Assembly (NCBI RefSeq): GCF_001194135.2
Contig: NC_068983.1
Location: 150,007,210 to 150,065,493, forward strand
Source of the DNA: Octopus bimaculoides
Taxonomy: Eukaryota
Reading direction: 5' to 3'
DNA: 58,284 nucleotides
The notes beneath the pieces were generated by a model that worked only from the letters and a program-made list of their open reading frames with translations, was not told where the DNA came from and made no database searches. Positions 1 through 58,284 of this stretch are shown here, piece after piece; the first letter of the stretch is position 1; each line of letters begins with the position of its first letter. The translations under genes were made by a program, and so were the position numbers.

Positions 1-35
1 GTCCCTAATATTATTATTATATATATATTTATATA

Positions 36-423
36 GGCGTAGGAGTGGCTGTGTGGTAAGTAGCTTGCTTACGAACCACATGGTTCCGGGTTCAGTCCCA
101 CTGCGTAGCACCTTGGGCAAGTGTCTTCTACTATAGCCTCGGGCCGACCAAAGACTTGTGAGTGGATTTGGTAGACGGAATCTGAAAGAAGCCCATCGTA
201 TATATGTATATATACATATATATGTGTGTGTATATGTTTGTGTGTTTGTCCCCCCAACATCGCTTGACAACCGATGCTGGTGTGTTTATGTCCCCGTAAC
301 TTAGCGGTTAGAATAAGTACTAAACTTACAAAGAATGGGTCATGGGGTCGATTTGCTCGACTAAAGGTGGTGCTCCAGCATGGCCACAGTCAAATGACTG
401 AAACAGGTAAAAGAGTAAAAGAA
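36..423 (+). mobile_element. tRNA-derived SINE, abundant octopus family with internal (TA/TG)n
   Basis: A box TGGCTGTGTGG, B box GGTTCAGTCC; same body at 11948, 41211 and 48821. Confidence 0.9.
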
Positions 424-443
424 TATATATATATATATATACA

Positions 444-810
444 CATCATCATCATTTAACGTCCGTTTTCCATGCTGGCATGGGTTGAATGGTTTGACAG
501 GAGCTGTCCCAGACTCCAATTGTTTGTTATGGCATGGTTTCTAAGGTCAGGTGCCCTTTTTAACACCAATACAGAGTGTGTTGGATGCTTCTTATGTGCC
601 ACCAGCATGGGTGCATTTATGCAGCACGAGTGTATTTTATGTAGCACTGGCACCTGTAAGGGACAAGCCTGTATGTATGGATGACAGCGATTTTACTTAG
701 CTTGATGTGTCTTAAGTACAGCAAATCACCACAACTGGTCCCTTGTCATTGCCTCAGTGAGGCCCAGCGTCTGAAGATCTTTCATCACTACTTCATCCCA
801 TGTCTTCCTG
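444..810 (-). mobile_element. RTE-LINE-related 3' end, degenerate
   Basis: (CAT)n tail followed by ttaacgtccgttttccatgctggcatggg, shared with many copies in the window. Confidence 0.75.
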
Positions 811-2114
811 GGTGCTGGACTGTTACTGTGAATTCAAATCCACTGTAAGCAATTTATTATCTCTATACAAGTCACTTTATTCTAAATGTCTTTATTTACT
901 CAGTAGTTGTAAATAATAAAGAGAACTTGTAATAGTTGTTACTTGAACAAGTCAAAGAAGTATCAAGCTCTCGGCCAAAGGACTCTTGTATACATTATCT
1001 CATCAATGTGGTGCTTTCTGTATCCATCTTGTAAATAGTTACCACAGGTTAAGTAGCAGGTCTCAGATAATTCATAGATGTTTCTCTACATTACCGCACT
1101 CAATTTAAAGCTTCTTTAGAGTACAGAATTCTCATGAAATTTTAAAAAAATATTTGTGTTGTGAATAAATCCATCTTAGAATTTAGAGAAAATAAACTTA
1201 TGAGATGCAAATATTTAACTGAAAGTATAAATTTGCAAAGAGAAGCACAGGGAGCTCTATTAATTGTGTGTATATTATTTATAATGTGCATACAAATATG
1301 AAATGTATATGTTACAAATATAGGGCACTCAGAAAGCTGGTGGATTGCCAGACACTGTTTCTGACCTAATTTAGTCTCCTCAGTGACAAATATTCTGGGT
1401 GTTCTGAGTGAAGCCAACAATACTTCTTTCAATATAGAAGTTAAGATATAACACATTTAGTGATTTGTGCAAAAGCCAGTGAGACTAGAATTAAATTGAT
1501 ACAAAACTGTATCTAATGATCCAGTGGCATTCTGAGCAAAGCTTGGTCTTTTTAACACACAAATTTCATATGAAAAGTTTCTCTGAGACAAAATATGACA
1601 GATAGTGTCTTCCACATTATAAATGCTACATGCACTTGTGTTTTAATATAAGGCTTTTTCAAGTGTATATATTAATTTGATAACTTCATGGCTTCAAATC
1701 TTGATACCAACACTGCATTGTGACTATGGCAAATTCTCTTGCTTTTTGAGTGGCTCAGTCCACTTGGTTGTAAATATATGAGCTTTGAATGAGCAAGAGC
1801 TATGATAAAAGACATTTCACTATGACCATTCCATTTTATTTTGATACATTGTATTGAGGACTACATTGTATGACATGTCCTTTTATTTAAAAAAAATTGT
1901 AAGGTATGATGATTTAAGGGGGACAGCACGTGTCCCAGTGTTTGGATTCACAAATGTTTAGTTGCAGGTTCAACTCTTGGACTAAGTTTTGTGTCTTTGG
2001 GCAAAGCACTTCATTTCACATTGCTCCACTACACTCAGCTGAAAATGAGTACCAGTGACTGGCACTAGGGTTAACGGAGCAACGGACTGGCATCCTGTTC
2101 AAGGGTAGTCATGT

Positions 2115-2496
2115 TGTTGGCACTCCATCGCTTACAACATCGAGGGTTCCAGTTGATCCGATCAATGGAACAGCTTGTTCGTGAAATTAACGTGCAAGTG
2201 GCTGAGCACTCCACAGACACGTGTACCCTTAACGTAGTTCTCGGGGATATTCAGCGTGACACAGTGTGACAAGGCTGACCCTTTGAATTACAGGCACAAC
2301 AGGAACAGGAAGTAAGAGTGAGAGAAAGTTGTGGTGATAGAGTATAGCAGGGTTTGCCACCATCCCCTGTCGGAGCCTCGTGGAGCTTTAGGTGTTTTCG
2401 CTCAATAAACACTCACAACGCCCAGTCTGGGAATCGAAACTGCGATCCTATGACCTCGAGTCCGCTGCCCTAACCACTGGGCCATTGCGCCTCCAC
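2115..2496 (-). mobile_element. Young tRNA-derived SINE (OR-like) with 11-bp TSD
   Basis: Minus head gtggaggcgcaatggcccagtggttagggcagcggactc...gtttcgattccc; TSD ggtagtcatgt at 2104-2114 and 2497-2507; close copy at 21436-21801. Confidence 0.92.
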
Positions 2497-5286
2497 GGTA
2501 GTCATGTACTCTCAGCTTAAAGGACTTGAACATCTGGACAAGCTCTAGCCTCATGAATGGGGTGAAGGAGAGTTTGACAGGTTGAACAACCATAGAAACT
2601 TTCTCATTGGTTTTAGCTGTAAGTAGGTAACACAAGAAGAAACATTTCACTGCTGCAATTAATAGGAACAGTGTCTGATTAATGGTTGACACATTATTAC
2701 CTTACAGTAATTGGTTAAACTACACTAGTAAGACATAAGTTGCAGAGAAATGAGCTTCTCAAGGCTCACTCTAGATATATATTCCACGAAGAAAATGTTT
2801 TGAAGTTGTATTCATCTCAAATGACTCAATAAGTAACTCCCATCTCTTATTCATGAATGGCAAGCAGTGTAGTATGGAATTACTTTCTCAATGAACTGAG
2901 CTAGCTATATAATAAATATTGTATATTTAATCATGTTAAGAATCACAAGTGGTTCAGGTGATAAGGTGCTAGACGACCAGTTAAAATGTAAACAGTTAAT
3001 GTCCACTGAATTTCCAATACTACTTAACCTATTTGTGATATGAAGAGATACAAATCACTACTGTAAGCGATAGAGGTAAGTGAAGGGCTAGCTTATATTC
3101 CACCATCAGTGTTACCTCATTGATTCAGTACATTTAGCTGTAAAGTAGCACCATGAAGTACAGTTTCCTCTTATTGCTCTCTAGTGGCTCTTACTATGTA
3201 CAGTGACAACTGGTGCTAAGGACAGGAGACTGCAATATAAAATCACTTCAGCATATATTCTTTCTTGAGTTTTCTACACAACAACAGCCTTCATGAGTGT
3301 TCCAATACGCAAATGGTTTTCACATTCATTCACTGAAACCAAATTGCTGTGGCCACCATACTGAAGTTGCACACATTAAAAAGAAAAAAAAAAACACTTT
3401 GCTGTGGAGCATCAGAATGCTATAAATCAAACAAGGGTGACAATGGTTTTAGTTTTGTTTTTTAAAACAAGATTAATAACCACTTACTGCTTTAATATGA
3501 TCTATAGTGAAATGGTTGTTGCTTAGTATCAAGTCAGCTGATCGTGTAGACATAGCAGACATTCCACCTGTGATCATCCAAGCTTTTCTGTATACTCACA
3601 ATTACATTGTCCAATGTCTCCTTCTCTACTTATGACAGTAAGGTGTGTTTGATGAAGATTTGGTTACGATTTTTTAGCTAGCCAAACAACCCCTACAGAG
3701 GCTCCTTCATTAGCTTGTTTATGTTAGAGTAACAATATTTTAGTTGAGACAGTTAACATGATTCACTCTTAATGTCTTCATATTCAGAAAAACAACAGAA
3801 GCAAACTGTTTTTCTTTCATAAAAGCTCACTATAGCCCCCCCCCCCAAGCTCTAAGACCCATCAAGGCAAGTAAAATCAGTTGTGGCAGACACTGGTGTC
3901 ATGCAAATGGCACCCATGCCAGTGGCATGTAAAAGCACCCATTACACTCTCAGAGTGGTTGGCATTAGGAAAGGCATCCAGCCGTAGAAACCATGCCAAC
4001 GGATGCTAAATGATGAATGGAAGCTATTTATTGTGATCAATGTGAAATGGAGTAGGCTGATGGTAACATTATGGTTATAATAAACAGTTTGCACTGCATG
4101 TAAGGAATGCATCATGATGTTATGTCACATGTAAGATAAACTCTGGTGAGGTTTGATGAAAGTATGTTGTAGTTCAAATTTAAGTTGGCCCTGAATGCAT
4201 AAATCTATATTCAAAGGTGTTCCAGCCGTGATTAATCTGATTTTCAGACAGTGTATTTAAGACTTACAATAGTCAGTAATCTGCATTTTTTTTCTTTTCT
4301 CCTAAAGACTAAATGGGATTGGCAGTTTTTTTCCAGTGGATTGAGTGACTATATAGAAGTTGACTTGTTTATATGGATGTGATTTGGCATTGCTATCAAG
4401 CATTTCTGACACACCACCATCCAATATTGTTTACACTTAAGTATCTGACATGTATTGCTAATAAAATCATCATCTTTCTTACTCTTAACCATCCCTTTTC
4501 TCAAAGTTGGAGAGAAGCTCTGTTCAATGCCACAGACAAAACCCTCTTTACTTTCCACAACCCCTGACAGAAATGAATCTCATAAAACAACTAAGGTTCC
4601 CTGATCACATTATACAAATATATTCATCTTTTCAGTTTCCACCAAGAGGAATATGTTAAGGTTAAAGAACTGATGCATCCCAGGAAGAACACAAAGGCGG
4701 TTCACCGTCAGCCAAATGAAGTAAGCTACTGGGGGGATTTGTAAGATCTCACTGGGCTTGGAATCACTGGTGCAACATAGGAGGGCCATACATTCTATCA
4801 CTGAAGCCACATAGAAAGCTATGACATGGCTCTGAATAAAGAGAGCAAGCCCATAATGTTTGTTATAGCTGGGCTGCAAGCCAGGACCTGATCAGTCTCA
4901 GCATGAACAGCTGGGAAAGGGGTCTGGTGGTGAATAGTTCAAAATGCCCTTGTGACTTCAGGAATATTATTATTAGTGCATCTCAAATCATAGAATCAAA
5001 ATATTTTACAGTATTAAATCTACATGTCCACCAGTTTAATCTCCAGTTGCTATCAAATGTCATACTCTTGCATATGTACATAGCACAAGGCTAAATTTTA
5101 ATAAGTAACCTGATACATTTGGTTGAAAAAAATTATAGTCTTGCTTTTGCCTGTGTTTACAACTATTAACACATATTTTGGTTGTTAATAACTGAAGTTG
5201 AGTTTATCTGTCACTATTCACTCTGTGTGGTGCCTGAAACCACAACAAAAAGTTCACAATGTTATCTTAATAGAATGTAATGATGA

Positions 5287-5591
5287 TCATCCATTTAATG
5301 TCCATTTTCCATGCTAGCATGGGCTGGACAGTCTGGAGAGCCAGAAGGCTGCACCAGGCTCCAATCTGATCTGGCAATGTTTCTACAGCTTGATGCTCTT
5401 CTTAATGCCAACCACTCCAAGAATGTAGTGAGTGCTTTTTACATGCCACTGGCACAGGAGCCAGTCAGGCAGGCTTGGCATTGATCACGTTCGAATAGTG
5501 CTTTTTACATGCCACTGGCAAGCCAGTCAGGGGGTACTGGCATCGGCCATTATTTGGATGGTGCTTTTTACGTGCCACTGGCACAGGAGCC
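5287..5591 (-). mobile_element. RTE-related 3' element with ~55-60 bp tandem units
   Basis: ccatgctagcatgg palindrome; three gtgcttttt(a)c(a/g)tgccactggca units. Confidence 0.8.
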
Positions 5592-5679
5592 ATGTTTGCA
5601 AAAAAAATTTCTGTAGCAAGAATATAGTTTACTACCATTTAAATGTACAACTTTATCATATAAATTAATGTTAAGGTGT

Positions 5680-6020
5680 ATCATCATCATCATCATCATC
5701 ATCGTTTAACGTCCGCTTTCCATGCTAGCATGGGTTGGACGATTTGACTGAGGACTGGTGAAACCGGATGGCAACACCAGGCTCCAATCTGATTTGGCAG
5801 AGTTTCTACAGCTGGATGCCCTTCCTAATGCCAACCACTCAGAGAGTGTAGTGGGTGCTTTTACGTGTCACCCGCACGAAAACGGCCACGCTCGAAATGG
5901 TGTCTTTTATGTGCCACCCGCACAAGCCAGTCCAGGGGCACTGGCAACGATCTCGCTCGAAAATCCTACAGGAGCCAGTCAGGCGGTACTGGCAACGGCC
6001 ACGCTCAAAATGGTACTGCA
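5680..6020 (-). mobile_element. Young RTE-related 3' element
   Basis: (CAT)n tail, ccatgctagcatgg; nearly the exact reverse complement of 32778-33046. Confidence 0.88.
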
Positions 6021-7349
6021 ATGTAATATTCATGATTAAAAACGCTGGTCATTTGGTGCACAGGGACATTTGATAAAAGTCCTATATGTTGGGAGAGAAT
6101 GTCTGGCAATATTTAGAAGATCCATGTGGCTTCCTAGCTATCTTGATTTGAACTCCCTGGACAGCTACATACAGGGTATCAATGAAGTAGGACTAATTGG
6201 TAGCCTCATAGTACCAAAAACTTGTTGGGGATGCTGTCACAGGCATGGGCACCTGATCGTGGCCTTAATTCAGCCCAATGGAAGTTTTGAGGAATGATCT
6301 GTTTCTTGAACATTTCTAGCTAAATGTAAGTGGAAGCATTGTTTGCGATTTGGTTTGAAATCTGTCTTTCTTCTCAGTTACCTTGACATCCTGTAGATGT
6401 GAAGGGTAACTGTTACATTTTATAAGAAAACACCAGTAATTCTGATCAACCTTTTACACAACCATGCCTGTGTTCAAGCAGTTGACTGTGAACACCAGTG
6501 CTTAGGATATTTATCCTTATATAATTATAAATGAACCTTGCATTGGTTCTGACATTGAGTATTTGAGTCATTCAACAGAATTACCTCCACACTGAATATG
6601 GTAGACACTTAAATCCTTAATGCAATCTATAGAAGCAATGTGATATTGCTGCTGGCCTTTAAATTACAGCTGCAGTTCATCTGATAAGCTTCTGCATAAG
6701 TTTGTCTACCCAATTTCACTCACAAGGATTGGGTTGTGTCAGGCTAATGTAGAAGACATTTATCTGAGGCATCACAGAAACTAATCCAGTCAGAAAATTG
6801 GATAGTTTGCATGTCATTATTAACACTAATCTGAGTAGGTTAATTCACCAAAATGTAAGTAGTTACTTCAAGGAATAACTGCTCTAAGTAGTGGTAGCAT
6901 TGTAAAATTGACGAAGATTTTATTTGATTGCAGTGATGAGATTAAAGCTTCTCTTGAGTATAGTTTAGTGGAGGAATCATGTCTGCCAGATAACTTATTC
7001 TAAACAGATGAGTAGTTCAGTGGTACTTTTATAACCCAATGAATATGTTTGCTACCACAGCCAACAACAATACTACACATGCACGCAGAGAACATTATAG
7101 ATGAAGATATATTTTGGTGGGGAGCAACCAAAGTGAGAAGTCAAGTCACAAATATGAATCAATAAGGTTTAATGCATTGAAATAATAAATAATCAAGGGA
7201 AATATTTTTTTTTTAAATGTTGTAGTCATACTGACAGGCAGAGAACTGATGATGATGATGATGGTGATGGTGATGATGACAACAACAAACATGTAAGGGT
7301 GGTAGAGATTGAGTAGATGATTCAGGTTAATTAATACAGTTCAGGTCAG

Positions 7350-10300
7350 ATAACTGTTAAATTCTCAAAATAGAGTTTTATTTTCTTCTTTTTTCATTTT
7401 ACATATTTTCAGCAGAAATTAAAAAAAACACAAGGAAAGGAAAGAAAAAAAAACAACAAACACAAACATTAACAATCTTATTACAGTTTCATATGATATG
7501 AAGTATAGAAAATAAAGGTTCTTCTATCATAACATGAAAATTTACTGATTTCAATTGCCACAGAATAAATTCATTAACAAGATTGTGGTTTAGCATGGTG
7601 ATATAATAAAGGAGATTAAATTTACATAGTAGTAGCTTAAATACTGTTCATAAATGACCAAACACGTTTTAGTCTTCCTGTAATTTCACGTCAAAAGCTG
7701 AAACCCTTTTTAAAATGAAAGGGGCAGAGGGGAAGAAAGCAACAAAACCCAATTTAAACAAGAGAGGCTGTTCCGAGTTTTAAATAAATGTGGATATGTT
7801 TAGGTGGAGGGGGGATGATTGTTTATACACAAAATCGTACCCAACCCCAACCTTCCAGTGAAAAAATCTTCTAGAAAAGTTTAAGACAAACTTATAACTA
7901 AATATAGGGAAGCTGAATGAATTTAGTGGAACAAAGAAGTATAAACTCAATGCCAGTAGGTCTTCACTAAACCACAAATAAACAATACTACTACTAATAA
8001 TAATGTGTGTGTGTGTGTGTGTATGTATATATTCATATATATATATATACATATATACATACATATGTAGCAATCAGATATATACATGGATAAAAAGACC
8101 CTCTAAAGGATTTTGTACTGTCATGCTATCACTTTAATACACTTGTGCATACATTCATATCAGAGCTGAAGTACGGTACCAGCTTTAAGAGCACTTACTG
8201 CTCTTGGAAACAAACAATTCATACACACACATACATACTGGATTTTATACACACACACACACACACATATAAACACTATACTCACAAACTCCCATTCAAT
8301 TTGAACATGAGGTGATGGTAGGATGAATTTACATTCATAATTTACACAACACTATAAACTAACTTGTGTACCAAAGATTATATATATATATATATATATA
8401 TNNNNNNNNNNNNNNNNNNNNNNNNNNNNNNNNNNNNNNNNNATATATATAAGAAACAATAACAAAAAAATCTCACTAACATAACAATAACTTAGCAAAG
8501 TCATCTGTGCAATGCAAAGTGTTAATAATTAATATAACGCTGCTTTCAGCCTCACATTGACCAAGTCACTAGATTAATAGGCTACATACACCTGCAAAGT
8601 TGGGTAAGCCTTGTAAAGAATATGGCAGCATATTGCAATATGAAGTAGCATCTGCATAAAAAAAGGACCAAAAAAAAACGTAAAACAAAAAAAAAAAAAT
8701 CCCAGCCGAACACCCCTCCCTATAAAAGTATTTTATAATTGTTGGTGATATTTAGAAAATACACTGTTTTATAAAATAATGATTTCTTTTGACCAAGCAC
8801 AAAGTCCAGTATATTAGAGGGAGGGTGCATAGACAAGTGAATCAAATCCAATGTGTCACTGGTACTTATTTTAATGAACTGCGGAAGGATTTAAGACCTC
8901 AGAGATATTAAACTCTCTTTGATAGAAACATCAAAGTTCATTAAATGTCAAAACTGAGTTATTGATAACATTTATAACTGTTTGGACTATTAACATTATC
9001 TTTCAATGTTTACATCTACACTACACTTTGATTCATTTGATCTCTGATCAAATACGCAATATAGGTGTAAATATTGAAAAATAGTTTTGTTTCCAAAGAT
9101 GAAAAAGTGTAAATCTTACCAAACATGCAGTCGAGTTACTGCTACGTCCATTTAAGAAGAGAAGTGGAAGAAAAGAGATATTGATTCCTGAGACACAAAG
9201 CCACTAGTCATTTACTGAAAATGAGATTGTGTGATGTCCATGCCTTTCTCAACAGTGAACAATAGGGGGCATAAATGAAGAAGGCCCTCAGCCATCAATT
9301 GAAACTGGGTTACTAATCTGAATCATCAGGAGCTTATCTCTTGTTTGTCATTTACAAACAAAAAAAAAAAAAAGAAAGAAAGAAAAAATACTACTGTTTA
9401 TGTTGTTGCTTAAAATTTCCAACATAACTAAATGCACATGTTAAAAGTCAACTAAATATGTACCAGTCAAGTACTATTTAGTATGTGTGAGCAGGTGTGA
9501 CAATGTACATGTGCCAATGATTTAATTAGCATGTAAAAAAAAAATGTAATTATATTAAACTATATATTAAATTGCCAACAACTAACAAAAGTTACAAAAA
9601 TCAAGGATTTTACCAATAAGGCAAAATATAGAGTGAAAGTCTAATTTATATAAAGAAAAAAAAAAGGAGAAGTGAGACACAGTACTGGGGATGACTTCTT
9701 TTTAGATTCTATCAATTGGAGATTAAAAAAAAAATTTAATTCATATTTTAATATGAAATACTTTGAATAATAAACACTGAAATATAATGAGCCATGTCTT
9801 TTTATCTTAATCTGTTATATAAAATGCTGTAAACAAAAAAAAATTAAATACTATGAGAGAAATACAGGCAGACAGACAGACACAGAGAGAAAGAGAGAGA
9901 CACACACACACAGGAAAAGCAGTTTAAATACATATTTTATTCAGATTAAAATCTTTTTCCAGACTGGATAAAGGTTGCCAATCAAACTAAAGAGAAGGAG
10001 AAGTTATAGTAGAAAGAGAAAGAAGAGAGATAGAGATAGAAAGAGAGAGAGAGAGAGAGAAGAAAAAATTCTCAAAAAAAGTTTTCAAATATTTATGCAA
10101 ATAATTTTTTTTTCTTTCTTTCCCCAATCAACAGTTTTTGATTGCTATTTCGTGTGTTCATGTATGCAAGCATGTGTGTTTATATAGTTATATATATATA
10201 TATATGTGTGTGTTTGTATGTGTTTTACTGTCTTGTTTGTAATTACTATGCAACGTAGAGAGGAGCAGATGACGGAGAGAGATAGAGAGAGAGGCCATTG

Positions 10301-10636
10301 ACAGGAATAAGATGACTGTCAGTTCTAGGAGCATTCAGCTCAGGCCTTACAAGACACCCAAGAAATAAATTACAGCGGCTGTGCCCAAGACATAGATCTC
10401 CACAGGCTATGTACAAGAAGCTGTACAATTTTGGCACTACAGTCCTCTAGTGTTTTCCTTTAATTTTATTCCTTTATATTTTTTAAATTTTAAGTTTTTC
10501 TCTTTTTTTTAAATTTTAGTTATCATTATTATTTTTATTTTTTCACACAGTTTTAACAGTGGTCTCCTCCCCCAATCCCTCCCCAAAACACAAGAAACTT
10601 AAACCACATTGTTGCTAAGGTCCAGTGATCAAGCTG
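7350..10636 (-). other. Candidate long 3' UTR of the B56 gene
   Basis: Repeat-poor AU-rich stretch after the stop; minus-strand AATAAA at 10534-10539, 10465-10470, 9936-9941 and 7377-7382. The true 3' end is unknown. Confidence 0.4.
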
Positions 10637-10736
10637 TTAAGATGGAGTCTTGTTGATGAATCTAGTCTTGTTGTTAACTTCAAGCTTTTCAAGTTCTCTC
10701 CACAGTTCTTCTCTGTCCTTCTCTCTTTTTTTCTCC
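10637..10736 (-). CDS. PPP2R5E: B56 terminal coding exon (R)EKKREKDREELWRELEKLEVNNKTRFINKTPS*
   Basis: Long U-rich tract then ...cgtgaag|G GAG AAA; completes the phase-2 codon; TAA at 10639-10637; matches EKK.EK.REELW..LE.L. Confidence 0.93.
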
Positions 10737-11049
10737 CTTCACGTTGAGAATTTCCAAAAAAAGAGAATAAAAACAAAACAAAAAAAATTATAAAAACAAA
10801 AATAAACAAAACAATTTCATTTGAAAGACATACAAAAGTTGATATTTTACACATTACACGCATATTTCCAACTGTTCAGAGGGTTCCCTACAAGTAGTTG
10901 ATAGCTTCCATTCTCCAGATGACTGATTTGCCACTGGAGGAGGAGAATGTTCCAGAAGCACATAGAGCAAGAACAAACAGCATAAGTTTGGGGAGCTTTT
11001 ACTTGTGCTTGCAACAAAGGGATTTTCTCACCAAGTAAGGAGTAGATTG

Positions 11050-11390
11050 TTTGACACTCGTGAATAAAGTGCAACGTTGCATGTTAGAGAAACATAGGCA
11101 CTGAATTTGGAAAGAAATGAAGTGAGCATGCTACATTGGGTGTGTAATGTTAGAATACATGGATGAGCTAAGTATAAGAGGAACCAATAGTAGTGTGCCA
11201 GAGAAGACTGAACTGATACAGACATGTGATGTGGATAGATGATAGACAGGTAAAGAAGTACCATCTGTGAGTGAATGAAGGTCAAGGAAGATATGAGATG
11301 TGTGGAAGGCTGAGTTTTATAAAGGAAATAATAAAAGTCTGCAACAAGTGATGAGACTATGTTCATAAAGACCTAACCAGCTTATGCAGG
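11050..11390 (+). mobile_element. Degenerate RTE LINE RT C-terminal fragment
   Basis: Translates to ERNEVSMLHWVCNVR, similar to RTE RT C-terminal segments; broken by stops and frameshifts. Confidence 0.65.
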
Positions 11391-11947
11391 CATAACAAAA
11401 AAAAAAAAAAGAAGAAAGATGAGCATAGTGTCTGTGTATCCATGTTAACAAACTGGAAAAATAAGTACGTAACATTGGAAAGTGAAAAGGTGGATAAACA
11501 ATTCATTTTAATAGAATTTTTGTTGCTTCTCTGGTACCAAAGGGAAAGATCAGTATTTTCTCAACCAGAATTTGAAATATGAATGGTACTTCACAATTAA
11601 AGCTGACAAAAGTAACATATTACCCCCCCCCCACACACATTTTTGGAGCAAAATATGTATACCTAGTTGTTATTCTGAATTTTCTGTTACTGTTATGTTC
11701 CTCACAGAAATCCCTTTGAGGCATGTTATAGTAACAGAAACTTAGGACATAGAGAGCCAACTACCTTGAATATATGAATTAACATGACTGCATGAATTTA
11801 GAGAAAGAATTTAAATACTGGTTTGTAGGTGAAATCTGATATACTGGGTCCACCTACAAAGAAGCCTGACAGCTAAGATGATATTCGAAAAACATCCAGC
11901 ATGGAATATTCACTATACACACAAAGCGCCAATCTCCAAGTGTGTGT

Positions 11948-12538
11948 TCTTTTACTTGTTTGTCCTTTGACTGTGGTCATGCTGAAGCACCGCCTTTAGT
12001 CGAGCAGGACTTATTCTTTGTAAGCCTAGTTTTGATTCTATTGGTCTCTTTAGCCGAACTGCTAAGTTACAGGGATGTAAACACACCAACATCGGTGTCA
12101 AGTGATGATGGGGACACACAGATACATAAATATCCGTCAAATGTAAATACATATATACTATGATTGACCGTTGACTGAACACTATTCAATTTTTTTTCTC
12201 CGTGTTTTTCTCCTTGTCTCCGTATTCTTTCTGTTGAAGAGCGTAGCTCGAAACGTCAAAGACTTTCCGTATTCCCGAGCGTCATACTAATACATCCTTT
12301 TGTTATTTACACCACCTGTCCTCGTCTGTTGTTGTTTTTTCGTACATTCTCCCATATATATATATATATATATATATATACGATGGGCTTCTTTCAGTTT
12401 CTCACTACCAAATCCACTCACAAGGCTTTTGGTCGGCCCGAGGCTATAGTAGAAGACACTTGCCCAAGGTACCACACAATGAGTTTGAGCCCGGAATCAT
12501 GTGGTTGGGAAGCAAGCTTCTTACCACTCCTGCTCCTG
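11948..12538 (-). mobile_element. SINE (same family as 36-423) interrupted by a Penelope-like module at ~12181-12352
   Basis: SINE tail 11948-12125 and head 12381-12538 flank an unrelated block next to (TA)n. Confidence 0.85.
12226..12262 (+). ncRNA. Minimal type I hammerhead ribozyme motif, Penelope-like (A6U variant)
   Basis: TCTTT-CTGTTGA-A-GAGC(GTA)GCTC-GAAA-C-GTC-AAAGA: 5-bp stem I, 4-bp stem II, palindromic ACGT stem III, GUC cleavage triplet. Confidence 0.65.
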
Positions 12539-15500
12539 TATACATATGTTTTGTAAATCTATGGAAACAGCCTTTGATGATGATGTTACTATTACAAAGA
12601 AATTTTCTAAAAGCTATTTTGTATACCTAAGAATCTTTACTAAGGATAATTCAGACTCCACTAAACTTTAACATATCTTTATGATTTGTATTGAGTACCT
12701 TTTACCGCTTCTTTGTTTCTGTGTTAATTTAGACTTCAGTCTTATAGCTGGTGGCAGTTAGCTGTGTCATCACAGCATCAGCAATCAAAAATGTTCAAAT
12801 ACGAGGTTTCATCATAATACTACAGGCTGCATCCAATGATTAATTATGTATTGATAAATTCCAGTTATTTATCTTTTTATAAATATAACACTACCCTACC
12901 ACAATTTCCTTTCTTTGTATTACTAATCAATACAAAATACTATTTCCAACAGTCATTTGGATACATTGGCTTAATTCACTCTATTCGTATCCTGGCAGAA
13001 TGTATGGTCAAACAGATTGTATAACCAGAGAATTAATTACGGATTACTGTCATGCCTCCACCACTCATGGCTACTCTAGAGGATAATGCATAAATGTTAA
13101 ATTATTCTATCTAGAAGTTAAATTTGTTTAAACTAATGATAATGAATCATTAAGTATTCTTTCATTATCATTATTTAATGTCCATCTTCCATTCTGGCAT
13201 GGGTTGAATGGTTCGACAAGATCTAACAAGTAGGTAGACTGCATTGAGTTCCTATGTCTGTTTTGTCATGGTTTCTATTGTTGGATACCTAACCTAACGC
13301 CAACCATTTTACAGAGAGTACTGGGTGCTCATTTTGTGACACTGGTACTAATGAGAACACCAAATAACACACAATACAAAGAAAAACCCTTTGACTGAGA
13401 GAAGTTATAGTACCAAGGGAGGTAGCTTTTAGGCTAGGTGTTGAAAAGCTCAAGAATGATACAGGGACAAGTGCAGGTGACTTGCTATATGGAAAATACA
13501 ATGGGTACCTTGCCTTACATTATATAAGGGCGGATGGGAGTAGCTAGAAAGAAGACAACGATGGTGGTGACAAAGTGTCAGAACATACTCTCAAGACACA
13601 AGCTGAATATAAAGGAATATGGGCAAATAATCAAGGAGGATGGGTGGAGTGAAAGGAGAATGACAAATGGGTGTAGTAAAGGTGTGATCAATGGTAAATA
13701 CAGGAGGGGCTGGGTTGGGTGGAGGTCAAAGTATAAAGATCGGCTCAGAAAAAGTGATAAGTGGCAGTACAGGATGGGAGGAAAGCAGTAGTATAACATA
13801 TCTGTAAGTAGATCAGAAAATATGGAAATGGAGGGAAAGAGAGATGAATGTTAGAGGTGACTATAGTGAGAGACAAAGGTTGGTAGGGTGAGGAACATCA
13901 ATGGCAGATTTGCCAGAGCGATGAGAGTGATAACAGAAAACAGTGGAAATTAACAATAAGATAATAGCAATCCAACGATGCATCTCAGGGAGTGATTGGT
14001 AGAAATGGGAAAAGATGATGGATGGATTTTAAAAGGAAGTGATTCTAGGGAGAGGGGAGGTAACTAGTAGCACAAAGGAGAATGAGCTGTGTGCATATTC
14101 TGCTCCCATATGATTAACAGCAGGTGAATAGAGCTGAATGATAGGAAGGTGAGAAATGGGGAAGGCTTGATAAAGACAGATTGGGTGTTGGGGCCCAGGC
14201 CTAATGAGTGCATATACATAAACATTGTATTTAGGATCTCGTTTTTGTCAAGACAGATGGGGCTTTTCAAGTGTAACAAATCACCTGCCATCATCTTTAT
14301 GAGGCTCAGGGTCCAGAGATCCATCATCACTATTTTGTTCCATATCTTCCTGAATTTCCTTCTTCTACAAGTTCTATCACATATAATGATTGGCCCTCCT
14401 TTATACTGTCATCTTCCACATGCATCAAAAAGCCATACCAGCATTGTCTTCTCTCTTGCATACAGCTGATTTCTCTTACACCAAATATTTTTCTCAACAC
14501 TTTTGCATTTCGCTATACAAGGAATTGACAATGCATATCCAGCAAAGTAGCTTCATTTCCAGTCTTTATAAGTCCTCTCCATTCATGGCTCACATTACAT
14601 CATCATGCAGCATTGTGGTTTGAACACAAGAATTATACCACCTGCCTTTCATTCTGAGAGAAAATAACTTTTGTTCCCGGTTTTCTCAACTTTCTCCACC
14701 CTGTTCTTATTCTAGCAACTATACTTTCAGAACAGTCTCCTCTACTGCTAAAAATCCTTTTAGCATGTATAAACTAGCATTAAGAATATGTAAACCAATT
14801 AGCATCAGATAGGGGTAATATTATCTTATTAAAGATTGAGCTGTTAGCTAGTAAACTGTCCCTTTATATTTTTTATTTTAAAAATATTTTCAAATACATT
14901 TCATAAATGTAAACAAAGCATAGTGATTTTAGAGTTTCTTTAAAACGCATTTGACCATTAGACATACAATACTTTCCTAGAATATATTTCCTTCGTGGAT
15001 AATAAAAATTCTAAATATAGTGAATCTAATGGATTGTTATATTGATTTTGTTTTAATAATAGCAGTGTCTTGTTTGTGTTCTATGTTCTTTAGTTTTTTC
15101 CAAATATTACCTGTATAAATATGATGAATGCTGATTTGAATATTTTCACCCCTGATGACTGTGATAAAACAAAGGAAACAGTTCATCTATTTATGAGGTT
15201 GAAATCTAAATATACATCATCATTATCAGCATCTTTTATTGTCCATCTTCCCTATTGGCATGGGTTGGATTGTTTGACAGGATCCAATGTTTCTGAGAAC
15301 TACCCCAGGTTCTAATGTCTGCTTTGGCATAATTTCAATGGATCGATGCCCTTCCTAATGCTAATCGTTTTACAGAGAGTAGTGGGTGTTTTTTTTTTAA
15401 GCACTAGTGAGGTTGCCATGCAACCTGCAAGACTAAGATCTCCTTCAAATGAGTGGGGCTATAGTAGAGGAGGTGGCTTTATGCTAGGAGATGGGATGTT

Positions 15501-16160
15501 TAAGTATGAAAGGAAGGACTGGAACTGAACAGGTTTCTTACTGTAAAGGAATTACATGGCTACTCACATTATAGAAGAGAGATGGAACTGGAAAGAGAGA
15601 TAAAACGATGGTGATGGATGGATCTTGAAGGTAAAAGAAGGTTAATTACAGGTGAGTGGGGACAGAAAAAAAGCAAGTGAAAGTGGATAGAGGTTACAAG
15701 AATAAGGGATAGTTATAAATGGGAAATGGGTGAGGGGACAAATAGAAAGAAAGCTTGAGAGGTTGTTGATGATAAATAGACAAAAGGAAGATCAGGAAGA
15801 GTAGGTGTTGACTGTAGCGATTGAGAAGGGCTGAAGCATGGAAGTAGTGAATGGTGATACAGGAGATAGAAGAGAAGGTAATGGAGAGTAGTACATGACT
15901 GACAACTCATAAGAGGGTGAGGAGTTTCAGAGTAGTAATAATAAGAAGAGAAAGGCTGAGAGAGAGGGAGATGACAATAGGCAGGTAGATTGCATGAGAG
16001 TGAAAGGAAAGGCAGATATAATACTGGGAAAGATTGAGAGGTGTATGGTGGTTTAGGAGAGCAAATTTGGCAGCACAGAAGGGTATGAATGGAGAGGGAC
16101 AATATTATTAAGTGTAGTGGTTCCAGGAAGTGAAAAAGATAACTAGTATCTCAGAAAAAA

Positions 16161-16392
16161 GGCGGCGAGCTGGCAGAAACGTTAGCACGCCGGGCGAAAT
16201 GCTTATCAGTATTTCATCTGCTGTTACGTTCTGAGTTCAAATTCCGCCGAGGTCGACTTTGCCTTTCATCCTTTCGGGGTCGATTAAATAAGTACCAGTT
16301 ATGTACTGGGGTTGATGTAATCGACCTACCCTCTTTGTCTGTCCTTGTTTGTCCCCTCTATGTTTAGCCCCCTGTGGGCAGTAAAGAAATAG
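16161..16392 (+). mobile_element. tRNA-derived SINE, second family, with 15-bp TSD
   Basis: Head ggcggcgagctggcagaa...gagttcaaattcc; TSD gtatctcagaaaaaa at 16146-16160 and 16393-16407. Confidence 0.92.
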
Positions 16393-17949
16393 GTATCTCA
16401 GAAAAAAGATGAGGAAATATATATGAAGTCCTGCTCATATGACAAAATACTGCAGTTGCAAAAATAATGGAGGAGACAACAATAGAGATGATGGGTGGTG
16501 GAAACTGAGGAGGAAATTGGACAAGCAATGTAGTTAGTGTGTGTACATGTGCAATGGGATAGGAGTGCGAATATACTAAGTATGAACAAGGGTTGAGATG
16601 GGAGTAGTGTCAATGATAAATTGGATGGAAAATAAGAGCAGATGATGACAAGAGATTGGGAAGGATGTGGGGTGAATGTAATGAATGGTGGGGGTGTAAT
16701 AAATGATACACATAAGTTAAGGAGTCTGTGATAATTGGCAGTACAGGAGGATGAAGAGTAGCAGGACAGAGAGAGGTTACAAAAGTGTGAGTGGAAAGAT
16801 ATGGTTCTTGGGAGACAGGGCAAGATGTAGTGACATATCATATTTAATATATACACACAATTCATAGGCCAGTTACTGCAGTATTTGTTCTGTGATAAAC
16901 TCTCTTATGGACGTGTTGTGCTAAAAACGTAATAAATATTAGAGGGAGATGGAAGTTTGTTCCAGCAGTCTGGTCTCAGAATCTGACATATTTAACTAAT
17001 GCTAGCATGGAAAGTGAAAGCGAAACTAATAATATATCCATCTTTTAGTTGCTTCAGTCATCAAGCTGTGGCCATGCTGGGGCACTGCCTTGAAGAATCT
17101 TAGTTGAACAAATCAACTCTAGCACTTCCTTTTCCAAGCAAGGTAATATTTTCCCATAACCAGACATTTTTTTCATGGAAATGTGGAAACAAACTCACCT
17201 GTGTGATGATGCTTCATATTATAACCTTCATAGAAAATACTTGCTCAACTTCACAACAGTTGGAGAATAATTACTCTTGGACTTTTTTATTTTAGAATTA
17301 CATACAAAGAAACTATTTTTGCTTAATTGTTTGTTTGTTTATAATCAGACAGACAGAGAAGCAAACTATGTGGATTAACACCGGGCTATAAAAAAAAAAA
17401 AAAGACACTTGGATCCTGGTCAGCTCCAGTCAAACCATGACAGTATGGAAATTGGATCTTAAACAATTTATTTTAGTTTTATTTAATTTTCTCGTTTCAG
17501 ATTTACTCTTGACGTTTCTGTATTTAATTTGAAATTTTGATCCCAGTCTTTGCCTGTTTCAGTTATCAAAAGTAAACCAGTATTCCCTACTTATTTAAAA
17601 ATAATTTTGAAATAACACACAGAGGCATGAGAATCTGAGTTCTATCCAACTACACAGTATTCTGGGCAACTGTCTTCTGTCATAACTCATTTGCTAGATG
17701 GAAATTGTGCAGTAGCTCATCGTGTGTGTGAAAATGGAGTTATTTCAAAATGTACTCCTCCGGTCTTTGTCTTACAGGATTCACCAAAACCACAGCAGGA
17801 CAGTGCAGATAGGTCACCACCACCAACATCATGGCAGAGATGCTGTATCTATACCTCTCTAAGTGGTTTTGCAGCACCTATGTTTACCCTTCTGAGTAGT
17901 TCAATGTCTCTGCACACTATTGTTAGATAGTTATTGATCTACACTGGGT

Positions 17950-18440
17950 CAATGTGTTCTTTAAACAGGTCTTGTTTCTATCATGCAGGGTCGCTAGCAA
18001 GTCTCTTCATCAGGTTAGCTTGATGGAGGTGCTGGCTTAGCCATTTCTAACCTAACCATGTAAGAGGTTGTACTGGACAGAATGTTGCCAGTGGCCTGAG
18101 GATAAAACAAGCTGTGACAGCTTTAAAGTGGTTCCGACAAACCAGATTTCCGGTAACCTACTGCAGGGAGAAGGTGCTAATTCTTCTGGGTCATAGTTAG
18201 GGAAGATAGTGATACTGGGAAATGCATATCTCCAAAGTCACTACAAAGTGTCAGTGTACAGGATCCTGGATCTTAAGAAGTCATTGTCATTGCAAGGGTC
18301 AGGGGCATCATGTACATCTGCAATGATGTGCCACTGCAACTTTTACAGTTTATTTCTCATAAGGGCACATAGTAGGTGAAGTATAAGTAGTAGCAGTCAT
18401 AACTACCTGGTCATCCACATCGTTGCACCTATGGATACTT
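17950..18440. mobile_element. Degenerate retroelement-like fragment, family not assigned
   Basis: GC-richer, repeat-like block; no intact ORF. Confidence 0.4.
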
Positions 18441-18535
18441 TAATTACTGTACTTATTAAATAATTACAGTAATTAAAATATCCACAATTGATAGAGAATA
18501 CAGTCAGCAGAGAGAAAGAGAGAGAGAGAACTTAC

Positions 18536-18765
18536 CTTTGTCTTTCTGACTTGTAATTAGCAGATAGTTCATCAAAGAGCTTGGTATTCATTTCCATAAA
18601 TGTCTTAAGAACATTGTAGACCAGTGCAACTATAGTCTTATTCCAGTGATCCTTAGAGATATTGTAAAGAGATGAGAACATGATTGGCATTATCACAACG
18701 GCATTCTCCTCAATCAAACTCATGATATATTCATTGTTCCAGTAATATAGTGCTCTCTCAGCAAC
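18536..18765 (-). CDS. PPP2R5E: B56 exon [13 protein letters not shown]...[16 protein letters not shown]...YKSERQ(R)
   Basis: tttgcag|GTT GCT ... CAA AG|gtaag; 230 nt, phase 0 to 2. [10 protein letters not shown] is A/B/E-clade-like; gamma/delta have IHGLIYNALK. Confidence 0.98.
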
Positions 18766-19052
18766 CTGCAAAGTAGAAAGAATTAATTTTTGTCAGTAGG
18801 TATCTAATGACAGCTTTTGTATTACTTCTTGCCTTTAGTGTGATAAACTGTACTGAAGAATAGAAAATAAAGCATATACACATGCAAGGATGGGGATAAT
18901 TACATAAATTCTAACCATGGTTTCATGCAAGTATTCAAAAGCATACAAGTGAACCCCAGTGGATGTGATAAACCAATGATATATATCATGTCATTACTGG
19001 TTATTTAAACTCTAGTGACTCTTCTATTCCTAATGTATGTGTATGTAGGTAG

Positions 19053-19101
<49 letters not shown>

Positions 19102-20673
19102 AATGCTAAAAACAGTTGTATACTTGAAACAGTTAAGTTTTTATAAAAGCTGCTTCAAATGTTTTGGTCAAGTCAAACTTAAATAGATGCAATGTAGATA
19201 ATAATCAACTATTTGACAGCACAATTAATGCCTGTCCTGCTTCCATCCTAAAGCAGCAAAGAATGCTGAAAATGTAAACAAAGGCAGTATGCTTATGATG
19301 AGTCGCATTGCTGCCAAATTTCTAATAACTTTCTGACATAAAGATGGATGAATTCTTTTTTCTTTTTGTTATCAGCGAGTATGCTCTTACATTACACATC
19401 ATTCAGTCCACTAGTGGCCAAAACTTAACTGTATTAGGTATGAGAGGAGCGTATATCCTCATATAATTTATTTTTATTTGTGCCACTTGTTTATCACTGT
19501 TTTATAGTTTACATGGTTTTTCTATGTTAGTATGCACTAATTCAGTAAATTTGGATATTAGCACCATGTCTCCCATAACAGATAGTTCTACTGTTGTACA
19601 GTAAATCAGTCACGAATGTCATATCTTATATTTTATTTATTAGCTAGAATAATTGAGAGAGATAGAGTAACATGTTTTTCTTCTAAACCACAAACACTGT
19701 TAAGTAACAGGTCATAAACTCAAGTTAATAGTTGTTAAAGCAAAGATTTTCCACCAGATTATAACATCCCAGGATATGGCATCAAGCTGCTACAGGTGTC
19801 ACAAGATTTTTTCAAGACATTCCCAAATAACATATGGAGGACAATTTCTGCCTTTACATAACAATTTCTAAGATAATCCTCAAAAGAGCTCAACTAAGGT
19901 TTTGTCTAGAACCACTGAGAAACTCTTTTGGGTGTTTTTGAAGATTTTGATTTTTTTTTTAAACATTTTAGTTATCTTCTTTGTAGTGTGCTGTTGCAAT
20001 AAGAACTATAACTATAGTTTATGCAAACTTTCTTAAAATAGTTGCACAGTTAAGATGTTTAAACCATTGGAAACTAGTAGTTAGTAGAAGACAATTCTTT
20101 CTTAGTGCAATTTTGGAGAAAGATTGCACGAGATATTGAAAGCTAAAATTTTAGAAGAGTCAATACAGGACAAAATCAGTAAATTTAGCATAGAGCAAAA
20201 ATATATTTTTAAAGTTGTATCAAATTTTCAATGAGTTACTGGAGAAGTTATAGATTCTATCATTATCATGATCATTGAAGAAATAACAAAAATAGTGCTT
20301 TAATGCCTTTTTGAATTACAAGATTGTTCAATTAGGATCTCTATCTTTCTCTCTGTATGTATATATATATATATGTGTGTGTGTGTGTACATACATACAA
20401 ACAAACACACTTGTGTTTAGTGTAAACTGTCAGAAAAAAAAAGTACTCAACAGCATGGCAAAGATTAAAGATATTTTAATTTGGTCAAGTCAGTCTCTTG
20501 CTACTCTGAGATCACAGGAAAGTTGTGACAACTTGCCTGAAGAATCTGTGTACCTACAGTTGAAATTCAAAGTAGCAAGAGACTGACCCAACCAAAATAA
20601 AATACTATAGGTATATTCATATTTTAAAAAAAAAATCCTTCTTTCTACAGTACCAAAAAAAATGTTGCTTTAC

Positions 20674-20793
20674 CTGGAAATGTGGACTGGATACACAACG
20701 GGCTATTTGCCTGAACAGTGGATCCATGATTCTTTGAAAATGTGGTGGTTCTATCACATCAAGTATTTCTTCAATTTCACCAAGAAACATTAC
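20674..20793 (-). CDS. PPP2R5E: B56 exon [40 protein letters not shown]
   Basis: tttcttccag|GTA ATG ... TTC CAG|gtaaag; 120 nt, phase 0-0; lies within ORF 20617..20814. Confidence 0.98.
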
Positions 20794-21435
20794 CTGGAAG
20801 AAAGCATTTATCATGACACTTCATATTATACAATATCAATGAAGAGTGACTATTTCAAATCAATAAGAAGGTAATACCTACAACACTGGATCTCATTTTT
20901 TCTCATAGCCCATTTCTGCACCTAATCTATTTCTGTAGACCCTCCAAAATTGCTACTGGGGGTGGAGGACACGGTTTCACCATTTGCAATGTATAATCAC
21001 AGCTATATCACAAAAACAAAGTGTTTGTAGTAGCTTATAAAATGATTATTTCTATGGAGATAAAATTGTGTATAAACAAACTAAATTCTGTTAAATTATG
21101 TACAACAGAAGCATAAATTATAGAGACTACCACAGAATTGGCTTTTATATGTACTTATTTTTTAAAAATTGTGAGAAATAAAATATTTCAAGATTAGAAT
21201 TTTATTCAGTGAAAGACTTGTTTGTAGCTGATGAAAACTGGCAAGTTTTGCAATGTCTAGCTGCAGTTTTGTTATTGACAAAGACCACCACTCCTTACAA
21301 TATGAAAACATTTGCAAACTTTTGATAAATTAGATTAAACAAAATAGCAAATGGAAAAACAATGTAACCACTTACTCACAGAGCAGTGGAAACTTCCAAG
21401 CAATTTCTCTAATTTGTCATAAATAATGTTTTTGT

Positions 21436-21801
21436 TTAGTTGGCACTCCGTCACTTACGACGTCGAGGGTTCCAGTTGATCTGATCAACGGAACAGCCTG
21501 CTCGTGAAATTAACGTGCAAGTGGATGAACACTCCACAGACACGTGTACCCTTAACATAGTTCTCGGGGATATTCAGCGTGACACAGTGTGACAAGGCTG
21601 ACCCTTTGAATTACAAGTACAACAGAAACAGGAAGTAAGAGTGAGAGAAAGTTGTGGTGAAAGAGTACAGCAGGGTTCGCCACCATCCCCTGCCGGAGCC
21701 TCGTGGAGCTTTAGGTGTTTTCGCTCAATAAACACTCACAATGCCCGGTCAGGGAATCGAAACTGCGATCCTATGACCACGAGTCCGCTGCTCTAACCAC
21801 T
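21436..21801 (-). mobile_element. Young OR-like SINE copy, head cut by the gap
   Basis: Close copy of 2115-2496. Confidence 0.9.
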
Positions 21802-24703
21802 NNNNNNNNNNCACCCCACCCCACCCCAATCAAACCTCAATGCTCATCTCTAGCAAGTTACTGAACTGAACTTGCTTCATATAGCTCCAGATTAAGAATC
21901 AGTGGTCTACACTCCAAACTATTACAGCAAACAATTAATAGAAATGTATATCAATTGGTTAGCTAATGAGCTAAAGGTACAATTTATAAACATTACATAG
22001 TTTTACTAGACAACTAATTCATTAGTTATTAATTACCACAAGAAATTAATAATAAACTAATCAATGATTATAATAACATGGAAATTCAGAAATATATATT
22101 CATCTCCGATTGCAAAGATAGTACATTATGATGACTAGCTGTATGTTCAAAACTGCATAAAAATATCAGATTATTTATGTAAAGGGTTTGGTGCTTTATG
22201 TACCTGAAATTTACACACATTTAAATTATTTATGATTTTGTAATACACAGTAACAACTACATGTAACAAAAAATTTAAACCTTGTTTATTTCCATACTTA
22301 AGTGTTGCACTAAATACAAGGGAAAAACCTCTTAATTCTATTTGCATTAATTAAGCCAACCTAGAAATTAAGTTATCAAAGAAGGATGATATGATAGGAG
22401 ACGCCAAATTGACTTGAGCAAATTGATGAGTATTTTGTCTATCCTGACTATGAAAGCCTGATTAACCCAGAGAAAATTGTACAATGCCTAGGAGTACAGT
22501 GTGTAAGATGATGGCCATCCAAAACAACAAAGGGATACAATGAAAAAGCAAGAAGAGATTACAGCAATATGAAGCAGGACTTGCTTAGTTATAATGTGTT
22601 TTGTATTGGCATTAACTCCCAAAATAACAAAAGTTTTTGTTCAGCAACATGTCAGTCTTATGATTAAAGACATTACCGTCATGATAATCCTTATTCAAGA
22701 ATAGTTTACTTTGGACAATATCATTCAATGTATCATCCATTTTTTTAAGAGATCAAGATAATACTGAGGAAAGTTGGCTGCTATTTCAAGCAAGTAGAGC
22801 AACCATGTAGAAGCTCCTGGTGGTGTGTAGTTTGTGGAGTTCAGAATGCTTACTAACATCCTGAGGAGGAAAAGGCATTATACTTAATACAGAATATTAT
22901 AGCGTAAATGAATGTAATACTATATGTTAAACATTTGTTAAGCTAGAGTAAAACTAAAAAATAAAAGATTTAAAGATAAGTTGATGCAGATAGTGCATGA
23001 TTTAGAAGTAAAGATTTCTGAATGTTAGGAAAATAGATAATTCAAACAGGTTATAATCTGTACCTGCCACTATAAACCCCTCATTTGTTTGGGGAGTGAC
23101 TAGACACATCCATAATACATATAGTTCTGCCTAGTCACAAAATAACTATACGTTTCTCAAGGTGGGGAGTGACATGGAGGTTGTGTGCCTAGGTTAGATA
23201 TAAAATATTTAATACAAGGACTTTATCTGTTAAGCAGGAATTAAATCTCTTAAAATCATTTTTGAAAAGAGTAATTGCTTAATCTAAAACTGAACTTATT
23301 GTTTCTATATTTCCTTAGATAAATTCTCTAAGGATCTGATGTGTTGATAAAACTGACTTGATTGTATTTTCAATGAGGCCAATGTATCTAGCCAAAGTTT
23401 CATCTTAATACAATCGAGTACTTCAAATATTTTTGTAGACAAAATAAGAGTGTTTCATAGAGATAGATGGATAGATAGAGATACATTGCTCAAGAACTTA
23501 AACATAATCTATGTTGTTATGGTTGCCAGAATGATAGTTTAAGGTTTTTATATCACCAGTTTAACAAAAATAGGGTGGCCCTAACTAAAAAACCAACTGT
23601 AGTTCTTTTGTGACCAACACTGGAGGCATTCTCAACTTGTCAGTTATACTCAACCATTTAACTGTCAACTCCTGCTTGACATGAAATATGGCTTCAACAT
23701 TATTACAAAGAAATCCTATGCTAAATATATCTAGTATCCTATTCATACAACTCTTCAACAATTTTGAATATTTTGAAAATTTTTTTAAAAAATAAGCCAT
23801 TTGTATCTGTTTATCTAATGAAAAAGATCATCACTCGTCCCTACTATTTATTTCACATAGTACCACCTATATACACTTAATAAGAACATTGATTCTTAAG
23901 TGCAAAATAAGAAAATAGACTAAATTTACTATGATTTTTGCCTTCTGTAAGGAACTTCCTGAGAAGGTATACAAAAACTGGACAATAGAACATCAGATCA
24001 GAATTCAAGAACGACACCAACTTCTACTTATATCCTAACAGTGTAAAAGAAGTAAAAAAAAAAAAAATCTACTCAAGAGAGAGAAAGTGGAAGTAAAAGA
24101 TGAAGCATCAGCATCTCAGGCATCTGAGAGAGGAACTTATAAAGATGAAAATGAACAGCCAATAAGTAGCAGAGATGAATAGTGAGAGCGGGAGGGAGAA
24201 GCAAACTCAGATCATGGAAGAAACAAGAAAGTCAAGATGGACAGAACTTACATTAAGTGAAAGAAGAAACCTTATGCCATGATGAAATCAGATTATTGTG
24301 GAGATTAAAGAAAACGAAGGCATGGCAGTAAATATAGCACAAACTGATGACCTGATCAATAAACTAGTAATGACTTCACTCTAATACAGCTGAAATCACT
24401 GCAATATGCTTAAACAGATACTGTTGTAACATTAAGATAGTATATGAAAGTTCCTTTAAGAAATGTTGCAAACAAATTCATCAATTGACAAGAAATACTA
24501 ATAGACCAAATAAACAATTGATAATTTAATCAAATTAAGCCACAAGACATTGTTTCTCACTAAAGTACAGTGTCATTAGTTCACAGGGAGTTTATATAAA
24601 GGAAAAAATAATTAACAGCCCATGGATCATAACAGTAAAATATCACTATTTATTTACATGGGGAGGAGGAACAAAGCATTTATCATTGAAGATTCTATTA
24701 GGG

Positions 24704-25887
24704 TAGGCTGACTAAGAAAGAGTGACTCTACAGCATGTATTAATTTAAACTCTTGAGTAAACTGACATCTTACTGTTCAAATAAAGACTTCAAAACTAGC
24801 TAGCAGTGACTTCTATTGAAAATGGATAACATTTGACATTGTGATGTTAACAAGTACCTGCTGAAGAATGGTTTAGCTCCCAAGGACATTCACGCTGACA
24901 TGGTTGCTTCATTAGATGACATTCCAGCTTTACCAACATTACAAAATGGGCAGCTGAATTTAGGAGGGGAACAGAGAGTTAAGATGACCCAATATCAGGT
25001 CATCCTGCAATTGCTACCACTGAGGAAAACATTGTGTTCACCATACGGTGACGGATGACAGGCGATTGACTATAAATCAAATAGTTAATGTTATTACCAT
25101 ATCCTGAGAGAGAGTCGAGAATATTCTGCACAATGAACTTGGCATGATGAAGGTCTCTACGCAGTGGTGCCATATCTGACACCCAATTCAAACTGTACCA
25201 GGCTGATCACATCATGGGGAAATCTGATATTGTTTCAGGCAGATCCAGCTGGTTTCCTCAAATATTTCCAAAGCCAGGATGAGTGTTGGCTTCATCACTT
25301 TGAGCCAGAGACAGAGAGACAATCCATGCCCTGGAAACGCACCTCTTCACCTACTCCAAAAAGGGTTAAGTTCATTTCATCTGCAGGGATGGTGATGGTC
25401 TGTCTTTTGGAATGCAAAAGGCTGTGTTTATTGATTATCTTTAAAGGGCTACACCATCAATGAAGAGTACTATGCCAATTTGCTGAGGCAGTTACAAAAA
25501 GCTGTTAAGACAAACATCCAGGAAATCTGACAAAGGGAGTCTTGTTTTATCAGGGCAATGCTCCAGCACACAAGTCCTTCATTTCAATGACTGCTGTGCT
25601 TGACTATGGCTTTGAACTGATTGATCACCATCTTTAATTTCCTGATTTGGCTCCATCTGTTTCCCAACATTAAAAAAAAAAAAAACCACTCGGTTGAGAA
25701 CTAGTATTGCAGTAATGATGTCATATCTACTGTTTATGACTTTTTGAGCAACAGGATGAAAGCTTTTTCACCAATGCAATCGAAGCACTGCAACACTGAT
25801 GGAAGAAATGTGAACCGCAAAAGAGACTATATTGAAAAATAAACCTCATTTGGTCACATTCCATGAACTTTTCAGTTGCTCCTCATA
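24704..25887 (+). mobile_element. Mariner (DD34D-type) transposon relic with pseudogenised transposase
   Basis: QDECWLHHFEPETERQSMPWKRTSSPTPKR, QGNAPAHKS and PDLAPS-like motifs across frameshifts; 3' TIR ccatgaacttttcagttgctcctcaTA; 5' TIR eroded. Confidence 0.9.
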
Positions 25888-27582
25888 AGATCTACACCAC
25901 TTCATCATAAGCAGCAACAAGCTATTTCATAAAGAGAATGTGCTTAGCATGGGATTAATATTATTTATGATTGCAGGTAAAATGGAATTAAATGTGTGCA
26001 GAAATACTAAGATTTTTTATTTAACACAAACATATATACCTTAGCAAAGAAATACTTTTAAACCAAATAGCATTAGAGGCTGCAGAAACACACAAAGTTA
26101 CAATATCAACTAGTCCACTATTTCAGAATAGTTGAAAAGAACAGTGACAGGTCCAACCATTCTACTTTATTGTGTGGTTTTCTATTTTGGATGGTTAATG
26201 GTTCACTTGCACTCAAAAAATTAAATTGTTGGCTTGTCAGAAGCCCATGCTTCTCATCACTCAGAAGGGGATAAAACAACAGCAAAACGATTCTTGTTTA
26301 TCTTTCATTACATTCATTTAGACATGCAGAACAATCCAACACTATACTTACTAATACAGAGCAATGGGAGTAAAAACGTTTATAAAACATTTAGTAAGTT
26401 GAAGGTATTGCAATAAGTTTAAGAAAACTATTTCTCTATTAGTGTCTGTGATAATCATGAATGTATATGAAGGAGTGTAATGCAGTGCACCAAAGTGATA
26501 ATATTAATTATCTGGAGTATGGAAAGTTAATTTTAAGTTTAAGCTTGTAGTTTCTAAGTCTATAACAGGAAAAAATACAATATGTTATTGTGTAGCAAAA
26601 TGAAGAATTTATTAATGTTTGAAGCAGCACCTTTATCAGACAAAGGAAAGATTTAGTTGTACCTTCTCTTGTTTGATGAAGTGACATGTCTAAAATTTCA
26701 TACACCACTTAAATTTTTTATTTGTGACTCTCATTAGCATACTAATTCTGATGACATTCCTTATTTTGAACTGTTACTTGCTTACCTTACTAGAAATAAT
26801 GGCAAAAATCTCTATCACACCCTACTGTTTCAAAAACAAAAGGACATATTTGATAATATAATCTTACATTTGAGAAACAAAAAGGTAGATTGCTTGTATT
26901 TCTAACACTGCTAACCATAGAGTTGATCAGCATCAATAACTATATATACCAATAAATCACTTCTATGGACAGGTGCACTTTCTATTTACAGTATACTTAT
27001 TAAGAACTATTTATAAAAATGGTATACTGTCATTAAAACATTTGGCATTTGTTTATAAAATCTGTCTTAGCACCCATAATATTCAGTCTCTCAGGCAGTT
27101 TATTTACAATATAAATATTAGTATAAAGTTGATTATGATGCACGATGAAATTTAACTTAAGATTTCAGGAATAAGAGGGGGCAAATCCACAAATTTGAAA
27201 AAGCAACACGTTTTAAAGTGAAAGAATCTTTTTTTTCTTTTTGTTCTTGAGAACTCAATCAAATAAGAGTTCAGTGTGAATAGGGACTACAAAAGGAGAG
27301 TAGAAAAACTCCAGAGTATTAAAGACAACATAAAGCCAAAAATGGTAAGCAACAATATTAATTTTGCAAGTCATACTGAAAAACACAGACAGGGTCTAGC
27401 AGTTCAAAAATCAATACAACAATACAGTGCAAAGATTGGAAACAGAAGAATTTGATAATCTCAATTTGGTTTTCTTTAGAGGGGGAAAAAAATTAAAGCA
27501 ATTCATTAAATTCAGCATGTCTTTAAAATATTGTTTTACTTTCTTTTTTCACTCAAAACTGTTGATCTTATCAGGGTTGTTG

Positions 27583-27585
<3 letters not shown>

Positions 27586-27619
<34 letters not shown>
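27586..27619. repeat. (TTA)n microsatellite
   Basis: About 11 tandem units, ~110 nt from exon copy B. Confidence 0.95.
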
Positions 27620-27731
27620 GATCCACAAAGGTCCAGGCAGGAGAGAGTTTGTTGACGCTGGGGTAGACACACGATATGTGAAGCTATTCAATTCTCCTCC
27701 GGGTTAAGCACAAAAAGCTTGAACATCTTAC

Positions 27732-27782
27732 CTCTTTTATGCTACACCTTTTAGGCCAGAATTTTAATAAAATTTTCACAAC
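27732..27782 (-). CDS. PPP2R5E: B56 duplicated exon, copy B: VVKILLKFWPKRCSIKE (candidate mutually exclusive alternative)
   Basis: tttctttttctttcag|GTT GTG ... AAA GAG|gtaaga; 51 nt, phase 0-0, no stop or indel; 38/51 nt and 13/17 aa identical to copy A. Confidence 0.85.
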
Positions 27783-27840
27783 CTGAAAGAAAAAGAAATT
27801 GATTTTTCTCTTTAGCAAATGAAATCATTGAAAACCTTAC

Positions 27841-27891
27841 CTCCTTTTGACTACATTGCTTAGGCCAGAATTTTAATAGTCCTTTCACAGC
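27841..27891 (-). CDS. PPP2R5E: B56 duplicated exon, copy A: AVKGLLKFWPKQCSQKE
   Basis: ttctttttcag|GCT GTG ... AAG GAG|gtaagg; 51 nt, phase 0-0; closest to the canonical V.RGL.KFWPKTCSQKE. Confidence 0.95.
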
Positions 27892-30800
27892 CTGAAAAAG
27901 AATAGCAAATTGAACTGCTTATTAGATTTGGTTAAAAGCTACTATTTCTGCAATTATAATTGATGTACAAATATTCAATTAAAAGGCATTTGTTTTTAAA
28001 TACACACACACAAATCAATTTGAATTTTAGACAATATTTGCAAAAGCAATACTATTCTGTTTCTGACTTGAACATCAAACATTTGATCCAGTTTTTCTTT
28101 TCATCTACACCATCATTATGGCCATCTGACACCACTTCCAATCTGCTGCAGTTTCAAATGATGATGAAACTAGTATATTGATCTCATTTCACAGTCACAA
28201 TCTAATAGAGGCTGATGTTTCAAGTTTTGCTTATAAACAACTAATAAAAATATTGTCAAACTAATTAATTTAGGATTTCTTAAAATCTGCCATGTTATTT
28301 ATCTTCAAAGGGAGATGTTTAAAGAATATTATTTAATATCTCTATTTTGTTGATTATCTCTAATATTCAACTGGCCAATTCTGTGCTATGGGTGTTCTTA
28401 AAATGAATCAAAGATAACTAATAATAGCATATCTTGGTTATCTTCTCTTACCAAAAGGAAGCTCTACACTGCTACTCTATTTGCTAGAAATATTGACGAA
28501 ATCTCCCTCAAATTACATCCTATAATCTTCAAAAAAAGGCAAGATTGTATAGTTTTAGACACACTATGCCAGGAAAAAAAATATGGTATGGTCATGATTG
28601 GAACGCTTTTGATCCTAGTTTCTGCTTGATCATAACTTGTTTGAAGCTAAACCAAAATAACATGATACAACACAATTTTGATAAGGAATAATTAATGGAA
28701 GTTAATACCTAAAACTGAATTAAAAAGCAGAAAAAACAAAAGCCCATGAATTCATGACAAAGACTATTTGTAGCTTACATAGAGGAAACAAACCAATGAG
28801 AGAATTTCTAAACAGCCACTTGATCGTCTAAATACAGTAGCTAAATCTTCTAGGGAAATGTCTTCATTTTCTTGAAAATAGGAACTACAAGCTTTTAAAT
28901 TATAAATCTTGGACTAGGATTTCACAATACAGACACAGTTGTCATGAATATAACAAATGGATAATTATTTAATCTGCTGTCATTGTGCTGAAGATGTATT
29001 GAAGCAGAGGTGAATAGCAGCTACTGAATAACAACCATCTATAAGTATCTTACATTACAAAAATAAACACACTATAATAAATTTAGTTTACTTCTGTGCT
29101 GAAATTATATTTTATGAGCATGAATTACCAATTGCATTTGACAAAATGAGCAGAGCCATAATAGTGCAAAGAAATAATTTCATCTAATTTATTCCTATAG
29201 TCTAGAAACTGCATCTGATATTTCCCCATAGACCTAAACAATCTTCATCATTCATATCTTTCAAGATATGAAAAATATTAAAAATCCAATGCTGAAAAAC
29301 TTCAGTATTATACTCAACAAAAAATGAAAGAATAGGATATTGTTCATAATGAGATCCAGGCAATATACTTTTCTATTTATATAATTGTTGGATAATAACA
29401 TTGAAACTGAATATATTTAAAGGCAATTGACCATAGCATATCAAGGAAGTCCTGAATCCTCAACCTATCAGAATTTTTTTTTTCTAAAGACTTATTTAAA
29501 AGAAGTAATTTTTTATTAAGAGCTTTAATAAAATTTATGGTGCAAACTGGAATTCAAAACCTATCTTTTCTTGTTAAAACAACTTAACTGACCTGTAGTT
29601 TAAAATAATTGCTAGAAGATAGATACAATTTCTGATTATAACAACTCATAAAATAGAACATATTAAAAAATGGTGATTACTTTAAAAGTCTATTAATTGA
29701 AAATATTTCTAAAACTTTGCAAATTTCTTTGAATACAGTAAAAAAAAACATCAAATGTTATGTTAAAACTAGCTCTCTGGCAAAAGACAAACTCATAAGT
29801 AAACTTAAAAAGTAAGGTCACTGTGACATTAATTACAAGAAGATCACATCAAGACACTGCTAAATAAAAAAAAAATATAGAAAAAGACTGTCAACAAGAA
29901 TTACAGGTAACATTTTATAGCCACAGGAATCAGGTTGTCTTATCAACTCAAATTAAAATTTTTGGAGAAAATAAATGATATTCTTAGCTCCTCATGTTAA
30001 GAATGAATGTAGCAGTAAGAGGTTGCTCTGCTGGTGAGACTTGGTAATTTTAAACTGAAGGTATACTGAGCTAACACATAGAACATTATACAGACAAATC
30101 ATCTCAGTTAGTTGTAGCCATTATTAGCTTTTGAACAAGACAATACCACCATACTAGACTGTTTAATTGAGAAAAGCAAGAGCATGATAGATAGGATGGA
30201 GGGCAAAGATAAAGCAAACAAGAACACCAGTAAACTGTGAGTATGAATGCATTCTTCAAATAAAAGATGGCTATTTTGAAGAATCTGAAATATAAGATAA
30301 TTTTGAGAAGTTGAATGCATATCTTCCAATGTATTATTTCAAAGATTAAAAATATATCTTCCTAATCAGTCCAAAATGCTCAAAACTCTTGAAATATTTG
30401 TTTTCAACAAGAGTTTAACAACTTGTGGGGGGAAAAAAAATATGGAAGAAGGAATTTAATGTCTAAAAATGCATGCAACTTTGAAAGATAAAGTGGATGC
30501 ATTTGTAAATATTTCCATGCACACATTATCTTGATTGTTGTCACAAAAATGACAAATAAAACACATTGACCTAAATTTTATCTAACCAAAACATTTAAAC
30601 CAGTCTATCAACCAATAGAAATGCTAACTCAACCACGTGGCTCAGACTGCCACTTATACAGCCTGATTTGTTATTCAACCACTAAACCATTGTCAGCCTT
30701 TACATGTTTGGTACATCTGTGTAATTTAGTTGACTGAGAGTGACAATAATGGAATTGGTAAGGTGCTAATCTTTTGGCTTCAGAGTAACCAGTTTATCAT

Positions 30801-31849
30801 ATCCCATCACTGCAGCTGTGTGAACCCTGCTAAAACCATATACAATTTCTTCCCATCTAACAGTAGCAAAAGAGAAAGAACAAAGAAAACAATTCTGAAG
30901 TGGATACTACAACTGGAAACTGAGTAGGTTTATGGTTTCCTCTAGAAAATGCAGAGAGAAAGAGAGAGAGAGAGAGAACTCCTTGAGGAAAAGAGAGCAT
31001 TAAGAGACAAAAGTATGGCTGGCGGGAGTTGCATGGTACTGAGCTCTTGTACATTCCAAAAAAAGTGACTTAAGTTTCTAATTGTGAAATCTAATATCAT
31101 GTTGCTAATTAACCACCAGATTCTGGAAAACATTTTAACACTGGATGAAATCCATCAGTCATTTTAATTCTACTTGGAGTTTGAGACTATAAAATTAACT
31201 GATATAAATTTTGAATTCAATTTGAAACTTTGACACTTCTTGGCAATGTCTTATTCTGAATAATGTACATGTAAAAAAAAAAATAAATCTCTTAAGCCTC
31301 TTGGAGAAAATTTTTAGCATTGGTTTATGTTATGAAATAGAGCAGACAAATTCTCCCTGGTTAGAACACTAGTTTATCATAGACGGCATTTCCAGATGAT
31401 CCGATACCTCTTCTTAAGAGCTAAGAAAACTAAGACAATGTAGAATAAAGAATTCTACCCAGAAACAGTATGCTTGGAGCAGATTTGAGCTCACAAACCT
31501 TGATTAGCAGCCCCAACAATAAGTGTAACTGTTCTACAATGATATCTCACATCAGATAAAATGTAAAAGATTTGGTCAGTTTTCTCCAAGTTTCTTACCT
31601 AAAATGAAAGTTGGCTTTGATATTAAGTAANNNNNNNNNNNNNNNNNNNNNNNNNNNNNNNNNNNNNNNNNNNNNAAGGTCAAAAGTGTTTGTCACTTAA
31701 GCTTGTTGCAGAGACTATTTTATAGCCTAATTATAAGACCACAAAGGAAACTAAGCTTTAAATTGGAAGATCAAATACAAATTATATTTGATTAAAATTA
31801 TCTATTTAAAAATTTGACAGAGAGTTAGCTACTTTATATTCTTTTATTT

Positions 31850-32180
31850 TACTTGCTTCGGTTATTAGACTGTGGCCATGTCACCTTGAAGTTTTAGCTG
31901 AACAAATCGACCCCAGTACTTATTTTTTAAGCCTGGTACTTATTCTATCAGTTTCTTTTGCTGAACCACTTCGTTACAGAGACACACCAACACCAGTTGT
32001 TAAGCAGTGGTGAGGAGGCAAACAGGCACAAAGACAGACACATATATACATACATACACCATGTGCTTGTTTAAGTTTCCATCAACTAAATCCACTCACA
32101 AGGCTTTGGTTGGCCTGAGGCTATAGAAGACACTTTCCCAAGGTTCCACACAGTGGGACTGACCCTAGAACCATGTTGAT
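31850..32180 (-). mobile_element. Degenerate SINE of the 36-423 family
   Basis: Reverse of tail (ttttacttgcttcggttattagactgtggccatg) and head (aaatccactcacaaggctttggttggcctgaggctatag). Confidence 0.75.
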
Positions 32181-32219
32181 GTGAAGCAACATACATTTCT
32201 AAAAAAAATTGTTTTTTCT

Positions 32220-32362
32220 ACTCTCTGAGTGGTTGGCGTTAGGAAGGGCATCCAGCTGTAGAAACTCTACCAAATTGGATTGGAGCCTGGTGTAGCCATC
32301 CGGTTGCACCAGTCCTCAGTCAAATCGTCCAACCCATGCTAGCATGGAAAGCGGACGTTAAA
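32220..32362 (+). mobile_element. 5'-truncated young RTE-related 3' end
   Basis: ctctctgagtggttggcgttagg...ccatgctagcatggaaagcggacgttaaac(gat)n. Confidence 0.88.
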
Positions 32363-32777
32363 CGATGATGATGATGATGATGCTTGTACTTGTGTCTTTC
32401 AGTGCTAAACCTTATTAAATGATTCTGCAATCTGAAGCAATATTTGTGGCAACTAAATGTTACTTAGGAGAGTAGGAGTGCCCAAGAGCTGATATAACAA
32501 GTTTGATTGAGGTTAAGTAGCTATTGAATCTTAGGTAGAATAGATTTGTCTTGTTTTCAAGTATAATGCAACGTTTGTGATAAGCTAGTAAGCCTATTAA
32601 CTGAATCACTCAATTGCTAGATCTTGGACAAATCAATGGTGCAGGTTCTAAAGTTCAAGCACACACAGGGCAGAAAGCAAGAGGTCAAAAGCAGTCAACA
32701 GAAATAAGAGTGGAATTACTATTCTTTTCTGGATTATCAAAAGTTTACTTCTTCCACCATTTTACATTCATTATCTT

Positions 32778-33046
32778 TCGTGCGAGATCGTTGCCGGTGC
32801 CCCTGGACTGGCTCCTGTGTGGGTGGCACATAAAAGACACCATTTCGAGCGTGGCCGTTTTCGTGCGGGTGACACGTAAAAGCACCCACTACACTCTCTG
32901 AGTGGTTGGCGTTAGGAAGGGCATTCAGCTGTAGAAACTCTGCCAAATTAGATTGGAGCCTGGTGTTGCCATCCGGTTTCACCAGTCCTCAGTCAAATTG
33001 TCCAACCCATGCTAGCATGGAAAGGGGACGTTAAACGATGATGATC
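32778..33046 (+). mobile_element. Young RTE-related 3' element
   Basis: Reverse complement of 5680-5960; ends ~145 nt from the donor of the 54-nt exon. Confidence 0.88.
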
Positions 33047-33188
33047 TGAATGTAAAATGGTGAGAAACTTGTACAAATCATAAAGACCAGTTAATCATTA
33101 ACAGATACCTAGTGTTCCAGACAGGCTTTCTTGAAACATGTAGAGCAACATGACAGCATAAGAAAGACAAATAAAATTATTGACTTAC

Positions 33189-33242
33189 TTCTTCAGTAAG
33201 AGAGGCATCTTTCTCCAAGAACTGTACAACGCAGTATGCCAG
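33189..33242 (-). CDS. PPP2R5E: B56 exon LAYCVVQFLEKDASLTEE
   Basis: ttcttgttctttag|CTG GCA TAC ... GAA GAA|gtaagt; 54 nt, phase 0-0; too short for the ORF track; matches the conserved LAYC.VQFLEKD motif. Confidence 0.97.
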
Positions 33243-34079
33243 CTAAAGAACAAGAAAAAAATTATAGCATTTTAAAATAATAAAAAAAAGAAGACAATAG
33301 TAGACACTTTATGTATCCTTATCCAGAAAATAAACATTGTTCAGCACATAGAAAAGTAAACTGTAGATGTGTGTTAGTAAGCATATATATATGTATGTAT
33401 ATGTGCATATTTTCAAATATGAGTATGTAAGATTTAACAATTGGAATGTATGTGAATGCAAGCGCATGTGTGCATTTATGCACATATACGTATATATATA
33501 TCTCCCAGCATACTGATAAAAAAACTATGAAAAAATTCTGTGCAATGCAAAATACAATCCTTCTTTCTTCAAAATTAACAGTTTTACTCCATTATAAGGT
33601 ATCAATTAAAATGTCTTTCTCTCATTTTCTTCACTCCAGACTTTGGGTATTTCTACTCAAAGTACTAAGAGTGTTAAATGCATTAAGTTAAAACTTTAAT
33701 CTTTCTTCTGAGATCTATGTATCTATTCCCAACAGCTTTGCTGTGGCTCTCCAAATCACTATTCTACATGACATAGTTAAAACAGTCAGAGCATGGAGTT
33801 TCTATAAATGAATTAAAAGTCATACAGTATGGTTTTTAGACCTAACACTTAAATTTTAAAATGTTAGATATTTTTCACACTCCACTTTGTCATTTAAGGC
33901 TGTCACACCTAAGCTAATATTACTCAGAGTGAGGTGCACATCTGTACTAGTGGGATCTAAGTTACTCCAGGATGGGGCATAAGTAACAAGTGAAAAACTT
34001 GCAATAAAGCTTTAATTAAAACTTTGTTGGAAGCAGATACAGATGAATGGTGAGTAGATGCAGTGACATGCAGCAATAA

Positions 34080-35200
34080 TGCATGCCCCCATACCTGACC
34101 TAACAGTGCTTCCAAAAGCCAATTTTGCAGAGGTGGGCAGGTCTTAAGAACTTCATATTGCTACACATTACAGTGCTTTCCCATCATCTCCATGAGGTTC
34201 AGAATCCTGAGATCAGCCTTTACCACTTTATCCCATATCTTTCTGGGTCACCTTTTCCACAACTCCAACCAAATTTAGCAACTGGCATTTCTTTATACAA
34301 CTGTCTACATTCATATGCAATCACATGTCCATACCAGCACAATCTTCCTTCTTATAAACAACTTAGTCTTCTTATGCCCAGTGCTTCTCTCAGTAAATTT
34401 ATACTGTATCATCTATTCACACTTATATTGCACATGCAATGGAGCATGCTCATTTCTTTTCTTTTCAGTCTTCTCAAGTATTCTGCATTCAAGTGCCACC
34501 TCTCACTACCAAGCAGTATTGCAGTTTTAACTCAAGGATCATACAATCTTCCCAGCACTCTGTAGGAAAGAACCTTCATTGTCAACAGTAGTTGTAGCTC
34601 CCTGAAATTTCTCAAACCCTTTCTTACTCTGCTTTTTATATTTTCAGAGCTGCCTGCAGCTTTGCTAATTACATCTCCCAGGTAACAAGTTATCAACTAC
34701 TAGTGAGCCATCCCAATATTCAAGAGTGTTTGTATCTGGTGTTCTTAGTGTGTACTGCACCAGTGCATCTATCATGTGAAGCTTATGTTCTCTGCTTGAC
34801 TGCCTTTGATTCCATTTCAGCTCTTGTGTACCCATACTTTACATTGGATACAGCATGTAGAGTTTATACCTATCCTTTGTCTGCATATTGAGTAAAGCCA
34901 TTTCCCTGAAGATACTAGAGTCTTGTTTTCTTTCTTACTAACTAAAACCTTTGCTAAGTTTACTTAAGACCCTTTGATTCTAGGTCTAGTTTCCATGCCT
35001 GGAATTTTCTCTCAAATTCTCCTATAGATTTAAGCTATGAGAGCTCGGTCTTCAGCATAAAGGAGTTCCAAAGAACATCTAGTTATAAACTCCTCTGTGA
35101 TAGCCTGTAGCTATGTTGAATAGGAGAGGACTGAGGACTGAGCCATGATGAACTCATACCTTGACACTGAATTCATCATTGAAATCATTTACTCACTATA
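34080..35200 (-). mobile_element. Degenerate RTE LINE RT fragment
   Basis: Minus translation contains EMSMLHCMCNISV and RLCWYGHV (RTE RLRWYGHV motif). Confidence 0.75.
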
Positions 35201-35535
35201 TCTTTGTACACAGCTCGCCAAAAATCTGATTTTAATCTGGAGAAAGTCAAGTCCAATTTCTAAAATGAAATTTTGGTGTGGTTGTCTTTTAGAATATGAT
35301 ACTAAATTATAAATTTAATAATGACTAAAACCTAAGTCACCACAAATGTAAATTTTGAGATTTATCAAAGTTGTCACGACTAAAAAAGCATTAAAAGTTA
35401 ATTGAGATTACATGACTAGAAAAGAAATCGGATTAATAATGAATTTCTCTGACTACAATCAAATTGAAAGATATTCCTTAAGAAGGATTAATAATAGTTC
35501 AACTGATGTAAAAAGATCTGTTTGAATTAACTTAC

Positions 35536-35644
35536 TTGTGCATGGTAAAGACTCAAGCTGCGAGCTTTATGCAATGGGATAAGAACCCTGATTAAAAACA
35601 ATTTGTGTTCTTGTTTCAATGGGAGGGCAAATCCATTAATGATG
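35536..35644 (-). CDS. PPP2R5E: PP2A B56 (B') regulatory subunit, most 5' exon visible: (S)[36 protein letters not shown]
   Basis: ttctttttcag|C ATC ATT ... GCA CAA|gtaagt; 109 nt, phase 2 to 0; matches the B56 signature [13 protein letters not shown]. Symbol denotes the A/B/E (widerborst) clade, not a proven 1:1 ortholog. Confidence 0.97.
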
Positions 35645-37517
35645 CTGAAAAAGAAAAGAAAAAAAAGGTAACTGAAGAAAATAACATACTTCAGAAGGTA
35701 ACAAAAAATAGAAAGAAAAATATACAAAGATTTGTCTTCTGTCTATAAAACAATTCTAGTGACACAGTAGCTTCTCCATATGCAGTAATTCTGTAGTACC
35801 TAGAAAACATTTTTAGCATCTCTTTCCTTAAATTGGTGGAAGTGACTTGATCTCTTGCTTAATGTGAGCAATCAATACAATCATACGTCCATCTGAGAGG
35901 TGTGAAAAATGTGTCTAGGTTTTTATAACCATATTCAGAAATAGTTTATGTATCAGAACAGTCATGTTGCACTTGGCTGTCCTCTATTAATGAATGTATA
36001 TGACAGTGTGTGGAAACAAGGACATTTTTATCTGAGTTAATTTAATATAATTGGATTCTAATTTTCTTTCAAATTGAGATGCAGTACTTTTGTAGTAGTT
36101 GTATGCATTTACAATTATAATAAACTAATTTGAATAATAAAGTATTAATTGGTTACATCTCTAGTTGACCAAATATTAGCTGAAACTAAATTGTTACTAC
36201 ATGTTATTTTGAAATTGCTTTTAATGCATGACTAGCAAACTTAGCTGTTCAACTTGCATTTTCCAAACAAATTCAAGCATATAACAACAATAATAATCTT
36301 TTTACTTCATTTACCATAAGAGTACATACACTCATCATCATCACCATCATTTAACATCTGTATTCCATGCTAGCATGGGTTGGACACTTACAAAAAAAGT
36401 CGGGTTACAAGATCTATGGTTACATAAAAATGAGAGGTGGGACAAAAATATTTTGTAATGTCATCATCACTTTTATATCTGTATTTTTCATGCAGTTAAA
36501 TAGGAATGTTTGAGGCAGTGTTTTGTGGCTAGATGCCCTTTCTGATATCAATCTTATTACAACATGCAGGGATATGATGGATCTATTCTAAGAAATGGAA
36601 TATGCAGTATAATAAAGAATTTAAATAAAATATACAGATATGCAAGGTAAGTAAATAAATACAACTAAAACACAAAAACGCAACAAACCCACATACAGTT
36701 GAAAAGACACCACCTAGGCTGGATCAGAGCACTCTGTGACAGCAACCCCCTTTCAGCCAAAACTATCAAAAGCATTCAAGAACATTTTCTATGTTGGACT
36801 AAGCTTGAATTCTGTCATGTCCTCAAGGTAGTTCATATACAGTTCTTCATAGAGTGCTTAGTTTGGTCAGCAGTTTTTATTTCAATATTCCACAAAATCT
36901 AACCCCATCTTCTCAATCAATATATCACACCTCTTTCATGTTATTTAGATGGTGCAGCAGCTTTTCATTGGTTATTCAAAGAATTGTAACTCCTTTGAAG
37001 AGGAGTCTTACTTCCCAAAGGAAGGTGGGTCTCTCTTCTTACATGAGATTATTTTGCAAAGGTGGAGACGAACCAAGAGCCAACATCCAAACTAATGTGC
37101 TGTGACACAGAAGTCTGTGGCTAGATGTCTGTGGGCACCAGCTCTGCCTATTGCTTCATCACTGGATTTAAGGACCTGGTACACATTTTCTTATGCCCTT
37201 CTCAGAAAATGAAGCAAACATTATGCCATATGATGACCAGGGCCTCTTGTAACAGTTGCTTTGAGAACATATGGAAGTTTGCTTTTCTATCTTTTATTTT
37301 AAAGGAAAATTGTCACTTTTTGTTTTTACCTGGATGTATTCAGGGGTGGGGTGGGGGGAGACACTGTGTCTCTTGTAATGTATATCGTTTGTGTTCTTTC
37401 CTTTTCTAGTTGCTAGTCTATATAGAGTGCAATCTCCTTACATTACCATTTCTAGCAAAACTACTGCTAGTGCTCTTCCGCTTACTGTTATCAGAAATAC
37501 TTTTTTTCATTTATTAA

Positions 37518-37725
37518 CCCTTTCGTTTCTGTATTTATTTTGAGATGATCTGTATTTCTTTCAATTACTTCAAAATATAACAAAGAATTTAGTAAAATAA
37601 CTTAGTTATCATTCAGCTAGTGTTAGGAACATAAATTGTGACTAAGGTTTGGTGGAAGATTTTAATTCAAAAGACATTTGTACTCAGAGCCAGAGCTGGT
37701 TTCAACCGGGTTGGTAATGAAGGGG
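37518..37725. mobile_element. piggyBac-type MITE
   Basis: TTAA at 37514-37517 and 37726-37729; ends CCCTTTCGTT...AATGAAGGGG, imperfect TIRs starting with CCC. Confidence 0.75.
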
Positions 37726-38079
37726 TTAAAGAGTAAATGTCTTCTGTGCCTGCTTGCTTAGATGCATTCATTTTCTTTTTTCTACCTGTTTATGAGTAAA
37801 CTTTTTTATTACTTCTAAAAGGCAAACCATTTTTGTGGTCTTTAGCGTGTCCAAGCAGACCTCATTCAACTACTTGTCGCATGATAACTCTGAGCTTACC
37901 TATAATGTACCACAGAGGTGACAAAGAACCAAGGGTCAACATTTGTATCAATGCCCTTGGCTGCAACCCTTGAATGTCTTCCAATAAAATATTAGGAAAA
38001 GTTACAGCCTGAAGGAGAGTAAAGAAGCTAAAAATATGTCCAGGTGGGTGTCTGCTATGACACATTCTTAATTACACAG

Positions 38080-39460
38080 AGAATATATGTGGTGAAAAGG
38101 GTAATTCAAAGTTCCTACAAGATAACCTGCAAGCTAAGCAGCGGTAGAGTAAAATACTGATCTACAAAGATATGGAATAATTTGATGCATTGAACTGTCT
38201 TGCTGGGAGAGAAAACAAGTAATATCTAGAGCAGTCATGGGTAGACTGTGATCTGCAGGACTTTCTAAATGGCATACCTAACAAAAAATTACCTTGAATG
38301 TTTTTGGTAGTGCAGCCCACCTGATGATGAGTTATATCTCAAGCGGCCCACTTCAAGTTGCCTATGCTTGACCTAAAGACAGTAGGTAAGAGACAATGAC
38401 TATAGAGAGTAAGGATTAAGTATTGAGATGGTGAAAATGTCAATGTATTTGTGAAGCAGTGCTATATTCAACTACTACAAAATAAATGAGAGACATTAGG
38501 GTCTGATGTTAATGGATAGATCAACTTAAGAATCAATGAAACAAATACAAATTAAAATTTGACAGTTCATAGCCGGCATGCAGTAGGTTTTTATCAATTA
38601 GGTGTAGATGGAAGAATTGTTAAGGTCATAAATGAGAGTAAGATCGACCATAAGCACAGTTAGGAATTAAGTGCTTAAAGTAATTCAGGAAGTTTGGCTT
38701 CTATTGTAGATCAAATCAAACAACTATTGTAGATCAAATCAAAGAAGTCAAAATAAATGGACTTGAGTTAAAAGACCTGAAGATAAACATTACCAAGACT
38801 ATGGTGTTAGTGAAAAGAGTGACATAAAGGAAACAGCTTCACAAGCAGGATGGTAGGAGGCAGAGACGTTTAGTACATAAAGGTGCCATAGAACCTCTTG
38901 CAATCTTTCAAAGAAACTGAATGGTAAGTGTACCAGGTGAACTAGAGTAGTTATCTACATGAGTGGTTAGGAAATGCTTGAATGGCAATTAGTAAGCTGT
39001 TATCTTGGAAATATAATTAGCACTCAAGTGGAGACAGTCATAATATAATAGAAAAGTGATAGATGAGGTTTTGAAAATATTTATCCATGTTGATGACAAA
39101 GGGCATCCTTCTCTGTGGAAAAAGATGATCTATATGAAGTAGATTTAAAAAATATGGTGTTACCGAAAACACAGAGTGAGTGCAGGTAACTGTGTTTGTA
39201 TGCACCCTTGTCTAAGACATCATGTGATGGTTGTAAATGAGAATCATCCTTATATGAGTGAGGTTGTTCATTTCCAGTTGTCCACAAAAAAAAAAAAAAC
39301 ACATCTGACCAAAGGGAAATATTACTCCCAGTGAAGGTTGGTGACAGGAAGGGCATCCAACTGCACAAAATCTGTCACAACAAATTCTGTTTAACTCATG
39401 CAAGCATGGAAAAGTGGACATTAACTGATGGTAGTGACAAAAGTAAGCTAGGAGAGTGGC
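38080..39460 (+). mobile_element. Highly degenerate RTE LINE fragments plus 3' tail
   Basis: Tail gttggtgacaggaagggcatcc...catgcaagcatggaaaagtggacattaa; scattered RT-like pieces. Confidence 0.55.
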
Positions 39461-41210
39461 CAATATACATATAGAGAATTACAGTTTACGCTTGGATGGT
39501 GGCAGAGGTGTAATCTAGGGCTAGATAAATGGGTGAAAAGTGGTTTAAAAAAAAAAAAGACTGCTTTTGTTTGGAGTGAAAGTGCAGACTTTCAATAGCC
39601 TGAGCTCACTGAGAATTAAGTAACAATGGAAAGTGGACATGTTTTGAGAACAAATAGCACATTTCACTGGATTCATAAAGAAAATCCACATCTTTACTAG
39701 ACATTAAGGTTAAAGATGATGTGAGGATGGTGTGTCAGTTGTGAGTAGAGTGAGAGGAAGAAAATATAAAGCAAATGTGTGAGTCAGGTTTATAATATCA
39801 GAGATGGTAAAGGAGAATTCCAAACATGGGCAAAGAAATGTCAATGAAAGAAATGAAAGCACTAAGCTCATTGCCACAGAATGCCAATGTAATGGCTGTA
39901 CAATTCTGGAGTAGGTCCAATGAAATAAGTAAAAGATTTGAGCCTCAAGATAGCTTATAGAAGCTGGTGTGACAAGGACCCATCTCTGTATCCTGATCAT
40001 ATTGGTAATTTGTAGATGGAACTCACTGAAGAAGAAATAGTTGAAGGTAAGGGTAAGATAAGATAGAGAAGGATCGCAGTGCTAAGAGCTAGTAATGAAA
40101 TGTTGACAATATACAAGGTTTTAATATCTACAGCTAATAGGAATTGTGAGGAGGAAAGAAAAGGAACTGAAAAGGCTAAAGGTCAGGATACTTGATATGT
40201 GAAGTAGCGTAGTAACATGTAGGGATATGAGTTTATCAATGTAGCTTGCAAAGTAAGTTCAGTGAAACACCTATCAATAGAGACAAATGGATGTCCAGGA
40301 TTGTTGGATTTGTACAGCTTAAGAAGAAAATAGTGGAAGGGGGTGGGGTGATGACTTAGCAGTGGTAGGAGGCAGTGCAGAAAAAGATGAATTCTTTATA
40401 GTATGGAATAAGAGTTTTTAGTCCTTGAGTGTGTGATCCTTGGGTAGCTAATAGTAGAAAGCTTTATTTCACTTACTTCACCAGAATAATTAGCAATAAT
40501 ATATTGTGAAAACATTTAATATCCTTTCTTCAGTGGAGATGGCTGTGATTAAGAAGTTTGCTTCACATCCATTATTTTGGGTTTGATTCCACTGTATGAT
40601 ATCTTAGGCAAGTGTCTTGTATTATTGCCTTAACCAGACAAGTGCTTGCCAATGAAATTTGGTAAATGTAAACTAGAGAAAAGAAGTTTGTCACATGTGT
40701 ATGTGTGTCTTCTAACTGATACAGCTTGAGCAACACTAACATTTATGTTCCCTAAACAATATATCCTGCAGCTCAAAAAAATCTACGGAATTAAGTACCT
40801 TACTTAAAAACAAGGGTTGATGACAGGAAGGGCATTTGCTATAAAAATATAGTCTTGATAAATGTCGTTCAACCCATGCCAGCATGAAAAAGGTAGATGT
40901 AAAAACAATGAGGAGGAGGAGTCAGAAATTTATTCCCTTCATTAACCATTTATAATATATAATTATTAACTAACTGATAAAACAGGAACATTTACATGAT
41001 AGCAAATCATTTTACAAGTCTGACAATAAAGTAAATAATGTATATACACAGTGGAGATAACGTCAATAAATCATAAATGAATTAATCTTGAAATGACCAA
41101 ACGCGGCGACGGTGGGCGTCATCGCGTCGGAGAAAACACGCGCCGCTCGCGACTGCGTCCCCCACTCGCTGCCCGGCATCGCCGTATGATGATCGAATGG
41201 GTGAAAATAA

Positions 41211-41590
41211 GGCGCAGGAATGGCTGTGTGGTAAGTCGCTTGCTTACCAACCACATGGTTCCGGGTTCATTCCCACTGCATGGTACCTCAGGCAAGTGTC
41301 TTCTACTATAGCCTCGGGCCGACCAAAGCCTTGTGAGTGGATTTGGTAGACGGAAACTGAAAGAAGCTCGTCGTATATATGTATATATATGTGTGTGTGT
41401 ATGTGNNNNNNNNNNNNNNNNNNNNNNNNNNNNNNNNNNNNNNNNNNNNNNNNNNNNNNNNNNGTTCGGCAAAGGAGACTGATAGAATAAGTACTAGGCT
41501 TCCAAAGAATAAGTCCTGGGGTCGATTTGCTCGACTAAAGACGGTGCTCCAGCATGGCCGCAGTCAAATGACTAAAACAAGTAAAAGAAT
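41211..41590 (+). mobile_element. Young SINE of the 36-423 family spanning an N gap
   Basis: ggcgcaggaatggctgtgtggtaag head and family tail. Confidence 0.9.
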
Positions 41591-43088
41591 AAACATCTTA
41601 AAAACCTAAGTTTGTTAAAAGAGAAATTTGTTTTATAAGAAATAACATCATATATCACAAGTATTACTCTTTAAAAAAAAATTTTTTTTAAACTACTTTC
41701 TTCTGTAACACGGGGTAAGAGATACAGTTCTTTCAACGCGTGAATAACTAGAGTTGGGAGTTAATTGAACAGATATAGTTCAAGGGTACAAATAAGGTTT
41801 CATTGAAACACAATAACAAAAAGAGCTACCAGATACTCTGATACTATTATGCAATTACTAAATTCTTGAAATAGATGTAGGTATAAGAACGTTATAATAT
41901 ACTAGAAACCCACAAATTATTTTCCTCATTAAGTCATGTGTTTTTCAAATATTACGAAGAAAAGTGTAGGTGGGGGGGAACATTTTAATTAACATTTACC
42001 GTACAACTCCTAACCAGTACAATGCTCAGCCTCGAACGTCATGGCAAATATATGTTCCATATGTACATACACACCAAGTGTAACAAGAAGAATTCATCAG
42101 TTTTTATTTAGTAGAAATAAATGACTATATTAATACTAGTGGACCTATTTAAAATATTTGGAGATCACCGTTAGTATCTATTAGCTTACAGTTACTTAGT
42201 TATTATCAGAACAAATTAGTACATGTGAAAGCTTTATAATAACTGAGTAAAACAAAAAGATAGCAACTAATGTTTTGCACAAAATACCTCATTATGACAG
42301 ATGTTTTATGGGGGGGGGGGGGCTAATATTTTCCAGGAATATTCTGAGATGCTTTAATGTCTGAGCAAAATAGTAAAGAGGTATATTTATGAAATAAAGA
42401 ATCGCTTGAATGAAAAAAGGCTACGACGTTAACGACTTTTGTTGCTTTTATATCAGGAAATTGAACTACAAATCTACAGGAACCAAACCCTTGTCTTAAT
42501 TATTAAAATTGCTATGTAAAAAATAAAAACAAAATTGGTTAAAATGTTAAATCTAATACTAGTAGTAAAGCAATTCCATGGTAGGAGTATTCTTAGAGAA
42601 TAAGTGAATAAATACACACTCACACTTCCATAAATAGTATGAGAGTGTTGACAAAGCCAGTCAAGGTCTATTATAAACCGACTGATCAATATATGAATGG
42701 CGTACAGTTCATTCTCATTTCATTATCAATGATTGCCATACAATGTGTCAGTGTGTACGTACAGTTTTACTTTATTTTTCTGTCACACACACATACTACT
42801 TTCCCTCAGATTATCTTATGGCCTAGTTGAGAAGATGCTCTAACCATGTGCTGGAGGTAATTTGTACTCTATGAATGGCTGGCAGCAATTCCTATATCTA
42901 ATTGTTGGCAATGAAGATCATGCATAGGTAGTTTTCTTTTTCTTTCTTTCTTTTTTCCCATCATTTGTATACAGGAGGACAGATTCTGATAGCTAGTAAC
43001 CAGTAGTTTACTTACACATTTGCAACACATCACATCTGCAGCAGCAGTGACAGTGAGTGGCAAAGGTGGTGATGGTAATGATGGTAGC

Positions 43089-43119
<31 letters not shown>

Positions 43120-44234
43120 ACAGTAGTAGCGACTAGTAGTAGGAATATTAGTTCGGCGATGAGTGAAAACATGTTTAGCATACTAGTTTACTTTAAATGA
43201 AATGTCAAAAATCCACATACAGACTGACAGAGCAAGTCAAAGAAGTATATTTCTATAATAGAAAAAGAAAAACTTAACTACAAATTAACACAGGAAAAAG
43301 AAGAAAAAATTCTATTTTAAAGGAAATTCAAGTGATGGGAACAGTAGAGACAAACTGACATGTACACACAGACACACACATACAAGCAAAAAAGAGAGAG
43401 AGAGAGAGAGAGAGAGCATTAGCATCACAACAATGGCAGATATTCCCACTCATATTTCATTACATAGTATTTTACTCACAGCTCAGTAAAAATGGTTAGT
43501 GATGTTAGCTACTTTTATGCTTAAGATATGCTATCTAAATTACATAAACACACGCACAAGCATTACTAGAAATATTTAAGGGCTACAACTTCCATATAAC
43601 CTCCTGTAGTCTATTGTAACCCAAAGATGTAATAGCTAGCAAAGCTAATGAACAATACTAATAGAGGACAGGAGTGCTTCATTCAGTTTCTTAGACAACT
43701 AGATTCATTTTTAATGTGACTCCTGCCCCTCTCTCTATCTCTCTCTCTCTCAGCAGTATTTATTCAATAGAGGACTACTTTCCCTAATATGGTAAACAAG
43801 ACTGCAGGCAAGTTATTGAAATAACTGCATTCAGTGTAAATCTAATACACAACAAAACTTAAGATAAAGCAATATATAGGATTATGAAAATTTACATCGT
43901 ATCTTTCTTTTGATAATTATCATCTTTATTAGAAATTCGACACAAGAACAAAATATAGGAATAAAAGAAAACCCCTACAAGTGCTTGTATGCGTGTGTGC
44001 ACATATGTATATGTGAAATCTAAACAAAAATAATGCTTATCAAAAATAGGTGAAAGTATGTCAAAAAATATAAGTTTCAGCCAGCGGAATAATAAAGAAA
44101 ATAGAATAGACTTATAAACTTCATTTATTCAGTGTAGGTTTAATGTGAGAAGGGGAAAGGAAAGGCAGAAAGGGAGTTGTCAATATCACATCTTTATAAA
44201 CAGAAGCCTTAAGTCAGGTGTAGAGTTTTAGGTT

Positions 44235-44273
<39 letters not shown>

Positions 44274-44647
44274 TTTAATTATAATTTAATTAATGGAAAT
44301 GCTGAGACAATGTGTGTAGATAAATTATATAGTTTGCAATGTATACATTCAATAAATATATTTAGCTTCACTGTGTAAATAGACCTGATGATTAAACTGT
44401 AGAATGGAGCGCAGAGCAGCTTGACTAGTTTCGGCATGCAAATGTACTGATACGAAAATAAGTGAAATTATTTGCCTTTTACTAATACCATTTTTCTTAG
44501 GTAGTTGTAAGCCTTCTCCTCCTACTACTCTCTCTTCTTCTCTCTTTCTATCTTTAAAACAAATGGGTTAGACACTCTTGATAAGCCGGTAAAATCAGGC
44601 AAAACTAGCCATGCTGTTCTGCATAGAGAGCACTGAGGTTTAACCAC

Positions 44648-44748
44648 NNNNNNNNNNNNNNNNNNNNNNNNNNNNNNNNNNNNNNNNNNNNNNNNNNNNN
44701 NNNNNNNNNNNNNNNNNNNNNNNNNNNNNNNNNNNNNNNNNNNNNNNN
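44648..44748. other. Assembly gap; other gaps at 8402-8442, 21802-21811, 31631-31675 and 41406-41463
   Basis: N runs. Confidence 1.
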
Positions 44749-44812
44749 ATTATAGCTAAACTAAGTGTATGTTTATTAAATGTATTTATAAACTTATTTA
44801 CTATACACACAC

Positions 44813-44850
<38 letters not shown>

Positions 44851-46419
44851 AGGAGGAATTGAAAACTAAACAAAAATAAACTAAGATATTGCCTTTCCTA
44901 CTTCCCTTTAATATCTATTTCCAAAAGTTTCGATGACATGCAATTTTTTTTTTTGTTTTTAGGGACACACACCCACACTTAAACCCCCACAAGAATTAGG
45001 TTACCTGGTTTGAAAATATTAATTCTAAACAGTCATATAAAATTGAATTTACACCTTGTTTACACCTTATGTTGTTAATTAAGCTTATCAACTCCAAAGT
45101 TTAGGTAAGAAACAAAGACTCACATTTCTCTTAGTTTAACACATGCACACACGCACACACAATCTTTTTACTTTGTTTTCAATTTTACATAAATATGGAA
45201 ATGGAAGAGCAGGAACAAAGTCCCACCCCAACAAAAAAGATTAACAACTTCTGTTAAAAAAGATAAAGAGTTGAAGATTAAGAAAGACAAGTACAAAGAT
45301 AACATACTGAATAAGAAAGAAGATAAAATATTAGAAACCATAAATATAAAGAAAGCATCCCAACAAAAATGAAATAAAGAGAGGAGATAAAGTTAGAGGA
45401 AGAAGGTTAAAAGATAAATAGATAGGTGTATAAATAAATTAGGAACACTACAGACTCCAATAGATGGTAAAGCACAAGTGAAATTTAGCAAAAAGAAACA
45501 TTCTTAAGTTTAATCTATTTTTAGGAAATCATTTCTTGAAGAGCAACAACTGCTACATAAGCTGCTGCTGTTAGCTTCATCACCAACTTGGCCAGCACTC
45601 CTCTAGCAGTTAATAGTTTGGATTGTTTAATATGCATTCATGTGATTTATTATGCTCAACTGGTTCTTGACAGCTAACAGATACTGGGCTGAAGAAGTTG
45701 TGGGCATTTTTGTAATTTTTCGAATAAAAAGACCCGATTCAAGAGAATCAGCCAATCTATTTTGCTCACTGACTTTATCAACAGATAGCCATCAAGGCAT
45801 TAAGTACTAAATGTTTACATTATATTAACTTATATTTTCTGCAATCATCCAGGAAATAATTGGAAGCAGTTGTAATAAAAATAAAAAAAAATTTAAGCAA
45901 AAGCTTAAAAAACCCCCCAAAGAAATGAAAGCAAAAAATATAAAAATAATCCAAGTTATATATAAGCAATCTTGTTTATAGAACTAGAAATTTGAAATGA
46001 TCCAAGGAAGATATTTATGAGATATAGAAACTAAAGCTAAATAAATAAACAAATAAATAAATAAAAAAAGCTTTCATTCCCTCTATATATCTCGCTAAGA
46101 AGGTTTAATAAAACTGAAACTTGCCTATTCTGTTCCCCACTTGACTTTAAAACCAGATCTGCTTCCTTATACTTTCTCTAATTTCTGAAAATTTCAGTCA
46201 TTTTTTTTATATTTTGAGATTTGTCCCTTGCTTAATGCACTAACATCTCCAAACACCTCAAAAGGGAGTCTTTCTCTAGTAATTTTGTGGATAAACTCAG
46301 TTGATCAAAAATTTTCAACTCAACATTTTACATAAAGTGAACCTTACTGTATCTGTATTTAGTATACAGAATGTCTCCTGATATATTTTCTGCCAGTTAT
46401 ATTGTTGTTATTCATGTTA

Positions 46420-46618
46420 GGTGTAAGAGGACAGCTGTGTGGTTTTGGGTTCAGCACTACTGTGCAGTACCATAGGCAAGTGTCTTCTATTACAGACCCA
46501 GTCAGACCAAAGTATGAATGAATTCAGGCAGAAACTGAAAGAAGCTTTTGTGTGTGTGTGTACATAGGCATACATACATGCATATTCATATATATGCATA
46601 CACACACACACACACACA

Positions 46619-46695
<77 letters not shown>

Positions 46696-46912
46696 TCTCT
46701 GAGTGGTTGGCGTTAGGAAGGGCATCCAGCTGTAGAAACTCTGCCAAATTAGATTGGAGCCTGGTGTTGCCATCCGGTTTCACCAGTCCTCAGTCAAATC
46801 GTCCAACCCATGCTAGCATGGAAAGCGGACGTTAAACGATGATGATGATGATGATATATACTCTTTTACCTGTTTCAGTCATTTTGACTGTGGCCATGCT
46901 GGAGCACCGCCT
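46420..46912. mobile_element. Composite: degenerate SINE head (+), long (TA)n, young RTE-related 3' end (+, 46690-46853), SINE tail (-)
   Basis: Family motifs recognisable in each block. Confidence 0.8.
46620..46690. repeat. (TA)n microsatellite; others include (GA)n 19066-19095, (GT)n 44240-44271 and 48979-49023, (CA)n 47127-47168, (TA)n 58256-58284
   Basis: Read directly. Confidence 0.97.
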
Positions 46913-47122
46913 TTAAAAGGATTTATTTTTCGTAATGAGATAAAAAAACCAAGGTTGTGTATAATATAGAACATTTATAAATATATTCATATGCTGATAT
47001 ATGACCTACGTTGGACCCCTTATTTGCATAACCACCAAACCTGGAGCTTAATTGTGGTCTATCCATAGCACTTACTCAGCATTACCTGAAACCCTTGGGT
47101 CTAATTGACACCACTACTGCTC

Positions 47123-47172
<50 letters not shown>

Positions 47173-47254
47173 ATTGTTATAGAGGACAACAAATGTTAAG
47201 ACAGGGCAGACATCTCAAGTCATATACATTATTATTATTGGGAAAAAATTCTAA

Positions 47255-47310
47255 GTCGTACAGCTGTTTCTGGGATATCCCAGAGTATGGGATATTCCGT
47301 CATCAGAGAT
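47255..47310 (-). ncRNA. Degenerate minimal hammerhead ribozyme motif, Penelope-like, sense to the host pre-mRNA
   Basis: Minus: TCT-CTGATGA-c-GGAATATCCC(ATACTCT)GGGATATCCC-a-GAAA-CAGCT-GTA-cgac; 10-bp stem II with one mismatch, palindromic ACAGCTGT stem III; stem I weak. Confidence 0.6.
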
Positions 47311-47573
47311 AAATAGGGAAAATATGAAAGGTATAGAGTAATTAAATGACGACATAAAGGACAGGAATAAAGGAATAGGGAGATAAAAAAAGAAGCATAA
47401 AAGTTCACAGTTCAACTTTCCGATCTTGTAGAATTAAGTCCATAACTGGCTCCATAACTGTCTCAGCTATAACTTTGGAGCCCTAGTAATCCATTACAGC
47501 ACTTACCTAGCATACCTAGTTGTTTAGATCACCTGTGAACTAAACCCCCATATTTTGTGTATATATACACATA

Positions 47574-47709
47574 CAAGAATTAAGGAATAGAGTAGATAAG
47601 ATCCAGGCTACATATGTTTCATAGTGAGCAGAACCTTGGAAGTGGTAAATAGAGAGGTGTATGAAATGCATGTAGCCCAGATATTATCTACTCCATTCCT
47701 TAACTCTTG
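47574..47709. mobile_element. 136-bp MITE-like hairpin flanked by TA
   Basis: 43-bp inverted arms (47571-47613 / 47670-47712) with 5 mismatches; TA on both sides. Confidence 0.65.
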
Positions 47710-47962
47710 TATTCTTATTCACCAACCACAATATATAAAAAGAACTTTTATCAATTTATTGTACTTTAACAAGAAAAGAAAACTCCACAACCTCCCGTTT
47801 CAATAAACCACTATTGTCCCCTAAAAGTTGCTTTTTATATTTACTATGGATCGCTTGAAGCTAATTTTCTTCCTACATCTTGATCCTTGGATATTATCTT
47901 TCTCTCTCACTATATATAATATGTATATATAATATATATACACATATAAAAATACACACACA

Positions 47963-48816
47963 CAGTGCTTGGGCAAAATTTGACAGTTTGCATAAAAGGA
48001 AAAGAAAATATCCCATCCAAAAATAAAAGTATTTTTAAAAAATCAAAAAATATCAACTACATTATGGCTGGGAGAAAACATTTTACTCTAAGTAGCAGCT
48101 CCCAGCTTCCACTAAGGCTTCTCAAGATAGTTCCAGAACCTGGCACATGTGTGCCTCACTGTGTCCCTGGGAAGGTCTTTGAACACAGATTTGGTATTGC
48201 TGGCAGAGTGGTCAGTGTCTTTCTCATCCATGCCTCCACACAGTAATCCATGGGATTACAATCAGGGATTGGGAGGCCAGAAATTGGGGCTGGTGAAGTC
48301 ATAGAAATTCACCAACAAACATTTCTGACTCTTTCTAGAGGTATGGCCAGGAACCAGATCTTGCTGCCACACATAACCTTCCTGCAGCAACTCTATCCAG
48401 GGTTTGATCAAAGTCTCCAGCAGCTTCACAAAGCCATCTGAATTGAGCCCAAGGCCCTCTGCATCAGATCTGAGATGAATTCTGATGTGCAGACACAGTC
48501 AGAATGTCTGCTGTGTCTTTTCTTGCTGGCCATGGCTTCATAGTCTCTATTGCAGTTGTCCGTGTCATGTCTTACAGCCTTTACACTGTTTACAGAGCAT
48601 TGAGCAGCTGTCATGATATCAGCATTTTGATACTGGGGGTGAATTACCATGATGCAGGTAACTATTTTCCAGCATTCAGATGGCTTCCAGTCCTGCATGT
48701 TGGATAATTTTTTCTCAACTACACCTTTCATCTTTGTGCTCACTAATGCCATTGACTGTTCAAGCTGTTCCTGATAAAAGGAGTAGTTAAATCTGTCAAA
48801 TTTAGCCCATAAATAT
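47963..48816 (-). mobile_element. Internally deleted Tc1/mariner-superfamily transposon
   Basis: TIR core gggc(a/t)aaatttgacag at both ends; minus remnants QNADIMTAAQCSVNSVKAVRH and YVWQQD..GHTSRKSQK..VNFYDFTSPNFWPPN. Confidence 0.85.
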
Positions 48817-48820
48817 ATAT

Positions 48821-48969
48821 AGGTGCAGGCATGGCTTGCTTCCCAACCACATGGTTCTGGTTTCAGTCCCACTGTGTGGCACCTAGTGCAAGTGTCTTCT
48901 ACAATAGCCTCGGGCTAACCAAAGCCTTGTGAGTGGATTTAGTAGATGGAAACTGAAAGAAGCCGGTCG

Positions 48970-49025
<56 letters not shown>

Positions 49026-49212
49026 TTTGTGTCTGTATCCCTCACCATCGCTTGATAACTGATGATATGTTTACATACCCAAAACCTAGCAGTTCAGCAC
49101 TGATAGAATAAGTACCAAGCTTACAAGGAATAAGTCCTAGGGTCAATTTCTTTGACTAAAAGGCAGTGCTCCAGCATGGCTGCAGTCAAACGACTGAAAC
49201 TAATAAAAGAAT
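48821..49212 (+). mobile_element. SINE of the 36-423 family with internal (GT)n
   Basis: Head and tail motifs; abuts the transposon TIR. Confidence 0.85.
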
Positions 49213-49746
49213 AAATGGTGTCTGCTCCAACTTCACAGGTGACTGTTGCTTCCCTGTCAATGGCATTTTTGACTTTCCATTCAAGACCTCTCAGATGACC
49301 ATTTAGTCCTGTTGCAGATCTGAATGGTTTGAAGCATAGGTGTCAGGTGAAAATTCTAACTCACTGTGTGCTTCCAATGGAGTAAGTTAGCACACATTGA
49401 TACTCTTCCATTGCCACAGGACTTTCAGTAGATGGAATGACAACTGAGGTCACCATAAAGAGACACAGGCATATCATTAAATTGTAATGATAAATGCTTG
49501 CACACCATGAGTCTCCATGATTAATATCTAGTGACAGGCTGAAGGAAGGTGACCAGTAATCATGTGAAACCACAGGTCTCTCTCCTAGAAAGATGCAGTA
49601 ACAACAGCTAGGGGCCCATCACTCCCAGTGTTTTTACAGTATGCCTTGACCCCAACTAAAAGTATTTCTGCATCCCATATACTCCGAGTGTCATTACATA
49701 TACTAGTTAACCTATAGCTGGGACCCTGACAGGTGCCTACTACTCT

Positions 49747-49947
49747 GGGTCAGTGTAGACTTGGGAACAACAGTGGGTAAGAGGTGGTTCTACACTCCTC
49801 AAAATCCCGGAACCCCTGAACCACAGTTCTATTACCAGATGCAGTTTAAAGTCATCTGGTAATAGAACTGTGGTTCAGGGGTTCCGGGATTTTGAGGAGT
49901 GTAGAACCACCTCTTACCCACTGTTGTTCCCAAGTCTATGCTGACCC
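49747..49947. repeat. 95-bp near-perfect inverted repeat with 11-nt loop
   Basis: 49756-49841 is the exact reverse complement of 49853-49938; extends 9 more bp with 2 mismatches. Confidence 0.97.
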
Positions 49948-52900
49948 TTGCTGTGCCATTTTGTGCTTCTGATGAAGGTCATAAAATAAAAATGAGGTGA
50001 TTACTAAATAGAGGATACAGTTTTAATAAAATATAAGACATTTTATGCTTGCTCTAAGGAATCTAATACCAGCAATAAATAAAATATTTTCATAATAAGG
50101 ACACAACTGAGCTAATAAATATACTAGCAGTTTGGACAGCTTCAAGTTTATTTTATGTACTGAGTGAGAAATTCAAATTTTGGTATTAAATGGGAGGGTT
50201 AAATATTATGACAACCACATACATATAGTTAGTGTCTTTATATGAATTATTTTTTTCCATAAGGCTTTGAGAATTATTTGTTCATTTTTATGCATGCTTT
50301 TCTATGTTAGCATTGCTTTCATTTCTCTAGATTAGAATTAACAGAATAAAATGTCTATTATTATTTTTATAATTCATTAAAATGGGAAACTGATTGAAGA
50401 TTGAAATTTTAAGTAAGATGATACATGTGCACATGTATGCACACACATGTACTTTTATATAGTACTGTTCTGCTAATCTAGTCCCCTTTGGTTCTGGGGA
50501 GTGCCACATTTTCAAATCTGTTTGAGTATTGGAACTCCAGTTTAAAAACAACAAAATCACATTTTGTAACCAGGTCATCAAAAATGCAACCTCAATATCT
50601 GCCATCATTGTTTTCATTGGACAAAATAAGTTTATGAATGCAATATCATATTTTAAAGTTTGTAAATCACCAAACTGTCAACAAGTATGTCTTAGTTTTT
50701 ACCCAAACTTTATGTTTTCAATGGTCATTCACCCTGAAATTGACTTTTAAAAATGTCAGACACCAAGATCTTTGATTCTGAATCAGATATAAATCACATT
50801 AGTTACCTTTTGTTTTTAAAATACTATATTATTTCAATTCATAAGTGCAATTATGGAGTTAAATGGTTTCCTTTCACACCTTTCTTGAAATTGGCTAGTC
50901 TTATTAACAGTGGGTAATAGTTTTACTAATGGATGGACAAAGGCAGCATTTGAAACACTTAGGTACTGACCCTTTCAACTTGAAAGTAAACATAACAGAA
51001 TGATGTTGGCAGCCAATGACTGCCACATGTTGGTGGGAACATGAAGCACAACAAACAATGTCAGGCAATCAGGTCTGCCAGATTAATGGAACTTTATGAT
51101 GTTCTGGTAATTAAAGAGACTCTAAAGTTTTTTTTTTTATTACCACCTTAACTATAAACTAATAATCAGAATGAATTTCAATTTAAGTAAATAATATTGT
51201 GCCAATGAATAAATTTCTTGCTTGTAAATTCATCCCACCCCTACCAAATCGCTTATCACATTGTAGTATGATGAGGCTGACTTAAGAATATTAATATCTG
51301 CAGATAACATTAATAAGTTACTCATGAATGACTGTCAGAAGAATGGAGAAACCAAAAAACTTCTGTCTATTGATATTCATTATAAGTCTGATGTACTTCT
51401 TGTTTATATCAGAAAATAATGGTAAAAAAATGTATTTTAAGTCAAATAGTTGCAAAACCATGCTCTTAGCCCTTTTGATATGCTATTAACTTGTTCCAAA
51501 TACCAACCTAATAATGATAGTTATTTTATTAAATTCTTCATTTTCAAAATTAATTGAAATGAAAGTAGTGTATCTCAATAGGAAATATGGTAATAAAAGG
51601 ATTAAAAGATTAGATCATTTAAAATAAGGAAAATTATGACGCCATTCAGAGAGTATGTCATTTGAAAATATCTTTAACAATCTAGGTGATGATTTATTTG
51701 AATGTAGTAAAATCCATATTATAGGAATCTATAAGTTAGAAAAAAATTGCAAGTAAATCTTTTAGGAAAAAGAACATATTGATTTAAAAAAATAAAAAAG
51801 AAAACAAAGCCACAAATTTATCCAACACATTTGAATAAATTTGATCTAAATTATACAAAATATGAGACATTTTCCAGATTCAAACTATGCAAAAAATAAT
51901 GAAAACTAGTTTGAAAACAAGGGTACTAAAAGATTGACCAACAATTTTATGAGGCAAAAAGCAGGTTTTAAATAAAATCTCCCTTTCTACTTACATGTAA
52001 ACAGTACAGGGTATATTTACCAAAAATTAAAGCAAATATTGTCAGAGCTTTCTGCACTACAAACTGTGTCAATGATTTATTTATATTAGAGGATCATTGA
52101 AAACCAAAGTAATGCTTGGAATGAAAAGTTATGGATTAACCAACAAATTAGTAATCATAGCAAACAGGAAAGAGATAAACATGGTCAGGCCCACTAAACT
52201 AAAACCAAGCCAGCTGACTATCCCAGAGTTAAAATGTAAACAAAGATTGATATCCAACTAGATCAAAAGATTAATTGAATCATACCAAAACATGGTTGTT
52301 TCTTCTTTCTTAGTACATTAGAACTACACTTTCTCAGGCAGTTGTAAGGTCAGTTTGACCTTAAAGCAAATTCTTTGAATAGGCATGGTTAGTGTAAAGA
52401 TTGGTTCCAAGCAAGCATATCTGTGATTCAGTTTCAACTCCTGATTGTAGTTGATTTCTCTTTCACCTATATAACGAGTGCACTTTTTGAGTAGTACTGA
52501 CCAACAATCCTTTTCTTCTTGTATTAAATCTGAGATTTTGTCTTTTCTATTATTCAAAACAATGATTTCTTAATAGACAATCTGAATTAGCAGTTTCATA
52601 TTTAGTACCAAAAAAAAAAAAAAAAGCCTTGATAATAAATATAAGCAATACATGTACAGATGCACCCACATGCACATACAAGATGCTAGAGTTCATCCAA
52701 TGTATTAAATGATTTCTTTTAAAACAATTTAGTACAGATTAACATTTAAAGTACATTTAGTTTCAAGCAGCCAATAAGGAATTGAATTTGAAACATTAAT
52801 AAATGTCTTGGAAAATATGTACAACTATACAAATTAATAGAGTTACACATATTCTCCAAGAATTATGTCTTTAGTGTATCTTTCACCACCACTGCTATAA

Positions 52901-53639
52901 TCTCAACTCTTCTGAACCTCTGGATGTCATACAACATACACTCAAACATCTGTCCAATTTTCTCAATCCTTCTTCTTCAGTTTGTATCATATTGGAACTT
53001 CTCTGCCAATATTTTCTTCACAAATATCAATCTGAAGGATTCTAACTGAACATTAACCACACTGGCCTTATTTATCTTTTTCAGCTTAAGTTTGACAGAC
53101 AAAGTGTTGGTTGCCCTTCCACCTCAAACTAAAAGATAACTAATAAGTATAAACACAATAAATAAGCATAAAAACAACTACCAAGACATCTATATATCAT
53201 TATAGTGGTGGCATTTACATGAAATTTCTATTGTTTCTTTTCATGGCAACTGATTGAACAGACAGACAAAATCTTAAGGTCAAGCTATATTGACAAATAT
53301 GTAATTAGACTTATTTGAATGGAATATAAATTTAAAGATCATCATTATCATTCTCAATTCACATCTATTTATAAAAAACAAAAAACAAAAAAAAGCACTG
53401 GCATTAGATGGATGGATGGAATAATCATGCATCACTTCTGAGATAATGTTTTCAGTGACAGTTCCAAACTGTTTTTTCTCAAATATTCCTGACTTTACTT
53501 TTACTAAGAGTTCCTCATCCTGGCACAGTTAACATATTTAATGGTCTTTCTGGCTACACAACACTGTATTAGGCTTGTGTCTCCTACCCCACTCCACACC
53601 TATAATACAATATTTCAAATACAGAAGAAAATCAAATAT

Positions 53640-54420
53640 TTCTTGTATCAGAAAAATACAACTACTATTATTTTCATAATGAATGACCTATTTTAGAGTG
53701 AAGGATGATATTTTGGAGGAGCAGTGGTCATGGAAGGAGCAGCAGATTGTCCTTTGTCTAAGTTATGGAACAGCAATATAAAGGAAGAGGCAGTTGCAGC
53801 AGAACTTATTGTAGAGAAGAGATGAGAGTAAACATAATCAGGACATAAAACAATTGGGTGAAAGAGGTTACTGACAAAACTTCAATTGAGCCAGAATATA
53901 TTTTACAAAATGCTTACTAGAACTTTGGCCTTGGCTAAGTTAACTTTGAGGCACTTTCATTCCAGGTTTTGCTTCCACAGCTGGAATTTCTTTTCTAATC
54001 CTACTATAGATTCAGCTATAAGAACAAGGTCATCAACACAGGAATTCCCATGGGCAACCAGTTTGCTATGGTGCAAAGAAGGAGGACTATGATAAACAGG
54101 AGGGGATTAAGAGTCAAGCACTGGTGAACTACTACCTGCACGCTAAATTCATCGCTGTACACATTTCTAACTCTCATCTTACTGACAGCACCGCCACACA
54201 TGGTTTAAATGGATCTCACCAACCATTTAGCCATTCTTAGTTTCTGCAGTGATCACCAGATCAGGAGGTGAAGGATCCTGTTGAAGGCTTTCTCCACGTC
54301 AAGGAATATCAAGTACAGCAGTTTACTTTTGGTTATATACTTCACCAGTAGATACCTTACTAGGAAGAGAACATCAGAGGTACATCTCCCTGGCACAAAA
54401 CCAAACTGCATCACATCTAG
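53640..54420 (-). mobile_element. Degenerate RTE LINE reverse-transcriptase fragment
   Basis: AVSKMRVRNVYSDEFSVQVVVHQC..LNPLLFIIVL resembles the RTE GVHQGSVLSPLLF motif; followed by a NLAKAKVL-like segment. Confidence 0.85.
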
Positions 54421-55789
54421 TCTCTCTTCCCAATTAGCTGAACTATAACTTTATGTAAATTGGATGTGTGTGTGTGTGTGTTTTACTTATTGTGTGTGTA
54501 CATGTACACATGCATGCATATGTGAGAGAAGAGAAAGAGAGAAGGTAGGGAGCAACACAACTAAATTTTATAGCAAAAACCCTGCACTAACTGTTTTTCT
54601 GTTTGAATTTGTATCAATCTATCTACAGACACACATATCCACACACATGTACAAGATGTATGTATGTATGTATGTATGTATGTATATCATGTCATGTCAA
54701 GAGCTCAGTGACAAGATGGCTTGATAATAAGGTGAGTTCCTTGTCAGAATCAAGTTATTGACAAATATTTGAAGCTGCAGCTTTTCTGTTTGATGCTGCT
54801 GCTTAACCTGGCAGTTAATCCATTGCCAGTTCTGTTGAAGAAATGCCAAAGTTATATTCTTGGATGGGTAAAGGAGAACAAAATCAATGCCATGCACAAA
54901 TTATTGTAATTTAAAAAAAAATTTTTGGTGAGCTGAAACTAATTATAGCACTAAGACAATAAAAGCTTGTCGAAATGTTTTGTGGGACATGCAAATGAAA
55001 TTTATTCACAATGAAACTTTATATGTGATAACCTATTGAGGTATATCAGTGACCAGATGATGAATGCTAATATCAGTGGGTTTTTTTCTTTTTATTTGTT
55101 TCTAAAGCTGACTGATACATAAGTCTGAAACAACCCCCAGCCCACCCTTGAGAATTTTGCAAATACTGGTGCATGAGGTAAAACTAGAGTAAAAAAAATA
55201 GTGCTTTAAAAGGCCTTCAAAAGTTTGGAAGTAACAGTTGTAGTCCAACAACTCCCTGGTGCCATTGCAAGTATTAACATTGAAATACTAGACTGAATAC
55301 TTGAAGAAAAATGAAAACCAGCTTTTTTGAGCATGCAAGCAGTATATCAATGTTATAGATAGCAGCTGCTGTGCTAAAATGCCTGCTTAACCTTTCTATA
55401 AGACATGACATTGTCACAAAAACTACAAATAAGTTTATCCACATGAAGTATTACTTGCAATAGAATACATTCATAACATTAGAAATGAGGCATACAACTG
55501 GAATATTCCAATAAAAATATATATCCAGCACAAACATGACCAAGCATAATATTATTTTCTAGGAAAAGGAATAAAAATCATATAAAAGCCAGTTGATCAG
55601 CAGATGTGAAGAATGTCCTGTCTGAAGTTATAGAAAGCACCTATAGGAAACTGTGAAATGCAGCTTTGTTGTTATTATTTATACTCATTATCATTGAAGC
55701 AGTGGACCATGTAACAAAGGATTTATGTAGAAAACTGCAAATTCTCTAAAAATATATAAAACAATAACTTCCATCACCACTGGGTTATG

Positions 55790-56960
55790 GATGCTTTTAA
55801 TGGATTTCATCCCCATTTTTTCTGTAGATGTCACCAATGCCACAACCAATTTGGGAGGACAAAGATCATGGAACTACCCGCCTCTTCTCTGACAAATCTA
55901 CATGCACACACACACACACACACACACACATCATTGCTGCTGTCAACATCACCACCATCACTATGCTACACAAGTTTTTCTATGCTTGCATGGGTTGGCA
56001 CTTCTTTACTCAGCTATTATCTTCCATACATATGTCCACACCAGCGCAATCTTCTCTTTGGTACACTACATCTGGTTCTTTTTATACCCAGTATTGTTTT
56101 TTCCATTCATTTGTGCTCCACTGTTTGAAAAGACTAACATTACATACCCACCAGAGTTAAAAGCTTCCTTAACTTTATTCACAGTTTGCTCTTACTCTGG
56201 CTACTATGCTTTCAGGGTACCCACCTCCACTGCCGGTGAGGTTATCAGGATAACAGTGAATCATCTGAGCAGTTTAAAGAATCCCTTGCACAGGTGCTCT
56301 TACTGCTAAGTACTTATGAGCATTTGTGACACACAAAATCCTCCTTCATCATTAGCCTGTGATAATAGTGCATCTCTTGTGCACCTGCAGTTTACATTAG
56401 GTATGCAATACAGAATTTCTACCTTCATTTTTTTTCTATCAAGCATGGCCACTTCTCATATAGCAAGATTCTGTAATCTTTAGACATTTGGCTTAACTTT
56501 TCCTCTCCTAATGACAGCCTCTCTATTCTAGTTTTTTTCTTTTTTTTGTTTTCAACATTCAGAATTTCTTTTCTAATTCTCCAACAGATCCAGCTGTGAA
56601 ACTCCTATTATGGTCTGCAAAACTATAAGAAACAGAATGGGGCTGAAAACCAAACCCTGTACACTAAATTCTGTACTGAACTCAATGCTAACATCCATGA
56701 TGCTGACAGCATTCCTGTATAAGGCTTGCACACCTCTCACAAGCTATTAATTTACAACTTATTTTCTTAGAGATTGTCAAATGACAGAGCAGGAATCCAG
56801 TGAAAGTCCTTCTTCAGAGCAACTAAACTAGGTATAATTATCTTATCACAAAGGTGGCATTGGTGGTGTCCCTGGCACAAACTGAAACTGCATCTTAGCC
56901 AAGTTATCTCTCTTCCTAATTAACTATGCTACAAGTCTTTCTGCTACTTTCATATCTTGA
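55790..56960 (-). mobile_element. Degenerate RTE LINE fragments
   Basis: Same RT C-terminal and internal motifs as 34080-35200 and 53640-54420, heavily mutated. Confidence 0.55.
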
Positions 56961-57479
56961 CCCATTAATTTGATGCATCTGTAGTTCTTTTTATAGCATT
57001 TCTCTTGCCCTGATGATAGTATTGCCACTCAGGTGACTGTGGATGGCGTTTCCTTGCACCACCTAACTGTTTATGCCAGTGATTAGCTTGAGTCTAACTT
57101 CAACAGATACTTTCAATATTTCAGCAATTATCATTGAAGGTCTAACTGCTTTTCCTGTGTTTATGCCACCGATGGCTGTAGAGCTGTCACCTTCAATGGG
57201 TGACATGATAAAATGCTTGCAATCCATGTTGTGAAATCATTAAAAGAATACAGTTACAAGGAGTGAGGAATCACAAAATCAATGAAAAACCCTAACTGCA
57301 TATACAGAACTAATACACACTGTGTTAGTGCTGTGCATAGTAATGAGGCAGCCAATTATGAACATCTTATTAATAAATGATTGCACCACCAACTCTCTTC
57401 CTTTCAGATGCAGGAAATGAAGATCACATGACCCACCTGTCACCACCACTACCGTATCAAAAACTCATGTCTACTACAA

Positions 57480-57900
57480 AACTTCAATGCAGTCACCGTC
57501 AACGTAGGCACAATGAAGGGTATGTCAGGAGAGACTGTAAAGACGTTTAAGTAGAGGTGAGTAGATGCTTGCTGCATACAAGAGGTAGGTAAAACGGGGG
57601 AAGGGGAACCTGGATCAGACTCTTCACATAGGAAACCAGGTACAAATTTTCCTAGGTAAGTACTGGAGTGGAAGGATTAGGTATACTGCTGACAGAGAAA
57701 AACACTAATTGAAGTAGTCAGAATATACAAGAGAATAAGTAGACTTGGAATTGTTATAAAACACTGACAGCAATAGCAAGCTATGCATACATCCCTCTGT
57801 CAGGCCTGACAAATGAGCAAAGGTACCATTCCTAAGAGGCCTCCTTGCTGACTATCTCAATAATGAACAACAATGATCTTGTTATCATGACTGGTGACTT
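57480..57900 (+). mobile_element. Degenerate RTE LINE apurinic-endonuclease fragment
   Basis: TVNVGTMKG, CCIQEV, YAY.P..G and GDF motifs across frameshifts. Confidence 0.8.
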
Positions 57901-58252
57901 TTACTTACCACTCATGATAAGATCAGAGTAACGGTTAGGTGGACTCAAAGACACACAAAAATTTGGAGAAGGAAGATATGAAAGATCCTTCATCCATATG
58001 TAGGTGCAAAGAATTAGGTGACACACACAAAATGATGGTAATGCTAGTATATCCATACAGATAATCATAATTTTAAAACAACATTTTTGATCAATCATTA
58101 TTGCAAAGTCTTAATTCCAATTCTAATATATTTTAATAAAACGTTAGTAAATCATTACACTCATTTTTCATTTCCTGTTCACTACGAGTTCTAATCTTTT
58201 GCTTTCTTCAACATTCAGGTAAAGAACATTGAACAACCTACATATACAAAAA

Positions 58253-58284
<32 letters not shown>

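What the first reader, a model, noticed from the sequence alone, without database searches (positions are those of the whole stretch)
27732..27891. Tandemly duplicated, apparently co-maintained exon in PP2A-B56: candidate mutually exclusive exon pair
Seen: two 51-nt phase-0 exons 109 nt apart, both with intact AG and GTAAG sites and homologous flanks (tcaattt...ttcag; gtaag.t.ttc). They differ at 13 of 51 nt with no indels or stops. Four of the 13 conserved codons carry synonymous changes, so the duplication is old but both copies keep LLKFWPK.CS.KE. Established: vertebrate B56 genes encode this segment once, inside the HEAT-like scaffold. Inference: two B56 isoforms are made by mutually exclusive splicing, and short-exon annotation could miss one. 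I know of no report of this but cannot search the literature.
Basis: partly seen in the sequence, partly recalled or inferred. Interest (0 to 1): 0.85.

Follow-up and report, generated by a model that had tools for sequence, protein, structure and literature searches.

The report
Octopus PP2A-B56 alternative exon pair
An octopus gene for a regulatory subunit of protein phosphatase 2A carries two tandem copies of a 51-base exon that are used one at a time; this is real, but both resulting proteins are already in public databases, so it is an ordinary example of a well-known kind of alternative splicing.

Summary
On the minus strand, exon A (27891..27841, AVKGLLKFWPKQCSQKE) and exon B (27782..27732, VVKILLKFWPKRCSIKE) are both 51 nt, phase 0, and flanked by ttcag|G and GAG|gtaag. 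They differ at 13 nt (4 amino acids, 4 synonymous changes) and are separated by a 58-nt intron.

They lie in the 3' half of an alpha/beta/epsilon-type PP2A B56 gene. The mutually exclusive reading is supported by existing annotation:
- The 462-aa exon-A isoform is XP_029634249.1 and XP_052822585.1.
- The 462-aa exon-B isoform is XP_036356998.1, XP_052822586.1 and CAI9719576.1.
- Together these cover Octopus sinensis, O. bimaculoides and O. vulgaris.
- Hypothetical A+B and skip-both proteins are absent from the collection.

The 58-nt intron puts any branch point about 21-29 nt from the exon-A donor, so steric hindrance is the likely enforcing mechanism (inferred).

Every other animal sampled has one copy. 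Cuttlefish transcripts and the Argonauta protein model show only exon A. How far exon B extends beyond Octopus, and whether it has a distinct function, could not be tested.

I found no paper on it. Novelty is low: a database-annotated tandem-duplicated exon pair.

The parts
27841..27891 (-). Exon A, 51 nt, phase 0, AVKGLLKFWPKQCSQKE. This is the consensus-like copy, used in the RefSeq X1 isoforms and in cuttlefish transcripts.
   Evidence: Present in P0242, P0360 and P0362 and in Sepia transcripts L002-L021.
27783..27840 (-). 58-nt intron between exons A and B: gtaagg…ctttcag. Candidate branch adenosines lie at +21 (TTCAT) and +29 (CTAA) from the exon-A donor.
   Evidence: The steric criterion of under 50 nt from donor to branch point comes from PMC5740500.
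27732..27782 (-). Exon B, 51 nt, phase 0, VVKILLKFWPKRCSIKE. This is the derived copy, used in RefSeq X2 and in O. vulgaris CAI9719576.1.
   Evidence: Present in P0359.
27710..27913 (-). The two tandem ~109-nt duplication units. Each holds about 22 nt of acceptor-side intron, the exon, and about 22 nt of recognisable donor-side intron.
   Evidence: Alignment A1, D2, flank identities.
33189..33242 (-). Upstream constitutive exon, LAYCVVQFLEKDASLTEE. It contains the residue equivalent to acidic-patch residue E276 of human B56 gamma.
   Evidence: PMC7108865.
20674..20793 (-). Downstream constitutive exon, [20 protein letters not shown]…SPHFQ. It contains the equivalents of acidic-patch residues E310, D313 and E316 of human B56 gamma.
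35536..35644 (-). Exon (S)[14 protein letters not shown]…YHAQ. This is the first B56 exon found inside the window; the N-terminal half of the gene lies outside it.
18536..18765 (-). Exon [21 protein letters not shown]…YKSERQ(R). Reading through its donor gives AGG TAA, an immediate stop, which explains the annotated 430-aa isoform.
   Evidence: P0360 ends …SERQR.
10637..10736 (-). Last coding exon, EKKREKDREELWRELEKLEVNNKTRFINKTPS plus the stop codon.

Best explanation
The window holds the 3' half of an octopus PP2A B56 (B') regulatory-subunit gene of the alpha/beta/epsilon type, on the minus strand. A ~109-nt tandem duplication copied the 51-nt exon that encodes the outer helix and following loop of HEAT-like repeat 6.

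The two copies are spliced in a mutually exclusive way:
- 33189>27891 with 27841>20793 gives the exon-A isoform.
- 33189>27782 with 27732>20793 gives the exon-B isoform.

Both products are 462 aa and differ at four residues: A297V, G300I, Q308R and Q311I.

Joint inclusion would need removal of the 58-nt A-B intron. Its branch point can be no more than about 21-40 nt from the exon-A donor, which is too close for two spliceosomal complexes. Steric hindrance is therefore the likely reason only one copy is used.

Isoform A keeps the pan-metazoan consensus. Isoform B replaces two nearly invariant residues on a helix-loop that sits between the two helices forming the B56 acidic patch. That could tune holoenzyme or substrate interactions.

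Shown: the anatomy, the gene identity, and the existence of both annotated isoforms in three Octopus species.

Inferred: the steric mechanism, and any functional difference between the isoforms.
For: - Anatomy and splice sites.
- Gene identity: tblastn to B56; PF01603 on all homologues; PDB matches to B56 epsilon (8uwb) and B56 alpha (6nts) at E~1e-229.
- Both isoforms on record, at 462 aa each:
  - P0242 = XP_029634249.1 / XP_052822585.1 (exon A).
  - P0359 = XP_036356998.1 / XP_052822586.1 / CAI9719576.1 / UniRef100_A0AA36AQ76 (exon B).
- In the O. vulgaris annotation, alternative forms were added only through PASA updates from Iso-Seq and RNA-seq (PMC10700109).
- The both-included and both-skipped proteins are not in a 15-billion-protein collection.
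- The A-B intron is 58 nt, with candidate branch points at +21 and +29. Donor-to-branch-point distance under 50 nt is the published criterion for steric interference (PMC5740500).
- Neutral flanks have decayed while exon and splice signals are kept.
- AF2 models the isoform-B segment confidently as helix 291-303, loop 304-310, helix 311-324, with pLDDT 84-94.
- G300 and Q311 are at least 90% conserved in 32 diverse B56 proteins.
- The acidic-patch residues lie in the flanking exons.
Against: - No raw junction reads were seen. Support for exon-B usage rests on annotation models. I know from general knowledge, but did not verify here, that Gnomon builds alternative variants from transcript evidence.
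- No Logan RNA-seq-derived Octopus protein with either exon turned up in three searches.
- Cuttlefish transcripts from at least 115 runs or blocks carry only exon A. So does the single Argonauta hians model. Exon B may therefore be young or little used outside Octopus.
- Exon B changes two near-invariant residues, which also fits relaxed constraint.
- A 58-nt intron is spliceable in some invertebrates, so the steric block is not proven for cephalopods.
Confidence: 0.85

Rival explanations
1. Exon B is a duplicated exon that is still spliceable but effectively neutral. It is included at low level as splicing noise, and annotation pipelines picked it up. Only the exon-A protein matters functionally.
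For: - Exon B replaces G300 and Q311, both at least 90% conserved across alpha/beta/epsilon-type B56 proteins.
- Only exon A is seen in cuttlefish transcripts and in the Argonauta model.
- No exon-B fragment appeared among assembled RNA-seq proteins.
- dN/dS between the copies is not clearly below 1: four changed codons against four synonymous changes in 17 codons.
Against: - The reading frame, both splice sites and the polypyrimidine tract are intact, although 25% of exon positions differ and the neutral flank has decayed to random (4/22 and 6/22).
- The core LLKFWPK.CS.KE is kept.
- The exon-B peptide is identical in three Octopus species.
- The full-length O. vulgaris model is the exon-B form (CAI9719576.1), and two independent RefSeq runs also produced it.
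Confidence: 0.12
2. Both exons are normally included together, giving a B56 protein with a tandemly repeated 17-residue segment.
For: Both exons are multiples of 3, so joint inclusion stays in frame.
Against: - The 479-aa A+B protein is absent from the collection, while both single-exon forms are present.
- The A-B intron is only 58 nt.
- An extra helix would break the regular two-helix repeat modelled.
- No other animal has a repeated segment here.
Confidence: 0.02
3. Mutual exclusivity is enforced not sterically but by competing RNA secondary structures (docking site and selector sequences, as in Dscam or 14-3-3 xi) or by tissue-specific splicing factors.
For: Exon A shows fewer synonymous differences between octopus and cuttlefish than the rest of the gene: 2/16 against 79/180 codons, one-sided Fisher p=0.011. 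That could reflect RNA-level constraint. Trans-acting regulation of which exon is chosen is likely in any case.
Against: - No convincing long-range complementarity involves the exon pair. The only arms nearby are A/T-rich 20-23-mers of the kind expected by chance (I15 and I16).
- The 241-nt cluster folds no better than shuffles, z = -1.07.
- The synonymous signal is weak, since a window in the upstream exon is equally low.
- One species is too little to judge covariation.
Confidence: 0.15

Closest known systems
Mutually exclusive exon pairs from tandem exon duplication with steric interference, e.g. alpha-tropomyosin exons 2/3 and the ~9% of human MXE clusters flagged in PMC5740500
   Same: - Adjacent homologous exons of identical length and phase.
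- Each exon has its own splice sites.
- The intervening intron is too short to place a branch point 50 nt or more from the upstream donor.
- The isoforms differ by a like-for-like substitution of one structural element.
   Different: - Both exons are divisible by 3, so NMD cannot police errors.
- The host gene (B56) is not among the human MXE genes in the main text of that survey.
- The steric rule has not been calibrated for cephalopod spliceosomes.
Human PP2A B56 epsilon and alpha (PPP2R5E, PPP2R5A; PDB 8uwb, 6nts)
   Same: Over 80% identical across the whole B56 core. They have the same helix-loop-helix at this position and the same flanking acidic-patch residues.
   Different: Vertebrates diversify B56 through five paralogous genes and encode this segment once per gene. 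Octopus additionally diversifies one gene through an exon pair.
Alternative 4-residue insertion at the same exon junction in bivalve B56 isoforms (…LTEA-VSIE-VVNGLLKLWPK…)
   Same: It is alternative splicing at the boundary just upstream of the same 17-residue segment, in another mollusc class (P0258, P0283, P0306, P0308).
   Different: It is an insertion, most simply an alternative donor 12 nt downstream. It is not an exon substitution and involves no duplicated exon.

Membership tests
Mutually exclusive exon (MXE) cluster from tandem exon duplication | Adjacent exons that are homologous in sequence | tested here: met
   38/51 nt and 13/17 aa are identical. The repeat is 75 nt at 77% identity with 109-nt spacing.
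Mutually exclusive exon (MXE) cluster from tandem exon duplication | Same length and same reading phase, compatible with both neighbouring exons | tested here: met
   Both are 51 nt and phase 0. Either one joins LTEE| to |VMFLG in frame.
Mutually exclusive exon (MXE) cluster from tandem exon duplication | Each exon has its own functional-looking splice sites | tested here: met
   Acceptors are ctattctttttcag|G and tttctttttctttcag|G. Donors are GAG|gtaagg and GAG|gtaaga.
Mutually exclusive exon (MXE) cluster from tandem exon duplication | Mature transcripts contain exactly one of the exons | tested here: inconclusive
   - Annotated proteins with A only and B only exist in three Octopus species.
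- The A+B and skip-both proteins are not on record.
- This is annotation-level evidence; no junction reads were available.
Mutually exclusive exon (MXE) cluster from tandem exon duplication | Both copies kept by selection in related species | tested here: inconclusive
   The exon-B peptide is identical in O. sinensis, O. bimaculoides and O. vulgaris. Genomic DNA of other cephalopods could not be fetched because the gene range exceeds 100 kb. Sepia and Argonauta records show exon A only.
MXE enforced by steric interference | Distance from upstream donor to downstream branch point under ~50 nt | tested here: met
   The whole intron is 58 nt, with candidate branch A at +21 or +29. The criterion is from PMC5740500. 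Whether the threshold holds in cephalopods was not testable.
MXE enforced by frame disruption and NMD | Exon length not divisible by 3 | tested here: not met
   51 = 3 x 17 for both exons.
MXE enforced by U2/U12 splice-site incompatibility | One intron of U12 type (AT-AC, or GT-AG with the /RTATCCTT donor) | tested here: not met
   All four splice sites are U2-type GT-AG with gtaag donors.
MXE enforced by competing RNA structures (docking and selector type) | A conserved docking sequence complementary to a selector next to each exon | tested here: inconclusive
   Only weak A/T-rich inverted repeats lie near the pair. The local fold has z = -1.07. There was no second species for a covariation test.
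PP2A regulatory subunit B56/B' (Pfam PF01603), alpha/beta/epsilon subclass | B56 domain with the subclass motif …GLLKFWPKTCSQKE… (gamma/delta have …LLK[FY]WPK[TV]HSPKE…) | tested here: met
   - PF01603 is found on all homologues.
- The best PDB matches are B56 epsilon and alpha at E~1e-229.

The most novel reading that the evidence does not exclude
Exon B is a lineage-specific innovation (Octopus or octopod) that creates a second, functionally distinct PP2A-B56 holoenzyme from one gene. It swaps the outer helix and loop of HEAT-like repeat 6, which is packed between the two helices that form the acidic patch. Two near-invariant residues become isoleucine and an arginine is added. This could change affinity for basic-patch-dependent LxxIxE partners or for the A/C core, possibly in a tissue-specific way such as in neurons. 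It would be a splicing-based counterpart to the vertebrate expansion of B56 paralogues.
Probability: 0.3. Interest if true: 0.5.

Novelty: already known. Interest (0 to 1): 0.25.

Why it matters
PP2A-B56 is a central phosphatase whose B56 subunit selects substrates through the LxxIxE pocket and the neighbouring acidic patch. Vertebrates diversify it through five genes. An invertebrate diversifying the same structural element through an exon pair would give a natural four-residue 'mutant' for asking what this helix-loop contributes.

As it stands, the pair is already captured by RefSeq and ENA annotation, and it belongs to a textbook class: tandem exon duplication leading to mutually exclusive splicing. 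Its value lies in three things:
- a clean worked example;
- a likely case of steric enforcement where NMD cannot help, because both exons are multiples of three;
- a pointer to an unstudied isoform difference.

Tried and rejected
1. **Exon-B protein fragments.** I searched the 5.8-billion-protein collection for exon-B fragments of 50-611 aa. The only exon-B protein found was P0359 and its identical accessions, among the members of cluster 1. No RNA-seq-derived Octopus fragments appeared.

2. **Genomic loci from other genomes.** I tried to fetch loci from O. vulgaris and Argonauta hians. The gene spans 272 kb and 164 kb respectively, so no DNA was returned.

3. **Exact look-ups of window ORFs.** I looked up ORFs next to or overlapping the exon pair, and the large downstream exon, to find whole-genome-shotgun contigs of relatives. 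None is on record.

4. **Metagenome scan.** A scan of metagenome contigs with a 26-nt pattern matching both copies gave 0 hits.

5. **The one cuttlefish-like contig with unspliced sequence.** L001 has an intron retained upstream of the VMFLG exon and does not reach the exon pair.

6. **Docking/selector RNA structures.** Inverted repeats and the local fold showed nothing above chance.

7. **A third, decayed copy of the exon.** None was found.

8. **Dating the duplication from synonymous sites.** Octopus A differs from B at 4/12 codons, octopus A from cuttlefish A at 2/16, and B from cuttlefish A at 3/12. These numbers are too small to decide.

9. **Low synonymous divergence in exon A.** This hint of RNA-level constraint was kept only as weak evidence, because a window in the upstream exon is equally conserved.

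10. **Literature.** Searches for B56 or PPP2R5 with mutually exclusive exons, and for cephalopod or octopus MXEs, found nothing relevant.

Full report
**1. Observation**

Reading the minus strand shows two exon-like blocks.
- Exon A, 27891..27841: GCTGTGAAAGGACTATTAAAATTCTGGCCTAAGCAATGTAGTCAAAAGGAG, encoding AVKGLLKFWPKQCSQKE.
- Exon B, 27782..27732: GTTGTGAAAATTTTATTAAAATTCTGGCCTAAAAGGTGTAGCATAAAAGAG, encoding VVKILLKFWPKRCSIKE.

Both follow a pyrimidine tract ending in ttcag, and both are followed by gtaag. A codon-by-codon comparison gives:
- 13 differing nucleotides, with no indel or stop;
- four changed residues: A/V at position 1, G/I at 4, Q/R at 12, Q/I at 15;
- four synonymous changes among the 13 conserved codons.

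The start-to-start distance is 109 nt, so the intron between the exons is 58 nt. The repeat finder recovers the pair on its own as a 75-nt direct repeat, 77% identical (D2). A search with three mismatches finds no third copy.

Flank homology extends about 22 nt on each side (alignment A1; 15/22 downstream). It is gone beyond that (4/22 and 6/22).

**2. Gene context**

- 35644..35536
- 33242..33189 (LAYCVVQFLEKDASLTEE)
- exon A or exon B
- 20793..20674 ([12 protein letters not shown]…PHFQ)
- 18765..18536
- 10736..10637 (ending in a stop codon)

The N-terminal half of the gene is outside the window. In O. vulgaris the gene spans 272 kb.

The assembled protein is over 80% identical to human B56 epsilon (PDB 8uwb) and B56 alpha (6nts), with E~1e-229. 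It carries the alpha/beta/epsilon-type motif rather than the gamma/delta-type …HSPKE motif.

**3. Both isoforms are already annotated**

A search with a 349-aa query returned P0242 at 97% identity (462 aa). Its 90% cluster contains two 462-aa proteins that are identical except for the 17-residue segment.
- P0242 carries exon A: XP_029634249.1 and XP_052822585.1.
- P0359 carries exon B: XP_036356998.1, XP_052822586.1, CAI9719576.1 and UniRef100_A0AA36AQ76.

These cover O. sinensis, O. bimaculoides (isoforms X1 and X2) and O. vulgaris.

The cluster also holds a 430-aa form with exon A (CAI9719577.1, XP_052822587.1). It ends at …SERQR. This is explained by reading through the donor of exon 18765..18536, which gives AGG TAA.

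The O. vulgaris genome paper states that alternative forms were added only through PASA updates from Iso-Seq and RNA-seq (PMC10700109). From general knowledge, not checked here, NCBI's Gnomon also derives alternative variants from transcript evidence.

Exact look-ups of the hypothetical A+B (479 aa) and skip-both (445 aa) proteins find nothing. The mutually exclusive reading is therefore supported, but at the level of annotation. I saw no junction reads.

**4. Distribution**

In about 350 B56 proteins from animals and fungi, the segment occurs once. The alpha/beta/epsilon consensus is V[IV][KR]GLLKFWPKTCSQKE.

Twenty full-length transcripts from a second cephalopod cluster (L002-L021) all carry exon A. 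P0363 is indexed in 96 blocks and P0243 in 19. Two of the runs are Sepia esculenta larvae (PMC10466719).

The single Argonauta hians model carries an exon-A variant, AMKG… (P0361; the assembly was identified through PMC13652810).

Absence of exon B in these records is weak evidence. I could not obtain genomic DNA for any of them. The age of the duplication is therefore open. It is at least as old as the common ancestor of the three Octopus species. It is also old enough for the non-signal parts of the duplicated unit to have randomised.

**5. Mechanism of exclusivity (inferred)**

Both exons are multiples of three, so neither double inclusion nor double skipping would trigger NMD. All splice sites are U2-type.

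The A-B intron is only 58 nt, and its candidate branch points are at +21 (TTCAT) and +29 (CTAA). Any branch point must lie well under 50 nt from the exon-A donor. That is the criterion for steric interference used in the human MXE survey (PMC5740500).

I found no sign of docking/selector RNA pairing and no unusually stable local structure (z = -1.07). One species cannot settle that question.

Which exon is chosen in a given cell presumably depends on trans-acting factors. Nothing here addresses that.

**6. What the swap changes in the protein (inferred)**

AlphaFold2 on isoform B, with a 32-sequence alignment, models helix 276-289, helix 291-303, loop 304-310 and helix 311-324. pLDDT is 84-94 over this stretch.

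The variable residues are placed as follows:
- 297 and 300 lie one turn apart on the helix encoded by the alternative exon.
- 308 lies in the loop.
- 311 lies at the start of the next helix.

The B56 acidic patch that binds basic patches next to LxxIxE motifs is formed by E276, E310, D313 and E316 of B56 gamma (PMC7108865). These residues fall in the two constitutive exons that flank the alternative one; their octopus equivalents are E288, E322, D325 and E328.

Those two helices line the concave face. By the alternation of helices in a HEAT-like solenoid, the alternative helix should belong to the outer layer. According to a review, that outer layer is the side of B56 that contacts the scaffold subunit (PMC6406801). 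I had no coordinates to check side-chain orientation.

Isoform A matches the consensus at positions 300 (G) and 311 (Q). Both positions are at least 90% conserved in the alignment, and isoform B has isoleucine at both. The same two positions also differ between the alpha/beta/epsilon and gamma/delta subclasses. This fits either functional specialisation or relaxed constraint.

**7. Weak extra signal**

Between octopus and cuttlefish, exon A has 2 synonymously different codons out of 16. The rest of the compared coding sequence has 79 out of 180 (one-sided Fisher p=0.011; pS 0.22 against about 0.66).

Reduced synonymous change is typical of regulated alternative exons, and in cephalopods also of RNA-editing substrates. 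A stretch in the upstream exon is just as conserved, so I treat this only as a hint.

**8. Verdict**

Its novelty was overestimated, because both isoforms already have RefSeq, ENA and UniProt accessions.

I found no paper describing the pair, and PPP2R5 is not mentioned in the main text of the human MXE survey.

It is a database-annotated instance of a well-known mechanism. A plausible but untested steric enforcement and an unstudied four-residue isoform difference are the only open points.

Noticed in passing
window 18536..18523 (minus strand), donor of exon 18765..18536: Reading through this donor gives …CAA AGG TAA, an immediate stop built from the GTAAG donor. This explains the annotated 430-aa isoform ending …SERQR (P0360: CAI9719577.1, XP_052822587.1), which lacks the last 32 residues.
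   Followed up: yes
window 27841..27891 compared with L002-L021: Exon A differs from the cuttlefish exon at only 2 of 51 nt. The neighbouring exons differ at 13/54 and 20/120 nt, all or mostly synonymous. This may reflect RNA-level constraint (splicing signals or editing), but a stretch in exon 35644..35536 is equally conserved.
   Followed up: partly
P0258, P0283, P0306, P0308 (bivalve-like RefSeq isoforms): Some isoforms insert four residues (VSIE or VSMI) exactly at the junction upstream of the same 17-residue segment. This looks like an alternative donor 12 nt into the intron, so the junction is alternatively spliced in another mollusc class too.
   Followed up: no
window 27585..27620: An (AAT)n microsatellite of about 12 units lies roughly 110 nt downstream of the exon-B donor, inside the 6.9-kb intron.
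   Followed up: no
window 32220..32372 and 32893..33045: Two 153-nt direct repeat copies, 95% identical and 673 nt apart, lie in the 5.3-kb intron between exon 33242..33189 and exon A. They are probably a young interspersed or segmental repeat.
   Followed up: no
L001 1..310 (Logan ERR4009593): A cuttlefish-like transcript contig has about 310 nt of unspliced intron immediately upstream of the VMFLG exon, but is correctly spliced downstream. This is either a retained intron or an internal start.
   Followed up: partly
P0365 (Logan, 472 aa): One member of the second cephalopod (Sepia-like) cluster carries a 10-residue insertion, AREAKEYQLK, after …WPHLQ. This suggests another small alternative exon or a retained segment in the N-terminal half of the gene.
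   Followed up: no
P0121 (Wuchereria bancrofti) and P0241 (Cooperia oncophora): These nematode B56 records score far above their identity. P0121 repeats part of the B56 core at its end (…[15 protein letters not shown]… occurs twice). P0241 was not inspected for this. It looks like a local duplication or a gene-model or assembly artefact.
   Followed up: no
window 46621..46692, 47126..47168, 48978..49036; 48000..50000: Three dinucleotide microsatellites, (TA)36, (AC)21 and (TG)29, flank the most GC-rich stretch of the window (43% GC). It lies within what should be a very large intron of the same gene, and a 148-aa ORF sits at 48426..48872 on the minus strand.
   Followed up: no
window 10737..10760 (minus strand), acceptor of the last coding exon: The acceptor …ggaaattctcaacgtgaag|G has a poor pyrimidine tract immediately upstream, unlike all other acceptors of the gene in the window. 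The T-rich stretch lies about 20-45 nt further upstream.
   Followed up: no
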